DNA of 64,000 nt from Sulfurospirillaceae bacterium. Lineage in GTDB: Bacteria; Campylobacterota; Campylobacteria; Campylobacterales; Sulfurospirillaceae. The notes below the pieces were generated by a model. The model saw only the letters and a program-made list of their open reading frames with translations. It had not been told where the DNA came from and made no database searches. The stretch lies in NCBI GenBank assembly GCA_033723415.1, contig JAWVXD010000004.1:96001-160000 (forward strand), written 5' to 3'. Positions 1 to 64,000 of the stretch are shown here, one piece after another. Within the stretch, counting starts at the first letter, position 1. Every line of letters begins with the position of its first letter. Position numbers and translations under genes: made by a program.

Positions 1-303
1 GATACCGAAAAATGGCGTATCGGGATACAAGATCCAAAAAATGCAGATAAAAATATAAATATCATAGAGCTGGATGGAAACTCACTTTGTACTTCAGGTC
101 ACTCAAAAAGATTTAAAAAAATAGACGGCAAAAAGATCTCTCACATAATCGCCAAAAAGAAAAACAATATAGAGCAGATCAGTATCATAGCACCAACTAC
201 GGTCGATGCAGGTATCTGGAGCACGGCTATGCTCGTGAATCCAACACTTTTACCCCCTGCTCATCTGCAAGTTACAAATATAACTTATACAGATGAGGAT
301 TAG
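1..303 (+). CDS. apbE: FAD:protein FMN transferase (ApbE family), C-terminal part; 5' end lies outside the window
   Basis: Manual frame-1 translation DTEKWRIGIQDPKN...LCTSGHSKRFKKIDGKKISHII...ISIIAPTTVDAGIWSTAML...DED, stop TAG at 301-303. W-x-IGIQDP, TSG, SHII and STA motifs are typical of ApbE. Confidence 0.75.
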   Translation, partial: DTEKWRIGIQDPKNADKNINIIELDGNSLCTSGHSKRFKKIDGKKISHIIAKKKNNIEQISIIAPTTVDAGIWSTAMLVNPTLLPPAHLQVTNITYTDED

Positions 304-318
304 GGTTTATTTATAATA

Positions 319-753
319 TCACTGTGGATATGAAACTACGTGAACATTTTTTAATTTGTTATCTACTATAGTGTACTCGATCTGTGTCCCAAGGCGTAAT
401 CTTTGTCTTACGTAACAGACATGACCATCATCCAGGGTTGTCTTATAGGCTTCTATCTCATTATTTGATAAAGCACCTATGATTCCGCCGATTGCCGCAC
501 CTATCAAAGCACCTTTGGCATTATCTCCACCAACCAGTGCTCCACCTACCGCACCGACACCGACACCCGTTAAAACTGCTACTTGAGAGTTATCAATGAT
601 AACTTTTTGCTGGGATATGACATAAGCTTGATGAAAAACTCTCTCTACCCTATTTCCATCCGGTGTATTTACCGCCATCCCATTGCTTGCACAACCTGAG
701 AAAAATATCGAAATTGCAGATACGAAAATTGCGCTAAATATTAGCTTCTTCAT
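319..753 (-). CDS. Glycine-zipper outer-membrane lipoprotein (SlyB/Pcp-like)
   Basis: Lipobox FFSGC; glycine zipper GVGVGAVGGALVG...GALIGAAIGGIIG. Confidence 0.75.
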   Translation of the reverse strand: MKKLIFSAIFVSAISIFFSGCASNGMAVNTPDGNRVERVFHQAYVISQQKVIIDNSQVAVLTGVGVGAVGGALVGGDNAKGALIGAAIGGIIGALSNNEIEAYKTTLDDGHVCYVRQRLRLGTQIEYTIVDNKLKNVHVVSYPQ

Positions 754-1198
754 TATAAAACTCCTTGTTTTCTGTTGCTTTTATAGATGTATCTTTCATG
801 ATATTATTCCATTTTTTGTCAAACAATTTCTTAACAAAAGCACTCTTATGAGGAACTATGCAGTTCGAGCAATCTTGATGCAAGGCACCCTCACTCTCAA
901 AGAAGGAGCCGTTTTTGTGATTGATAGAGCAAAAACTGTACAGTGTCTTTTCTCCTACCTTTTTAACACCTTTATCATCAAATCTAAAGTGAGGACAGGC
1001 ACAAAGGTAACAATTGAGATGCTTCATGTCATGGCATTTTTTATTCTCGGCATAAAGAAAACAAAAATCAGGTTCTTGCTGCTTCATGTTGTCATAATCA
1101 AAATACTCTATGATCTCATCGTCACTCTTGCCATCGAGTTTTGCGATAATCTCGGCGTGTTTTTTGGCGTGCTCGTCACACCACTCTTGATAGGTCAT
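734..1198 (-). CDS. Cysteine-rich small-domain (zinc-finger-like) hypothetical protein
   Basis: FCFLY...KCH...LNCYLCACP...FCSI...QDCSNCIVPH; SD-like AAGGAA upstream. Confidence 0.7.
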   Translation of the reverse strand: MTYQEWCDEHAKKHAEIIAKLDGKSDDEIIEYFDYDNMKQQEPDFCFLYAENKKCHDMKHLNCYLCACPHFRFDDKGVKKVGEKTLYSFCSINHKNGSFFESEGALHQDCSNCIVPHKSAFVKKLFDKKWNNIMKDTSIKATENKEFYNEEANI

Positions 1199-1344
1199 AT
1201 CTTTCCTTGAAAATTTTCACTTAAAAATCCGAATCTCGTTTCATTGTTTCTCTTGGATTAAAAGTACATCTCTTTTGTGATTATATATAAAATTTGATTA
1301 AATATTTGTGGTAAGATATTATATGTGATCAAGACGGAGATTTT

Positions 1345-3171
1345 ATGAAAACAACAATTAAAAATTTTGAAGATACGGCTTTTGCGCATCAGCTCTTTAT
1401 GAACTTTGAATCTTTAAAACCCTCTATGAAAGATTTGATTGCGTTTCATAAGAGTCATAAATTCTTTCTACAATCAAAAGATGAGCTCCTTTATAGAAAA
1501 CTGGGAAAGCTGGTGGGCAATCATGACAACAAGCCTTTTGATGAACTCTTGAGTGAATACAAAACGATCTTTTTACAAGCTCTCTCTAAAGAAAGAGATG
1601 CCAAAACGGCAAAAAATGCGCTCCAGCATATGGCAGGTTTCATCAAAACCGATCTAACAAAGACAGAAAAAACCTTGCTTCACACACAGATAGACGCGTT
1701 TGCAAATAAAGAGGTTTCTATCACGCTGCCTTTGAGTACTCTCAGATCCTATGCGCTCAAATACAACTGCACGTATCTCTTAGAACAAAGCCTTTTAAGC
1801 ACTTACTTAGAAGCGTTTCCACCAAGACGTATCCTTTGGTTTAGACGCGATCTCAGGACCACGGACAATCCTCTTTTGTGCTATGAGGGAGAGGTTTTGC
1901 CTATATTTATATTTGATTCAAACATACTGGATTCTCTAGAGCCTAGCGATAAAAGAGTCTCTTATGTCTTTTACTTTGTCAGCACTCTCAAACAAGAACT
2001 TATAAAAAAAGGACTTGATCTCAAAATTTTTTACGGGAAACCCAAAAGTGTATTTGAGTATCTAAATTACGATATCTTTGATGAGGTCATAGCAAACGTA
2101 GATTATGATAGCTATGCTACAAAACGTGATGCGGAAATCTCTGCTTTAATGGACTTCAAACGGTTGTATGACACCTATATTTTTGAACCAAACGAGATCT
2201 TAAAAAAGGATCTTAGCCCATATCTTGTGTTTACTCCTTTTTACAACAAGGCTTTAGATCTTCTAGAAGAAAAGTACAAAAAATTTGATACCACTTTAAC
2301 GTCGCAAACATTGTATGAGACTGATTATACGGGTATCACATCCATAAAAAACAAAAGAGCAAAACATCTACCTTTGACTTTGGAAAGTATCGGTTTTAGG
2401 GAACAACCCGTGATCAAGACGGATCCTCATGACACACTAGATTTGTTTGTAGATAAGCTCAAAGATTATAAAGAAAAAAGAGATTACCTTGATATTGACG
2501 GGACATCCTCCCTGAGCGTTGCGTTGAGATTTGGAACGTTGTCGGTACGTGAGATACTAAGAGAGATCAAAGGGAAGAAAGGCTCAGAAGCGTTTATCAG
2601 GCAGCTGATATTTCGTGATTTTTATGCGTATCTGCTGTATCATTTCCCGAGTCTTGAGCATACAAACTATAAATACCGATATAACGGTATCGAAGATCCC
2701 AAACGATTTGAAGCGTTTTGCAAAGGTGAAACGGGTGTACCCATCATCGATGCGGGGGTAAGAGAACTGCTGCAAACAGGTAAAATGCACAACCGCGTCC
2801 GCATGATAACGGCTTCATTTTTCACGAAAGACTTGCTGCTGCCTTGGCAGTGGGGTGAGGCTTTTTTTGCGAAATATCTGCTGGATTACGATGCGGCGTC
2901 AAATATCCTATCATGGCAATGGAGTTCCGGAACGGGTATCGATCCACAACCTTATTTTAGAATTTTCAATCCTTACTTGCAAGCCAAAAAGTTTGACAAA
3001 AATGCACATTACATCAAAAGATGGATCCATGAACTTGCTAATCTTGAAGCCGAAAATATTCATGATGAAGCATTTCTCAAAACACATCGTCAAGAAAACT
3101 ATCCCACACCGATAATAGACCACACTATGGCTTCAAAGAGAGCGCTTGATTACTTTAAATCACACAGATAA
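1345..3171 (+). CDS. phrB: DUF1722 (YbgA-like) fused to a DNA photolyase/cryptochrome-family protein
   Basis: N-terminal ~160 aa LIAFHKSHKF...NALQHMAGF...YLLEQ resemble YbgA/DUF1722; then ILWFRRDLRTTDNP, YLVFTPF, TSSLS..LRFG, GETGVPIIDAG, MHNRVRMITASF, LLDYDAASN, WQWSSGTG, PYFRIFNP. SD GGAGA. Confidence 0.9.
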   Translation: MKTTIKNFEDTAFAHQLFMNFESLKPSMKDLIAFHKSHKFFLQSKDELLYRKLGKLVGNHDNKPFDELLSEYKTIFLQALSKERDAKTAKNALQHMAGFIKTDLTKTEKTLLHTQIDAFANKEVSITLPLSTLRSYALKYNCTYLLEQSLLSTYLEAFPPRRILWFRRDLRTTDNPLLCYEGEVLPIFIFDSNILDSLEPSDKRVSYVFYFVSTLKQELIKKGLDLKIFYGKPKSVFEYLNYDIFDEVIANVDYDSYATKRDAEISALMDFKRLYDTYIFEPNEILKKDLSPYLVFTPFYNKALDLLEEKYKKFDTTLTSQTLYETDYTGITSIKNKRAKHLPLTLESIGFREQPVIKTDPHDTLDLFVDKLKDYKEKRDYLDIDGTSSLSVALRFGTLSVREILREIKGKKGSEAFIRQLIFRDFYAYLLYHFPSLEHTNYKYRYNGIEDPKRFEAFCKGETGVPIIDAGVRELLQTGKMHNRVRMITASFFTKDLLLPWQWGEAFFAKYLLDYDAASNILSWQWSSGTGIDPQPYFRIFNPYLQAKKFDKNAHYIKRWIHELANLEAENIHDEAFLKTHRQENYPTPIIDHTMASKRALDYFKSHR

Positions 3172-3242
3172 AAGATAACAAACATTCCAAATAATATAGA
3201 CATATAGAAATTTGATGTATCATGATATTAAAGGAGTTAGTT

Positions 3243-3746
3243 ATGAAATACATCGTTTTAATGCTAGCCTATCTTTTTTCAGGGTGCAGCAGCAACTATC
3301 CGCATCTTGCAACAGTAGACAAAGTCGATCTAAATCGTTATCTTGGGACATGGTATGAAATCGCGAGATACGATCATGTATTTGAGCGTGGTTGTGTTAA
3401 TGTAAGTGCAACATATTCACTCAAGAAAAACGGCAAGATTCAAGTAGTAAACCGCTGCGAAACCTCAGAAGGCAAGCAAAAAGAAGCCATAGGCTCTGCT
3501 TACGCGGTGGATGATAGCAACAGCAAACTCAAAGTAACTTTTTTTTGGCCGTTTTACGGTAACTATTGGATCATAAAGTTAGATTCTAATTACACTTATG
3601 CCCTTATCGGAGATCCATCTAGAAAATACCTCTGGATCTTATCACGTACCAAAAAGCTTGATGAAGATGTGAAAGCCAAGCTCTTAAGCTCCTTGCCTGC
3701 TTTGGGTTACACACAAGACAAGCTCATCTGGACACCACAAAAATAA
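3243..3746 (+). CDS. blc: Outer-membrane lipocalin (Blc)
   Basis: Lipobox LFSGC, RYLGTWYEIAR, LKVTFFWPFYGNYW, YLWILSR; start moved to ATG 3243 behind SD AAGGAG. Confidence 0.9.
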   Translation: MKYIVLMLAYLFSGCSSNYPHLATVDKVDLNRYLGTWYEIARYDHVFERGCVNVSATYSLKKNGKIQVVNRCETSEGKQKEAIGSAYAVDDSNSKLKVTFFWPFYGNYWIIKLDSNYTYALIGDPSRKYLWILSRTKKLDEDVKAKLLSSLPALGYTQDKLIWTPQK

Positions 3747-3755
3747 GGATAAACG

Positions 3756-4205
3756 ATGCAAATTTTTGAGAAAAGCTCTTTGTTAGATTGCGATATAGTA
3801 AAACTCTTTGATTTTCATCTCGATGTCAATAATCTCCAAAAGATCACACCTGCAAATATGCATGTAAGTCTTCTAAATCCCGATTTTGTGCCCAAACAAG
3901 GAGCCAGACTAAAGATAAAATCAACCAAATATATGCTTTCCAGTTATTGGGAGGTTGAGATACGAACGCTTCAATCTCCAAATCTGCTCGTTGATGTTGC
4001 GATAAAATCACCGTTTAGATCTTGGGAACACAGACATATCTTTACGCAAATCGGGAATCAATGCGAACTTAGGGACGTAGTGATGTTTGAGCTTCCTTTT
4101 GGATTTTTGGGCTCACTCTTGAATCCTCTTGTGCAAAAAGAGCTTAACAACATGTTTGAATTCAGGCATAATATCACAAAACAACTATTGAAGGAGGCAT
4201 CATGA
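3756..4205 (+). CDS. SRPBCC/START-family lipid-binding protein
   Basis: [16 protein letters not shown]...[12 protein letters not shown]...[15 protein letters not shown]...MFEFRH pattern. Confidence 0.8.
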
Positions 4206-4735
4206 AATATCTCTTGGTAGCACTGGCACTCACTTTACATCTTTTTGGAGGTACAAATATGAGCATCTACGATATACAAGTCAAAACGATTGATGGTAAA
4301 ACGATCAAACTGGACAAATACAAAGGTCGCGTCATGTTGATCGTAAATGTCGCGAGCAAGTGTGGATTTACGCCACAATACAAGGGCTTGGAAGATTTAT
4401 ATGCCAAGTATCACGATAAGGGTCTCAGTATCCTAGGTTTTCCTTGCAATCAGTTTCTCTCTCAAGAACCAGGAACCAATCAAGAAATCCAGAAATTCTG
4501 CACTCTTACATATGGAGTCAAATTTGACATGTTCGCCAAGATCAACGTCAACGGCGATGAGGCACATCCGCTTTATAAATATCTCAAAGACAAAGAACCT
4601 GGATTTATGGGAACAGAATTTATCAAATGGAACTTTACAAAGTTTTTGGTAGATCGAAAAGGTAATGTAGTAAAAAGATATGCTCCATCAACGGAGCCAA
4701 AAGAGATAGAAAAAGATATAGAAAAATTACTCTAA
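4202..4735 (+). CDS. Glutathione peroxidase-family peroxidase (Cys type), with N-terminal signal-like peptide
   Basis: [33 protein letters not shown]; the peroxidatic residue is Cys (TGT), not Sec. Confidence 0.92.
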
Positions 4736-4745
4736 AGGATAGATC

Positions 4746-5009
4746 ATGTTAAAAGAATTATTATACACGGGAGTAGGAGCAGCCGTAGTTTTCAAAGAAA
4801 AAGTAGAAGAAGAGATCAAAAAGCTCGAAGAAAAAGGCAAGATCAATACCAAAGATGCCAAAAGCTTTTTGGAATCCATCGAAAAAAAAGGCAAAGAAGA
4901 AGATGAAAGGATGAGAGAAAAACTAAAATCAACGTTAAAAGAGATCTTAGATGAATTAGGGATCGCCACTAAAGACGATCTTGAAAAATTAAAAGAGGAT
5001 CTAAAATAA
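4746..5009 (+). CDS. Phasin/polyhydroxyalkanoate-granule-associated-like small protein
   Basis: LKELLYTGVGAA...KGKINTKDAK...LGIATKDDLEKL; this type is typically found next to ABC1 kinases. Confidence 0.7.
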   Translation: MLKELLYTGVGAAVVFKEKVEEEIKKLEEKGKINTKDAKSFLESIEKKGKEEDERMREKLKSTLKEILDELGIATKDDLEKLKEDLK

Positions 5010-5026
5010 AATCTTTTATCTATACT

Positions 5027-6562
5027 TTGAAATATTATAAGATTACACGAGTCTATAGTATATTTAGATTTTTGCTGAGTATCTACCTTGTCATTAAAAA
5101 AAGAGAGTTTTTTTTAGGGATTAGGGCTCTTTGTCCAAAAGCTCTCAAACAAACGATCATAGATCTAGGAGCCAGTTTTATCAAATTGGCGCAAGTGTTG
5201 GCGACAAGATCTGATTTTTTTGATGAAGAGTACATAACTGAGCTCAAAGAGTTACACGACAAACTCCCGCCTATGAAGCAGGATGAATTTGAAAAAGTAT
5301 TTAATAGGTCCTTTGGCAAAGATGCCTTTGCATCAATCGAACAAATGCCCATAGCCTCTGCTTCGATAGGCCAAGTCCATGTTGCATACACGCATGAGAA
5401 TGAAAAAGTCGCCGTCAAACTAAGACGATTTGATATCGAACGAAAAGTCAAGGCAGACATCAAGATCATCGGTTTTTTCAATTCATTGTTCAAACCGCTT
5501 TTTTCACACTATACAAAAAATTCTATAGAAGCGGTCATCAGTGAATTTTCCAAGATGATCATGCAAGAAGTCAGCTTTTCGCATGAGCTGCAAAATCTCA
5601 TTAAATTTTCACAAACCTATAAAGACAGCGGTATCAAATTTCCCACTCCACTTTGTGAGCTTTGCTGTGATGAAGCATTGGTCATGAGCTATGAAGAGGG
5701 TTTTAGATTTGATGATAAAAAAAATATCCTAAAACACAAGATAGACTTTCACTCCATCATATCCAAATTAGTCAATTTTTACACCGAGCAAATGCTCATC
5801 AACGGTTACTTTCACGCCGATCCGCATCCTGGAAATCTGCTTGTAAACAAACAAGGGGAACTCATCCTACTGGATTTTGGGATGGTAAAAACCATACCAA
5901 ACCAGACAAGAATAGCGATCATCTCACTTATAAAAGCAGCACATGAACAAGATTATGAAGCCTATATAAGCGCTTCAAAAAAACTAGGCACGATCGCTTA
6001 TGAAGCTCCTGTTTCGGAATTGGCAGAATTTACAAGCAGGATGTTTGATATATTTTCAAACAATAATCTATCCAGCGAATCGATGCAAAAACTGGCATTT
6101 GAAGTGTTGGAATCAACCAGAAATCTTCCGTTTAAACTCCCAAGTGATGCGATTTATATACTTAGAGTAAGTGCTATCATAGAGGGACTTGGAACTACAT
6201 ATATAGAAAATTTTAATGGTATAAAGGATATACTTCCTATTTTACAGCAAAACATTCCAAAGGCTCTGGGAGCCAAAGAGAGCATCATAGAAACCTTGAT
6301 AGATGAGATAAAAGATATACCGTTCATCACCAAAGATTTCAAAGCAGCGATTCGCAAAATAAGCAGTGATGAACTAAAAGTCGAGATCTCAAATGATCAA
6401 GTAGAGTGGATCAAAAAGAGTTTACATGACCAGGTCAAATCGTACGCTCTATCCTTCACTTTTATCCTAGGCGGTATTGCAGTGCTGATTTACGATAAAG
6501 ATCTCAAAGAAGTTGCTATTGGTCTTTTTGTATTTGGCATAGCAAGAATTATTTATAAGTAG
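5027..6562 (+). CDS. ABC1/AarF/UbiB-family atypical kinase
   Basis: FIKLAQVLATRSD, PIASASIGQVH, VAVKLRR, FHADPHPGNL, LLDFGM; two C-terminal TM helices. Confidence 0.92.
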   Translation: MKYYKITRVYSIFRFLLSIYLVIKKREFFLGIRALCPKALKQTIIDLGASFIKLAQVLATRSDFFDEEYITELKELHDKLPPMKQDEFEKVFNRSFGKDAFASIEQMPIASASIGQVHVAYTHENEKVAVKLRRFDIERKVKADIKIIGFFNSLFKPLFSHYTKNSIEAVISEFSKMIMQEVSFSHELQNLIKFSQTYKDSGIKFPTPLCELCCDEALVMSYEEGFRFDDKKNILKHKIDFHSIISKLVNFYTEQMLINGYFHADPHPGNLLVNKQGELILLDFGMVKTIPNQTRIAIISLIKAAHEQDYEAYISASKKLGTIAYEAPVSELAEFTSRMFDIFSNNNLSSESMQKLAFEVLESTRNLPFKLPSDAIYILRVSAIIEGLGTTYIENFNGIKDILPILQQNIPKALGAKESIIETLIDEIKDIPFITKDFKAAIRKISSDELKVEISNDQVEWIKKSLHDQVKSYALSFTFILGGIAVLIYDKDLKEVAIGLFVFGIARIIYK

Positions 6563-6584
6563 TCTAAAAATTTAAGGCGTAACA

Positions 6585-6986
6585 ATGCAGATAGAAATCT
6601 CAACTCCGGCACTTTTGTTTCCGGCAGTTTCACTTTTACTTCTTGCCTATACTAACCGCTTTTTGGCAACGGCAAGTTTGATCAGACTACTAAACTCTCA
6701 AATAAAAGATGAAGACAATTGTGAACTAACGGGACAGATCGACAATCTCAAAAAAAGACTAGAGCTCACAAAGTGGATGCAGTTTTTTGGAGTTGTATCC
6801 ATTCTACTTTGCACTATATCTATGTTTGGTTTGTTCTTAGATTATGTAGAAATCGGGAAAAAAGTTTTTGGTTTAAGTTTAGTCACTATGTGCATCTCAC
6901 TTCTCATATCTCTGTGGGAAGTTGTAATATCGACAAATGCGTTAAATCTAGAGCTTAAAAATCTAGATTCAAAATGCAAACAATGA
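6585..6986 (+). CDS. DUF2721-like membrane protein
   Basis: STPALLFPAVSLLLLAYTNRF...QIDNLKKRL...SLWEVVISTNAL. Confidence 0.75.
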   Translation: MQIEISTPALLFPAVSLLLLAYTNRFLATASLIRLLNSQIKDEDNCELTGQIDNLKKRLELTKWMQFFGVVSILLCTISMFGLFLDYVEIGKKVFGLSLVTMCISLLISLWEVVISTNALNLELKNLDSKCKQ

Positions 6987-7003
6987 TCAGTAAAAGAGTA
7001 TAA

Positions 7004-7642
7004 ATGCTAGATTTACAACATATGCGAAGAGAATACATGAAAAGCGAGCTTGATATATCAACTGTGGATAAGAACCCCTTTGTGCAGTTTGAAAGATGGT
7101 TTTCACAAGCACTAAATTCTGAGATATCTGAACCAAACAGCATGATACTAGCAACCAGCGGAAGTGATAATATACCTAATATAAGAGCGGTGCTTTTAAA
7201 AATATTTGATGAGAGAGGCTTTGTTTTTTTTACAAATTATAACTCACAAAAAGCCAAAGAAATAAGTGAAAACCCAAATGTTGCATTAGAATTTTTATGG
7301 CTTGATCTAGAGAGACAGGTACGAATAATCGGAATATGTGAAAAAATATCGCAAAGCGAATCTATATCTTATTTTGCAAAAAGATCGCGTGGAAGCCAGC
7401 TTGGAGCTTGGATAAGCGAACAAAGCAAAATCATAAACTCCAGACAGATGCTTTTGATGCAAATCGAAAAAATGAAAGAAAAATTTAAAAATGGAAAAAT
7501 CCCTCTTCCTGATTTTTGGGGCGGATATAGAGTCATACCGCAAAAAATAGAATTTTGGCAAGGAAGAGAAGACCGGATACATGATAGAATATTATATGAA
7601 AAAAAAGACAACACATGGGAGCTAAAGAGATTAGCGCCATGA
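7004..7642 (+). CDS. pdxH: Pyridoxine/pyridoxamine 5'-phosphate oxidase
   Basis: RAVLLK, FFTNYNSQK, ERQVRI, SQLGAWIS, PDFWGGYRV, EFWQGREDRIHDR, RLAP. Confidence 0.96.
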   Translation: MLDLQHMRREYMKSELDISTVDKNPFVQFERWFSQALNSEISEPNSMILATSGSDNIPNIRAVLLKIFDERGFVFFTNYNSQKAKEISENPNVALEFLWLDLERQVRIIGICEKISQSESISYFAKRSRGSQLGAWISEQSKIINSRQMLLMQIEKMKEKFKNGKIPLPDFWGGYRVIPQKIEFWQGREDRIHDRILYEKKDNTWELKRLAP

Positions 7643-7661
7643 GAGATGAGAGGGAAAAGAG

Positions 7662-8486
7662 ATGAAGATAGCATTAAACGGGGCATCAGGGTTTGTAGGC
7701 ACACGCTTAAGAGAGCGATTTCGTGATCATGTCATCATAGAAAAAACAGATAACGTAGATGAGATCTTGACAAAACTTGATGGTGTAGATGTCGCAATCA
7801 ATCTAGCAGGTGCACCTATCATAAAAAAATGGGATGATGAGTACAAAAAGGTTTTGATAGACAGTAGGATTGAAAGTACTCAAAAACTTGTACAAGCCGT
7901 AAATAAAAGCGACGTCAAACAACTCATCTCTACTTCTGCGATAGGTATCTATCCAAATAATGCGCCTTATGATGAATACTGCAGAGATTATGCCGATGAT
8001 TTTCTAGGAAAATTGGCACTAGCTTGGGAAGGCGAAGCAAAAAAATGCCATAAAACAACTGCTATCTTAAGACTAGGTGTTGTTTTAGGGAAAGAGGGAG
8101 GTGCTCTAAAGCAGATGTTACCGCCTTTTAAACTAGGTCTTGGCGGAACTATAGGCTATGGGAAGATGATCACCAGCTGGATCGATATAGATGATTTGAT
8201 GAACATCTACGAATTTGTCATCGAAAAACATTTAAACGGTGTCTTCAATGCCGTATCTCCGAATCCTGTTACAAATTTTGAACTAACCAAAACATTGGGG
8301 AAAGTCTTGTTTAGACCGACTTTTTTACCTCTTCCTGAGTCATTTTTAAATGTAATGTTTGGAGAAGCTGCAAGTGTCGTAACTGATTCGAAAGAAGTTT
8401 ATCCAAAATTTTTGCAAGAATTACAGTTCAAGTTTTCATATCCGGATATAAAATCTTCTTTGATGCATTTGCTGAAGAATAAGTAA
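7662..8486 (+). CDS. TIGR01777-family NAD-dependent epimerase (YfcH-like)
   Basis: GASGFVG, INLAGAPI, SRIEST, LRLGVVLGKEGGAL, FKLGLGG, SWIDIDD, NAVSPNPV. Confidence 0.9.
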   Translation: MKIALNGASGFVGTRLRERFRDHVIIEKTDNVDEILTKLDGVDVAINLAGAPIIKKWDDEYKKVLIDSRIESTQKLVQAVNKSDVKQLISTSAIGIYPNNAPYDEYCRDYADDFLGKLALAWEGEAKKCHKTTAILRLGVVLGKEGGALKQMLPPFKLGLGGTIGYGKMITSWIDIDDLMNIYEFVIEKHLNGVFNAVSPNPVTNFELTKTLGKVLFRPTFLPLPESFLNVMFGEAASVVTDSKEVYPKFLQELQFKFSYPDIKSSLMHLLKNK

Positions 8487-8487
8487 A

Positions 8488-9306
8488 TTAATTTTCTTGA
8501 GGAAAATCTGTAAAGACTGATTTGACTCCCCAATTAAAGAGCTTTTCTATGTCTGATCTTTTATTGACCGTATAGACGTTTACAAAAAATCCTGCATTGT
8601 TTAGCTTTTTTACCAAGGTCTCATCCGTAATATCAAAGTCCGGATTGTAACTTTTTACATGCAAGCCCTTTAGGTACTCAACAAGATTTGCAGGATGATG
8701 ATCCTCCTGTAAAGCAGCTATCTCTATGTCAGGGGCAAGATCATGTATCTGTTTTAAGTACTCATGATTAAATGATGATATACAGACCATATCTTTCATA
8801 TTGTGCTTTTCAACTATCTTCAACACTTCCTTTGCTGCTATCTCATCAAATCGAGTCTCTTTTGCATCTTTTATCTCGATATTTGCGATCATTTTGTTTT
8901 TTTTCAAGAAAGCCAGCAACTCATCAAGAGTCAATATCCTCTGGATATCCAGCTTATCTAATTCTGATTTTAAACCTTCGTCTTTTTTAATAGTACCGAA
9001 TGGATCTTCTTTTACAAACCAAGAGCCAAAATCCAGCTTCAACAGCTGTGCATAATCATAATCTACAACATTGTAAGGCGCTTTGAATTCTTTATGATCT
9101 CTCACATCACTGGTACGCTCTAGCGTGTCGTCATGTATGATTACAGCGACTCCATCGCGGCTAAATCCTACATCGAACTCTACCATGTCACATTTGCCTA
9201 AAGATTGGACAAATGCCGACATAGTATTTTCTGCTCTTATGGATCTAGCTCCACGATGAGCGATTATGAGATGTTTGTCTTTTTCAAAATTATCCCAAAA
9301 ATTCAT
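8488..9306 (-). CDS. ugpQ: Cytoplasmic glycerophosphodiester phosphodiesterase (UgpQ-like)
   Basis: IIAHRGA, ENTMSAF, EFDV, IHDDTLERT, NIEIK, ISSF, VYTVN, FTDFP; no signal peptide. Confidence 0.9.
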   Translation of the reverse strand: MNFWDNFEKDKHLIIAHRGARSIRAENTMSAFVQSLGKCDMVEFDVGFSRDGVAVIIHDDTLERTSDVRDHKEFKAPYNVVDYDYAQLLKLDFGSWFVKEDPFGTIKKDEGLKSELDKLDIQRILTLDELLAFLKKNKMIANIEIKDAKETRFDEIAAKEVLKIVEKHNMKDMVCISSFNHEYLKQIHDLAPDIEIAALQEDHHPANLVEYLKGLHVKSYNPDFDITDETLVKKLNNAGFFVNVYTVNKRSDIEKLFNWGVKSVFTDFPQEN

Positions 9307-9307
9307 C

Positions 9308-10165
9308 TTAACCTTGCTCTTTTTTTGTGAAAAACAGATTCATAACCGCCATGATCGAAGTCGTTACTATCAGTAAGAAAGATATGGCATTTATGATAGG
9401 GGTACTTCCATCACGCACTTGGAGGTAAAGATTTATAGGTAAAGTCGTGTCTGATCCGACCAAGAATAACGTCGTATTGAAGTTTTCAAAACTCATCAAA
9501 AACGCAACTGCTCCGGCACCTATGAGAGCCGGTTTTAGAAACGGTAAGATTATCAATCTGATCGTGTCAAATCTATTAGCGCCGAGATTCAAGGCAGCTT
9601 CTGAGAGCGAATTGTCAAACTTTTTGAGCCTTGCCGAAACTACAAGAAGCACAAAAGTAGATATAAATGAAAACTGACCTATAACGACCAGCCAAAAACT
9701 AGGTCTCAAGATACTAACATCTATACCAAATTTATTTTCGATATAAGTTCCTGCGCTGTTGGTCGCTAAAAGTAAAGAGATACCAAGTATGACTCCCGGT
9801 ATGACTAAAGGAGCTAAAGCCAAGAAATACAAGCCTTGCTTAAATCTAAAATTTTCTCTCTCAAACAAAAATGCACCGACTGTTCCCATGACAAGCGAGA
9901 ATATAGAAACAAAGAACGCTGTCTGTAAACTCACAAAAATACTCTGCAAGCTATTTGCATCATGTATCAATCCTACACGGTCTTTTGTATTTGCTAAGAA
10001 CCAATCCAGAGAAAATCCTTTCCATGGCAGGGAAGGAAAATCCGAATTGTTAAACGCCAAGATACAGGTCACTACAAGTGGAGCAAATAAAAATATATAA
10101 AAAGCTATGATGTAAATCAGAAAAGTAGTATTGTACTTTTTACTTCTAGGTAAAGTTCTTATCAT
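9308..10165 (-). CDS. ABC transporter permease (PotC-like)
   Basis: Multiple TM segments; EAA loop SLSEAALNLGA; TTLPI motif. Confidence 0.9.
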   Translation of the reverse strand: MIRTLPRSKKYNTTFLIYIIAFYIFLFAPLVVTCILAFNNSDFPSLPWKGFSLDWFLANTKDRVGLIHDANSLQSIFVSLQTAFFVSIFSLVMGTVGAFLFERENFRFKQGLYFLALAPLVIPGVILGISLLLATNSAGTYIENKFGIDVSILRPSFWLVVIGQFSFISTFVLLVVSARLKKFDNSLSEAALNLGANRFDTIRLIILPFLKPALIGAGAVAFLMSFENFNTTLFLVGSDTTLPINLYLQVRDGSTPIINAISFLLIVTTSIMAVMNLFFTKKEQG

Positions 10166-11019
10166 GACAGAGCCTTTGTTAGGTTTTGTCGGCTAATTTT
10201 TAGGCCAACCCAAATGATGAATGATGACAAGACTAAAAGCAAGAATCCAAAAGCTGCACCTTGATTCCAGTTAAAGCTTGCGATAAATTGATTGTAGATC
10301 TGTTCAGTAAACCAAAGAGAATTTTTGCCGCCCATGAGATTTGGTGTCAGATAGTTGCCCAATGTCAACATAAAGACGACAATAGAGCCTGAAACGATAC
10401 CCGGAGCAGCATATGGAATGATGATCTTAAAGAATATAATAAACTTTGAAGCACCCAGATCAAGGGCCGCTTCGACATAACTATCATCCATACCCTCAAG
10501 CGAAGATATCAGAGGTACGACCATAAACAGCATGGAAGTATAAACAAGTCCCATAACCATGGTCACGTCATTGTAAAGCATCTCAATCGGCTGGTGTATC
10601 AGTCCGAACTTCATCAAGAAATAATTTATAACTCCACTTTCCCTGAGCAGGATCATCCAGCCGTAAACTCTTACAAGCTCACTTACCCAAAATGGCATCA
10701 GCAGCAGTATCGTCAAGAATCCTTTGTATTTAGGAGAAACGACTTTGGTTATATAAAATGCTATAGGGAACGTGACGACAAACGTCAAAAATGTAACGAG
10801 TATTGAATATATCGCGGTTCTTGCAAAAGTATACCAATACACTCTTTCAGTAAAAAATTCACGATAATTTTCCAAACTCCAGACCAAATTTCCAGCATCG
10901 TTTTCAAACTTTAACGACATTAAGAATAAATCGATTTGCGGTAGAACTATAAGTAGAAACAGCCACAGAAAAACAGGGATAAAAAATATAAAAAACCCTA
11001 GTTTTATATGCTTTTTCAT
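10162..11019 (-). CDS. ABC transporter permease (PotB-like)
   Basis: PFWVSELVRVYGW, YVEAALDLGAS, LTLGNYLTPNLMGG, NWNQGAA. Confidence 0.9.
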   Translation of the reverse strand: MKKHIKLGFFIFFIPVFLWLFLLIVLPQIDLFLMSLKFENDAGNLVWSLENYREFFTERVYWYTFARTAIYSILVTFLTFVVTFPIAFYITKVVSPKYKGFLTILLLMPFWVSELVRVYGWMILLRESGVINYFLMKFGLIHQPIEMLYNDVTMVMGLVYTSMLFMVVPLISSLEGMDDSYVEAALDLGASKFIIFFKIIIPYAAPGIVSGSIVVFMLTLGNYLTPNLMGGKNSLWFTEQIYNQFIASFNWNQGAAFGFLLLVLSSFIIWVGLKISRQNLTKALS

Positions 11020-12083
11020 ACTTTATAACACTTACAATCTTCTTGATGGACACCAGCGTGTACGATGTCATCTTTTTGAATATGTGAAAATTCTCTGTTT
11101 TGAGGCAATGAAACCATTATCTCATGGTTATTATCCAAGAAAGTTGCCAATATTTTTGTATTTGAGCCGTCAAATAGTATGGTTTTAACTTTCAGATCAA
11201 AATAGTTCATATCACTAACACCGGATTTTGGAAACAAAGCAATAGCTTCAGGTCGCACAAATAGAGTACATTCCTTTTCGATATCTTCATCTATAAACAC
11301 AGATAGAAAATGAAGTCCTTCTTTTGTCTTTACTGAGCTTGAACTTTCTCTGAACGCTTCAAATTTATTTGTCTCACCGACAAAACCTGCTACAAAACTT
11401 GTCTTTGGATTTGCATATAAATTTTGTGGAGTGTCGATCTGCTCTAATTTTCCTTTATTCATAACAGCGACCTTATCGCTCATGACAAGAGCTTCTGATT
11501 GATCATGTGTTATATAGATGAAGGTCGTACCTATCTCATTTTGCAATTTTTTCAATTCTATCTTCATCTGCTCTCTAAGCTTTAGATCCAACGCACCTAA
11601 AGGCTCGTCCAAAAGCAGTATCGAAGGAGATAGAACAAGTGATCTAGCGATCGCAACTCTCTGCTTTTGACCGCCGGAGAGTTCTTGTACGTTTTGTTTT
11701 TGATAACCTCTAAGCTGGACTCTATCCAACATCGACTCGACTCTTTTTTTTATCTCTGCTTTGCTGACATTTTGGCGTTTAAGTCCAAACGCTACATTTT
11801 CTTCCACGCTCATCATAGGGAAAAGCGCCAAGTTTTGAAAAACAAGATTTACAGGTCTTTTGTTCGGCGACACACCTATCATCTCTTCGCCGTTTATCAA
11901 AATATTTCCTGAAGTTGGTTCTAAAAACCCGGCAATCATTCTGAGTAAAGTTGTCTTTCCACAGCCTGATGGTCCTAGTATTGAAAAAAACTTACCCTCT
12001 TCTACTTGAAAATTCACGCCGTCAACCGCTTTGAATTTTCCGAAACTTTTTTTGAGATCGATTATCTCTAAAACATTTTGCAT
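11016..12083 (-). CDS. ABC transporter ATP-binding subunit (PotA-like)
   Basis: Walker A GPSGCGKT, signature LSGGQKQRVA, Walker B LLLDEPLGALD, THDQSEA. Confidence 0.93.
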   Translation of the reverse strand: MQNVLEIIDLKKSFGKFKAVDGVNFQVEEGKFFSILGPSGCGKTTLLRMIAGFLEPTSGNILINGEEMIGVSPNKRPVNLVFQNLALFPMMSVEENVAFGLKRQNVSKAEIKKRVESMLDRVQLRGYQKQNVQELSGGQKQRVAIARSLVLSPSILLLDEPLGALDLKLREQMKIELKKLQNEIGTTFIYITHDQSEALVMSDKVAVMNKGKLEQIDTPQNLYANPKTSFVAGFVGETNKFEAFRESSSSVKTKEGLHFLSVFIDEDIEKECTLFVRPEAIALFPKSGVSDMNYFDLKVKTILFDGSNTKILATFLDNNHEIMVSLPQNREFSHIQKDDIVHAGVHQEDCKCYKV

Positions 12084-12098
12084 ATATTATCCTGAAGA

Positions 12099-12120
12099 AA
12101 AGGGGATATAAATCCCCTTT
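12099..12120 (-). terminator. Intercistronic hairpin after the binding-protein gene (partial terminator or mRNA stabiliser)
   Basis: AAAGGGGAT-ataa-ATCCCCTTT, 9-bp stem. Confidence 0.65.
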
Positions 12121-12126
12121 GTTGTT

Positions 12127-13188
12127 TTATTGTGCTGATTTTACTATATCTAAAATTTTGCCTTCTATCTTTTCAAGCTTTGCTGGAACCGGCGGATACC
12201 ATTTGATATTGTCGATATCTGCTTTTGTAAAAGTTCTCTCAAAGTTATCTTTTTTCTCTGGACTTAGAAGTTTGATAGCTCCATTTGATGCAGTACCATA
12301 ACCTTGATCATTTGTGAAATAAGCTGCATTTTCAGGCTTTAACATAAAGTTGATCCACTTATAAGCAGCTGATACGTTCTTTGATTTTGCAGGTATTGCA
12401 AATGTATCAATCCAACCTAATGCTCCACTTTTTGGTGCAACAAAGTCGATATCCGGATTTTCTTTGTGCAGCTTCCAGCCGCCTCCGTCCCAACCCATAG
12501 CAACAGTAACTTCGCCGCTTCTTAACATACTTAAAAGTGCATCTCCGTTTGCCCAGTAGTTGTTTACTAAAGGCTTAGCTTTGATCAAGTCTTTACCTAC
12601 TGAATCCATAAGTTTTGCGTACGCTTTTGAGTTAGAGTATTTTGCAAACGGATCATCACCTTTTGCAAATGCTATAGCTATAAGAGTAGGTCTTTTCAAT
12701 CTATATGAGATCTTACCTTTGTATTTTGGATTTAAAAGATCACTATAATCTTTTGCATCAGGTGCAAGTTTTTTGTTTACGATCAATCCTGAAGTACCAT
12801 AACAAAATGGAACAGCGTAAGATTTACCTCTAACTTTTGTATTTTTCTGAACTGCTTTTAGCATAGATGGAATAAACTCTGCCGTGTCTATTTTTGAATA
12901 ATCCATAGGCTTGTATATCTTATATTTTGCCTGAACTGAACTGATTCTGTCTTGTGAAGGCTGAGCCAAATCAAAACCACCACCTCTAGTTGCTCTAAGT
13001 TTAGCTATCATTTCCTCATTGTTTGAGTATGTAAGCTCAACTTTTATACCTGTTTGCTTTTCAAACTTCGTAACTAACGCTTGAGGTGCATACCCTTTCC
13101 AAGTAAGTATCCTCAGTGTTTGTTGCGCCATCAAACTGCCGCTACATACAATAGTTGCTGCAATAGCAACGCTGGTTAATCTCTTCAT
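12127..13188 (-). CDS. ABC transporter periplasmic binding protein (PotD fold)
   Basis: Signal peptide; LTWKGYAP, FEKQTGIKV, SNNEEMIAKL, FDLAQPS, PKSGALGWIDTFAIP, AYKWINFMLKPENAA. Confidence 0.9.
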   Translation of the reverse strand: MKRLTSVAIAATIVCSGSLMAQQTLRILTWKGYAPQALVTKFEKQTGIKVELTYSNNEEMIAKLRATRGGGFDLAQPSQDRISSVQAKYKIYKPMDYSKIDTAEFIPSMLKAVQKNTKVRGKSYAVPFCYGTSGLIVNKKLAPDAKDYSDLLNPKYKGKISYRLKRPTLIAIAFAKGDDPFAKYSNSKAYAKLMDSVGKDLIKAKPLVNNYWANGDALLSMLRSGEVTVAMGWDGGGWKLHKENPDIDFVAPKSGALGWIDTFAIPAKSKNVSAAYKWINFMLKPENAAYFTNDQGYGTASNGAIKLLSPEKKDNFERTFTKADIDNIKWYPPVPAKLEKIEGKILDIVKSAQ

Positions 13189-13214
13189 TTTTTCTCCTAA
13201 GTAAAATTTAATTT

Positions 13215-13248
13215 ATTATACTAAAAAAGGATAACATAATAGTTACAA
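13215..13248 (-). promoter_or_regulatory. Pho-box-like direct repeat plus -10 element for the ABC-GDPD operon
   Basis: Minus strand TTGTAAC-tatt-ATGTTAT (11-bp period), 10-nt spacer, then TATAAT (13215-13220). Confidence 0.55.
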
Positions 13249-13256
13249 AAACTGAT

Positions 13257-14834
13257 CTAAATGCTATTATCCAATATCAACTTAGCCGATTGTAACTTTT
13301 TTGCATATACCTCATCACTCCAAGAAAACTTTTCTCTCAAAACAAGGGTAACTGCTTCTAAACTTTTTTTAGCAGCTTCAATATCTATCAATCCTAAATT
13401 TGAACGACGGACTATAAAATCCAAAGGCTCTTTTACGAACTCAAACTCTATGGCATAATAAACTTCGGCGATCAAATACTCATACTCTTCATGTAGTTTT
13501 TCTTGTCCATATTTATCTATAAAATCAACAACCTCTAGGGAAAGTGATCCATACGTCTCTACAAGATGTTGTTTTATTTTTATGTCTAGCTGCAGAGGTT
13601 CTATCTGTTCTTTGATCTTTTTTATATCCTGCTCACTACCTGAAAGTTTATAATTTTTTGTTTCACACTCTTTTAGATTTTTATATTGTGCTGTTTGTTG
13701 TATATAATCAACCAATTCTTCTGCCATTCTTCTATAACTTGTCCACTTACCCCCTGCAATACTTATAAGTCCGGAATCAGAAGTAGTTATAAAATGCTCT
13801 CTGACCAGCTCTTTGGTATCACTGACATTTTCACTCAGCACTAAGGGTCTAAGACCTGACCAACAAGAGAGAATGTCACTTTTTTGGATATCTATAGAAA
13901 AATATTTTTTCACATGACGCAAAAGATACTCTATCTCTTCTTCACTTACTTTTGGATGTTCTTGAACGGTTGATTTTTCATCAGTTGTCCCGACCAAACA
14001 TTTACCAAGATAAGGAAGCATAAAAAGTACTCTTCCGTCTTCTGTTTGTGGGATCATCAAGCCCTCATCATTAGGCAAAAACTTTTTGTCCAAGATGATG
14101 TGTATACCGGAACTTGGCTCTACAAGATCTTTAACAGATCTATCATCAAGTCGTCTTATCTCGTCACAAAATACGCCTGTTGCATTTACCACAATATCTG
14201 CGTCAATATCGTAGACCTCATCTGTGATCTTATCTTTTACACTGACGCCAACGATCTTCTTATCATTATATTTAAAATTTAATACTTCAGTATAATTTCT
14301 TACATCACAGCCTTTTTCTTTGGCACTTTGAAGTAAGGCTATGGTCATCCTTGAGTCGTTAAAAGCACCGTCATAATATCTAACTCCACCCTTTAGACCC
14401 TCTTTTTTAACAGACGGAAATATCTCCATGATCTCTTTTTTGCCGACAATTTGAGTTCTTCCTAAACTTTGTTTGCCTGAAACAAAATCATAGATACTTA
14501 GTCCTGCAAATAGATAAGGGATTTCATACCATTTGTATAGAGGTGTTACAAGAGTGATTTTGCGTGAAAGGTGAGAAGCATTTTTTAAAAATAGATCTCG
14601 CTCATATAAACCTTCTTTTACTAGATTATATTGAGCTAAATCGAGTGATTTTATGGCGGCTTCCAAGTATCTTACTCCGCCGTGCACCAACTTGGTACTT
14701 CTACTGCTAGTGCCTTCTGAGAAATCATTTTTCTCTAATACTAAAGTTTTGAGTCCTCTTAATGTAGCATCTAGAGCAATACCTGAGCCGGTAGCCCCAC
14801 CACCAATAATAATAAGATCATATTTTTTATGCAT
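13257..14834 (-). CDS. glpD: FAD-dependent glycerol-3-phosphate dehydrogenase
   Basis: IIIGGGATGSGIALDA, GTSSRSTKLVHGGVRYLE, YYDG..NDSR, LVGTTD, WSGLRPL, AGGKWTSYRRMAE. Confidence 0.93.
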   Translation of the reverse strand: MHKKYDLIIIGGGATGSGIALDATLRGLKTLVLEKNDFSEGTSSRSTKLVHGGVRYLEAAIKSLDLAQYNLVKEGLYERDLFLKNASHLSRKITLVTPLYKWYEIPYLFAGLSIYDFVSGKQSLGRTQIVGKKEIMEIFPSVKKEGLKGGVRYYDGAFNDSRMTIALLQSAKEKGCDVRNYTEVLNFKYNDKKIVGVSVKDKITDEVYDIDADIVVNATGVFCDEIRRLDDRSVKDLVEPSSGIHIILDKKFLPNDEGLMIPQTEDGRVLFMLPYLGKCLVGTTDEKSTVQEHPKVSEEEIEYLLRHVKKYFSIDIQKSDILSCWSGLRPLVLSENVSDTKELVREHFITTSDSGLISIAGGKWTSYRRMAEELVDYIQQTAQYKNLKECETKNYKLSGSEQDIKKIKEQIEPLQLDIKIKQHLVETYGSLSLEVVDFIDKYGQEKLHEEYEYLIAEVYYAIEFEFVKEPLDFIVRRSNLGLIDIEAAKKSLEAVTLVLREKFSWSDEVYAKKLQSAKLILDNSI

Positions 14835-14910
14835 TATAAACTTTTATATAAAATTTTTGAGAATATTAGCTTAAATTTGCTTTGTCTACCCTTTAAACTT
14901 TTCCTTAAAT

Positions 14911-14944
14911 TTGTAATGTTTTTGTTATTAAAACTTGATATGAT
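14911..14944 (+). promoter_or_regulatory. Pho-box-like direct repeat plus -10 element for the EAL-CBS-GGDEF gene (probably a leaderless transcript)
   Basis: TTGTAAT-gttt-TTGTTAT (14911-14928), 10-nt spacer, TATGAT (14939-14944), ATG 7 nt later with no SD. Confidence 0.55.
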
Positions 14945-14951
14945 TTAGTTT

Positions 14952-16697
14952 ATGAAAGAAATAAAACAGTGGAAAGAAATTATTGATGAACTTGACTACG
15001 CTTACCAACCGATAGTCAGTTTAGACACAGGGAAAACCATAGGTTTTGAAGCTCTTCTACGAGGTGTGGACAAAACCGAGCTAAAAACAATAGACACATT
15101 TTTTGACAAAGCATATGAGAACAATATACTGCATATAGTTGAATTTGCTCTTCGTAAAAAAGCGATCATAAAATTTTTAAAATACAAAAATCCGGCAAAT
15201 ATAAAACTATTTTTAAACTTAGATAATCGGATTATAAATTCAAAAAAATTCGACAAAGGAAAAACAAAAAAATTCATAAATTCCCTGGCTATCGAGAACT
15301 CATTTATTGTATTTGAAATATCTGAGAAACATGAGATAAATTCTTATAAAAACTTTAAAGAGCTATTTGATCACTATGCAAAGCAAGATTTCCAAATAGC
15401 TATAGATGATTATGGTACCGGTTTTTCAAGTATGAAGCTTTTATATCATACGGACCCAGATTATATAAAGATAGATAGATTTTTTATTAAAGATGTTGAT
15501 ACGGATATTAAAAAACAAATCTTTTTAAGGAAGATACTGGAGGTTTCACATCTCTTAGGGCATCTGGTCGTGGCTGAAGGAGTTGAAACGACAAAAGAGT
15601 TTTTGTTTTGCAAAGAGCTTGGATTTGATATGGTGCAGGGGTTTTTAATAGAAAAACCAAATATAGATATAAAAAACTTACCGGATTATTATGACCTGAG
15701 TTCTATTTATCCTTCAAAAAGAGAAAAAACAGAAAATATTGATATTATCAGTAATATTGAGGTATTCCCTAGCATTCACTATAAATCTTTATTTAGTGAA
15801 GTATTTCATATCTTAAAACACAGCAAAAATCACAATTTTTTAGTTGTTGTCAATGACAATGATACTCCTTTGGGAGTCTTGGAAGATCGAACACTAAAAG
15901 AATATCTATATTCTCCCTACGGAAATGAACTTTTATCAAAAAAAAGAATTTGCGATAAGACAGATGAATTTCTAACACAATGCCGGACTACCAACTCAAA
16001 TGAGTCTATTGAAACCATCCTTAACATCTTCAGCTACAGTGATGATTTTTCGTCTATCATTATCAAAGAGAAAGGACGATACAAAGGTGTATTGTCTGCA
16101 CAGAAATTATTGGATATCGTTCATAAAAAACAACTTCTTGATGCAAGAGATCAAAATCCTCTTACCAAACTAGGAGGGAACAGCACTATAATTAACTATA
16201 TACAAAAGTGCATGGATGCTACTACTCCATATCTTCATATATATTACGACTTGGATAATTTCAAGCCTTACAACGATAAATACGGTTTTAGAAACGGTGA
16301 TAGGATAATACTTTTATTTGCAGATATTTTGCGCTCCTTCTGCAATAATGATGATTTTATGATTGGTCATATTGGAGGTGATGATTTCTTTATGTCAGTC
16401 TCAATCGGCACTAGAACACTTGAAGCGACACTGGAATTAGTTGAAAAAATAATCGAAAAATTTTCTAGGGATGTTGTGGCATTTTATAAAAAAGATGATA
16501 TCAAACAAGGTTTTATAGAGTCAAAAGATAGAAACGGCAATGTAAACAAATATAAATTTTTGACAGTCAGCGCTGCCGTACTTGAAGTTAACGGTAAATC
16601 AATCAAATTTAAGAATGAGTATGCTGATATTTTGGCAGAAATTAAAAAAACTGCAAAAAAATCTTCCACACACTATAGTATTTCAACTCTTCTATAA
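14952..16697 (+). CDS. EAL-CBS-GGDEF c-di-GMP phosphodiesterase/cyclase
   Basis: YQPIV, FEALLR, DDYGTGFSS, AEGVET; central CBS-like region; NPLTKLGGN, DLDNFKPYNDKYGF, HIGGDDF. Confidence 0.9.
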   Translation: MKEIKQWKEIIDELDYAYQPIVSLDTGKTIGFEALLRGVDKTELKTIDTFFDKAYENNILHIVEFALRKKAIIKFLKYKNPANIKLFLNLDNRIINSKKFDKGKTKKFINSLAIENSFIVFEISEKHEINSYKNFKELFDHYAKQDFQIAIDDYGTGFSSMKLLYHTDPDYIKIDRFFIKDVDTDIKKQIFLRKILEVSHLLGHLVVAEGVETTKEFLFCKELGFDMVQGFLIEKPNIDIKNLPDYYDLSSIYPSKREKTENIDIISNIEVFPSIHYKSLFSEVFHILKHSKNHNFLVVVNDNDTPLGVLEDRTLKEYLYSPYGNELLSKKRICDKTDEFLTQCRTTNSNESIETILNIFSYSDDFSSIIIKEKGRYKGVLSAQKLLDIVHKKQLLDARDQNPLTKLGGNSTIINYIQKCMDATTPYLHIYYDLDNFKPYNDKYGFRNGDRIILLFADILRSFCNNDDFMIGHIGGDDFFMSVSIGTRTLEATLELVEKIIEKFSRDVVAFYKKDDIKQGFIESKDRNGNVNKYKFLTVSAAVLEVNGKSIKFKNEYADILAEIKKTAKKSSTHYSISTLL

Positions 16698-16703
16698 AAC
16701 TAC

Positions 16704-18983
16704 CTATGTGACTTTGTCTCTTCCTCTTTCTTTAGATATATAGAGAGCTTTATCAGCATTTTCTACCAATTTATCTATATCATCATTTTCTTCTAGCATA
16801 GCAATACCGATACTGACGGTAAAATTTATCTTATGCTTTTGTATTACCAAACATTGATTTTTAATCTCTTGTCTAATCCTCTCTGCTAAACTGTGAGCGA
16901 TATCCTTTCGTGTGTTATTTAGTAAAATTCCAAACTCTTCTCCACCTAGTCTTCCAAAGATATCGCTTTTTCTTAATATTGCTGATATTGATTTGGCAAA
17001 ACATTTAAGGACTTCATCACCGACCAAATGTCCGTATGAGTCGTTAATATTTTTAAAATAATCAATATCAAGCATCAGAAAAGATATCGGAGTTTTTTCT
17101 CTTTTGGCTACCTTGATAAACTGATTTGCAATGTCAAAAAAACTTCTTCTGCTCAATATCCCCGTCAAAACATCAGTAGAGGCTAACATCTCTAATTCTT
17201 TGTTTTTATTTTTTAATATCATATTGTATTTTTTAAGTGTTCTTTCTCTTTGCACATATAAAAGTAACAGTATGAAAAAGAATATTCCTATATATGTTAA
17301 AAGTTTATAATCAACCCCTTTATCATATTTTACTGATACCCAGTGATTTAGTATATCTTGTTTTTCTTCTTGTGTAATGCTAGATAAAGCTTTGTTAAGG
17401 ATACTTAAAAGGATCGGTTCATCACTTCTGAGGGCTATTGAGAGATTCAACTTTTCATCAAGTTTACCGGCTATCTTTAATTCACCGTAATAGCTTTTTT
17501 GTAAGTCCTCTCCTACAGCAAATAGCGTATCTATTAATCCGTATAACTTTCCATGACTTACCATATTGAGCCCTTCTTTTCTAGATTCAACCTCTACAAA
17601 CTTCATATTAGGATGGTTTTTTTTGAAGTATTTTATAAAAGGGCTGCCTTTGACGATGCCTATTTTTTTGGATTTTATAGAATTTAAATTTTCTATGAAT
17701 ACTTTATCAAGTTTCGTTACTATCACAAGCGGTGCAAAGATATAAGGTTTTGTCAAATCCAGATTTTTTTCTATCTTGTTTGTTTTCAGTGCTAAAGGCA
17801 TTATATCGCACTTTTTATTCTTTATATACTCCAAAGACTGTTTCCAGTCATCTGTTTTTATGAGGTCGATAGGAGTTTTAATATGCTTTTGTATAAGTTT
17901 CAAATATTCCGAACTTATTCCTGTGAATTTTCCATTTTCTATCATCTCAAATGGCTTCCAGTTTGAAGTGACACACATTTTTATATGCTTCTTGCTTTTT
18001 AAAAAATCTAATTCATCCTTGCTTAAATTCATATCCTGATTTGATAAATTATAGATAAAATCATCTAGTGTACTTTTATCTATATAGTCTCCTGCTATTG
18101 TATATATGTTACTGATATTATTTATCTTATCTTCGTTCATTTTTCCAAAATGTTTGCTGTTTATTTCCAGTAGATCTTTCATACTATTTGCTTCAAACGC
18201 TAATTTTTCATAAGTAAAATGTTGGGTGTTGTATTTTTTTAATATTATATTGATACTCTCATCAAGATGCGCATAGGCATATCTCCATCCTTTTAACGTT
18301 GCTTCAACAAAAGCTTTAACCTGTTTTGGATGAGTTCGCAACTCTTTTTCGGAAGTAAAAAGAATATCACTGTAAAAATCAATACCATAATTTTTAGGAG
18401 ATATCAGATTGTATTGTATTTTTTTTAACCATAGCGTATAAGGTTGATCCGTCTTATAAACAGCGAAAGCATCGACCTTCTTATTTATCAACTCTTCTAT
18501 ATTTGAAGAAAATGAATGAGGTCTTAAGTTTTCAAGATTGACGTTTTTAGTGTAAAACATAAGTTTTATGTATGGATTTTCAAAAAATGCATTTGTTGCC
18601 ATGATCTTTTTGTGTTTTAATTGTTCTATCTTGGTGATATGAGAGCTTTTCAATGTCATAATAGCCAAAGGAGAGTGTTGAAATATAGCACTTAATGCTA
18701 CTATCGGTTTCCCATGAGCTCTTTCTCTGATCAAAGAAGAATCCCCTATACCAAATGTACTTTCACCGTTAAGTACATCGTTGACTATATTTGATCCATT
18801 ATATTCCAATATCTTGACATCAAGTCCTAGATCACTATAAAAACCTTTCTCTTTTGCCACATAATATCCTGCAAATTGAAAGGCGTCTTTCCATTTGAGT
18901 CGTACAGAGACTTTGTCCATAGCACTCAATGTAGAAATACACGATATAGTGATAAGGAGCAAAATAGAAAGGTGTTTTTTCAT
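16704..18983 (-). CDS. Membrane diguanylate cyclase with NMT1/THI5-like and family-3 periplasmic binding domains
   Basis: LKWKDAFQFAGYYVAKEKGFY (THI5-like); second SBP domain NWKPFE; TM helix; DVLTG, DIDYFKNINDSYGH, RLGGEEF. Confidence 0.9.
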   Translation of the reverse strand: MKKHLSILLLITISCISTLSAMDKVSVRLKWKDAFQFAGYYVAKEKGFYSDLGLDVKILEYNGSNIVNDVLNGESTFGIGDSSLIRERAHGKPIVALSAIFQHSPLAIMTLKSSHITKIEQLKHKKIMATNAFFENPYIKLMFYTKNVNLENLRPHSFSSNIEELINKKVDAFAVYKTDQPYTLWLKKIQYNLISPKNYGIDFYSDILFTSEKELRTHPKQVKAFVEATLKGWRYAYAHLDESINIILKKYNTQHFTYEKLAFEANSMKDLLEINSKHFGKMNEDKINNISNIYTIAGDYIDKSTLDDFIYNLSNQDMNLSKDELDFLKSKKHIKMCVTSNWKPFEMIENGKFTGISSEYLKLIQKHIKTPIDLIKTDDWKQSLEYIKNKKCDIMPLALKTNKIEKNLDLTKPYIFAPLVIVTKLDKVFIENLNSIKSKKIGIVKGSPFIKYFKKNHPNMKFVEVESRKEGLNMVSHGKLYGLIDTLFAVGEDLQKSYYGELKIAGKLDEKLNLSIALRSDEPILLSILNKALSSITQEEKQDILNHWVSVKYDKGVDYKLLTYIGIFFFILLLLYVQRERTLKKYNMILKNKNKELEMLASTDVLTGILSRRSFFDIANQFIKVAKREKTPISFLMLDIDYFKNINDSYGHLVGDEVLKCFAKSISAILRKSDIFGRLGGEEFGILLNNTRKDIAHSLAERIRQEIKNQCLVIQKHKINFTVSIGIAMLEENDDIDKLVENADKALYISKERGRDKVT

Positions 18984-20017
18984 ATTAGTACTAACGGTCG
19001 CTCTTTTTTTTCACAAATTTCAGCGATAATCGCACTGTATTCAAATCCTTCATCTTTTAATCTTTGCAAAAGTGCTCTTGCATCATTTTGAGATACGGCG
19101 ATCAAAAGACCTCCTGATGTTTGCGCGTCATAGAAAAAGATCTCATCTTTATATTCTGTTTTTACTTTTACCTTGTCTTTGACGTGGGTCATATTGTTAT
19201 AAGTACCTGCCGGTACGATCCCCATATCCGCTAAATCATATGCTTCTTTCAATATAGGTATCGCTTTAAAATCAAACTCTATACTGACCTTGTCGGCACT
19301 CATCTCATAAGCATGTCCGGCTAAACCAAAACCAGTCACGTCCGTGCAAGCACTGACATCATAATCTTTCATGATCAAAGATGGTTTATAGTTTAGTTGT
19401 GACAATATTTTTGCTACCTTTACAACACTAGAGGCCTCAAGCATATCTGCTTTTATCGCTGTCGTCAAAACTCCCATACCTATAGGCTTTGTTAAGATCA
19501 AAACATCACCGATGCGTGGAGTATTATTTCTGTATATCTGTTTTGGATCTACAAATCCGCTAACACTTAATCCATACAACATCTCAGGAGTTTCTATAGT
19601 GTGTCCACCGACTATGACTCCTCCGCACTCTTTTACTTTGCTTTGTCCGCCCTCTAATATTTCTCGCAATACACTTTTTGGATGATTACATCCATCAAAT
19701 CCTACTATATTCATAGCAGTCGCTACGCGTGCTCCCATAGCAAAAACATCACTAAGTGAGTTTGCAGCAGCAATTTGCCCATACACAAAAGGGTCGTCTA
19801 CTACTGGCGTGATTATATCTACTGTTTGAACCAATGCTTTATTGTCATCGATTTTATAAACAGCTGCATCGTCACTGCTATCCATACCTACAAGAACATT
19901 ATCATTTTCACAGTTTAATCCACCAAGCGCTAATGTAAGCTCACCCGGAGCTAGTTTGGCGGCTCAACCTGCGGCTTTAACAAACTTTGTTAATCTTGCA
20001 TCATTGTTTAATTCCAA
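18980..20017 (-). CDS. selD: Selenide, water dikinase (selenophosphate synthetase), selenocysteine-containing, 345 aa
   Basis: TTG start at 20017 behind SD AAGGAA; reads MELNNDARLTKFVKAAG-U(TGA 19964-19966)-AAKLAPGEL...VGMDSSDDAAV, in frame with ORF 18980-19885 (AAANSLSDVFAMG, GGHTI, TDVTGFGLAGH, DAQTSGGLL). Confidence 0.95.
19938..19966 (-). promoter_or_regulatory. Bacterial SECIS-like hairpin of selD
   Basis: UGA-GCCGCCAAACU(11 nt)-AGCUC-CGGGU-GAGCU: 5-bp stem with a G-rich loop at the canonical distance. Confidence 0.7.
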
Positions 20018-20026
20018 ATTTTTTCC

Positions 20027-20617
20027 TTAAAGGGTTATCGTTCCCTCTGAATTGAGTAACATCTCTACCGTACCGTACGCATTACCGATTTTTCCTACTT
20101 TTAACTTATCAACAACATCAAAATACTCTAAACAAACCCCGCATGAATAAATCTCAACACCTTTATCTTCTAAGGCTCTCAACGTCTGTATAACTTCTGT
20201 TTTAGAACAAGCAGTCGTGAGTTTTACGGCCTCATTTACGCATATTATTTTATTTGGCAATTTTGGCAATTCCAATATGGATTTTAAAAATCCCACTATC
20301 AGTTTTTCACCTAGTTCTCCAGTACCGATTTTGTCTGATTTTAGAAAAACGCTCTTATCTAAAAATTTTTGCGAGTTTTCATTTTCTACGACTTTACAAG
20401 CATAACCTTTAACGATAGTTATGATAGTACTTCCATCGCTTTGATCTTCCATCTTAGGATCGTAACCTGCATTTTTTACGAATCTTGTCACATTCTCTTT
20501 AGAAGAAACCGAATTTACTTTAACTTCCAAAATAGAATCGGTAGCCAACTCTTCCAAGGCTTTTTTAGTTTTGAGAACCGGTTCCGGACAAGCCAGATTA
20601 CAGCAATCTATCTTCAT
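20027..20617 (-). CDS. yedF: Selenium metabolism protein YedF (TusA-like plus DsrE-like domains)
   Basis: MKIDCCNLACPEPVLKTKKAL; GELGEKLIVGFL; YSCGVCLEYF, VGKIGNAY; SD GGGAGA before ATG 20617; immediately upstream of selD. Confidence 0.88.
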   Translation of the reverse strand: MKIDCCNLACPEPVLKTKKALEELATDSILEVKVNSVSSKENVTRFVKNAGYDPKMEDQSDGSTIITIVKGYACKVVENENSQKFLDKSVFLKSDKIGTGELGEKLIVGFLKSILELPKLPNKIICVNEAVKLTTACSKTEVIQTLRALEDKGVEIYSCGVCLEYFDVVDKLKVGKIGNAYGTVEMLLNSEGTITL

Positions 20618-20695
20618 TCTAATATCTCCCTTTTCCTGCACTTGTTCAGAAAAATTTCTTTCATGAAAGCTTACGCTTTGAGCAGAATATTTCAT
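20618..20695 (-). repeat. Structured mini-ORF/RBS cassette, copy A (in frame with yedF)
   Basis: Encodes MKYSAQSVSFHERNFSEQVQEKGDIR; first 44 nt are 36/44 identical to 49466-49509; two hairpins followed by an SD. Confidence 0.75.
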
Positions 20696-20798
20696 CCTGG
20701 CAGTCTTTAAATTTTTATTTTTATTTTTCAAATGACAGATAAATTTTGTTAGTCAAAATATTGTCTACCTAAACCTTAGGTCTGTTTTTTTGTATGAT

Positions 20799-20981
20799 TT
20801 ATTTTAAAATACCGTCTACCCATTTTTTAGCATCTTCTATCGTTTCAAATCTTTTACTTTTGGCAACTTGAGTTACTCCTTCGTAAAATCTAACTCTGAT
20901 GCCGTCTTGAACTTCGTCTATCTTGATTCTACTAATCCTGTCTTTATTTAGATAAACTCTGTCGTTTAATTTTATAAACAT
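20799..20981 (-). CDS. Small conserved hypothetical protein (60 aa)
   Basis: MFIKLNDRVYLNKDRISRIKIDEVQDGIRVRFYEG; SD AAGGAA; candidate -10 TATAAT at 21084-21089. Confidence 0.75.
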   Translation of the reverse strand: MFIKLNDRVYLNKDRISRIKIDEVQDGIRVRFYEGVTQVAKSKRFETIEDAKKWVDGILK

Positions 20982-21145
20982 GATATTTTCCTTTTTAGTT
21001 TATTTTATATCTTCAACACACTAAGTACTATTTAGTGTCTCACAAAATAATTATTGTTTTGTAAGAAACCTGTGCTGCAACGTATTATACAGCACAAAAC
21101 ACCTATAAAAAACAATAAACTTTATTTTATCATGTTTCACGTAAC

Positions 21146-21178
21146 ATTATATTTATATTGGCTTAATATAAATATAAT
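21146..21178 (-). terminator. AT-only 14-bp hairpin downstream of the TetR gene
   Basis: ATTATATTTATATT-ggctt-AATATAAATATAAT. Confidence 0.45.
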
Positions 21179-21183
21179 AGTAG

Positions 21184-21765
21184 CTACCTCAATGCATTAT
21201 ATATGGTTTCAGAGACTTCATCACAATAAACATCAAGCTCTTCATCAAAAACATGCTCTCCGCTTAAAAATGTCATGCCGCCTAATATTCCGGCTATACT
21301 AGAGAATGCAACAAAAAAGTTTTTTTCTTTGAACTCTCCGCTTTCAACTCCGTCTTGTACATATCTTTGGATTTCATTGATAAAATCTTTTGCTAGAGCA
21401 AACCCGCAATCTTCATCTTCACAAAAAAGCTCCCTGTTTGAAAGATAAACTCTAAAAAAATACTCTATCATCTCAGGATATTGTTGTATAAAACCAAAAT
21501 ATTCTGTGACAAAAAGGTAAATTTTTTCTTTCTGAGAAATTTCTTTGTTATTAATGTAACTAAGACTTGCTGCAAGTTTTTTTGTAACAAATGTTATAGC
21601 AGCTCTTGCCAAGTTTTTTTTCGAAGGAAAATAGTTATAAAAGTTACCTACACTCATACCTATATCTTGTGCGATGTTAGCTATTGTCGTGTTGTAGAAG
21701 CCATTCTTGGAGAAAACTTTAAGTGCAGACGCAATGATCAAATTTTGTTTTTTCTTTTTGTTCAT
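21184..21765 (-). CDS. TetR/AcrR-family transcriptional regulator
   Basis: IIASALKVFSKNGFYNTTIANIAQDIGMSVGNFYNYFPSKKNL helix-turn-helix. Confidence 0.93.
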   Translation of the reverse strand: MNKKKKQNLIIASALKVFSKNGFYNTTIANIAQDIGMSVGNFYNYFPSKKNLARAAITFVTKKLAASLSYINNKEISQKEKIYLFVTEYFGFIQQYPEMIEYFFRVYLSNRELFCEDEDCGFALAKDFINEIQRYVQDGVESGEFKEKNFFVAFSSIAGILGGMTFLSGEHVFDEELDVYCDEVSETIYNALR

Positions 21766-21818
21766 TTAAAATTCCTTATCTTGCCCAATTGATTTTATCA
21801 TTTTAACAAACGATTGAT

Positions 21819-21841
21819 AACAGTCTGTGAACGACTGTTCA
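21819..21841. promoter_or_regulatory. Candidate TetR operator between the divergent tetR and rhodanese genes
   Basis: Overlapping inverted repeats AACAGTC-N7-GACTGTT (21819-21839) and TGAAC-gact-GTTCA (21828-21841). Confidence 0.5.
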
Positions 21842-21906
21842 TATTTATTAATTAACTATTATAACTATAATTGGTAAAATTTTTTTTATTTTAAAAGGAG
21901 TACGTT

Positions 21907-22404
21907 ATGAAAAAACTGTTTACGATCTTAGCGATGTTGGTCATCACAAGTTTGACTCTAAACGCTGCTGTATCAAAAGAAGAAAAAGCATTAAAGACAC
22001 AAATGATGTCTGCTTGGAAAGCTGAAGTTGCTTCTGCTCACAAGATTACAAAAGGGATAAGTGATCAGGAATTATTAAAATGGATGAAGGAAGACAAAAA
22101 CTTTATCTTGGTAGATGTAAGAGAGCCTAAAGAAGTTGCTGCCGGCGTGATATTGTGGATGGATTGGAAAGCAATACCAAGAGGTATGGTAGCTCCTGCA
22201 ATAGGTAAAAAAGTAGCTTTAAAACCCACTCAAACAGTAGTTTTTTATTGTAAGCTTGGAGCAAGAAGTGCCCTAGCGGCACAAGAGGTTCAACAATTTT
22301 ACGGATTCAAAGATGTTTACTACCTCAAAGGCGGTATCATGGGCTGGATCAAAAATGGTCATGAGATCAGCAATATGATGGGTGAATTTAAAAAGTCTAA
22401 ATGA
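21907..22404 (+). CDS. Periplasmic single-domain rhodanese/sulfurtransferase (Sud-like)
   Basis: Signal peptide (LTLNA); ILVDVREPKE, IPRG, active-site loop YCKLGARS, LKGGIMGW; SD AAGGAG. Confidence 0.85.
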   Translation: MKKLFTILAMLVITSLTLNAAVSKEEKALKTQMMSAWKAEVASAHKITKGISDQELLKWMKEDKNFILVDVREPKEVAAGVILWMDWKAIPRGMVAPAIGKKVALKPTQTVVFYCKLGARSALAAQEVQQFYGFKDVYYLKGGIMGWIKNGHEISNMMGEFKKSK

Positions 22405-22431
22405 TCAAGTAAGCCGATAAGGCTTACTTGA
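22405..22431. terminator. Hairpin between the convergent rhodanese and wtpB genes
   Basis: TCAAGTAAGCC-gataa-GGCTTACTTGA, 11-bp stem. Confidence 0.7.
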
Positions 22432-23197
22432 ATTTATTGTTTACCGTCCTGATAGCCAAAAACAAACATATAGAAACCAATATCATAGCTGCTGCCACAG
22501 GTGCTGAATATTTTAATCCATAACTGTTAAATCTATCAAATATCAAAACCGGAGCAACCATAGGATGATACGCTATGATAACTACTGCCCCAAATTCTCC
22601 AAGCCCTCTACTCCACATCATAAGCGCGCCGTTTATAATATCGTTTCTAGAATTCGGCAATACGATTCTAAAAAAAGTACTAAATTTACTTGCACCTAGA
22701 GTTCTTGCAACATTTTCATATTCTACATCAACTTTTTTGAATCCTTCTTTTGCACTGTTTATAAGAAAAGGCGCGGATAGGAACATCATAGCAGCTGCAA
22801 TTCCGGTTGTCGTATCTATAAATCCAATCCCGAAAAAAGATAGTATTTTACCTACATAGCCATTGTCAAATGCGATCAAAAGTGCAATTCCCGCTGCCGT
22901 ATGCGGAACCATAACAGGTATATCTATGATGGATTCCAAGATAGATTTTCCAAAAAATTCATACCTTGCTATCAAATAAGCAAGAGGAATTCCTGTCAGA
23001 CAAACGAAAAGAACCGCATACAAAGCAGTCTTTAGAGTCAAAAATATTGAAGAGTATACTTCAGCATCTTTTAGTGAATCAACAACTCCAAAAAGCCCTA
23101 CACTCATAAATAATTTAATAAGAGGAATCGTCAAAAACAAAATGATGACAGAAGACAAAAATAGAAACACAAGAATAAATCCTTTATCTTTTATCAT
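22424..23197 (-). CDS. wtpB: Tungstate/molybdate ABC permease (WtpB/ModB)
   Basis: IIDIPVMVPHTAAGIAL, YENVARTLGAS, WSRGLGEFGAV..AYHP. Confidence 0.8.
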   Translation of the reverse strand: MIKDKGFILVFLFLSSVIILFLTIPLIKLFMSVGLFGVVDSLKDAEVYSSIFLTLKTALYAVLFVCLTGIPLAYLIARYEFFGKSILESIIDIPVMVPHTAAGIALLIAFDNGYVGKILSFFGIGFIDTTTGIAAAMMFLSAPFLINSAKEGFKKVDVEYENVARTLGASKFSTFFRIVLPNSRNDIINGALMMWSRGLGEFGAVVIIAYHPMVAPVLIFDRFNSYGLKYSAPVAAAMILVSICLFLAIRTVNNKFK

Positions 23198-24171
23198 ATG
23201 AATGCAATGTCCTTTTTATTGATATTTATAAAATAGTGTTGACCTTCTCTTAGATTTAGATTTCCAAAGATACTTTTATGAATCTTTGCAAAAAAATGCA
23301 AATCTTTAGAATTAGCAAATACTTTATAATGGTCGCTTATACCCATAATAGTATCTATAGTACAAGCAAAATTATAGTTTCCCTCCACAACTTCATTTGA
23401 AAAGCTAATTCGATTCGGATCGATCGAAAAAAATCTGTTTTGCTGATCAAAACCCAAATGAGAAGTAGAAAATATATTTTTAAAACCTAAGAATCTGGCT
23501 ACTTCTATACTGGTCGGTTGATTTAAGACTTCATCGGCTCTTCCTATCTGTAGAATCTTTCCATCTAGTATGATAGCTATATTGTCAGCCAAATATGACG
23601 CTTCTCTAAAGTTATGTGTTACGTGAATTATAGTGATATCATACCTAGTAACTATATCTTTAAGAGACTTCATAATCGAGTTTCTAAAAGTAGGATCAAC
23701 TGCACTTAACGGCTCATCCAACAGCAGAAGTTTAGGTCTAGAGAATATAGCTCTAGCTATAGCGACTCTTTGTTTTTCGCCGCCGCTAAGATACATAATA
23801 TTTCTATCTAAGATATTTTTTATACCTAAAAAATCTATCAAATCGGAAAACAACTCTTTTTGATTTTCTATTTTTTTATATTTAGATGAAAATGTTATAT
23901 TTTCTCGAACGCTCATATTTGGGAAAAGTTTAAAATCTTGATATACAAAACCGAAATTTCTTTTCTCAGGAGGCATATTTGTAATATCTTTGCCATCACA
24001 ATACATACTTCCTTCTATCTTCTTTAGTCCGGCAATTGCTTCTAAAAGCATTGTCTTCCCACTTCCCGTTTTTCCCAAAATAACAAAATAAGAGTTTTTT
24101 TCTACTTCAAAAGAGAGCTTTTGTAAAACAAAGCTCCCCTGTTTTAGAAAAAGATTTTCTATTTTTAACAT
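23194..24171 (-). CDS. wtpC: Tungstate/molybdate ABC ATPase (WtpC)
   Basis: GKTGSGKT, LSGGEKQRVA, LLLDEPLSAVD; lies in the operon with wtpA. Confidence 0.8.
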   Translation of the reverse strand: MLKIENLFLKQGSFVLQKLSFEVEKNSYFVILGKTGSGKTMLLEAIAGLKKIEGSMYCDGKDITNMPPEKRNFGFVYQDFKLFPNMSVRENITFSSKYKKIENQKELFSDLIDFLGIKNILDRNIMYLSGGEKQRVAIARAIFSRPKLLLLDEPLSAVDPTFRNSIMKSLKDIVTRYDITIIHVTHNFREASYLADNIAIILDGKILQIGRADEVLNQPTSIEVARFLGFKNIFSTSHLGFDQQNRFFSIDPNRISFSNEVVEGNYNFACTIDTIMGISDHYKVFANSKDLHFFAKIHKSIFGNLNLREGQHYFININKKDIAFI

Positions 24172-25118
24172 TATCTGCCTAATATACTAGCATCACCTGT
24201 AATAACCGGTGGATTTATAACGCCTTGTCCATTTTCTTTCATTATAGCTTGTCCCTCTGGAGATAGAACAAAATTAACGAATTTAACTGCTCCGTCTTTG
24301 TTGATAGGAGATTTTGCATTTTGAACAACTGTAATACCATATACCATAGGCGCACCTTTTTTCACGACCCAAGTCCCCGGTTTCTTGCCGCTTATTTTAA
24401 ATGAAGCCTCTTTGTAGAGCTTAGCATATTTTGCACTTTTTAGAGAAATCTGCTCAGGCAAAGTTATATATTTTAGATGATGTTGTTCTGCAACTGATTT
24501 ATAAATATATAAATAATCATAAGCTCCGGCTTCTAAAAGTCCCAAGAGATCAGTCTCTTTTGGTCTGACAATAACTTTACTTTTATTTTCTTCTCCGCTT
24601 GTGTAACTATCGCCGTAACCAAACAGTTTGTTGAAGAATCCTGGTTCTTTATAATATTTCTCAGCCAATTTTGTAACCAACATAGTTCGATATCCGCATG
24701 GATCTAAATTTGGATTTGAATGACCGACTTTAACGCCTGGTTTCAAAAATATTTTTGTCCAATTTTTTTCGTTTATCTCATTTGCGAACTTTGATTTACT
24801 TGTGTAGGCTAAAACCATTTCATTTGTTGCAAAATGCGCATCAAACTTAGCATTTTTTGGGATCAACAAATTATCAATGACCTTATAATCAGCACTTGCC
24901 ATAATATCTGCAGGCTTACCTATATCTGTTATCTTTCTAGCACAGGCTCTGCTTCCTGCAGGTTCTCTTAAAACCTTATACTGTGGATATTTTGCTTCAA
25001 ATGCTTTTGACATCTGCTTAAACGGTACCGATAAACTTCCTGCATGAAAGATTATTATGTTTTCTTTTGCAAAACCAAGTGTTGCTACGAGTCCTAAAGC
25101 TAAAATCAATTTTTTCAT
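24171..25118 (-). CDS. wtpA: Tungstate/molybdate-binding protein, WtpA type
   Basis: FHAGSLSVPF, AGSRACARK, ASADY, NPNLDPCGYR, RPKETDLLGLLEAGAYDY..IYKSVAEQH: archaeal ModA/WtpA signature. Confidence 0.85.
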   Translation of the reverse strand: MKKLILALGLVATLGFAKENIIIFHAGSLSVPFKQMSKAFEAKYPQYKVLREPAGSRACARKITDIGKPADIMASADYKVIDNLLIPKNAKFDAHFATNEMVLAYTSKSKFANEINEKNWTKIFLKPGVKVGHSNPNLDPCGYRTMLVTKLAEKYYKEPGFFNKLFGYGDSYTSGEENKSKVIVRPKETDLLGLLEAGAYDYLYIYKSVAEQHHLKYITLPEQISLKSAKYAKLYKEASFKISGKKPGTWVVKKGAPMVYGITVVQNAKSPINKDGAVKFVNFVLSPEGQAIMKENGQGVINPPVITGDASILGR

Positions 25119-25127
25119 AAAATGTCC

Positions 25128-25150
25128 TTAATATGTAATTTTTGCATATT
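25128..25150. promoter_or_regulatory. Candidate ModE-like operator, copy 1 (overlaps the wtpA SD)
   Basis: TTAATATGTAATTTTTGCATATT (AATATG-N9-CATATT); candidate -10 TAAGAT on the minus strand at 25166-25171. Confidence 0.6.
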
Positions 25151-25175
25151 GCTATGCCAAAAAAAATCTTACAAA

Positions 25176-25916
25176 TCAGTTTTTAAATTCTCTTTTATTT
25201 CGAGGTTTTAAAAACAATTCTTTGAAACGTTCATTCGCAAATTCTTCTATTTCGCGCTCTAATTGTTTATAATTATTTATATAATCATCTGCTAAGGGTG
25301 TCAATTTACTACCGCTGTTCTCACCTCCTCCTTGTTGGGATTCTACTAGTACGTCATCAAGATTTTTTTGAAGTATCTTGACGTGTGTCCAGGTTTTTTT
25401 ATAGCTCATATTTAACTTTTCGGCCGCTCCTGCGATAGAGCCTTCTTGTTCTATCAACTCTAAAACTTCCGTTTTACCTTTGCCAAATAGTAGCTCACCT
25501 TCTTGATTTTCTATCCATGTCTTTGTTTTTACATAAAGTCTGCTTCGTCTTTTTTCTTTAAAACAACCAAGCTCACAGTAAGTAACATCGATCTTCTTTT
25601 CTCTTAAAGTACCTCGTATCTTTTTCAATCCTATGCCACCAGCCATAGCTCTTGCATCTTTGCACTTTATCCGCTTTCTATCATCTATGAAAGGGGTCAT
25701 CTTATCCAATGCTTCTTGGCTGAAATCACCTGTATTTCTGAGATTTCCAAATTGTCCTAGTTCACAACCTGTGATCCTTATACCAAGCTCTTTGGCTTTA
25801 TTGCCGACATCTAAAATAGGAGTTTTTGTTTTTGCCGAGATCTTAAAAGCATCTTTACAATCAAGTTTCCCATCATCATTTAGATTTTCTTTTATTTGTG
25901 TTTCTAATTCAGACAT
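25176..25916 (-). CDS. modE: ModE-like regulator (Campylobacter Cj1507c type): two Cys-containing N-terminal repeats plus ModE HTH, no mop/TOBE domain
   Basis: LDCKDAF..GCELGQF and IKCKDAR..YCELGCF repeats; WIE...LLFGKGKTEVLELIEQEGSIAGAAEKLNMSYKKTW. Confidence 0.8.
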   Translation of the reverse strand: MSELETQIKENLNDDGKLDCKDAFKISAKTKTPILDVGNKAKELGIRITGCELGQFGNLRNTGDFSQEALDKMTPFIDDRKRIKCKDARAMAGGIGLKKIRGTLREKKIDVTYCELGCFKEKRRSRLYVKTKTWIENQEGELLFGKGKTEVLELIEQEGSIAGAAEKLNMSYKKTWTHVKILQKNLDDVLVESQQGGGENSGSKLTPLADDYINNYKQLEREIEEFANERFKELFLKPRNKREFKN

Positions 25917-26700
25917 AGATTCTCTCCGGATTACGATATATGTTCATGCTCTCTCCTCTAACAAAACCTATAAGAGTGAGACCGAACTTATCTGCTATAT
26001 TGACACCTCTGCAGGTAGATGCCGTTCTTGAAGCAAGTATTGGGATCTGATGCATCACGGCTTTGGCGACCATTTCAGAGCTCAATCTTCCACTCACCAT
26101 CAAAAAGGACTTTGTAACGTCATGTCCTGCCAAAAGTGCCTTACCTACGGCTTTATCTATAGTATTGTGCTGAGCTATATCTTCACCGATAAAGTAAGTT
26201 TCATCATCAATATAGATTTTTGCAGTATGCACACAGCCTGTCTGCTCATAAAGAGGACATTGGGTATAAAACTCTCCCATCTCCTTAAAAAGCAATTTTG
26301 CTTCTATATTAAAGTCGCTTTTGATCACTTTTGCCTCTATAGCTTTTAGTGAGATTTGCGTACTTTCTCCTCTACCGCAACCACTGACTATAACACTTTC
26401 CGTATTTAATTTTTCTATATTTTTTTCATTTGTGCGGGCAATTATGTGGGCTTCGTAAATTTTAGAATCAATATCTAAAATCTCCAAAGTATCAATATCT
26501 GAGACTTTTTCTATAATGTTTTCACTAATCAAATATCCAACTGTCAACTCTTGTAGATCTGTGGGAGTAGCCATCAAAGCAACAACTCTTTTATCATTTA
26601 TATAAATCTCTAGCTTAACTTCGCGGATAACTGTATCATCAGTTACAAATTTTTTGTTACCTTTTATTTTGGTAACTTGAGTTGTAAAAATCGGTTCCAT
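25909..26700 (-). CDS. fdhD: Formate dehydrogenase accessory sulfurtransferase
   Basis: LMATP, VGYLISE, SGCG, QTGCVHTA, EDIAQHNTIDKAVG, SGRLSSEMVAK, LTLIGFVRG. Confidence 0.93.
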   Translation of the reverse strand: MEPIFTTQVTKIKGNKKFVTDDTVIREVKLEIYINDKRVVALMATPTDLQELTVGYLISENIIEKVSDIDTLEILDIDSKIYEAHIIARTNEKNIEKLNTESVIVSGCGRGESTQISLKAIEAKVIKSDFNIEAKLLFKEMGEFYTQCPLYEQTGCVHTAKIYIDDETYFIGEDIAQHNTIDKAVGKALLAGHDVTKSFLMVSGRLSSEMVAKAVMHQIPILASRTASTCRGVNIADKFGLTLIGFVRGESMNIYRNPERIYV

Positions 26701-26722
26701 ATCGTTTTCTCTTTTTTTATTA

Positions 26723-26745
26723 TTAATATTCTATTTTTGCATATC
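26723..26745. promoter_or_regulatory. Candidate ModE-like operator, copy 2 (upstream of fdhD-modE)
   Basis: TTAATATTCTATTTTTGCATATC, 19/23 identical to 25128-25150. Confidence 0.45.
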
Positions 26746-26754
26746 TATAATCAT

Positions 26755-26792
26755 AAAAAAAATTGCCAATACCTTAACCCGGTATTGGCAAT
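26755..26792 (-). terminator. Rho-independent terminator of the fdhABC operon
   Basis: ATTGCCAATACC-N7-GGTATTGGCAAT, followed on the minus strand by a U-run. Confidence 0.85.
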
Positions 26793-26807
26793 ATATCAAA
26801 AAAAAGA

Positions 26808-27731
26808 TTAAATCTTTCCTTCTTTTTTCAATTTTTTATAATAAGAAGAGTGCATGTATTTCACTTCATCTTCTTCTTTATAGCCATCTTTCATACTTTT
26901 GAGTGAACCTTTTATAGCAAATACCGACATATAAATATGTGTCAGGAACAATGCCAAAACAGCAAAACCCAAGATATTATGAATAATAGCGCTTAGTCTC
27001 AACAAGTCGATCTGAGTCATACCTAGAGTACTAGCTATGCCTAGATCAAAATTTTGAAAGAACATGGCACCGCCTGTGAGTATCATGACAATACCGCCAA
27101 GTGTCGCTATCCAAAACCACGTCTTTTGCCCGGCGTTGAATTTTCCGGCTGGAATCATCTCTTTACTTTTTGTCAAATATCCACCGGCCATAAACAGCCA
27201 TTTGATATCATCAAACGAAATGATCATATCTTTGAACCAAGATATCAGCATAGGAATGACAGCTACTATAAAAACAGGCGTAAATATCGCATGGAAGTGT
27301 CTTGCTTCTGTTATAAACTCTCCTCCGCCAAAGTATTTACCGAAAACCATCAGTAACCCTGTCGGGATCAAGACTATAAAAGCAATAGCAGCTATCCAAT
27401 GAGAAATCCTATTTAAAATAGTAAAAAAGTATATCCTTTTACCACCATGTGAAAAACTCTTTGCACCTATTATAAGGTAATGAAGAAGGAAAACCAAAGG
27501 CACGCCAATGAGAATTCCTAAAAAGATCACCCTAAAATAGTGGGCTTGGAGATATGTAAACAAATCTCCAAATCTTCGATAACTGAGTATATCTGTTATC
27601 ATTTGAGAGGAGACTAAAAGGTCTCCTCCATGCCCCGGAGCAATATCTTTAGATGCCAATGGTACTTTGCCCGCTAATTCCCCAGCAAAAGAACCGAGTA
27701 TGCTAAGGCTAAGTAATATTAATTTTTTCAT
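26808..27731 (-). CDS. fdhC: Formate dehydrogenase cytochrome b (gamma) subunit
   Basis: RISHWIAA, ARHFHA, PAGKFNAGQK, IIHN, THIYMS; TM helices; follows fdhB. Confidence 0.92.
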   Translation of the reverse strand: MKKLILLSLSILGSFAGELAGKVPLASKDIAPGHGGDLLVSSQMITDILSYRRFGDLFTYLQAHYFRVIFLGILIGVPLVFLLHYLIIGAKSFSHGGKRIYFFTILNRISHWIAAIAFIVLIPTGLLMVFGKYFGGGEFITEARHFHAIFTPVFIVAVIPMLISWFKDMIISFDDIKWLFMAGGYLTKSKEMIPAGKFNAGQKTWFWIATLGGIVMILTGGAMFFQNFDLGIASTLGMTQIDLLRLSAIIHNILGFAVLALFLTHIYMSVFAIKGSLKSMKDGYKEEDEVKYMHSSYYKKLKKEGKI

Positions 27732-27744
27732 GACATCCCTTTAA

Positions 27745-28344
27745 TTAATCTTTGTATGCTACGCCCCAGCCATTTGGAACCGACTGGACACCATGTCCTC
27801 TTGATGCTACACGCTCACGGTAGATCTTTGCAACGCTCTCGCCATCTCCGACCAAAAGAGCTTTTGTGGAACACATCGCAGCACAAACAGGAACTTTACC
27901 CTCAGCGATACGGTTTTGTCCATAAAGCTGTCTCTCTTTTGCAGAGTTTGTAGGCTCAGGTCCACCGGCACACATAGTACATTTATCCATAGCACCCTTA
28001 GTTCCAAAAGCACCGTCTCTTGGAAATTGTGGAGCACCAAACGGACAAGCATATAGACAATATCCACATCCTATACAAATATTCTTATCATGAAGCACTA
28101 TTCCGTCTTCTCTTATATAAAAACAATTTACAGGACATACTTGAGCACAAGGTGCGTCAGTACAATGCATACATGCCATCGAAGTAGAGAATTCTTTTCC
28201 CTCGACCCCTTCATTTAATGTCACTACCTTTCTTCTACTGATTCCAACTGGGAGCTCATGTGCTTCCGCACACGCAACGCTACATCCATCACAATCAATA
28301 CATCTGGCTTCATCGCAATAAAATTTCATTCTTGCATAACTCAT
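27745..28344 (-). CDS. fdhB: Formate dehydrogenase iron-sulfur (beta) subunit
   Basis: CIDCDGCSVAC, CMHCTDAPCAQVCP, CIGCGYCLYACP, KCTMC, PVCAAMC. Confidence 0.95.
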   Translation of the reverse strand: MSYARMKFYCDEARCIDCDGCSVACAEAHELPVGISRRKVVTLNEGVEGKEFSTSMACMHCTDAPCAQVCPVNCFYIREDGIVLHDKNICIGCGYCLYACPFGAPQFPRDGAFGTKGAMDKCTMCAGGPEPTNSAKERQLYGQNRIAEGKVPVCAAMCSTKALLVGDGESVAKIYRERVASRGHGVQSVPNGWGVAYKD

Positions 28345-28354
28345 TTCACACCCC

Positions 28355-31186
28355 CTACGCTTTTTCTATGCGACATAGGCCGCCTTTTGTCTCAGGGAGC
28401 TGAGTAACAATGTCGTAACCATAATTGGTAACAGTATTTGCACTCTCACCGACTGCATAAGGCTTATGCCCCTCTGGATAATGTGCGCTTCTGTCTTCGC
28501 CTTGGAAATATCCGGCAAAGTGCATCGGCAAGAAAATCCTATCTTCACTCACGCTATAAGAAAAGTGAGCTTTAACTTTGATTTTAGAGCCTTCCGGTGA
28601 ATGAACCCACATCATATCCCCATTACGGATACCATGATCTGCTGCAAGACTTGGATGTATATCACAGAACATCTCAGGAGAGAGTGCTGCGAGATATTTT
28701 GATGACCTTGTCTCAACACCGGCACCATTCATATTTACGAGCCTTCCGGTAATCAAGTTGACTGGGAATTTCTTACTCCAATCTTCCTCATTTTGAACAC
28801 TGGCATATCTCGTATCGACCCTAAAGTGGTTCGGTTTATCTGCATAAGTCGGATACTCTTTAACAAGATCCTGTCTTGGTGAATGCAGTGGTTCTCTGTG
28901 CATTGGAATTTGATCAGGGAATGTCCAAACAATCGCACGAGCTTTTGCATTTCCATAAGGTGCAATTCCAGCTTGCATACATTTTTCTGCAATGATGTTA
29001 CTTGTGTCAACCTTCCAGTTAGCGCCAATTTTTTTCTTCTCGCTATCTGTTAGCTTGATTTTAAGAACTTTTTCAATATTTTTTGCCGTGATCTCTGGGT
29101 AACCTCCTGGCTCTACGGATCCTTTTGGAGCCGAGCCTTTTCCGGCCAACAGATCAACGCCGTTTCGCTCAAGACCAAATCGGTTTCTAAATCCCATACC
29201 GCCCTCAGCAACTGATCTATTAATGTCATATAGTATCGGGCTTCCAGAATGGGTTTCAGTCCAACAAGGCCAAGGCAATCCATAGTATTCACCTTTCATC
29301 GGTCCATATCCCATCAGAGTTATCTGGTCGAACTGATCCCAATTTTCTTGATGTTTTTTGAGTCGCGCAGAAGTCCAACCGGTAAGTCCGATGGTTTTGA
29401 TGATTCTAGCGAACTCATCCGTTGCATCTTCAGGCCATTTGAACGTTTTTTTGTTTTCTTTCATCAACATACCCTTGGTCAGTTGATCATAAAATCCTAA
29501 TTTTTTGGCGAGTTCAAACATGACCTCTTGATCCGGTTTGCTTTCATACATAGGTTCGATGATCTGACTTCTCCATTGAGCTGAACGGTTTGTTGCAGTA
29601 ACACAGCCGCTTGTTTCAAATTGACTTGATGCTGGAAGTAAGAAAACATTGTCTTTTTTATCCGTTAAGACGACTGCTTCATTCACAAATGGATCGGCAA
29701 TGACGAGTAACTCTAGATTATCAAGAGCTTCTTTGACTTTTGCCTGCTGATCGATTGAAGTGATACCATTACCCATGACGACAAGAGCTTTAAGATTTGT
29801 ACCTCCGTTGTGGATCTTGTCTTCACCGGCTTTTCCGGCTAATACTCCCGCCCACCATCGAGCTAGAGAGAATCCTTTGGAGTTCATCATTTTTTTGTCT
29901 TTAAATCTACCTTTTAGCCACTCGTAGTCAACGCCCCATGATTTTGCAAAATATTTCCATGAACCGTCACTTAATCCATAGTAACCTGGAAGTGTATCTG
30001 CTAGACAAGCTAGATCCGTAGCGCCTTGAACATTATCATGACCACGAAGGATGTTTGCTCCACCGCCTTCTACGCCGATGTTGCCAAGTGCTAGTTGTAA
30101 GATCGGTGCTATACGTGTATTTGAGCTACCGATACTGTGCTGAGTCAATCCCATAGCCCAAAGCAATGTACCCGGAGTAGATTTAGCATAGACTCTTGTA
30201 ATCTGCATTAATTTTTCAGCCGGAACACCCGTGACATTTTCTACTCTATCAGGAGTCCATTTTGCTGCTTCTTTTTTGATTTCATCCATGCCGTAAACAC
30301 GGTCATTGATGTATTCTTGATTTTCCCAACCGTTTTTAAAGATTATATTTAGCATACCGTACATAAACGCTATGTCTGTACCAGGTCGGATTCTTGCATA
30401 TAGATCAGCTTTGGCAGCTGTTCTTGTAAATCTTGGATCGATAACGATCAATTGTGCATTATTTCTCTCTTTTGCTAACAAAAGATGTCTAAACCCTACT
30501 GGATGGTTTACCGCAGGATTTGCTCCAAAAATAATGATAGCTTTAGCATTTTGAATATCATTCATCGAATTCGTCATAGCGCCATAACCCCATGTATTCG
30601 CCACACCGGCGACTGTTGTGCTATGTCAAATTCTAGCTTGATGGTCTATATTATTTGTTCCAAACATTGCGGCAAACTTTCTAAAATAGTAAGCTTGCTC
30701 ATTGTTAAATTTTGCTGAACCTAAAAATTGAACGGAATCGGGTCCACTTGTCTTTCTTAGATCTTCCAGTTTTTTAGAAATACGATCAAGTGCTGTATCC
30801 CAACTGATGCGTTTCCACTGTCCGTTTTCTTTTACCATCGGATATCTAAGTCTTGCTTCTGCTCTGATCATATCGATCATGTCAGCACCTTTACAGCAAT
30901 GTCCACCTAAACTAACAGGGTGGTCTTGCGCTACCTCTTGTCTTACCCAAACACCGTTTTGAACCTCAGCTATAACACCGCAACCTACTGAACATGAGGT
31001 ACAGATTGTTTTTACAAGCTTAGATCCCGGGAATGGGTTTTTAACCTCTTCCTCCGTTGCCGCTCTTGTCACATCTCCACTTGCAAATGCAGAAGTGGCG
31101 CCAAACGCACCGGCAACTGCTGCCATCTTGAGAAATGATCTACGGCCAATTCTGGTAGAAAGAGCATTTTGAGTGGTATCTTTCAT
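28355..31186 (-). CDS. fdhA: Formate dehydrogenase alpha subunit, Tat-exported, selenocysteine-containing (~943 aa, Sec at codon 187)
   Basis: Tat motif GRRSFLK; CTSCSVGC...HCCKG; DHQARI-U(TGA 30626-30628)-HSTTVAGVANTWGYGAMTN joins ORFs 30626-31192 and 28355-30604 in frame; LRGHDNVQGATD; ATG 31186 lies 8 nt from SD AGGAGG. Confidence 0.96.
30598..30628 (-). promoter_or_regulatory. Bacterial SECIS-like hairpin of fdhA
   Basis: UGA-CAUAGCACAACAG(13 nt)-UCGCC-GGUGU-GGCGA. Confidence 0.7.
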
Positions 31187-31205
31187 ACTCAATGCCTCCT
31201 AATTA

Positions 31206-31406
31206 CTATAAAGCTCCGTGGTAGTATTCTTCCCAAGCTTTAGTTTTCTTGTAGAGTATCTCTTTTTTATTAGAGTGTCCTACAACAACGCCATTTGAAC
31301 TGTATGCATCACTTTTCGTAGCTGCTGTTGCAGCAACCGTACCCGCTGCACTGAGTGCACCGACGACGGCAGCTTTCTTCAAAAAGCTACGTCTTTTCTC
31401 TTCCAT
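31206..31406 (-). CDS. Small twin-arginine-signal protein of the fdh operon (Cj1513c-like)
   Basis: KRRSFLKKAA Tat motif; GVVVGHSNKKEILYKKTKAWEEYY; SD GAGGAGG. Confidence 0.85.
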   Translation of the reverse strand: MEEKRRSFLKKAAVVGALSAAGTVAATAATKSDAYSSNGVVVGHSNKKEILYKKTKAWEEYYHGAL

Positions 31407-31530
31407 ACTGTCCTCCTCGCTAAGATTTACTTCTTGCCATCAAGAAGTTTTGAAAAACAATGACATTTGTCTTTCAAAACTTCTATCTTACTTCTTCATG
31501 TTAAGCAAAGCTTAACATGAACGGATATGT

Positions 31531-32301
31531 CTATATATCAAGATCTTCTGTACTTGAAGCTTCTTCCATACTGCAAGATGTAAGCAGTGCGTCCGCTTCT
31601 CTTTTAGCTTTATTCTCAGCTCTTCTTTGAGCCTCAGCTTCACTAATATACTCGTCTTGTTCGACTTTTTTTACAATTTTTTCTTTTGGTTGCGGCTTAC
31701 GAACATCAAAATATAATCTTTCAAATTCCATAAAAGCATTGCAAACTATTGCTAAAGATTTATAGGCATCTGATTTTTCATGTTCATATAAATTTACTAT
31801 AAACTCATCAAAAAATTCATTGATAACTTCTACAAAAAGACAATGCTGTACGCTCTCATACTGTTTTTCTCCTGCCATGATAAGTTCTATCAACTCATGC
31901 ATAAATGTTACGAGAAAACCGACGCTGTCTTCATTGTCCTTAAATACTGTTTCATTTCTCCTAATCCTGGTCTTTGCTAAAAAATTTTTTACTTCAACTC
32001 TTTTTTTACCGCTTTCCACGCCCTCATCATAATAACTTGCGGTATCTCTGATCGTTCGTGTTTCCGGATTATGAAAAATATCGTCATATTCATCGGCAAG
32101 TCTTTCTAGGCCGCGCTCTTCTATAAATTCTTTAACTTCTTTTAACGCTTCACAAGAATTTTCATCCAAAGGATTTGCTATCAATATATCCAATGCTTCA
32201 ACTACACCTTCATAACGATCCTCTTTTGTCGTAAATACAAACATTTTACTCATAAGACCATAATATATAGATCTAGCCGGATTCACTGATTCATGATTCA
32301 T
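31531..32301 (-). CDS. TorD/DmsD-family molybdoenzyme maturation chaperone
   Basis: ARSIYYGLMS, EYDDIF, ASYYDEGVESG, NEDSVGF; directly upstream of the fdh structural genes; start placed at ATG 32301. Confidence 0.85.
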   Translation of the reverse strand: MNHESVNPARSIYYGLMSKMFVFTTKEDRYEGVVEALDILIANPLDENSCEALKEVKEFIEERGLERLADEYDDIFHNPETRTIRDTASYYDEGVESGKKRVEVKNFLAKTRIRRNETVFKDNEDSVGFLVTFMHELIELIMAGEKQYESVQHCLFVEVINEFFDEFIVNLYEHEKSDAYKSLAIVCNAFMEFERLYFDVRKPQPKEKIVKKVEQDEYISEAEAQRRAENKAKREADALLTSCSMEEASSTEDLDI

Positions 32302-32562
32302 AAATTTCTTCCTCTCTCTCAAGGTTCTATTGCTTGACTCAAAATGTGTATTTAGATTTTAATACATCTTCTACAATTTGGTCAACTGTTATTTTCCAAT
32401 TATAAGTTTATAACCTTTAAAGTTTTATTAATTTTTTAACTGGAATATCGTTTTAAAGGGAGCTTAGAGTGAGTTTTGAGTTATTTTTTGTGGTAAATTT
32501 TATTGGTAAAAATAATTTTTTATTTTTTGTTTTTTTTGTTTTGCCCATCTTGTCGAGCGTTC

Positions 32563-32589
32563 ATTAATATGCAAAAATTGCATATTAAT
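32563..32589. promoter_or_regulatory. Candidate ModE-like operator, copy 3 (perfect palindrome upstream of the fdh operon)
   Basis: ATTAATATGCAA-aaa-TTGCATATTAAT; 32566-32588 is 22/23 identical to the reverse complement of 25128-25150. Confidence 0.6.
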
Positions 32590-32664
32590 TTTCAATATAT
32601 AAAATTTGTCCACAACATTTTTTAGAACATTATGGACAAATTTACACAAAAGATTCATAAAATC

Positions 32665-34350
32665 TTATGCATTACTCCTAAGTTTCATTTGTTCATCGAG
32701 TCTTGCTTGCAAAAGTATTTTTGGTTTACACTCGGCGCAGCAATAGAGTGTTCTTATCTTCAGCTCATCACCTTTGAACATCGGAGTCATCATCTCAGCT
32801 ATTTTATTCACGGCTTTTGTAGGTGCAAACTCTTTTCCACACTCAACGCAAGCAAACAATTCATCTTTTGCCATGATATTTTGTTTAAAGTATGACGGAT
32901 TCAGTGATATTTCATCTCTTATGACGCTAAGACAGTCATTTTCAGGACAACTCACCTCACAATACGTACAATTGGTACAAATGGAAGGATTAAATCTTAG
33001 AGAATTATCTTCAGGATGTGCGGTTAGTGCTCTGACATTACAAGCTCCCACGCAACTAAGACACAGTGTACAATTGGCTTCGTTGATCACGACATTTCCA
33101 TAGTGTATGTGTTCTCCTGTTTTGACCACGCCTAGATCATCATCGCCGACTAGGTGAGCAAGTCTGGCTGAAAAGATCTCTCGCTTTCTCAAGCCCTCTT
33201 CATTGATACCGTATTTACACTCTGGTATGGATTGCATTTTTGAAAAAATCTCTTCCAGTCCCTTAGTATCTTCACAAATGTATATAGCTGTTTTATGGTA
33301 TTTTCGCTCAAATATTTCATTAACGATCCGAATAGCATCTCCGGTACCTTTTGATATGAAGTCCGTATAAAAGATGACAGGATTACCGCTTGTCTGAAGC
33401 AGTGTCATTAGATGCGCTTCATGTAGATATTTTTCACCCTCTATCATAAAAGGTAAAACATTTTCACTCAGCTGTACATCTATAGCATCCAGATTCATTT
33501 TTGAAGGGATCATAAGTGCAATACTATCTTCAAAATAAGAGCTTATCTTGGTAAATGCAAGACGAGGCATCTGGGTATAATCAAGTGCTCCACTCGGGCA
33601 GACACTGATGCATCCCCCGCATCCATGACAGTCAATATGAGAGAATGCCAAATGCTTGGTTTCATCTTCTTTTAAAATCGCAACGGTAGGACATACCTCA
33701 GCACATTTACCGCAGATCTCTTCTCTTCGCTCATGATATTGACAGATAGATGAATCATAAGTTATAAAGTTTTTATATTTATATCCGTCAAGATTATTCA
33801 AAGTTATTGTGAGAGCTTCATCGAATCCTAAAATATTTGGATCATAAGTACCGCTTTGTTTCATCGCAAAACCAGGTGCATCTCCCCAGACAATCTGGTC
33901 GCACTCGATCACGTACTCTTCATCATTTTTTTGTATAGTTACGGTTAATTTTCCTATATGCCCCTCAACATCAGTGATCATCTCCGGAGCCAAAGTAATC
34001 GCCGTAAAATTTTCATTTTCTAAAAATTTTGCATACTTTTCTTGATTTTCATCGCTTGTAACTATTAGTAACTTTGTACCTACTTTTTCTTCATAATCAA
34101 TATATTGGGCAAAATCAAAATTATCAGCTCTAATATCGTAAAGCTTTGTTATATTTGCAATCTTTTTGCTGATGTCATCTGCAGAATTTTTGATATAGAA
34201 GTTGATCTCCGGAGCATAGATTTGAGTATTATTGATCGCTTCATTTGATACTAAATAATCACTTTCATCACTCTCATTCAATACTGTTATACTTTCATCT
34301 AGTGGGAAATCCAACTTTTCTTTTGTGAGAAATAAATATTCGTTTTGCAT
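32665..34350 (-). CDS. Polyferredoxin / multi-4Fe-4S protein associated with fdh
   Basis: CGKCAEVCP, CHGCGGCISVCP, CTLCLSCVGAC, CTNCTYCEVSCP, CVECGK, CCAECK. Confidence 0.88.
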   Translation of the reverse strand: MQNEYLFLTKEKLDFPLDESITVLNESDESDYLVSNEAINNTQIYAPEINFYIKNSADDISKKIANITKLYDIRADNFDFAQYIDYEEKVGTKLLIVTSDENQEKYAKFLENENFTAITLAPEMITDVEGHIGKLTVTIQKNDEEYVIECDQIVWGDAPGFAMKQSGTYDPNILGFDEALTITLNNLDGYKYKNFITYDSSICQYHERREEICGKCAEVCPTVAILKEDETKHLAFSHIDCHGCGGCISVCPSGALDYTQMPRLAFTKISSYFEDSIALMIPSKMNLDAIDVQLSENVLPFMIEGEKYLHEAHLMTLLQTSGNPVIFYTDFISKGTGDAIRIVNEIFERKYHKTAIYICEDTKGLEEIFSKMQSIPECKYGINEEGLRKREIFSARLAHLVGDDDLGVVKTGEHIHYGNVVINEANCTLCLSCVGACNVRALTAHPEDNSLRFNPSICTNCTYCEVSCPENDCLSVIRDEISLNPSYFKQNIMAKDELFACVECGKEFAPTKAVNKIAEMMTPMFKGDELKIRTLYCCAECKPKILLQARLDEQMKLRSNA

Positions 34351-34506
34351 TTTTCTTATCGCCTTTGGTCAAAGTTTATTGACTAAATTGTAAATCTTTT
34401 TGAATTAATACCTCCTTAAAAAGATAATCATCATCCTTTTCGAATCAATGCTATTTAAAAAATTTTAAGCTATAATAATTTTCATCGTTTCCAAAGGAAA
34501 GTAATT

Positions 34507-35664
34507 TTGGTAAAGAAAAGTTATATAGCCTTTTTATTGTTCTTTATTGTATTGATCAGTTTTATCGGATACATTTTCATTGCTAAAACACAAGAACCTC
34601 ATGAAATCAAGCTGGGTGCTTCCTTACCACTTAGTGGCATCAACCAAAATTTAGGTGAAGAAATCGTTGTGGGAGCAAACACTTACTTTCACTATATCAA
34701 TAAAAAAGGCGGCATCAACGGTAAGAAAATAAAGTTCATCTACTATGATGACAAATACGAACCTGAAATCACTTGGTCAAACACAGAAAAACTTATAAAT
34801 AAAGATAAAGTATTTGCACTGTTTGATTTTGTAGGGACTCCTACAGTAAAAAAGATTATGCCGATTATCGAGCAGAGTAATATCCCTTTTATCGCACCAT
34901 ATACCGGTGCTTCCTTTTTAAGAAATCCAAACATAAAAAACATTGTAAATTTCAGAAGTTCCTATCAAGAGGAGATCAATGCACTTGTAGATTATTTGGT
35001 AAAAAACAAGATGTTTACAAAATTTTCTATATTTTATCAAAATGATGATTATGGGAAAGAGGGATATATCGCTTTATTAAATGCTTTAAAACAAAAAGGC
35101 TTGGATCTTCTCAGCGAAGGGACATATAAAAGAAATACACTATTTATAAAACAAGCTATCTACGATATAAAAGCAAAAGAACCTGAAGCTATCATACTCG
35201 TAGGTGCCTACAAGCCAACGGCAAGATTTATAAGAAAAGCCAGAAAAGACGACAGCTTTAAAGATACAATATTTTGTCCTATCTCCTTTGTAAATGCCAA
35301 TGCACTGACCCAGGAGTTACACAATAATGGTAAAAATCTACTCTTTTCTCAAACCGTTCCAACCTATACAAATAACACGCCGCAAGATCAAGAGTACTTA
35401 AGACTCCTAAGTATTTATTATCCAAATCATTCACCTACTTTTGCTTCATTTGAATCATTTTTGGCGGCTAAAGTGCTTGTCAACGCACTGAGTAAAATCA
35501 AAGGCGATATAAGCGCAAAAAAATTTTTGGAGAACATAAAAAGTTTGAATAGTACAACTTTAGGTGACATCAAGATACACTATAAAAATTCACAACTGTT
35601 AAATAGCGTATATCTACTGAAATTTGAAGACGAAAAATTTAAAACAATTTGTGAGACACAATGA
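34507..35664 (+). CDS. Membrane-anchored type-I (Leu/Ile/Val-like) periplasmic binding protein
   Basis: N-terminal TM; IKLGASLPLSG, GGINGKKI, DDKYEP, FVGTPT, YQNDDYGKEG; no permease or ATPase genes adjacent. Confidence 0.85.
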   Translation: MVKKSYIAFLLFFIVLISFIGYIFIAKTQEPHEIKLGASLPLSGINQNLGEEIVVGANTYFHYINKKGGINGKKIKFIYYDDKYEPEITWSNTEKLINKDKVFALFDFVGTPTVKKIMPIIEQSNIPFIAPYTGASFLRNPNIKNIVNFRSSYQEEINALVDYLVKNKMFTKFSIFYQNDDYGKEGYIALLNALKQKGLDLLSEGTYKRNTLFIKQAIYDIKAKEPEAIILVGAYKPTARFIRKARKDDSFKDTIFCPISFVNANALTQELHNNGKNLLFSQTVPTYTNNTPQDQEYLRLLSIYYPNHSPTFASFESFLAAKVLVNALSKIKGDISAKKFLENIKSLNSTTLGDIKIHYKNSQLLNSVYLLKFEDEKFKTICETQ

Positions 35665-37262
35665 AGTCTTTTATAGAACACGTAAATCAAAAATTAGAAA
35701 AAATAGCGTTTTCAAGTAAAACTAAAATTTTAATAATCACTATATTTGGCGGGACTCTTATAATCGGATTTTTGATGTTTATCTCTATATTTGCTCTCAA
35801 ATATGATTTTGAGGTTCTTTTCCAAAAACATACCGCTCCGCAAGTAAAACTAGAAGATATCAAAGATATCTACCAAGTCAATATCAAAGAGACCCTGAGT
35901 GCTGTCAAAAATCATCAAATCAGCAATCAAGAGGGTATCGAAGTCATACTTCTGGCAACACAAATCATCAAAAGACAATGGAGCGAATACAAACTCCAAT
36001 CCCAAAAAAAAATAGGTGGATTGCCTGAGTTTGCAAACAATTGGCTAAATTTCTTTTTGCCATCAAATGACGACTTAAAAAAGAGCGAATTTCAATCCAG
36101 GATCATTGATAATATCGAGAAGAAAATCAAAAGTATCGATGAGAAAACAGGGGCGTTGATACACTTTCTAAGAGAAAAACACAAACAAGGGATCTTGGAG
36201 AAAAAGATCGATGATATTATCTTGGAAACAAACTCCATAAGTATCTATCTCTCAAGCCTTATTACAAATAATCTACAAAGAGCCATCTCCAAAAAAGAAG
36301 CAAATGACAGACTTTTTACAACAAGCATATATATGCTTGCTCTGCTTATCGGTTTTACTTTTGCATTTGTAATTCTCGTATCTATTCTCATCATAAATAA
36401 CTTCAAGCAGTTACACTATTCACTTGAGGAAAATATACTACGAAAGACAAAAGAATTAAGACTTCTCAACAGTTCCCTAGAGAGTAGAATAAAAAGAGAA
36501 GTCGAGAATAGCAGAAAAAGAGACAATATCATGTTTCAACAAGCAAGACTTGCCAGGATGGGAGAAGTCCTACAGAACATTGCGCATCAGTGGAGACAGC
36601 CTTTGGGAGCGTTGATGATGATAGTGCAAGGTTTTCAAAGCAAATATCAGGCTGGAAAACTAGATGCCGAATTTATAGAAAGCAGAGTGGAAGATGCCCA
36701 AAAGATAGGAAAAAATATGTCTGATACTTTGGAGGATTTTAGAAACTTCTTTATGCCTAATCGAACCAAACAGATATTTGACGTAAATGAAGCAATCCAA
36801 AAAGCCATAGATCTCTCAAAGTACCAATTACAAAAAGAGTACATAGAGTTAACAAGCAAAATATCTGGTTCTATAAAACTGTACGGCTTTAAAAACGAAC
36901 TGATCCATGTAATACTAAATCTCATAAGCAATTCAAAAGACTCGCTCATAGCTCAACAGGATTTGAAGGAAAAAAAGATACTGATAATTTTAAAACAAAC
37001 AAGAAAAAACATAATCATAAGCGTTATAGACAATGGCGGCGGTATAAAAGATGATATAATATCCAAGATTTTTGACCCGTATTTCACGACAAAACACAAA
37101 AGTATCGGTACGGGAATCGGTCTTTACATGTCCAAGCAATTGGTTGAAAAACATATGAACGGTAAGATCAACTGCAAGAACATCATACATAGATTTGGGC
37201 AGAAAAAGTTTTTTCAATGCGCAATATTCAGCGTAGAACTACCGTTAAAAGGAGAGGAATAG
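35661..37262 (+). CDS. Sensor histidine kinase
   Basis: Two TM helices around a periplasmic domain; H-box IAHQWRQPL, N-box NLISNSKD, DNGGGI, FDPYFTTK, GTGIGL. Confidence 0.93.
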   Translation: MKSFIEHVNQKLEKIAFSSKTKILIITIFGGTLIIGFLMFISIFALKYDFEVLFQKHTAPQVKLEDIKDIYQVNIKETLSAVKNHQISNQEGIEVILLATQIIKRQWSEYKLQSQKKIGGLPEFANNWLNFFLPSNDDLKKSEFQSRIIDNIEKKIKSIDEKTGALIHFLREKHKQGILEKKIDDIILETNSISIYLSSLITNNLQRAISKKEANDRLFTTSIYMLALLIGFTFAFVILVSILIINNFKQLHYSLEENILRKTKELRLLNSSLESRIKREVENSRKRDNIMFQQARLARMGEVLQNIAHQWRQPLGALMMIVQGFQSKYQAGKLDAEFIESRVEDAQKIGKNMSDTLEDFRNFFMPNRTKQIFDVNEAIQKAIDLSKYQLQKEYIELTSKISGSIKLYGFKNELIHVILNLISNSKDSLIAQQDLKEKKILIILKQTRKNIIISVIDNGGGIKDDIISKIFDPYFTTKHKSIGTGIGLYMSKQLVEKHMNGKINCKNIIHRFGQKKFFQCAIFSVELPLKGEE

Positions 37263-37263
37263 A

Positions 37264-37947
37264 ATGCAAAAAAGAAACCTTGATCTATTGGGTAATTTTA
37301 ATTTAGTTTATCTGGAAGACGAACCTGAACTATTAAAGCACACTTTCTCGGCACTCGAAGATTTTGTGGGTGCGATATTTCCGGCTCCTACTTGTGCTGA
37401 AGCACTCAAGATAATAAAAACAAACAAGATCGACATAATCGTAGCCGACATCAATCTAAAATATGAAAACGGCATAGAATTTCTAAGATCACTCAAATAC
37501 GATCACGGCTATGAGATCCCGGCGATCCTCACGACTGCGTTCACTGACACCGAATACCTGCTCGATGCGATCAAACTAAAAGTAGAAGATTACATCGTAA
37601 AACCTATCAATGTAAAAGATCTGCTAAATTCCATACATGACACGCTTTTGCCTAAGATGCAGCAAAAAGAGATAGAGCGATCTTACAACATGATCAAGAC
37701 CATCTCTGCCATTAGTGACGGTAAACAGATAGAACTCATCAAATTTATAATCAGAAATCTAGACGATGAGCATATGTTTAACTACTCTTATGGCGATATC
37801 ATGGCGCGCGTAGACGTGAGCAAACCTACCGTCATAAAAGTATTTAGACAGTTAGCGGAGAAAGAGATACTGGTAAAGATACAAAATAAAAAGTATTTTT
37901 TTGATGAAAACAAACTACCAAACCCGAACGAGGATAGATATGAATAA
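37264..37947 (+). CDS. Response regulator with atypical C-terminal winged-helix domain
   Basis: YLEDE, ADINL (phosphoacceptor Asp), LTTAF, YIVKP; C-terminal YGDIMARVDVSKPTVIKVFRQL HTH. Confidence 0.88.
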   Translation: MQKRNLDLLGNFNLVYLEDEPELLKHTFSALEDFVGAIFPAPTCAEALKIIKTNKIDIIVADINLKYENGIEFLRSLKYDHGYEIPAILTTAFTDTEYLLDAIKLKVEDYIVKPINVKDLLNSIHDTLLPKMQQKEIERSYNMIKTISAISDGKQIELIKFIIRNLDDEHMFNYSYGDIMARVDVSKPTVIKVFRQLAEKEILVKIQNKKYFFDENKLPNPNEDRYE

Positions 37948-39277
37948 TCTTCTAAGAGAAATCCCAAAAATCGACAAAATTGCTCAAAATCCACTCTTTG
38001 ACGGATTCAATGAAGCTTTAGTGATAAAAATAGCAAAAGAGAAGATAGAAGCCTTGCGACACGGTATATTAAACGGGAAAATTCAAGATTTTGATGAATC
38101 CCTACTCTTAGACGAGATAAAAGACACGTACCAAGATATCTTTGCCCCCTCACTCAAACAGCTCATCAACGCAACCGGCGTTATCTTACATACGAACATG
38201 GGAAGAAGTCTCATCAGCGAAGAACTCGTCAAAAGAGCGCTTCCTTTGATCTGCAACTATTCAAACTTAGAGTACGATCTGGACAAAGGCTGTCGCGGTG
38301 AGCGGTATGAACATGTCAGCAGGCATCTCATAAACCTCTTGGGTGTCGAGGATGTTTTGGTCGTGAATAACAACGCCAGTGCCGTATTTTTGATTTTGAA
38401 CACCTTTGCAAGAGATAGAGAAGTCATCGTCTCAAGGGGCGAACTGGTCGAGATCGGCGGAAGTTTTAGGATTCCCGAAGTCATGAGCCAAAGCGGTGCG
38501 ATCTTGCGAGAAGTGGGCGCTACGAATAAAACAAAATATAGTGATTATGAAAATGCTATCAACGAAAATACCGTGATGCTCATGAAAGTACATCAATCAA
38601 ATTTCTCCATAGAAGGTTTTAGCGAAGACACCTCTTATGCCGACATCAGAGATTTGGCTGAAAAGAACAATCTGCTGGATTATTACGATCTTGGAAGCGG
38701 CTATATCCCGAATTTGCCTTATCATCTAGGGCAAAGGGAACACTCCTTGCCCGAAATACTCAAAACCAACCCTTCGCTCATCAGTTTCAGCGGAGACAAG
38801 CTTTTTGGAAGTGTGCAAGCGGGTATCATCGCCGGAAGAAAAGAGCTCATCGAAGAGCTCAAAAACAACCAACTCTTAAGGATGCTGCGAGTCGATAAGA
38901 TCACGCTCTCTCTTTTGGAAGAGACTATCAAAGCCTATCTGAGAGAAGAGTTTGAATACATCCCGACACTTCATATGCTTTTCACAAGCACCGATGAACT
39001 AAGGGAGCGAGCAAGTTTGATGCAAAAAGAGATCGGCGAAGATTTGTGCGAGATCATCGAAAGCACCACCGTTATGGGTGGCGGAACCCTGCCAAATAGA
39101 GAGTTTCCAACCATAGCCCTACACATCAAAGGTAAAGCCGAAGCACTAGAGAAAAAGTTCAGAAAACACCACATCATAGGAAGGATCGAAAACGACAAAT
39201 TCCTACTAGATCTCAGAAGCATCCTAGCAAGAGTGGATGATGAATTGATAGAAAAAACAAAAGAGATATTGGGGTGA
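37940..39277 (+). CDS. selA: L-seryl-tRNA(Sec) selenium transferase
   Basis: INATGVILHTNMGRS, YSNLEYDL, VVNNNASA, SRGELVEIGGSFRIP, DLGSG, FSGDKLFG, LRVDK; start ATG 37940 behind GAGGA. Confidence 0.96.
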   Translation: MNNLLREIPKIDKIAQNPLFDGFNEALVIKIAKEKIEALRHGILNGKIQDFDESLLLDEIKDTYQDIFAPSLKQLINATGVILHTNMGRSLISEELVKRALPLICNYSNLEYDLDKGCRGERYEHVSRHLINLLGVEDVLVVNNNASAVFLILNTFARDREVIVSRGELVEIGGSFRIPEVMSQSGAILREVGATNKTKYSDYENAINENTVMLMKVHQSNFSIEGFSEDTSYADIRDLAEKNNLLDYYDLGSGYIPNLPYHLGQREHSLPEILKTNPSLISFSGDKLFGSVQAGIIAGRKELIEELKNNQLLRMLRVDKITLSLLEETIKAYLREEFEYIPTLHMLFTSTDELRERASLMQKEIGEDLCEIIESTTVMGGGTLPNREFPTIALHIKGKAEALEKKFRKHHIIGRIENDKFLLDLRSILARVDDELIEKTKEILG

Positions 39278-39324
39278 AAAAAACAATTATAAGCTTTATA
39301 GATTATGAAAAGAGACAATAAGAT

Positions 39325-41160
39325 ATGAGATACACGATAGTCGGAACAGCGGGTCATGTCGATCATGGCAAAACCGCACTCATCGAGGCGTTGAGTGGAT
39401 TTAGAGGGGATAGTTTAGAAGAGGAAAAACGCAGAGGGATCACCATAGATCTGAGTTTTTCGCATTTGCAAAATGACGATACAAACGTGGCGTTCATCGA
39501 CGTACCGGGGCATGAGAAGCTTTTGAAGAACATGATAGCAGGGGCTTTTGGTTTTGATGCCGCTCTTGTCGTAGTCGATGCTAACGAAGGGCTGATGCCT
39601 CAGACCATCGAGCATCTGGAGATCTTAAATCTGCTTCATGTAAAGAACATCATCCTAGCACTCACCAAGAACGATTTGGCATCTGAAGAGACACTTTCAC
39701 AAAGAGAAAAAGAGCTTCGAGATTACATCAAAACACTAAAAAATTTAGCGATATTTGATCTGCTACGTGTCAGTATCTACGACAAAGACTCGATCGAAAA
39801 ACTAAAGACCACACTCTTTTCACTGCCGATTGTGGAGAAAAAAAGCAACGGGCTTTTTAGATACTATATCGATCGATCGTTTTCACTCGCGGGAGTCGGT
39901 CAGGTCGTCACGGGAACCGTGCTAGACGGTAGCATCAAAGTCGGAGACAAGATTTACGCACCGGAGCTGAATCAAGAATTTAAGATCAAGAATCTACAAG
40001 TACATGACACAGATGTGCAGAGTGCCTTTAGCTCTCAGCGAACGGCGATCAATCTGCAAGGCAGTCCAAAATCACCACTGAAACGCGGTACGCTTCTTTG
40101 CAAAAAAGGCTTCATCAAAGGGTTCAATACTATAGACGTCTGGGTTGAGGGTATCTCCGGTCACAAGATCAAACACGACTCCTCTCTTAGTATATTTGTC
40201 GGGACAAAACAAGTCGAAGCAAAGATACTCCTTTTAGAAGGAGTAGAACCTATAGAGAAAGGTTTTGCAACTCTTTGTTTTAAACAAAAACTGTTTTTGG
40301 TGCATAACGAACCTTTTATACTCTCAAGCAGTGGACGAACCATAGGCGGCGGACGTGTGCTAAATCCTATCAACGATCCTATAAAAAAGAAAACTAAGAT
40401 AGAGTTGTTGAACTCTCTAAAAGATGATGATTTTAAGAGTACATTTTCGCTTCTTACTTCCATACATAAAAGAGGATTTGGTTTGATATCCTCAAACCAA
40501 AGGTTTGGACTAAATCATGAAGAGGCCATAGAGATAGCAAATGACCTAGATGATGTTTTTGTAGATGAAAAAGGTCTTGTCATCTACCCTATAGGTATCA
40601 AAACAGAGCTTAGAGAGAGCGTAAAAAAGATATATGAGAAAAATCAATATGCCCTGCTTTCTCCTGCTTCATTATCTTTGAAAATAAAATGGGCAAGTAT
40701 CTCCTTGCTTCATGACATACTCTCAGAGCTATGCGATGAAGGATTTCTCAAGCTGGAGAACGGAATATATAAAAATGCTGCTGTTGAGATCAAAGATGTC
40801 GGCAAGCTCATGGAAGAACGAATATTTGAGATATTAGACAAATCTGCACTGACTCCTGACGCGCCTTATAACATTTATGACGATCTGGATATTGATAAGC
40901 AAATCGGAGACAATGCTCTAAAAAGTCTAACAAGAGCTAGAAAAGTAGTGAGATTGGCGCACAATCTATTTGTAGAGTCAAAGGCCCTCAGTCAAATAGT
41001 AGCAAAGATGAGAGAGATCATGACAAAAGAAGGCTATATAGATATCGCTTCTTTCAAAAAACATTTTGAGATAAGTAGAAAGTATTTGGTGGCCTATCTT
41101 GATTATTTAGACCATTTTGATGATGTAAAGAAACAAGACAACAGAAGATATCTGGCATAG
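39325..41160 (+). CDS. selB: Selenocysteine-specific elongation factor
   Basis: GTAGHVDHGKT, EEKRRGITIDL, DVPGHE, IDRSFS..GVGQVVTGT; C-terminal SRKYLVAYLDYLD winged helix. Confidence 0.96.
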   Translation: MRYTIVGTAGHVDHGKTALIEALSGFRGDSLEEEKRRGITIDLSFSHLQNDDTNVAFIDVPGHEKLLKNMIAGAFGFDAALVVVDANEGLMPQTIEHLEILNLLHVKNIILALTKNDLASEETLSQREKELRDYIKTLKNLAIFDLLRVSIYDKDSIEKLKTTLFSLPIVEKKSNGLFRYYIDRSFSLAGVGQVVTGTVLDGSIKVGDKIYAPELNQEFKIKNLQVHDTDVQSAFSSQRTAINLQGSPKSPLKRGTLLCKKGFIKGFNTIDVWVEGISGHKIKHDSSLSIFVGTKQVEAKILLLEGVEPIEKGFATLCFKQKLFLVHNEPFILSSSGRTIGGGRVLNPINDPIKKKTKIELLNSLKDDDFKSTFSLLTSIHKRGFGLISSNQRFGLNHEEAIEIANDLDDVFVDEKGLVIYPIGIKTELRESVKKIYEKNQYALLSPASLSLKIKWASISLLHDILSELCDEGFLKLENGIYKNAAVEIKDVGKLMEERIFEILDKSALTPDAPYNIYDDLDIDKQIGDNALKSLTRARKVVRLAHNLFVESKALSQIVAKMREIMTKEGYIDIASFKKHFEISRKYLVAYLDYLDHFDDVKKQDNRRYLA

Positions 41161-41191
41161 AGAACTCTTTGTGAATTACAAAGAGTTCTCT
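41159..41191. terminator. Terminator hairpin between selB and the convergent gene
   Basis: AGAGAACTCTTTGT-gaatt-ACAAAGAGTTCTCT, 14-bp stem. Confidence 0.8.
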
Positions 41192-41206
41192 CTTGGTATA
41201 TGTATA

Positions 41207-41923
41207 TCAACGAGGACTGACGACTATATATATCTCTCTACCGTCTTTTACCGTTTTGGAAAAATAGTGTCCCTCAAACCAGTAGTATGAAACTCCATTT
41301 AGTATTCTTTGTGTCGCTCCTGCCGGTAATTTGTAAAAAATATTTCCGGGGGCATATTTACTATCAACCGGAACCGAGTTGTTGATAACAGGACCCTGGT
41401 CTATGATTATATTCTGGGGTACACTTGGATCAACTACTCTATAACCGTTATAAGAGGGAGCCCATTCATAGTATGTATTGTCATAATAATAATAGTTTCT
41501 TCCATAAATACTGACTACTGAACAACCTATAGGCAATACAGGAACGATAGCACCAATTGGCGGCATGACTATAATAAAGTTTCCATTGTAAGGTCGATAA
41601 AAGATCCCATTGTCATAGTAATACCCTAACCCGCCAAAACTAAAGAATATTGATGAAACAGGCCTTCTATAGATCACCCTGCCCCATCTACGATCAGCCG
41701 GTATCGGCTTATGATACTTTGGTACGGTATTATAATAGCGTCTTGTTTCTATTCGGTTTTCATGTCGATTTTCATATCTTTCTCTTATTTCATAGCGCTT
41801 AGTTTCTTTTTTGACGTTTTGATGACCTCTATCATCATATTTGTCTTGCCAAGATCTAGCATTTAAAGATACTCCGACAAATGATAAAAGTACAAATGAT
41901 ATTGTTAATATTCTATAATTCAT
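41207..41923 (-). CDS. Secreted Tyr/Gly/Pro-rich repeat protein (DUF6515-like)
   Basis: Signal peptide (SLNA); Arg/His/Glu-rich stretch; repeats YYYDNGIFY / YYYYDNTYY / YYWFEGHYF each followed by VV.P; SD AGGAGG. Confidence 0.7.
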   Translation of the reverse strand: MNYRILTISFVLLSFVGVSLNARSWQDKYDDRGHQNVKKETKRYEIRERYENRHENRIETRRYYNTVPKYHKPIPADRRWGRVIYRRPVSSIFFSFGGLGYYYDNGIFYRPYNGNFIIVMPPIGAIVPVLPIGCSVVSIYGRNYYYYDNTYYEWAPSYNGYRVVDPSVPQNIIIDQGPVINNSVPVDSKYAPGNIFYKLPAGATQRILNGVSYYWFEGHYFSKTVKDGREIYIVVSPR

Positions 41924-42078
41924 TATTTCCTCCTAACTTTAAAATATTCTTTAATCCAAGCTACTTTATTATTATATCACTTCAAACGTTACAAGTGTTA
42001 ACCGATCACAAACAGATTAATAAAATATTTAATTAATTTGAGTAAAATAGCGCAGAAATAAACCCAAGGATCCAATAG

Positions 42079-42783
42079 ATGAAAAAAAGTTTGATCTTAT
42101 CTTTCATACTGATTGCAAGTGTTGCCTTCAGTGCAACAAATGAAGAGATTATAAAACACTTTAAAGCACAAATCCCGATAGCGAATATACAAATAAAAGT
42201 AACTTCAAGGAAACAAATATCAAAAGATCTAGATTTTGTATCTTTGTATATAACAGACGGTAAAGACAGCCAAAGTGTTTCTATATTTACCAATGGAGAG
42301 TATATTTTCCCGGATGCGATCAATGTCAAAACAAACGTAAGTTTAAAAGACGAGATGAGAAGAGTTCAGATAAACAAGAACATATCAGAAGTCTACAAAA
42401 AAGAAGACAAAAAGAACATAATCTCAATAGGTCATGATCCAAAAAAAGAGACTCTTGTGATCTTCTCAGACCCAGAATGTCCCTTCTGCAAGAAAGAGTT
42501 GGACAATATAGAAAACGAACTTACAAAATACAACGTCAAGATGATCTTTACACCAGTCCATGACAGAAACTCATTGGCAAAATCTTACCTGATATACAAA
42601 TACATAAAAAATGCAAAAACAGACAAAGAAAAAATTGCTACGATCAGAAAGTATTTTGACTCAGAAACAGATGAAAAAGTCAGTGATGCAAATGTGAAAA
42701 AGATAGATGATCTAAGACAGAAGTATTTTGCTGCAGGCATTAACGGCACACCTTATAAGGTCATGGAAAAAGAAATAGAATAA
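42079..42783 (+). CDS. DsbC/DsbG-like periplasmic thiol-disulfide oxidoreductase
   Basis: Signal peptide; FSDPECPFCK; GINGTP cis-Pro loop. Confidence 0.85.
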   Translation: MKKSLILSFILIASVAFSATNEEIIKHFKAQIPIANIQIKVTSRKQISKDLDFVSLYITDGKDSQSVSIFTNGEYIFPDAINVKTNVSLKDEMRRVQINKNISEVYKKEDKKNIISIGHDPKKETLVIFSDPECPFCKKELDNIENELTKYNVKMIFTPVHDRNSLAKSYLIYKYIKNAKTDKEKIATIRKYFDSETDEKVSDANVKKIDDLRQKYFAAGINGTPYKVMEKEIE

Positions 42784-42848
42784 AACTTTGTTTTTATTAA
42801 TATATTGATGATATAATATACTTCATCCTGTTATAAAAAGGTTTCAAG

Positions 42849-44891
42849 ATGGAGTATGAAAATATACAAGTGGCTCTCTTAGCCACGCTATTTTTACTCC
42901 TTGTCTATTTGCTTCTCAAGGCGAGGGGAAAGATTGCAAGCTTAGAAAAACGATTACATGACGAAGTCGAATACAAAAGTTTCATGGATTTTTTGCCGTT
43001 TCCTGTTTTTTATGAAAAAAAAGATATAAAATCAATATATACGAACAAAGCTTTCGACATACAATTCAATACCAACAAAAAACCGACTATAGAAACTTTA
43101 TCAAATTCTTACCTCCGTCCAGTAGAAAAGATGGAATTGATGTACGACAATGACATCAAAAGACAAGTCATGGTCTACTCTTCAAATATCTTCAATGAGA
43201 ACAAAGATGTTATAGCAACGATAAGATCCATAATAGACGTCAATACTCTTCAAGTGTTAATACACAGTTTATTGGAAAACAAACAAAGATATGAACTCTC
43301 TGTCGATAACTCTCTTTTTGGTGTATGGGATTGGGATATCAAAAAGGATCATTTCTATGTTTCCCCGCAATGGAAAAGGATCATGGGATACAAAGGAGAT
43401 GAAACTCCTAAAAATTTAAATTTTTGGTTAAACTTGGTTGATCCAAAAAATATGGCAAATATAAATCAAGCGATCAACAGACACCTCGAAGGCAGATCAG
43501 ATATATTCGCAGAAGAGCATGAAATAAAAATAAGCGGAGAGACAAGATGGATAAGTGTCACGGGAAAAGCCATATTTGACAGTAACAAGAAAGCCGTCAG
43601 ATTTTCCGGTTTGATCTTTGACATAAGTGATAGAAAACAAAGAGAAGCAATCAACAGTAGAAGCCAAAGACTCTTTGCTTCCTTTATGGATAACCTCCCT
43701 GCAATTGCTTTCATCAAAGATAAAAAAAGCCGATACGTTTATCTAAACAGCTTTTACCAAAACTATATAGGATTTAAAGAGTGGAAAAATAAAACACCTC
43801 TTGATATCTTTGATAAAGAAATAGCTAAAAACATTATGGAAAACGATAGAAAGGCTTTTTATGAAGGATCAAAAGAGCATGAAGAGCTCATCCCGAATGT
43901 AGAAGGCATACCTAAATATTTTGAAGCATATAAATTTCCTATAGATGCAGGAAACGATGAACAATTTATCTGTGGTTTTGCGATAGACATAACGCAAGAA
44001 AAGATGTATTTAGACAAAATCAATATGTATGCCAAGATATTTAACAACACAACAGAAGGAATCCTTATAACGGATGAAAATTTTAACATCATAGCTACCA
44101 ATAAAGCTTTTGAAACAAATATGGGATATAGTGAAAAAGAAGTCATAGGTAAAAATCCAAGCTTGTTAAAACCTCCTGAGCAGAGCAATGATTTTTATAA
44201 CAATTTATATCAAATCCTCAAAAAAGAAAATAAATACTCAGGCGAGATATTAATAGCAACAAAAGAAGGTGTCGTGATACCGGAGCTCATAAATATAAAC
44301 TGTATTAAAGATGCCAAAGGCAAAATAGTAAATTATTTTGCCATTTATCAGAACATAGCCGAACAAAAAAAACTTGAGAGGAAATTGACAAAACTAGCCC
44401 AATATGACACCTTGACGAAGCTTCCAAATAGATTTTTATTTAAATTCAAACTAGTAAATGCTCTGGATAGAGTAGAAAAGAACAATATAAAAGTAGCTTT
44501 GGTATTTGTTGATCTGGATGATTTTAAAAATATAAATGACACTTTAGGACATGATGCCGGAGATGTTGTTTTAGTGCATACGGCACAGCAATTACTCTTA
44601 AGCGTTCGTGAAAATGATGTAGTTGCTCGTCTTGGAGGGGATGAGTTTGTGATAATACTAGATGATATACAAAATATCGAAAATTTACAACATATATGTG
44701 AAAAGATATTGAAAAACTTAAATCAGCCATTTAAGCTTCTAAATACTAAATACAGTATAAATGCAAGTCTAGGCGTAAGTATAAGTCCAGATCATACTAA
44801 AAACTATCATGATCTCCTAAAGTATTCGGATAAAGCTATGTACCAAGCAAAGAACAGCGGCAAAAATAAAATAGTAATACATGAAGTTTGA
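42849..44891 (+). CDS. Multi-PAS diguanylate cyclase
   Basis: N-terminal TM; PAS domains (GVWDWD, WKRIMGY; EGILITD); YDTLTKLPNR, DLDDFKNINDTLGH, RLGGDEF. Confidence 0.92.
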   Translation: MEYENIQVALLATLFLLLVYLLLKARGKIASLEKRLHDEVEYKSFMDFLPFPVFYEKKDIKSIYTNKAFDIQFNTNKKPTIETLSNSYLRPVEKMELMYDNDIKRQVMVYSSNIFNENKDVIATIRSIIDVNTLQVLIHSLLENKQRYELSVDNSLFGVWDWDIKKDHFYVSPQWKRIMGYKGDETPKNLNFWLNLVDPKNMANINQAINRHLEGRSDIFAEEHEIKISGETRWISVTGKAIFDSNKKAVRFSGLIFDISDRKQREAINSRSQRLFASFMDNLPAIAFIKDKKSRYVYLNSFYQNYIGFKEWKNKTPLDIFDKEIAKNIMENDRKAFYEGSKEHEELIPNVEGIPKYFEAYKFPIDAGNDEQFICGFAIDITQEKMYLDKINMYAKIFNNTTEGILITDENFNIIATNKAFETNMGYSEKEVIGKNPSLLKPPEQSNDFYNNLYQILKKENKYSGEILIATKEGVVIPELININCIKDAKGKIVNYFAIYQNIAEQKKLERKLTKLAQYDTLTKLPNRFLFKFKLVNALDRVEKNNIKVALVFVDLDDFKNINDTLGHDAGDVVLVHTAQQLLLSVRENDVVARLGGDEFVIILDDIQNIENLQHICEKILKNLNQPFKLLNTKYSINASLGVSISPDHTKNYHDLLKYSDKAMYQAKNSGKNKIVIHEV

Positions 44892-44954
44892 TTAAGGTCT
44901 CATTCACATTTCCGTGATATGATTTGTAATCATACCCAAATAAGGAGGCAGAGT

Positions 44955-45629
44955 TTGAAAGCAAATCTTTTAATGATAGAAGATGACACTGAACTAGCAG
45001 ATTTATTATGTGCTTTCCTCTCAAAATACAATATAAACGTTACAAATTATGAAGATCCGTTTATTGGGATCAGTGCTTTGAATATCGGTAAATTTGACTT
45101 GGTTATATTAGATTTATCATTGCCAGGACTTGATGGTTTGGAGATTTGCAAAGAGATCAGACAAACATCAAATATACCTATAATCATCTCATCGGCTAGA
45201 AGCGATGTAGAAGACAAGATCATAGGTCTGATGCTGGGAGCAGATGATTATCTGCCAAAGCCATATGAGCCAAAAGAGTTATATGCACGCATTATCAGTG
45301 TTCTAAGAAGATATAAAGTAAACTTTGAAGAGAAAGAAAAAGCAGAGATCTTTCATCTGGATAAGGATGCCATGACTATAACTTTCATGGGTGAAAAATT
45401 ACAATTGACAAAGGCTGAATATGAAGTATTGAGCTATCTTATAGAGCGAAGAAATTGTGCGATCACAAGGACTGAGCTGATAAATCACTCTTTATCTCTT
45501 GACAGTGAAAACGAAAGCAGAAGTCTAGACGTACTAATAAGCAGAATAAGACAAAAACTGGGAGAATCTTCAAAACATCCAAAATACATACACTCTATAA
45601 GAGGAATGGGGTATAGGTTACAAATTTGA
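44955..45629 (+). CDS. OmpR-family response regulator
   Basis: TTG start behind SD AAGGAGG; IEDD, LDLSLPGLDG, GADDYLPKPY, RSLDVLISRIRQKL, IRGMGY. Confidence 0.93.
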   Translation: MKANLLMIEDDTELADLLCAFLSKYNINVTNYEDPFIGISALNIGKFDLVILDLSLPGLDGLEICKEIRQTSNIPIIISSARSDVEDKIIGLMLGADDYLPKPYEPKELYARIISVLRRYKVNFEEKEKAEIFHLDKDAMTITFMGEKLQLTKAEYEVLSYLIERRNCAITRTELINHSLSLDSENESRSLDVLISRIRQKLGESSKHPKYIHSIRGMGYRLQI

Positions 45630-46888
45630 AATGGTATAACTCTATAATTACAAAAATATCTCTAATCTTCATATTTGCTCTCATGGGCATAGGAACCGTA
45701 TTATTTTTATTTGTTAAACATGAAAGACAAAAAGAACTGGACAATGTTGAAGGCTACGCTAGATACGCTCTTCACTACTCTTTTAACAGGATGACAAGAA
45801 AATTGAATTTTGACAATCTGGACAATCTAGGTCTCGTAATTTTGAAAGATCCTAGATTAAGAGATAAGATACTAGAGCAAAAGCAATATTTTGACACCCA
45901 GAGGATGGGCCCTCATATGATGATGAGACAGGCTCTCGGCTCTAGTATAAGTGCTGTGCCTTTTGATAAAAAGATATATATTGTTTTAGATAGAAGCGAT
46001 TCTCAAGATCTCGTTTTTTCTACTCCGTATAAAAAAGAGGTTCTAGCTACAGTAATATATCCTTTGATCTTCATATTGCTTATTATTTTGCTTTATATTG
46101 CTATCATTAAAAATATTCTTCCTTTATATAGTTTGAGACGCAAGATCAAGCAATTTGCCAATGGAAATTATGAAATCGAGTGTAAAAGCGAACACAAAGA
46201 TGAGATAGGAATATTGTCAAACGACTTTGACTATGCCGTCAAGAAGATCAAAAAACTAAGAGACTCCAGACAGCTGTTCTTGCGAAATATTATGCATGAG
46301 CTAAAAACTCCTATAACCAAGGGTAAATTTGTCACAGAACTGGCAAATGAAGAAAATCTAAAAAAGTCTCTAAACAACATATTTTTACGACAAGAAACCC
46401 TTCTCGAAGAGTTTTCAAGAATAGAGAAATTAAATGCAAACGAACTAAAGATCAACAAACAACCTTACTTACTCGAAGATGTTTTTGATTTTGCGGCCGA
46501 TATTTTAAGTCATGATGTCAGCAAAGTCGAAAAAAACTTAACTCCTGTAAAAATAAATGTAGATTTTGAACTATTTGGTACGGCTCTAAAAAATTTATTG
46601 GACAACGGCATCAACTATTCGGATGATTCAAAAGTATCCATAACAAATGATGAATCAAAAATAATCATATCAAATATCGGGAAAAAGCTAGAATTTCCAC
46701 TGCAAAATTACAAAGAACCTTTTCATTTAGATGGAGAAAAACAAAAAAGTTCGCGTGGACTAGGCTTTGGGCTATACATAACCTTGCATGTCATAGAGTT
46801 GCACAATATGTCCTTAGAATACAAAAGAGAAGGCAACCAAAATAATTTTATTATCCATCTAAAGAATGAATCTATAAAAATAGTCTAA
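45626..46888 (+). CDS. Sensor histidine kinase (ArsS/RacS-like)
   Basis: Two TM helices, HAMP (DEIG), H-box IMHELKTPITKG, KNLLDNGINYS, GLGFGLYI. Confidence 0.92.
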   Translation: MKWYNSIITKISLIFIFALMGIGTVLFLFVKHERQKELDNVEGYARYALHYSFNRMTRKLNFDNLDNLGLVILKDPRLRDKILEQKQYFDTQRMGPHMMMRQALGSSISAVPFDKKIYIVLDRSDSQDLVFSTPYKKEVLATVIYPLIFILLIILLYIAIIKNILPLYSLRRKIKQFANGNYEIECKSEHKDEIGILSNDFDYAVKKIKKLRDSRQLFLRNIMHELKTPITKGKFVTELANEENLKKSLNNIFLRQETLLEEFSRIEKLNANELKINKQPYLLEDVFDFAADILSHDVSKVEKNLTPVKINVDFELFGTALKNLLDNGINYSDDSKVSITNDESKIIISNIGKKLEFPLQNYKEPFHLDGEKQKSSRGLGFGLYITLHVIELHNMSLEYKREGNQNNFIIHLKNESIKIV

Positions 46889-47763
46889 TTGTCATTGCAA
46901 TTTTCATACTCTACCTGCCAAGTAGTATGACTTATCCCAAAATCGTTTTTAGCGATCTTCGTAAGTTCTCTCATAATATCATTTGATTCACTAATATTCA
47001 AATTTTCATTCAAACTCACATGAGCTTCTATAAACACATTCTTGTCATCCAACTGCCAAAGGTGTACATGATGTATATCTTTGATCTGAGGGTTTTTCTT
47101 TAACTTATTTTTCAATGCATTTGTATCCAAATCTCTAGGGCTGTGCTGCATAAGTATCTCAACACTTTGTTTGACGATATCGTAAGACATATAAATAAGA
47201 TAAAATGCTATCAAAAGAGTGATAGCAGAATCAATCCAATATATATGCCAAAACATCATGACAAGCCCGCCTATCAAAACAGCGACTGAAGTCGCTACAT
47301 CACTAAGTAGATGAAGGTAAGCTGATCTGATATTTAGATTGTGGTGAGAATCTTCTTTTATCAATATAACACTTACAAAGTTCAAAACTATACTCAAAAT
47401 AGCCAGAAAGATAACCCAAGAAGATTTAATTTCTACAGGATTGATAAATTTACTGATCGCTTCAACAACAAGATATAATCCAATTCCTATCAAGACCGTT
47501 GCATTGAACAATGAAGCCAGTATCTCAGCTCTTTTGTATCCAAAAGTCTTTGTCTCTGTTCTTGGTTTTTTAGATATTTTATTTGCCGTATAACTCAACA
47601 AAAGTGCGATAACGTCACTAAAATTATGCAAGGCATCACTAAGCAAAGCCAAAGAGCCTGACACTATTCCTCCCACTATTTGAGCGATAGTAATGATTAT
47701 GTTTAACACTATGGTTATAAAAAGATTTTTACCGCTTACTTCGTGGTGGTGATGTTCTGACAT
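46885..47763 (-). CDS. czcD: Cation diffusion facilitator (CzcD-like Zn/Co/Cd exporter)
   Basis: His-rich N-terminus; SGSLALLSDALHNFSD, TFGYKRAE, NIRSAYLHLLSD, IHHVHLW. Confidence 0.88.
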   Translation of the reverse strand: MSEHHHHEVSGKNLFITIVLNIIITIAQIVGGIVSGSLALLSDALHNFSDVIALLLSYTANKISKKPRTETKTFGYKRAEILASLFNATVLIGIGLYLVVEAISKFINPVEIKSSWVIFLAILSIVLNFVSVILIKEDSHHNLNIRSAYLHLLSDVATSVAVLIGGLVMMFWHIYWIDSAITLLIAFYLIYMSYDIVKQSVEILMQHSPRDLDTNALKNKLKKNPQIKDIHHVHLWQLDDKNVFIEAHVSLNENLNISESNDIMRELTKIAKNDFGISHTTWQVEYENCNDN

Positions 47764-47819
47764 AACTTTGACCTTTACTTATATATGAGAAGTATTTTAC
47801 CTAAAATATCTATCAAATA

Positions 47820-48065
47820 TTAACTCTTGGCAGAATTTTCCAATATAGCTATAACTTCATCTTTGCTCAATACTTTTCCGGTTGATTTTACTTCACCCTC
47901 AACCACGAGAGCCGGCGTATTCATAACACCATAATCCATGATCTTTTGAATATCTTCTACTTTTTCCACACTGTGAAATCCCCCGATCTGTGCAACCGCA
48001 TCTTTTACGATTTTCTCAAGTGTTTTGCATTTTGCACAACCTGTTCCTAGTACTTCTATTTTCAC
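47820..48065 (-). CDS. Small redox-active disulfide protein (TM0996/MTH895 glutaredoxin-like)
   Basis: MKIEVLGTGCAKC...YGVMNTPALVVEG; typically paired with DUF318 permeases. Confidence 0.88.
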   Translation of the reverse strand: MKIEVLGTGCAKCKTLEKIVKDAVAQIGGFHSVEKVEDIQKIMDYGVMNTPALVVEGEVKSTGKVLSKDEVIAILENSAKS

Positions 48066-48079
48066 GTTAACTCCTTTAT

Positions 48080-49024
48080 TTATAAAATTGCATTAAATAT
48101 ATAACCTATGGCGATGATACCAAGCCCAACGATTCCGAAAAACAGACTTATTAGTCTTATATGTAATATTCTTTTCAATATCATGGCCTCAGGCAGACTC
48201 AGAGCAGTAACTGCCATCATAAAGGACAATGCCGTGCCAAGGAGCATTCCTTTTGAGGTCAAGACTTGAACCAAAGGCATAATGCCTGCTGCATTTGAAT
48301 ACATAGGTATACCCATCAAAACAGCGATCAATACAGCGTAAGGATTGCTTCCTCCTGCATATTTTGCTATAAAATCAGCAGGAACGTATCCGTGGATGAA
48401 AGCTCCGACACCGACACCTATCATAACATAGATATAGATCTTTTTGAAGATATCTACCGTATAATCCCAAGCTTCTTTTACTCTTTGTTTTAAGGTCAAC
48501 TTTATCTTGACTTCGTCTAATTCACCTTCCATCAGTTTGACATCAAGTAAGATATATTTTTCCATATTCATGCGACCTATGAAAAATCCTCCAAGAATTG
48601 CCACAAGAAGACCAAATCCTATATAAATAGCCGTAATCTTCCAACCAAAAAGACCAAACAACAGCGCTATTGCTATCTCATTGTTCATAGGAGAGCTGAT
48701 GAGAAAACTAAAAGTCACCCCAAGAGGAATTCTCGCTTGAATAAATCCTAAGAAAAGAGGTATGGCACTACAACTGCAAAATGGCGTTATGATACCAAAA
48801 ACAGCGGCCAGAACATTGCCGTAAAATTGTGATTTTCCCTGCAAATGAGCTCTGACATACTCAGTATTAAAATGCGTTCTGAGATATGAAACTACAAATA
48901 TGATCACAACAAGCAAAAACCAAATCTTAATAGTGTCATAAATAAAGAAATTTACCGTTTCATTTACTCTGCCGCTTAAACCCAATATGTCAACTGTTAG
49001 AAAATCAACTGTCTCTTTCCACAT
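48080..49024 (-). CDS. arsP: ArsP/DUF318-family permease
   Basis: ITPFCSCSAIPLFLG, FSFLISSP, GIPMYSNAAG, GTALSFMMAVTALSLPE; inside the ars operon. Confidence 0.8.
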   Translation of the reverse strand: MWKETVDFLTVDILGLSGRVNETVNFFIYDTIKIWFLLVVIIFVVSYLRTHFNTEYVRAHLQGKSQFYGNVLAAVFGIITPFCSCSAIPLFLGFIQARIPLGVTFSFLISSPMNNEIAIALLFGLFGWKITAIYIGFGLLVAILGGFFIGRMNMEKYILLDVKLMEGELDEVKIKLTLKQRVKEAWDYTVDIFKKIYIYVMIGVGVGAFIHGYVPADFIAKYAGGSNPYAVLIAVLMGIPMYSNAAGIMPLVQVLTSKGMLLGTALSFMMAVTALSLPEAMILKRILHIRLISLFFGIVGLGIIAIGYIFNAIL

Positions 49025-49026
49025 CT

Positions 49027-49428
49027 TTACTCCAATATCTCTTTAATTTTTGGCAGTAATACTGCTTCGATCTCGCTATACAGCTTCTCAAATGCTTCGT
49101 ACCCTTCACCATCAGGATCTACAAATCCAACATGTATCTTTTTCACTGCTCTTGGAAACATCGGACACGTCTCTTTGGCATTATCGCAAACCGTAATCAC
49201 GAGGTCGAAGTCTTCATCAAACACTTCATCTAAAACTTTCGAGCGGTATTCATCTCTCCAAATACCGTGCTCTTCTAATACTTTTTTCGCATATTGGTTC
49301 ACTTTTCCGCTTGCCTTTACGCCGCTACTTTTTGCTTCAACACCATCTAAAAATGCGTTTATTTGGGCTTCTGCAATGATACTTCTGCAACTATTTCCGG
49401 TACATAGAACCAATACTTTTTTTATCAT
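49027..49428 (-). CDS. arsC: Arsenate reductase (LMW-PTP/thioredoxin type)
   Basis: LCTGNSCRSIIAE, ITVCDNAKETCP, FVDP. Confidence 0.92.
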   Translation of the reverse strand: MIKKVLVLCTGNSCRSIIAEAQINAFLDGVEAKSSGVKASGKVNQYAKKVLEEHGIWRDEYRSKVLDEVFDEDFDLVITVCDNAKETCPMFPRAVKKIHVGFVDPDGEGYEAFEKLYSEIEAVLLPKIKEILE

Positions 49429-49509
49429 TTAACTATCTCCTTTATCTTGGAACTCGTCCCAAGTTAAATTCCTCTCACTAAAGCTAACGCTTCGCGTAGA
49501 ATATTTCAT
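49429..49509 (-). repeat. Structured mini-ORF/RBS cassette, copy B (26-aa ORF between arsB and arsC)
   Basis: SD AAAGGAGA then ATG; MKYSTRSVSFSERNLTWDEFQDKGDS-stop; the TAA abuts the arsC ATG; homologous to 20618-20695. Confidence 0.75.
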
Positions 49510-49521
49510 TAATTGTCTCCT

Positions 49522-50775
49522 TTAAACTAAGCTCAATAGTACGATCAGTAGCACCGGAGGTGTGACCAAAAGACCAAATTTACTATACTGCCAAAATCCT
49601 ATCTTTATCCCTTTTTTTGCCAAGACATGAAGCCAGAGCAGTGTTGCCAAAGATCCAAACGGTGTCATCTTCGGACCTAGATTGCAGCCTATGATATTAG
49701 CATAAGCAAGGGCATGATTTTGTACGTGCTGCAAAGCTATATCCATTATCATAACCGTTGGCATATTGTTCATGATGGCACTTAGAAACGCAGATATAAA
49801 GCCTGTTCCTACGATAGCTACAATGTCACCTTTTTTACTAAGTTCATGCAAAATGATTGCCAAATGATCCGTCAAACCTGCATTTTTCAAACCGTAGACT
49901 ACGATATAAAGACCTATGCTAAACCATACAACCTGCCAAGGGGCATTTTTTATAGTAAGCCATGCTTTTGCGCTTTTTGTATAACTGGCTATTGCCAGGA
50001 AGACCAAGCCGCCTCCTAGCGCAAAAAGACTGATCGGAAGATGAAAATGATCCCCTATAAAATACCCGATCAACAATAAGCTCAGGAAGAACCAGCTAAA
50101 TTTAAACAATGTTTTATTTTTTAGTACGTCATCTTCATTTTTCAACAAACTTATATCTACGCTCTTTGGTATATCTTTGCGTAAGATAATCCAAAGTACC
50201 GCAATAGAAACAATCGTGCTGATAAAATATGGGAAGATCATATGTTGTAGGTACTCTAAAAATCCTATATGAAAGTAATTTGCCGTTACGATATTTGTCA
50301 AATTTGAAAATACAAAAGGCAGGGATGCACTGTCACTTATAAATCCACCCGCCAAGATAAAAGCTAAAATCGTCTTTGCATCTAACTTGAGGATTCTCAT
50401 CTTTGCCAACAAAATAGGCGTCAAGATCAATGCCGCACCATCATTTGCAAACAAAGCAGATACAAATGAACCAAGAGCCAGAGAATAAACAAACATAAGA
50501 TGTCCGTTGCCCTTTGACAGTTTTGCCATCTTTATAGCACACCATTCAAAAAAACCTATCTCATCAAGGACCATCGACAGTATGATAATCCCGACAAAAG
50601 CCAATGTGGCATCCCAAACTATTCCTGTGACTATCGCTATATCATTAAAACTTACAACGCCCAAAACCAAAGCGACTATTGCCCCAATGATGGCAGTAGT
50701 TCCTATCTGCAAGCCACGAGGTTGCCATATCACAAAAATAAGTGTTATTAAAAACAGACTACTTGCCAGTATCAT
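49522..50775 (-). CDS. arsB: Arsenite efflux pump ArsB
   Basis: VIWQPRGL, VWDATLAF, LFANDGAALILTPI, SNLTNIV, MNNMPTV, GCNLGPKMTPFGSLATLLWLHVL. Confidence 0.95.
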   Translation of the reverse strand: MILASSLFLITLIFVIWQPRGLQIGTTAIIGAIVALVLGVVSFNDIAIVTGIVWDATLAFVGIIILSMVLDEIGFFEWCAIKMAKLSKGNGHLMFVYSLALGSFVSALFANDGAALILTPILLAKMRILKLDAKTILAFILAGGFISDSASLPFVFSNLTNIVTANYFHIGFLEYLQHMIFPYFISTIVSIAVLWIILRKDIPKSVDISLLKNEDDVLKNKTLFKFSWFFLSLLLIGYFIGDHFHLPISLFALGGGLVFLAIASYTKSAKAWLTIKNAPWQVVWFSIGLYIVVYGLKNAGLTDHLAIILHELSKKGDIVAIVGTGFISAFLSAIMNNMPTVMIMDIALQHVQNHALAYANIIGCNLGPKMTPFGSLATLLWLHVLAKKGIKIGFWQYSKFGLLVTPPVLLIVLLSLV

Positions 50776-51082
50776 CTACAACACACACATTATTAAGTTT
50801 TGGAATATTTAATTCTAAGTAGCTTATCTCTTCTAAGATAGCTTGCCTAAAAGCATCTAGTGGTTTTCTTATACTGTAATACGCCCATCTCCCTCTACGT
50901 TCAACTCTCAAAAAACCTGCATCTTTTAGAATTTTCAGATGTCTGGAAATACGAGATTGGATCATATCAAAGGAACTTTCTATGTCACATACGCATACTT
51001 CACCGTAAACGTCTATAAATCTAAGAATTTGTACTCTGGTTTCGTCATTTATCGCACCGGCAGTTTTTAAAAATATATCCAT
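50759..51082 (-). CDS. arsR: ArsR/SmtB-family repressor
   Basis: DETRVQIL, EVCVCDI, QSRISRHLKILKDAG, RRGRWAYY. Confidence 0.93.
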   Translation of the reverse strand: MDIFLKTAGAINDETRVQILRFIDVYGEVCVCDIESSFDMIQSRISRHLKILKDAGFLRVERRGRWAYYSIRKPLDAFRQAILEEISYLELNIPKLNNVCVVDDTGK

Positions 51083-51116
51083 ATACTTGCCTTCTTTTGA
51101 AAAATTTTTAGCAGTA

Positions 51117-51172
51117 TATCATAATTATTACAACATATCAAGATATATTGATATGTTGTAATAATTATGATA
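51117..51172. promoter_or_regulatory. Perfect 56-bp palindrome (25-bp arms), probable ArsR operator region
   Basis: TATCATAATTATTACAACATATCAA-gatata-TTGATATGTTGTAATAATTATGATA. Confidence 0.7.
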
Positions 51173-51256
51173 ATTTATTAAGTCTTTTTAAATACTAATA
51201 AAAGTATTATACGATTTAAAATTTATATTCTCTCCAGATGCTAAAAGGATAATTCT

Positions 51257-52945
51257 ATGAAATTAGCTACCAAAACGTTACTTGTTGTTTTATTATTTTT
51301 AACACTAACAGCTTCATCTATAGTCGCTATTTCTGCGTACTTCAGTTATAGAGACACAAGAACATTCAGCCATAATTTTGAAGCACAGATACATAAACAA
51401 ACGCGAGAAAAGGTTAAAACCGAGATAGATATAGCCATAAGTACAGCTCAGACTATTTATGATAAAGAAACAAAAGCCGGAGTCAAAGATGAAGAGATCA
51501 AAAAGAATATCAAAGATGCACTAAGAGGTATCACTTTTGACAACGGAGTAGGATACTTTTTTGCCTATGCGCATAACGGAGATAGAGTTTTTCACAATAA
51601 ATTACCGGCAACTGAAGGAAAAAATTATATCAACCTTGAAGATTCACATGGTACACAGATCGTTAAAGAATTAATAAAAGCTGCACAAAACGGCGGAGGA
51701 TTCGTTACATATTATTTTCCTAAAGAAAAAGGAGGAACTCCTTATCCAAAACTTAGCTATACAAAAGATTTCAAACCTTACGGCTGGGCGATCGGTACAG
51801 GAGAATACATAGATGGTATTGACGCAAAGATGAAAAAAGTTGATGCAAATGCACAAGAATCATTTTTGCATAATATGTATGTCTTCATCTCTATAATTAT
51901 TATCTGTGCAATTTTTGGATCTATCGTTATTTATTTCTTGCTAAAATTCATCCTGTCAAAACCTCTATTTGAATTAGCAGAAACCACTAAAGACTTAGCA
52001 AGCGGCGATGGAGATCTAACAAAAAAATTAAAAATCAAAGGCAATGATGAGATATCAATAGCCAGCAAAGAGATAAATAACTTTATAGAAAAAGTAAGAG
52101 TCATGACAGAAAATGCAAAATCTCTCTCAGCTGAAAATTCATCTATATCCAATGAGCTCTCAAATACATCTTTAGAAGTCGGAAAACTAGTAGAAAATTC
52201 AACAAAACTTGTAAATACCACTACTGAAAAAGCAAGCCTTATCTATAAAGATATGTCAGAAAGTATAGAAGAAGCGAAAGTAGCAAAAGAAGATTTGGAA
52301 AATGCCAATACTTCTCTAGGCGGTGCAAGCGAAGCCATCTTGAAACTCACTAAAGACATCCAAGACAGTGCTGCACTAGAGATAGAAATGGCAGAGAAAA
52401 TTCAACAATTAAGCACTGATGCAGAACAGGTAAAACAAGTTTTAAGCGTGATTAGCGATATAGCCGAGCAAACAAATCTTCTAGCGCTAAATGCAGCCAT
52501 TGAAGCAGCTCGTGCAGGTGAACACGGTAGAGGCTTTGCCGTAGTTGCCGATGAAGTAAGAAAACTGGCAGAGAGAACACAAAAATCATTATCAGAAATA
52601 AATGCTACCATCAATGTCATAGTTCAGGCTATAACAGAATCTAGTCACCAGATGACACTAAATTCAAAAAATGTAGAAGAGCTTAGTCAGACTGCTTTTG
52701 GTGTAGAAAAGAAGATCAATGACCTGTCTGATGTTATGGTAAAAGCAAATAACATGGCTGAAAACAGTGTCGATAAATATATTCAAAGCGGCAACAGCAT
52801 CAAAGAGATCATAGGAAATATAGAAGAAGTAAATAAGATCTCAACGAAAAATACAAGAAGCATAGAAGAGATAGCGAGTGCAGCAGAACATATGAATGAT
52901 ATGACAGAAACACTCAAGAACAAATTATCAGAATTTAGAACTTGA
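51257..52945 (+). CDS. Methyl-accepting chemotaxis protein with single Cache sensor domain
   Basis: TM-Cache ([27 protein letters not shown])-[47 protein letters not shown]. Confidence 0.95.
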
Positions 52946-52953
52946 TAAGAGTT

Positions 52954-53376
52954 TTATAGATTAGTTAAATTTTTAAATATTATCTTGAGAGCTTTTATAT
53001 TAGCTCTCAACATATCATCACTTACTCCTGATAATATCTCTTTTCGTAAATTATTTAAAACGATTTTTGAATCTTCAAATTTTTCCTGCCCGTTTTTTGT
53101 AAAATGCACTATTTTTGCCCTTTTGTCGGTAGGATGCTCCATTCTCTCGATCCATCCGTCTTCTTCTAAAGTATTTAACAATCTTGCAAGTGTAGAATTT
53201 TCTATTGAGAGAAATTTAGCTAATTCATTTTGAACAATTCCGTCTTTATGGCGACTAAGTAACAACATAGCTGACCATTTTGCATAACTCAACCCTAAAG
53301 GCTTCAGTCTTTCACTTAAAGACATCTTCCATAATCTAGCAGTATCGCCCATCAATTGACCAAATTCTTCTTTCAT
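52954..53376 (-). CDS. MarR/SlyA-family regulator
   Basis: Start ATG 53376 behind GGAGA; QNELAKFLSIENSTLARLLNTLEEDGWIER...DKRAK. Confidence 0.9.
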   Translation of the reverse strand: MKEEFGQLMGDTARLWKMSLSERLKPLGLSYAKWSAMLLLSRHKDGIVQNELAKFLSIENSTLARLLNTLEEDGWIERMEHPTDKRAKIVHFTKNGQEKFEDSKIVLNNLRKEILSGVSDDMLRANIKALKIIFKNLTNL

Positions 53377-53443
53377 TTTGCATTCTCCAATTTTTCTTAA
53401 ACAATATTTTACATAAATAATGCTAAAATCCAGTTTTAATTTA

Positions 53444-53458
53444 GTTAGCAATGCTAAC
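53444..53458. promoter_or_regulatory. Candidate MarR/SlyA operator
   Basis: GTTAGCA-a-TGCTAAC between the divergent marR and emrA genes; resembles the SlyA box TTAGCAAGCTAA. Confidence 0.6.
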
Positions 53459-53476
53459 AATATACAAGGATTTAAA

Positions 53477-54622
53477 TTGTCTGAAAAAGAAATCAAAAAC
53501 AACAAAAAAAGAAATAATATCTTAATATTCTTAGCTTTATTTTTTATCTCAGCAGGTATAGGATATAGCATATATTACTATCTATACGCACAATTTTATG
53601 AATCGACCGACAATGCTTATGCCAAACAAAACATAGTATATGTAACACCTCAGATCAGCGGTATTGTGGACAAAGTATACGTAAATGAAACTCAATATGT
53701 CAAACGAGGACAATTGCTGGCAAGGCTTGACGATAGAGATCTAAACTTGACATTTGAACAGGCAAAGACAAATCTTGCAAATACGGTAAGAGATATCAGT
53801 AAACTTTATAAACAAAAAGAATCGGCTCTCTCTTCGTTAAAGCTGGCAAAGATCAATTTGCAAAAAGCAACCGATGATTTGAGAAGGAAAGAATATCTCA
53901 AAAAATCTCATGCGATTTCCGATGAAATGTATCAAGATTTCAAATATGCTTATGACAAAGCTTCGCAAAATCTGGATATTGCACAAAAACAAGTTGCAGA
54001 GTTAAACTCTATTTTGAAAAATGACAATATATATGATGATCCACAAATCAAAAAAGCAGCTGTTGAAGTCGAGCGAAGTTATTTAAATCTTAAAAGAAGT
54101 AATATAATGGCCCCAACTAGTGGGATCATAGCTCAAAAAAGACTGAGTGATGGAGAGTATGTCGGCGTATCATCAACACTGTTTGCAATAGTTCCCACAA
54201 ATGGATTTTGGGTAGATGCTAACTTTAAAGAAACTCAATTGAACCATATAAGGATAGGTCAAAGTGTCAAACTATACTCCGATCTATACGGTGAGAAAGT
54301 GGAATATCATGGCAAGGTCGAGGGTATAAATCCAGGTACAGGAGCAGTCTTTTCACTTATTCCTGCACAAAATGCTACCGGCAATTGGATCAAGATCGTA
54401 CAGAGGATTCCGGTTCGTATAAAACTAGATCCGAAAGAGTTGGCAAAACATCCTCTTCATGTAGGAAATTCAATGCAGGTTACAGTTGATGTTCACAATC
54501 AAAAAGGTGCAATTTATAGTACGACATCAAGTAACTCACATAATTCTTCATCGAGACTTTATCAAGATTCTATAAAAGAATCCAATGTGATAGTAAATAA
54601 AATTATTAAGCAAAATTTGTGA
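53477..54622 (+). CDS. emrA: EmrA-family efflux membrane-fusion protein
   Basis: TTG start behind AAGGA; STDNAY, WVDANFKETQL, GTGAVFSLIPAQNATGNWIKIVQRIPVRI. Confidence 0.9.
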   Translation: MSEKEIKNNKKRNNILIFLALFFISAGIGYSIYYYLYAQFYESTDNAYAKQNIVYVTPQISGIVDKVYVNETQYVKRGQLLARLDDRDLNLTFEQAKTNLANTVRDISKLYKQKESALSSLKLAKINLQKATDDLRRKEYLKKSHAISDEMYQDFKYAYDKASQNLDIAQKQVAELNSILKNDNIYDDPQIKKAAVEVERSYLNLKRSNIMAPTSGIIAQKRLSDGEYVGVSSTLFAIVPTNGFWVDANFKETQLNHIRIGQSVKLYSDLYGEKVEYHGKVEGINPGTGAVFSLIPAQNATGNWIKIVQRIPVRIKLDPKELAKHPLHVGNSMQVTVDVHNQKGAIYSTTSSNSHNSSSRLYQDSIKESNVIVNKIIKQNL

Positions 54623-56136
54623 ATAAATACGAACAGTTCCCGATACCGCTTCTTGCAGTCTTAACACTATTTTTAGCACTTGCTACATTTATGCAGGTGC
54701 TTGATACGACTATTGCAAATGTCTCGATACCAACGATAGCAGGAGATCTAGGAGTTACTCCTACCAAGGGTACTTGGGTTATCACAGCCTTTGCGGTATC
54801 AAATGCAATAGCCATGCCCCTTACCGGTTGGTTGGCAAAACGTTTTGGAGAAGTGAGACTTTTTGTATTTTCAACAGGACTGTTCTCCCTCACCTCTATG
54901 TTATGCGGAATGGCTCCAAATTATCAGCTGCTCATATTCGGAAGAGTTCTTCAAGGTGCAGTCGCAGCTCCTATGATGCCTCTGTCTCAAAGTTTATTGT
55001 TGTCAAATTACCCTGCACATAAAAAAGGTTTGGCTCTTGCTTTTTGGTCTATGACGGCAACTTTAGGACCGATCGCAGGTCCGCTTTTGGGTGGATATAT
55101 AACCGACAATTTTACCTGGCCTTGGATTTTTTATATCAATGTACCTATAGGGTTGCTAAGTGCATTTATAGTCTGGCAGATGCTAAAAGACAGAGAAACA
55201 AAAATAGCTAAATTCCCTATAGATTATATTGGGCTAGGACTTCTTATAGTAGGTGTAGGCTGTCTGCAGATCATGCTCGATAAAGGCAATGAGCTTGACT
55301 GGTTCTCATCTCCGACAATCATAATACTTTGCGTCATAACCGTCATTTCCATATCCTTTTTTATCGTTTGGGAACTTTTTGACAAACATCCTGTCATAGA
55401 TCTTATGTTATTCAAAAGCAGAAACTTTACAATAGGCGCCATATCTCTAAGTCTGGGATACACTATCTTTTTGGGAGGAGGAGTAGTTTTTCCGTTGTGG
55501 CTTCAAACACAGCTTGGGTACACTGCTTTCTGGGCAGGTTTTGCCTCAGCAACAGTCGGAATTTTTGCTTTTTTATTTTCTCCTATAGTCGGAAGCAATA
55601 TGCATCGCCTTAACTTGAGGGTGCTTGTGACTATCAGCTTTATACTTTTTGGGATAAGTTATTATTGGATGTCAAACTTTACGACAGAGATAGATCTTTT
55701 CCATGCATCGGTACCTAGACTTCTTATGGGAGCGGCTATGAGTATGTATTTTGTACCTTTGACCGCTATCATATTGTCAGAACTTGATCAAGCACACACC
55801 GCATCTGCCATGGGACTCGTAAATTTCTTGAGAATTTTAGGTGGTGGTCTTGGAACTTCCATAGCCGTTACGTTTTGGGAGAGATGGGGCAAATATCACC
55901 ATGCTATCCTTTCAGAACAGATAAATATGTTCTCACATACTACACAGACTGCACTCACTGCTATAAAACATGCTTCTGTCCCGGCATTGCCGATCATAGA
56001 TCATCTTATAACGCAGCAAGCAATGACTAGGTCAAATGATGATATTTTATTACTCTCAAGCTATGCATTTGGCGGACTTATTTTATTGATATGGTTTGCT
56101 AAACCGCCGTTTATGCCTTCACATCCTAAGCGCTAA
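54619..56136 (+). CDS. emrB: EmrB/DHA2-family MFS efflux permease
   Basis: FMQVLDTTIANVSIPTIAG, WVITAF, GPLLGGYITDN..WPWIFYINVP, LDKGNELDWF. Confidence 0.92.
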   Translation: MNKYEQFPIPLLAVLTLFLALATFMQVLDTTIANVSIPTIAGDLGVTPTKGTWVITAFAVSNAIAMPLTGWLAKRFGEVRLFVFSTGLFSLTSMLCGMAPNYQLLIFGRVLQGAVAAPMMPLSQSLLLSNYPAHKKGLALAFWSMTATLGPIAGPLLGGYITDNFTWPWIFYINVPIGLLSAFIVWQMLKDRETKIAKFPIDYIGLGLLIVGVGCLQIMLDKGNELDWFSSPTIIILCVITVISISFFIVWELFDKHPVIDLMLFKSRNFTIGAISLSLGYTIFLGGGVVFPLWLQTQLGYTAFWAGFASATVGIFAFLFSPIVGSNMHRLNLRVLVTISFILFGISYYWMSNFTTEIDLFHASVPRLLMGAAMSMYFVPLTAIILSELDQAHTASAMGLVNFLRILGGGLGTSIAVTFWERWGKYHHAILSEQINMFSHTTQTALTAIKHASVPALPIIDHLITQQAMTRSNDDILLLSSYAFGGLILLIWFAKPPFMPSHPKR

Positions 56137-56144
56137 GAGTAAAA

Positions 56145-57287
56145 ATGAAAAAGAGAGAATTGGCAATTTTAGTTTATATTATAACTATCTCTCTTTCCGT
56201 CATGTACGCAACACAGCCTCTTCAGCCTCTTCTTGCAAAAGTATTTAAAGTTGATGTCGTAAAAGCATCCGCATTTACAGCCGTCATGCTCTTTTCATTG
56301 GCGATTGCTCCTATCATATATGGATATATTTTAGAGAGTTTTTCGGCAAAAAAGATGCTCCAACTTGCTACTACTATACTTTTTGTCACAAACATATTTC
56401 TAGGGTTAAGCAATAATTATGAAACATTTCTGGCTATAAGAATAATCGAGGGTTTAGTAATACCTGCTATTCTGACTTCTGTCATGAGCATCTTGGCAAA
56501 CTTAGATAAAGAAAATGTAAAATTTAATATGTCAGTTTATGTCGCTTCGACTGTTTTTGGAGGTATCATAGGAAGAGTAGCATCAGGTTTCATAGCAACA
56601 AATTTTGGATGGAGAATCGTTTTTATATCACTCTCCGTGGAGCTGTTATTTGCGCTTTATTTTGTGCATAAGATCAGCTATAGCGGTGAAGCTAAACTTG
56701 TTAGAGCCAACATATCAGATGTCATCTCAATCCTGAAAGACCGAAGATTTACAACCGTTTATCTGTTGATGTTTACTATATTTTTTGTATTTGGAGGTCT
56801 TTTAAATATTTTACCTTTTAGGATTAAAGAGATAAATCCAAACAGCACAGAAGCTCAAATAGGTCTAATGTACCTTGGATATAGTACAGGTATAGTAGTC
56901 TCTTTGTTTTCTCATAAAATCGTAAAGTTTTTTAAAACAGAAATAAGAACTATTATCGCGGCTACTTTATTTTTTAATGTTATCGTTATATTTTTTGCTA
57001 CTAGAAACACTACTGTTATATTTTTACTCTTATTTATATTTTGTGTGGGAATGTTTACTATACACTCTATCTCTTCAGGTTTGGCAAACTCCATACGTGC
57101 AGACAAAAGATCTATCACTTCCGGCATGTATTTGACCTTTTATTATATAGGTGGTTCTCTTGGCTCAATAGTACCTGCTATGATCTATCAAAATCTGGGA
57201 TGGAATACTACGATATTTATATTTGCCGCTATTTTATTTTTTATTTTCATGTTTGTTGTCTATAGCAGAAAATATTTCAGACAGTAA
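56145..57287 (+). CDS. MFS transporter (YnfM-like)
   Basis: MYATQPLQP, YVASTVFGGIIGR, SGMYLTFYYIGGSLG; 12-TM pattern. Confidence 0.85.
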   Translation: MKKRELAILVYIITISLSVMYATQPLQPLLAKVFKVDVVKASAFTAVMLFSLAIAPIIYGYILESFSAKKMLQLATTILFVTNIFLGLSNNYETFLAIRIIEGLVIPAILTSVMSILANLDKENVKFNMSVYVASTVFGGIIGRVASGFIATNFGWRIVFISLSVELLFALYFVHKISYSGEAKLVRANISDVISILKDRRFTTVYLLMFTIFFVFGGLLNILPFRIKEINPNSTEAQIGLMYLGYSTGIVVSLFSHKIVKFFKTEIRTIIAATLFFNVIVIFFATRNTTVIFLLLFIFCVGMFTIHSISSGLANSIRADKRSITSGMYLTFYYIGGSLGSIVPAMIYQNLGWNTTIFIFAAILFFIFMFVVYSRKYFRQ

Positions 57288-57565
57288 AAATACTATATTC
57301 TCCTTCTACAGCTCCTTTTAAGTAAAAATTAAGTAAAATGCTTGCCAATTCAGAACTTCTTATGGAACTTCTTCAAAACCTGCCGAGATTTGGTTAATAC
57401 CGAGCGAGTATGTAGGTTTTTGCATACTAGTTTACCGGGTTAACAAAACACAAAATAACTCAAAATTTTTATGTAGTAAAGTATTGCTTTACAAATATAT
57501 TCTTTAATATAGTTTTGAAAAATAAAACACATGAAAAAATAAGATTTTTTCAAATAGGAAACAAA

Positions 57566-59035
57566 ATGGCAACAACCTTCGAAGAATTTAACTTGGACCC
57601 AAATATCTTAAAAGCTGTAGTAGATGCAGGTTTTAGAGAACCGAGTCCCGTACAAGAGATGGCTATACCGCTTATTATGTCAGGAAATGACATCGTAGCT
57701 CAAGCACAAACAGGAACAGGTAAAACAGCAGCATTCGGTCTATCTACTATGAGTATGATAAACCCTGAAGAAAATAGAGTACAGATACTAGTAATAACTC
57801 CGACAAGAGAACTCGCAACTCAAGTCAGTGATGAACTTTTTTTATTAGGAAAATATAGAAATATAAAAACAGTAACGATTTACGGAGGCAGCTCATACGC
57901 AAGACAACTATCTTTGATAGATAGAGGTGCAAGCGTTGTCGTAGCAACACCGGGCAGGATGCTAGATCTTCTGAAAAATGATAAGCTAAGAAACTTCGCT
58001 CCTTCAATAGTCGTACTAGATGAGGCAGATGAGATGCTAGACATGGGCTTTTTGGAAGACATAGAAAATATCTTGAAATTTTTACCTGCAGAGAGACAGA
58101 CTTTACTCTTTTCTGCAACTATGCCGGATCCTATCAAAAGACTCGCTAAAAAAACACTAAAAGATCCAAAATTTGTCAGTATAACTCCAAAAGAACATAC
58201 AACCAATGAAGATATAGATCAGCTTTACTACGTGATTGAAGAACAAGAGAGAGACAACGCTCTTGTGAGACTTTTGGACTCATTAGAACCAACTAAATCT
58301 ATAGTATTTTGTAGAACAAAAAAAGAAGTGGATAGAGTTTCTACACAACTTATGGCAATCGGATATCCTGCAAAAGGATTACATGGGGATATGGAACAAA
58401 ACCAAAGAGAAACTGTTATAAAAGCTTTTAGAGCTTCTCAGATCGAGATACTTGTAGCAACGGATGTTGCAGCTCGCGGTTTAAACGTAGCCGATATTTC
58501 ACATGTGTTTAACTTTCATATGCCATTTGACCCTGAAAGTTATGTACACAGGATAGGTAGAACGGGAAGAGCAGGTAAAAAAGGTACTGCGATCACTTTG
58601 GTAACTCCTATGGAATATCACAGCATGCAAAGAATCGCAAAAAAAGTCGGTACAAATATACAATTTAAAATGGTACCAACTTTAAGTGACGTAAAAGAAT
58701 CACAATTAGATAAATTTGCACAAGAGATAGAAAAAGCAGAATTAAATGAAAATGCACAAAAGATTTTAGACATTTTAGGTGACGATATAAATCTAAGCAA
58801 AATTTCACTAAAACTAATATCTATGCTTTTAAACAAAAATTCTTTGCAAGGTCCAAACAAGATTGGCTTCGATCATAAGTCATTATCAAATATTATAAAA
58901 AGAATAGAAGAAAGAAGCAATAGAAATGGTCGTGACAGAGATAGAGGGAGAAATAGTAACAGAAGCAGAAACAGAGATTCTAGCAGTAGAAATTCTTCAA
59001 GCAGCAGAAGACCTAGAAATCGAAGCAGAGGCTAA
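57566..59035 (+). CDS. DEAD-box RNA helicase with Arg/Ser/Asn-rich tail
   Basis: Q-motif GFREPSPVQ, AQTGTGKT, PTRELA, TPGR, DEAD, SAT, ARGLN, HRIGRTGRAG; start ATG 57566 behind AGGAA. Confidence 0.95.
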   Translation: MATTFEEFNLDPNILKAVVDAGFREPSPVQEMAIPLIMSGNDIVAQAQTGTGKTAAFGLSTMSMINPEENRVQILVITPTRELATQVSDELFLLGKYRNIKTVTIYGGSSYARQLSLIDRGASVVVATPGRMLDLLKNDKLRNFAPSIVVLDEADEMLDMGFLEDIENILKFLPAERQTLLFSATMPDPIKRLAKKTLKDPKFVSITPKEHTTNEDIDQLYYVIEEQERDNALVRLLDSLEPTKSIVFCRTKKEVDRVSTQLMAIGYPAKGLHGDMEQNQRETVIKAFRASQIEILVATDVAARGLNVADISHVFNFHMPFDPESYVHRIGRTGRAGKKGTAITLVTPMEYHSMQRIAKKVGTNIQFKMVPTLSDVKESQLDKFAQEIEKAELNENAQKILDILGDDINLSKISLKLISMLLNKNSLQGPNKIGFDHKSLSNIIKRIEERSNRNGRDRDRGRNSNRSRNRDSSSRNSSSSRRPRNRSRG

Positions 59036-59138
59036 ATCATAAATATTATATAGCCGGCAAGGTGACGAAATTGACGAAAAAAATACTTGAAATATTTTTA
59101 TAAAATTGTATAATAAATAAATTTTATAAGGAGCAATA

Positions 59139-60296
59139 GTGAAAAAAGTCGTTTTATTAGCGTTAAGCGCATCTCTCTTGCTGGCAACCAATGGTGATAA
59201 CCTTATAGGTCTAGGAGCAAAATCCAGAGCTATGGGTGGAGTTGGTATAGCAGCTTTCTTTGGGGCAGAGAATGTTCTCTCAAACCCCGCTTTAATCTCG
59301 CAAAGTAAAGGTACCGAGATCAATTTCGGAGCAACTTTATTTATGCCTGATGTAAAAGCAAATGGAGTCAAAAGCTCTGCAGACAAAAATGTCATCCCTG
59401 AGGTATCATTGTCTCAACAGATCAATGACAATTGGACTTTTGGTATCGGTATGTTCGGATCTGCCGGTATGGGTGTCGACTACAGAGGTAACCCTTCATT
59501 GATGGATGCGAGAACCAATCTTCTTTTAATGAAATTTGCTCCGGCACTTTCTTATCACAAAGATAAATTTTCTTTTGGATTTGCGCCTGTTATGCAGTAT
59601 GGATCACTTGATATCGCTTACAACATGCATGGTATGGGCGGTATCAATCAAGTCGGAGAAGGCTCAAGCGACAATTTCGGACTGGGTTATGAATTAGGTG
59701 CTGCATATGACATCACAAAAGATCTCAAACTGGGACTTGTCTACAAATCAAAAATTTCTATGACATATAAACATACACTAAGTGTTGCATCTGCTCCATT
59801 TGTCACTCTTGGAGTTTTCCCAGGTGCATTTGCAGATGATCTGGAACAACCGGCTGAATACGGAGTGGGCCTATCTTATAATTATGGTCCTTTCAATATT
59901 TCAACTGATTATAAAAAAATCAAATGGGGAAGTGCAAAAGGATATAAAGATTTTGGCTGGAAAGATCAAGATGTCTATGCGATAGGTGCAAAATATGAAA
60001 AAGACGGTACCTGGTATGGTATCGGATACAATCATGCAAAAAATCCAATACCTAATCTTGCAGGAACAAATGCTGTTAATACGGCGATGAATCTTTTTAA
60101 TTATCTTATGTTTCCGGCAACGGCAGAGAATCATTACAGTATAGGAGCAGGTACAAAAATAAGTAAAAATCTATCTGTAGATTTTGATATCTTATACGCT
60201 CCAAAAGTCACTGTAACTACTGCAACAACAATTGGAGCTTTGAAAGTAGAACATACTGAAACATCTGTAGCATTTTCAATGAGATACGATTTTTAG
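59139..60296 (+). CDS. OmpP1/FadL-family outer-membrane transport protein
   Basis: Signal peptide; ATNGDNLIGLGAKSRAMGGVG, NPAL; amphipathic beta strands; C-terminal Phe. Confidence 0.85.
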   Translation: MKKVVLLALSASLLLATNGDNLIGLGAKSRAMGGVGIAAFFGAENVLSNPALISQSKGTEINFGATLFMPDVKANGVKSSADKNVIPEVSLSQQINDNWTFGIGMFGSAGMGVDYRGNPSLMDARTNLLLMKFAPALSYHKDKFSFGFAPVMQYGSLDIAYNMHGMGGINQVGEGSSDNFGLGYELGAAYDITKDLKLGLVYKSKISMTYKHTLSVASAPFVTLGVFPGAFADDLEQPAEYGVGLSYNYGPFNISTDYKKIKWGSAKGYKDFGWKDQDVYAIGAKYEKDGTWYGIGYNHAKNPIPNLAGTNAVNTAMNLFNYLMFPATAENHYSIGAGTKISKNLSVDFDILYAPKVTVTTATTIGALKVEHTETSVAFSMRYDF

Positions 60297-60306
60297 TCTT
60301 TCTTTA

Positions 60307-60333
60307 TAGTATGTGAGAATTTCTCACATACTA
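60307..60333. terminator. Hairpin between the convergent FadL-like and nspC genes
   Basis: TAGTATGTGAGAA-t-TTCTCACATACTA, 13-bp arms. Confidence 0.75.
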
Positions 60334-61446
60334 ATTTCTGTTTCTATAATCCTCATATTTAAACTCTTTGACTACTTGAAACTCTCCATCTTTTTTAATC
60401 ACGGCAAGACTTGGTAGTTTTATCCCGTTGAAAGTTGTATTTTTCACTATCGTATAATGTATTTGATCCTCAAATATGATCTTATCTCCTATTTTTAAAG
60501 GTTCGTCAAAAGAGTAATCGCCCATAATATCACCTGACAAACAACTATTTCCTGTGAGTTTATAAGTATATTTTTTCTCCCCAGCGATTCCTGCTCCTCG
60601 AACCTCTGCGCGATAAGGCATGGCTAGAGTGTCTGGCATATGAGCTTCTGCGGAGGCATCCAAAATAGCTACTTGCATATTGTTATATATAATATCTTGC
60701 ACACTAGCAACCAAAACACCGACTTCCCATCCAACTGCTTCACCAGGTTCAAGATAAACATCAACATTATATCTTGCTTTAAATTCGCAAACCAATCTTA
60801 TCAACTTTTCTATGTCATATCCGGCTTTTGTTATATGATGCCCGCCTCCAAAGTTTATCCATTTCATCTTTGATATATACTTGCCGAATTTCTCTTCAAA
60901 TGCCCTAAGGACTATTTCCAATTCATCGGCACCCTGCTCACAAAGCGCGTGAAAATGCAATCCTTCCAAACCATCTAGAAGCTCTTCTTTAAACTCTTTT
61001 ACAGTCACACCGAATCTACTGTGCAATCCGCAAGGGTTATATAACTCAACCGGTGCACAAGAGACTTCCGGATTGACTCTTAATCCGCAAGATGTTTTGT
61101 TGATGGCTTTTTCTTTGTATTTTTCCCACTGTGCAAATGAGTTGAAAACTACATGATGAGAAAAGTCCAATATCTCATCGATCTCATCTTCTTTAAAAGC
61201 AGGTGAATATGTGTGGGTTTCCCCTCTAAATTCATTGTGCGATAATTTTGCTTCCCACAGCCCGCTCGCACAGCATCCATCCAGATATTTTGATACAAGC
61301 GGTTCTAAATGATAAAAGGAAAAACCTTTGAGTGCCAACAGTATTTTGGCACCGCTCCTTTCTTTTACATACGCGAGCGTCTTTAAATTTTTTTCTAGCA
61401 GTTCTTCAAAACATACATAACTGGGAGTTTTTATATTTTCAAACAC
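60331..61446 (-). CDS. nspC: Carboxynorspermidine decarboxylase
   Basis: ILLALKGF, SGLWEA, HTYSPAFK, GLRVNP, YNPC..SRFG, GLHFHALCEQ, NFGGGHHIT, LEPGEA, HMPD, SCLSGD, HYTIVKNTTFNG. Confidence 0.93.
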   Translation of the reverse strand: MFENIKTPSYVCFEELLEKNLKTLAYVKERSGAKILLALKGFSFYHLEPLVSKYLDGCCASGLWEAKLSHNEFRGETHTYSPAFKEDEIDEILDFSHHVVFNSFAQWEKYKEKAINKTSCGLRVNPEVSCAPVELYNPCGLHSRFGVTVKEFKEELLDGLEGLHFHALCEQGADELEIVLRAFEEKFGKYISKMKWINFGGGHHITKAGYDIEKLIRLVCEFKARYNVDVYLEPGEAVGWEVGVLVASVQDIIYNNMQVAILDASAEAHMPDTLAMPYRAEVRGAGIAGEKKYTYKLTGNSCLSGDIMGDYSFDEPLKIGDKIIFEDQIHYTIVKNTTFNGIKLPSLAVIKKDGEFQVVKEFKYEDYRNRN

Positions 61447-62257
61447 TTTTTAACACCTTATCTAATATTTTTGTACTCAAAATCCTTTTTAAGAACCAAA
61501 ATAAAGTCGTAGGAATCGTCACTCTGTAACGGGGTTTCGGATCTTTTGATCTGATTATTTTCTCCAATACTTTATACACGGCATCTTCGCCTAAGGTAAA
61601 TATATCATCATCGCTTGATTCAAATCTTTTTATGGCTTTTGTATACTCTTTCTCATAAAAACTTCCATCAACTCTTATATGCTTTTTAAATTTTTCATAG
61701 GCATTTTTTCTAAAAGCGCTCCGTATAGGACCGGGTTCGATCAAGCACACCTTAATACCAAAAGGTGCCAGTTCAAGCCTTAACGTGTCGCTTAAACCTT
61801 CTATTGCATACTTACTTGCATTATACGCTCCTCGGTATTTTAGAGAGATAAATCCAAGTACTGAACTGTTTTGTACGATCTTTGGACTTTTAGATCTTCT
61901 AAGTAATCGCAAAGCCTCTATTGTCAGAGCAAAATTACCAAAGACATTGGTTTCAAACTGTTCTTTGAGTGCTTCTACGCTCAAATCTTCCAAAGCCCCT
62001 GGCTGTCCATATCCTGCATTATTGAAGAGTATATCGAGTCTTTGATGCTTTATCTCTAAAAAATTGATAGCACTTTTTATATCTTCTTCTTTTGTAACAT
62101 CAAGCTTAAAACTCATCAACCCTTCACTTTTCAGCCTTTGCACGTCTGCTTCGTCTCTGACCGTAGCATAAACGATATGTCCTACTCTTTGTAACTCTTT
62201 TGCACAAAAATAGCCTATGCCGGAAGAACAGCCGGTGATGAGAATGATCTGGTTCAT
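61439..62257 (-). CDS. Short-chain dehydrogenase/reductase (YbbO-like)
   Basis: TGCSSGIG, NNAGYG, NSSVLG, YNASK, IEPGPI. Confidence 0.92.
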   Translation of the reverse strand: MNQIILITGCSSGIGYFCAKELQRVGHIVYATVRDEADVQRLKSEGLMSFKLDVTKEEDIKSAINFLEIKHQRLDILFNNAGYGQPGALEDLSVEALKEQFETNVFGNFALTIEALRLLRRSKSPKIVQNSSVLGFISLKYRGAYNASKYAIEGLSDTLRLELAPFGIKVCLIEPGPIRSAFRKNAYEKFKKHIRVDGSFYEKEYTKAIKRFESSDDDIFTLGEDAVYKVLEKIIRSKDPKPRYRVTIPTTLFWFLKRILSTKILDKVLKSV

Positions 62258-62604
62258 GAAAGGATTTTTATTTCATCTTGCACGTTTGGCACTAAACATA
62301 AAAATTCATAATCTTCATCTCCGATCACTTCATAAGAGTGTGCTGTACCTGCGGGTATAAACAATACGTCATCTTTGGTAGCGATTGTTTCTTTATCTCC
62401 TATCACCACTTTTGCACTGCCCCCAAGCACATACTGCTCATGCTCAACACTATTTGTGTGTAAGGGCATAGAACCGCCTTGCTTTATGATGAACTTTCTC
62501 ATAGCAAAATTGGGTGCTTTGTCGTTTCCTATCAAAACACTCATAGAACCGCCTTTACCTGCTTCAAGATCCGTGAATTTATATTGACTAATATTTTTTA
62601 TCAT
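62254..62604 (-). CDS. Cupin-domain protein
   Basis: APNFAMRKF, PLHTNSVEHEQYVL, FIPAGTAHSY, FLCLVP. Confidence 0.88.
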   Translation of the reverse strand: MIKNISQYKFTDLEAGKGGSMSVLIGNDKAPNFAMRKFIIKQGGSMPLHTNSVEHEQYVLGGSAKVVIGDKETIATKDDVLFIPAGTAHSYEVIGDEDYEFLCLVPNVQDEIKILS

Positions 62605-62666
62605 CTTTATTCCTTTTTTTTAATATTTTATTATATAATTTTAAAATATTAGATAAAGAGTAAATT

Positions 62667-63227
62667 TTGAATATAAATAAATTGATCTTAATAGGTGCAT
62701 CAACAGGCGGACCCGGGCAAATACATAAAATCATAAGATCTTTAAGAGAAGATTTTGATGGTGCAATGGTCATAGCTCAACATATGGAACACACTTATAT
62801 ATCGAGCTTTATGGATTATTTGCACAACAATGCCCCTTTGGATGTGGTACAAGCCAAAGACGGACTTACTATAGAAAATAAAAAAATATACCTACTTTCG
62901 CAAAGTACGGAAATCAAAACTCAGCTCTCTTCTTTATATTTTCTGCAAAATAATGGAGAATTTAATTATAATCCAAATATCGATCTACTTTTGAATTCGG
63001 CAATGGAGATATCAAAAAAAATTCATGTCATGTGTATCATCCTAACAGGTATAGGAAATGATGGAGCCTGCGGAGCTTTAAACCTATATAATTCAAATGC
63101 CATCTGTATAGCTGAAGACGAAAAAAGTTCCATAGTATACGGTATGCCAAAAGCGGCGATTGAACTAAATCCTAAGATGAAACAAGCAAGTATCGATGAG
63201 ATTTGCGAAGCGATAAATAGGTTTTAG
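62667..63227 (+). CDS. cheB: Chemotaxis methylesterase CheB (catalytic domain only, no receiver domain)
   Basis: IGASTGGP, AQHM, ILTGIGNDGA, VYGMPKAA. Confidence 0.9.
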   Translation: MNINKLILIGASTGGPGQIHKIIRSLREDFDGAMVIAQHMEHTYISSFMDYLHNNAPLDVVQAKDGLTIENKKIYLLSQSTEIKTQLSSLYFLQNNGEFNYNPNIDLLLNSAMEISKKIHVMCIILTGIGNDGACGALNLYNSNAICIAEDEKSSIVYGMPKAAIELNPKMKQASIDEICEAINRF

Positions 63228-64000
63228 ATGTTTAACATATTTAAAAAAAAGAAGAAAGAGGTTATTACTCTAAAAGTACAACCTGTAGAAAATTTTACCA
63301 ATATAGATAACTTTATAAAGTATTTCAGAGAAGATACCGGAATAGATTTTTCAAACAAAAAAGAAATAGTCAAAAATAAGCTCATTATTTTTTGCAGAAG
63401 CCATAATATTCACAATTTTGATGAATGTCTAGCAAAAGTTAAAAATAACGAATCAATAAAACAAGAATTAATAGATACGTTTGCAGTTAACGAAACATAC
63501 TTTTTCAGAGAGCTAAAACAGATCCAAGAAGTGATAAAGAAAGCTAAAAACATAAAATCCAAGATAGAGATCCTTTGCGCGCCAAGCTCATCTGGAGAAG
63601 AACCCTACTCTATAGCTATATTGCTTTTAGAAGAAGGTTTTAGCGCAGATACTTTTCATATAGTCGGTATTGACATAAGCGACAAGGTCATCACAAAGGC
63701 GAGGGAAGCAATCTACAGTAAAAGAAGTCTACATCGTGTAGATCAAAGCCTCATTAACAAATATTTTACCCTCACAGAAGACAAATATATACTTAAAGAT
63801 ATTGTCAAAAGACAAGTGTCTTTTAGACGAGTCAATATATTTGATGTAGGCTTTAACAATCTAAGAAAGTTTGATTATATTTTTTCAAGAAATATGATGA
63901 TCTACTTTGACGACGAGACAAAAAAGAGAGCAAAATCTATCTTGCAAAAACTTCTTAAAGATCCGCAAGAACCGATATTGTTTGGTCATGCGGATATGTC
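63228..64000 (+). CDS. cheR: Chemotaxis methyltransferase CheR (3' end runs past the window)
   Basis: Manual translation from ATG 63228: VNETYFFRE, LCAPSSSGEEPYSIA, GIDIS, FDYIFSRNMMIYFD, LFGHAD. Confidence 0.92.
   Translation, partial: MFNIFKKKKKEVITLKVQPVENFTNIDNFIKYFREDTGIDFSNKKEIVKNKLIIFCRSHNIHNFDECLAKVKNNESIKQELIDTFAVNETYFFRELKQIQEVIKKAKNIKSKIEILCAPSSSGEEPYSIAILLLEEGFSADTFHIVGIDISDKVITKAREAIYSKRSLHRVDQSLINKYFTLTEDKYILKDIVKRQVSFRRVNIFDVGFNNLRKFDYIFSRNMMIYFDDETKKRAKSILQKLLKDPQEPILFGHADM

Follow-up and report, generated by a model that had tools for sequence, protein, structure and literature searches.

Among the described classes of short bacterial repeats, the one that by analogy matches the sequence treated here is the mycobacterial MIRU, although the sequence is not itself a MIRU. 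According to the available part of PMC3184786, MIRU are units of 40–100 bp, present in 40–50 copies, with tetranucleotide repeats at filled sites and with ORFs that overlap the adjacent genes; the part of PMC12548453 at hand adds that MIRU inserts at start codons and thereby couples its ORF to the host gene. The former source, to the same extent, describes Neisseria REP2 and Borrelia IR-A/IR-B as lying directly upstream of genes and as carrying a ribosome binding site (RBS), an ATG, two stem-loops and a promoter. Finally, short repeats tagged with GTAG or CGTC occur in Sulfurovum sp. NBC37-1, as stated in excerpts of PMC3733652.

The window considered here, that is, the whole stretch of 64,000 nt that was analysed from a Sulfurospirillaceae bacterium, holds two copies of a repeat that is probably a non-autonomous mobile element of about 80 nt, belonging to free-living Campylobacterales and working like MIRU. 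One copy precedes yedF and the other separates arsB from arsC, with the following features, including the Shine-Dalgarno sequences (SDs) and a short internal reading frame (mini-ORF).

20618..20695, minus strand: repeat copy 5' of yedF, a decayed member of the family, whose 26-codon mini-ORF is fused in frame to YedF
20670..20685, minus strand: hairpin 1 of the yedF copy, in the form backed by family covariation, with one mismatch and one G-U pair
20655..20671, minus strand: linker of the yedF copy, conserved in the family and here diverged from the consensus
20631..20654, minus strand: hairpin 2 of the yedF copy
20625..20632, minus strand: repeat-supplied SD of yedF, 7 nt 5' of the yedF ATG
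20027..20617, minus strand: yedF (TIGR03527), with its real start at the downstream ATG at 20617
49429..49509, minus strand: repeat copy between arsB and arsC, with a 26-codon mini-ORF whose TAA abuts the arsC ATG
49484..49499, minus strand: hairpin 1 of the arsC copy (CT-ACGC / GAA / GCGT-T-AG), backed by family covariation
49469..49485, minus strand: linker of the arsC copy, of the consensus type and conserved
49441..49468, minus strand: hairpin 2 of the arsC copy
49436..49442, minus strand: new SD for arsC, supplied by the repeat and predicted to be mostly unpaired
49510..49522, minus strand: probable original SD and spacer of arsC, now serving the mini-ORF, from comparison with the empty site of the relative G013
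49027..49428, minus strand: arsC-like arsenate reductase, below the NCBIfam cut-off
49522..50775, minus strand: arsB

The first-pass annotation had recognised these two minus-strand copies as homologous, and both their coordinates and the identity of 36 of the first 44 nt hold; in a blastn comparison against the 2.43-Mb genome, the yedF copy matches the arsC copy with an E value of 1.6e-6. The yedF copy reaches E 1.3e-7 in nhmmer and 63.5 bits with the covariance model (CM), the arsC copy E 5.5e-16 and 91.7 bits. The mini-ORF peptides and SDs read as they were first written, the five codon differences called synonymous agree on inspection by eye, and hairpin 2 is confirmed. Hairpin 1 as then drawn holds only in part: it is present in the minimum free energy structure of the arsC copy (AAAGC/GCTTT plus CGC/GTG), whereas family covariation does not back it, its 12 pairs showing 4 two-sided changes versus 122 for the 6-bp hairpin of the family, as counted in the 73 canonical copies out of 127. 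When folded singly against shuffled sequences, the yedF copy is not better (z -0.26) and the arsC copy has a z of -2.3. Because most orthologues of the family align from residue 1 of the protein that begins at 20617, this downstream ATG is the real start of yedF; the 26 codons fused to YedF are not conserved. At the other locus, positions 49510..49522 (minus strand) form an imperfect direct repeat of about 19 nt with the 3' end of the element, and the empty arsB-arsC site of G013, the nearest relative, shows the identical SD with a spacer like this one immediately 5' of arsC, so that this segment is probably the original arsC SD. The mini-ORF would then start at the old arsC start, with the element providing the new one. 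As a separate observation, a 16-nt hairpin lies at 20767–20782 (minus strand), between a 60-aa ORF (20799–20981) and yedF, and compensatory changes preserve it in 28 of 30 yedF loci (L099–L128); it is a better candidate than the repeat for a cis-element of yedF-selD.

With iterated nhmmer searches, 34 copies are detected in this genome at E<=1e-3 and, when the threshold is relaxed to E<=0.1, 40 copies; a reversed-genome control stays empty even at E<=1. These 40 copies, all of them intergenic, 77–83 nt long and AT-rich (GC 0.23–0.46, about 34%), occupy 35 sites, five of which are tandem pairs; 39 are oriented in sense to the next gene, while one is antisense between tRNA-Cys and tRNA-Ser, and most lie within operons. 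Since decayed copies are met below the HMM threshold (G000:C3:143107, C3:298956 and the junctions matching L209 and L275), the true count exceeds 40. The downstream hosts scanned (n=34) are unrelated genes without a common pathway, many of them highly expressed, and include ArgB, ArgG, ArgF, DnaK, ClpX, SecY, IF-1 (infA), RpoZ, RbfA, L11, L7/L12, EF-Tu, AtpA, NuoC, ParB, RecR, DnaE and LysS as well as UreC, PrpB, NadC, TruD, FeoA and PhnJ.

This list decides between the two readings that had been offered for the pair. According to one of them, the repeat would be a selenium- or arsenic-responsive leader, acting as RNA or peptide, a view suggested solely by the two hosts in the window, yedF and arsC. 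Metalloid regulation is refuted because these are the only Se or As genes among the hosts scanned (YedF and ArsC, 2/34); in addition, the orthologous yedF and arsB-arsC leaders are mostly empty, the repeat being undetected by HMM or by eye at 27 of 29 yedF orthologues in relatives and found at none of the g3 arsC leaders listed, and all three reading frames are used. Such a leader is thus scarcely conceivable, and nothing special is implied about the regulation of Se or As. According to the other, a mobile repeat lands on translation starts and stays harmless by means of its own SD and start codon, and this is what the many copies in front of unrelated genes favour. The attached label, REP/MITE-like, stands as far as mobility is concerned and not in the sense of a classic REP or MITE, given the lack of a flanked RAYT, of a tag and of a fixed-length duplication.

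The anatomy of the family was derived from 127 anchored copies (158 distinct CM matches minus 24 unanchored and 7 mis-anchored ones), with a CM built from 27 copies of this genome. The parts follow one another in a fixed order: hairpin 1 comes first and is joined to hairpin 2 (11–13 bp) by a conserved linker of about 17 nt, after which come the motif A-G(G/A)-AGA, 6–9 nt and usually an ATG. Hairpin 1 has 6 bp in the family, with CT and 4 variable nt before a 3-nt loop (mostly AAA) and 4 nt, a bulge and AG after it; hairpin loops measure 2–5 nt. The stems vary in nearly every copy, with 106 distinct hairpin-2 strings in 112 copies, and are nevertheless paired in 90.9% of cells, with a covariation of 0.69 versus 0.16 in shuffled and at most 0.15 in slid controls, in an alignment that was itself fitted to the structure. 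A second set, gathered across the whole collection with a pattern constrained in hairpin 2 at its two outer pairs only and possibly sharing genomes with the first set, gives 757 Watson-Crick, 97 G-U, 6 A-C and 43 other combinations at pairs 3–9 of hairpin 2 (95% paired). Because G-U is far more frequent than A-C, the folding strand is the sense strand, whether as RNA or as single-stranded DNA, which these counts do not tell apart. A linker G/T also covaries with the GG of the SD: the two GGA motifs (linker/SD) combine as G/G 93, T/A 28, G/A 8 and T/G 0 in the second set and as G/G 91, T/A 25, G/A 2 and T/G 6 in the first, figures that are compatible with structure, with a second GGA site and with subfamily descent alike.

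Other structural candidates were tried and rejected. A third middle arm shows, like the first version of hairpin 1, almost no two-sided change; GNRA-like letters in the linker (80/127) have no supporting closing stem; and the resemblance to attC breaks down by eye on the missing RYYYAAC end and on the housekeeping hosts. Pairing between the ends of the element is seen in the rnpB copies, where it is a requirement of P12, and is absent in the arsC fold and weak in the yedF fold. The yedF copy, the one copy scanned for a promoter consensus, contains no match to it. Rfam, which might have held a known family, returned no curated one, with 0 matches at gathering in the window and, in 8 loci searched at E<=5, no match that falls on the element.

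Comparison between relatives reveals the same junctions with and without the element. For instance, arsB-arsC and map-infA are filled here and empty in G013, whereas G013 has copies at rpe, rplJ (as a tandem array), flgE and rpmA, sites that are empty here. The arsB-arsC site is likewise empty at four other junctions and holds a variant copy in G005; the yedF site holds a decayed remnant without ATG in G013 and tandem variant copies in G005. The comparison of G069, G003 and G019 (the best 30 loci of 49, of 69 and of 34, respectively) with this genome covered 52 junctions that are filled there; 9 of them are filled here too and the other 43 were flagged as empty, of which 4 or more retain a decayed copy by eye. 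At five loci (L198, L204, L225, L256 and L267), an overlapping stop/start here (ATGA/TAATG) corresponds to ATG(A)-element-ATG there. Direct repeats at filled sites vary from 4 to 20 nt and many copies have none; perfect flanking repeats of at least 10 nt, the longest being 20 nt, accompany 6 of 84 solo copies versus 1.8 expected, and head-to-tail tandem expansion is seen as well. G003 appears to hold a recent subfamily, as shown by a linker subtype in 17/29 of its copies versus 0/24 here, by copies at different sites that are up to 97% identical and by 24/29 nearest neighbours lying in the same genome; in G013, G019 and G069, nearest neighbours are not genome-specific. To be weighed against a MIRU-like mobile repeat are the identity of at most 87% among the copies of the present genome, which are old or diverged, and the empty sites, which are not enriched for tight junctions (gaps of <=10 nt in 19/43 versus a background of 55%, on crude ORF calls). 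Besides these sites, the rplO-secY junction (L039–L051), whose genes overlap or abut in other genera, carries different hairpin-plus-SD inserts in each genome of this genus, including single-hairpin forms.

Between this genome and G013, four-fold sites have reached saturation (73/208 identical, in three genes), and at shared sites the linker is nonetheless 82–100% identical (82–88% at prpB and rplL, with a nearly identical DUF2603 copy), while the stems change with compensation and stay paired. A linker and a pairing conserved despite saturated four-fold sites mean more constraint than pure junk needs, a point against a mere mobile repeat; resident copies are either under selection or refreshed from one another. 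The same constraint, together with stems that differ almost everywhere and remain paired, the covariation and the sense-strand wobbles described above, the two GGA motifs lost together and the many highly expressed hosts, would suit a domesticated cis-acting RNA module, in which linker and hairpins form a binding or processing site that is redeployed by gene conversion. Examples would be a 5' stem-loop protecting processed mRNA segments, or a pair of GGA motifs, GGA being the motif of CsrA-type proteins, offered to such a protein. However, subfamily descent could explain the joint loss of GGA, the sites are mostly genome-specific, copy number differs between genera from 0–3 to 17–68, the hosts share no pathway, and copies are found within P12 of RNase P, ahead of 16S rRNA and in antisense orientation between tRNA genes, where they can have no part in regulating translation. 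A module of this kind is hence rather unlikely, while being the strongest of the competing explanations.

At translation starts, the element interacts with its host gene in two ways. The 5' ATG that opens the mini-ORF is present in 41 of 89 start-adjacent copies and missing from 48, so that coupling is not universal, which also counts against a strictly MIRU-like behaviour. The mini-ORF ends at or fuses to the host start in 31 of these 41 copies versus 14.0 expected for a random frame, and does so in 13/13 cases in which its ATG overlaps the upstream stop, across all three frames. Among 52 ATG-bearing copies, frame 0 is used in 31, frame 1 in 6 and frame 2 in 15. Since three frames are used and the position of the hand-over is kept, the peptide itself looks irrelevant. 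A functional or ribosome-stalling peptide (MKxSxxSxSFSERN...) could point to frame 0 as the commonest and the most often open, but would have to accommodate the use of the other two frames, the ATG-less copies, the G013 yedF remnant among them, and the frequent linker changes at second codon positions; it is very improbable. The SD behaves differently. A start lies 8–17 nt downstream in 78/90 copies with the GG form of the SD versus 5/37 otherwise (p 4e-15), and the second set agrees (69/93 versus 6/36, p 4e-9), both p-values being overstated because kin copies are not independent. An SD that is in use is retained (78/90), and an unused one disappears (32/37).

The element is also found in places where no protein is made. 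P12 of the RNase P RNA is filled by it in 5/27 parsed rnpB loci, always in the SD-less form; in the present genome, P12 is short. In two records the element lies just 5' of 16S rRNA, and the Gly-Leu-Cys-Ser tRNA operon has copies in all three spacers, six of them antisense and one sense, with the antisense ones keeping their wobbles on their own strand (6 G-U versus 1 A-C in 6 copies). This free orientation and the own-strand wobbles, few as the copies are, would argue for insertion at the DNA level that is followed by selection in protein operons. Two further observations were made on rnpB. A second rnpB gene in G003 (L248, G003:C1:2061-2497) has the repeat at a different position and a TnpB-like gene nearby, and other long P12 insertions occur in L171, L178 and L187, two of which share a hairpin-2 loop motif and were not scored as this repeat.

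As for the enzyme that could move such an element, single-strand transposition deserves consideration. The repeat might be of the PATE/REP type, its hairpins being ends cut by an HUH transposase (IS200/IS605 or RAYT) and its strand bias being set by replication; the two hairpins with their short loops, the one-strand wobble bias, the presence of Y1_Tnp genes in 55/61 genomes of the family and the location of 33/40 copies on the G-rich strand (20-kb windows; 67% of ORFs, p 0.02) are in line with this. IS200/605 insertion is not known to make flanking direct repeats, however, and here such repeats exist. Moreover, Y1 genes are as common in the genus with 0–3 copies as in high-copy genera, among 31 Y1_Tnp loci the repeat never occurs on both sides (a single copy lies within about 1.5 kb of 3 of them), and the single Y1_Tnp gene of this genome has no copy nearby. 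The replication-strand bias is weak and was discarded, as it weakens when the windows are widened to 60 kb and as the opposite strand holds one of the tRNA-spacer copies. Movement by an HUH enzyme is accordingly judged improbable. In the search for other candidates, the non-homologous neighbours of copies include one integrase and one TnpB, each seen once (15/31 candidate ORFs scanned), and 46 distinct long-variant matches, about half of which are unrelated chance matches, contain no ORF-bearing parent, the long variants holding only inserts of 25–60 nt. That the mobilising gene was not found weighs against the MIRU-like reading, which is still the preferred one.

Several other elements were met along the way. 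Most genomes of the family have a RAYT-like Y1_Tnp gene of 258–290 aa bounded by its own unrelated inverted repeats of 24–49 nt (L294, L295, L298, L300, L301, L304, L307 and L308), and one such inverted-repeat end has replaced the 5' half of a repeat copy (L274). A second mini-element of about 25 nt, made of two tiny hairpins, inserts after AGCTT-like sites and sits in the linker or hairpin 2 of the repeat as well as alone elsewhere (L024:470-580 (minus strand), L263, L279, L444, L476, L455 and L470). An integron-integrase-like gene (L196:1618-2619, minus strand) lies directly upstream of a G069 repeat copy and was seen once. Finally, an attC-like hairpin, identified by eye, lies between a restriction-modification gene and the Y1_Tnp gene (L038:1205-1300, G000:C1), suggesting that the start of this contig holds an integron cassette array.

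When considered across genomes, the distribution of the repeat is wide and uneven. The CM matches 49/60 other genomes of the family, with 17–68 copies per genome in this genus and 5–61 and 14–44 in two others (at most 70 candidates having been scored per genome), and 0–3 copies in a genus of 28 species. In a sample of the phylum it matches 10/151 genomes, with 0/53 and 1/60 in the two largest families. When all species genomes were scanned with a pattern, at least 123 stretches were obtained, and the 80 matches listed are almost all from Campylobacterales, namely Sulfurospirillum, Sulfurimonas, Sulfurovum, Hydrogenimonas or unclassified MAGs. PLSDB plasmids gave no match to the repeat, IMG/VR none to the pattern, and phage sequences three short chance matches only. 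Titles and the opening lines of abstracts, with few subscription papers among them, contain no description of this family, which is apparently an undescribed one of free-living Campylobacterales.

How this family relates to the known systems can now be specified. With MIRU, as far as the two papers were accessible, it shares unit size, tens of copies, intergenic placement in operon sense, insertion at start codons, filled and empty sites, a coupled internal ORF and tandem arrays, a likeness drawn from description. The tetranucleotide repeat reported for MIRU may have its counterpart in ATG(A) on both sides at the five loci mentioned, with repeats of up to 20 nt or none elsewhere. Unlike the G+C-rich mycobacterial elements, this family is AT-rich and lives in Campylobacterales, brings an SD of its own that is tuned to context, has a mini-ORF start in about half of its start-adjacent copies, is built from two separately covarying hairpins around a conserved linker, makes duplications of 4 to about 20 nt, and is also found in RNase P RNA, 16S leaders and tRNA spacers. 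Neisseria REP2 and Borrelia IR place an RBS, an ATG and two stem-loops before genes, a layout that recurs here; those elements carry a promoter in the excerpted description, whereas this repeat lies mostly inside operons. Like REP/REPIN sequences as described in the accessible text, it is short, hairpin-forming, dispersed and chromosomal, and unlike the REP/REPIN-RAYT system it shows no GTAG/CGTC tag at the ends of the consensus or of aligned copies, no flanked RAYT and a strict start-codon position; being set apart from the Sulfurovum families of PMC3733652 by description and not by consensus, it may overlap with them. From a MITE it differs in its variable duplications of 4–20 nt and in that no ORF-bearing parent was found. 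Dispersed repeats in the hypervariable P12 of RNase P RNA are also familiar from cyanobacterial STRR and Rickettsia RPE. Tolerance in P12 is alike in these cases; the present element otherwise donates an RBS and is SD-less in rnpB.

The MIRU-like reading can be spelled out as a sequence of steps. As filled and empty sites show, the element appears at start-codon regions and leaves ATG(A), or sometimes 10–20 nt of SD and spacer, on both sides, with head-to-tail expansion in addition. In the second step, for which the preferred proposal is copying, a folded single sense strand would be copied in via short homology between the SD-spacer-ATG end of the element and the translation start of the host, by an enzyme of the host or one acting in trans; such copying would explain sense orientation, variable repeat length and tandem arrays alike. 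Survival would next be filtered by translation, as the statistics on frames and SDs indicate: the old start of the host would become that of a throw-away mini-ORF ending at the new start, which could pass ribosomes on, and the SD of the element would drive the gene, to be lost if the next feature is a native SD or a non-coding RNA. In the last step, which comparison of shared sites documents, some resident copies keep linker and pairing while their stems turn over, and others, such as the yedF copy, decay. More speculatively, and with less likelihood than the RNA module discussed above, the repeat might be a self-spreading translation-start module without a dedicated transposase, which would target SD-ATG by homology of its 3' end and whose linker and GGA motifs would be read by a host RNA-binding or processing factor; each genome would in this way re-wire a different set of 20–70 housekeeping genes into one post-transcriptional regulon, which would sometimes also take in RNase P and rRNA leaders.

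Such repeats have consequences for annotation, because they create false N-terminal extensions (26 aa in the case of YedF here) and false small proteins, and their tandem arrays could be used for strain typing. The mechanism of MIRU-type mobility is left unsettled in the accessible parts of PMC3184786 and PMC12548453; with many filled and empty sites, a covariance model and relatives that have between 0 and 68 copies, this mechanism becomes testable by comparison. For the biology of the family, the repeat offers a case in which selection re-tunes one inserted SD to its context, and in which mRNA, RNase P, rRNA leaders and tRNA spacers all tolerate one and the same repeat.
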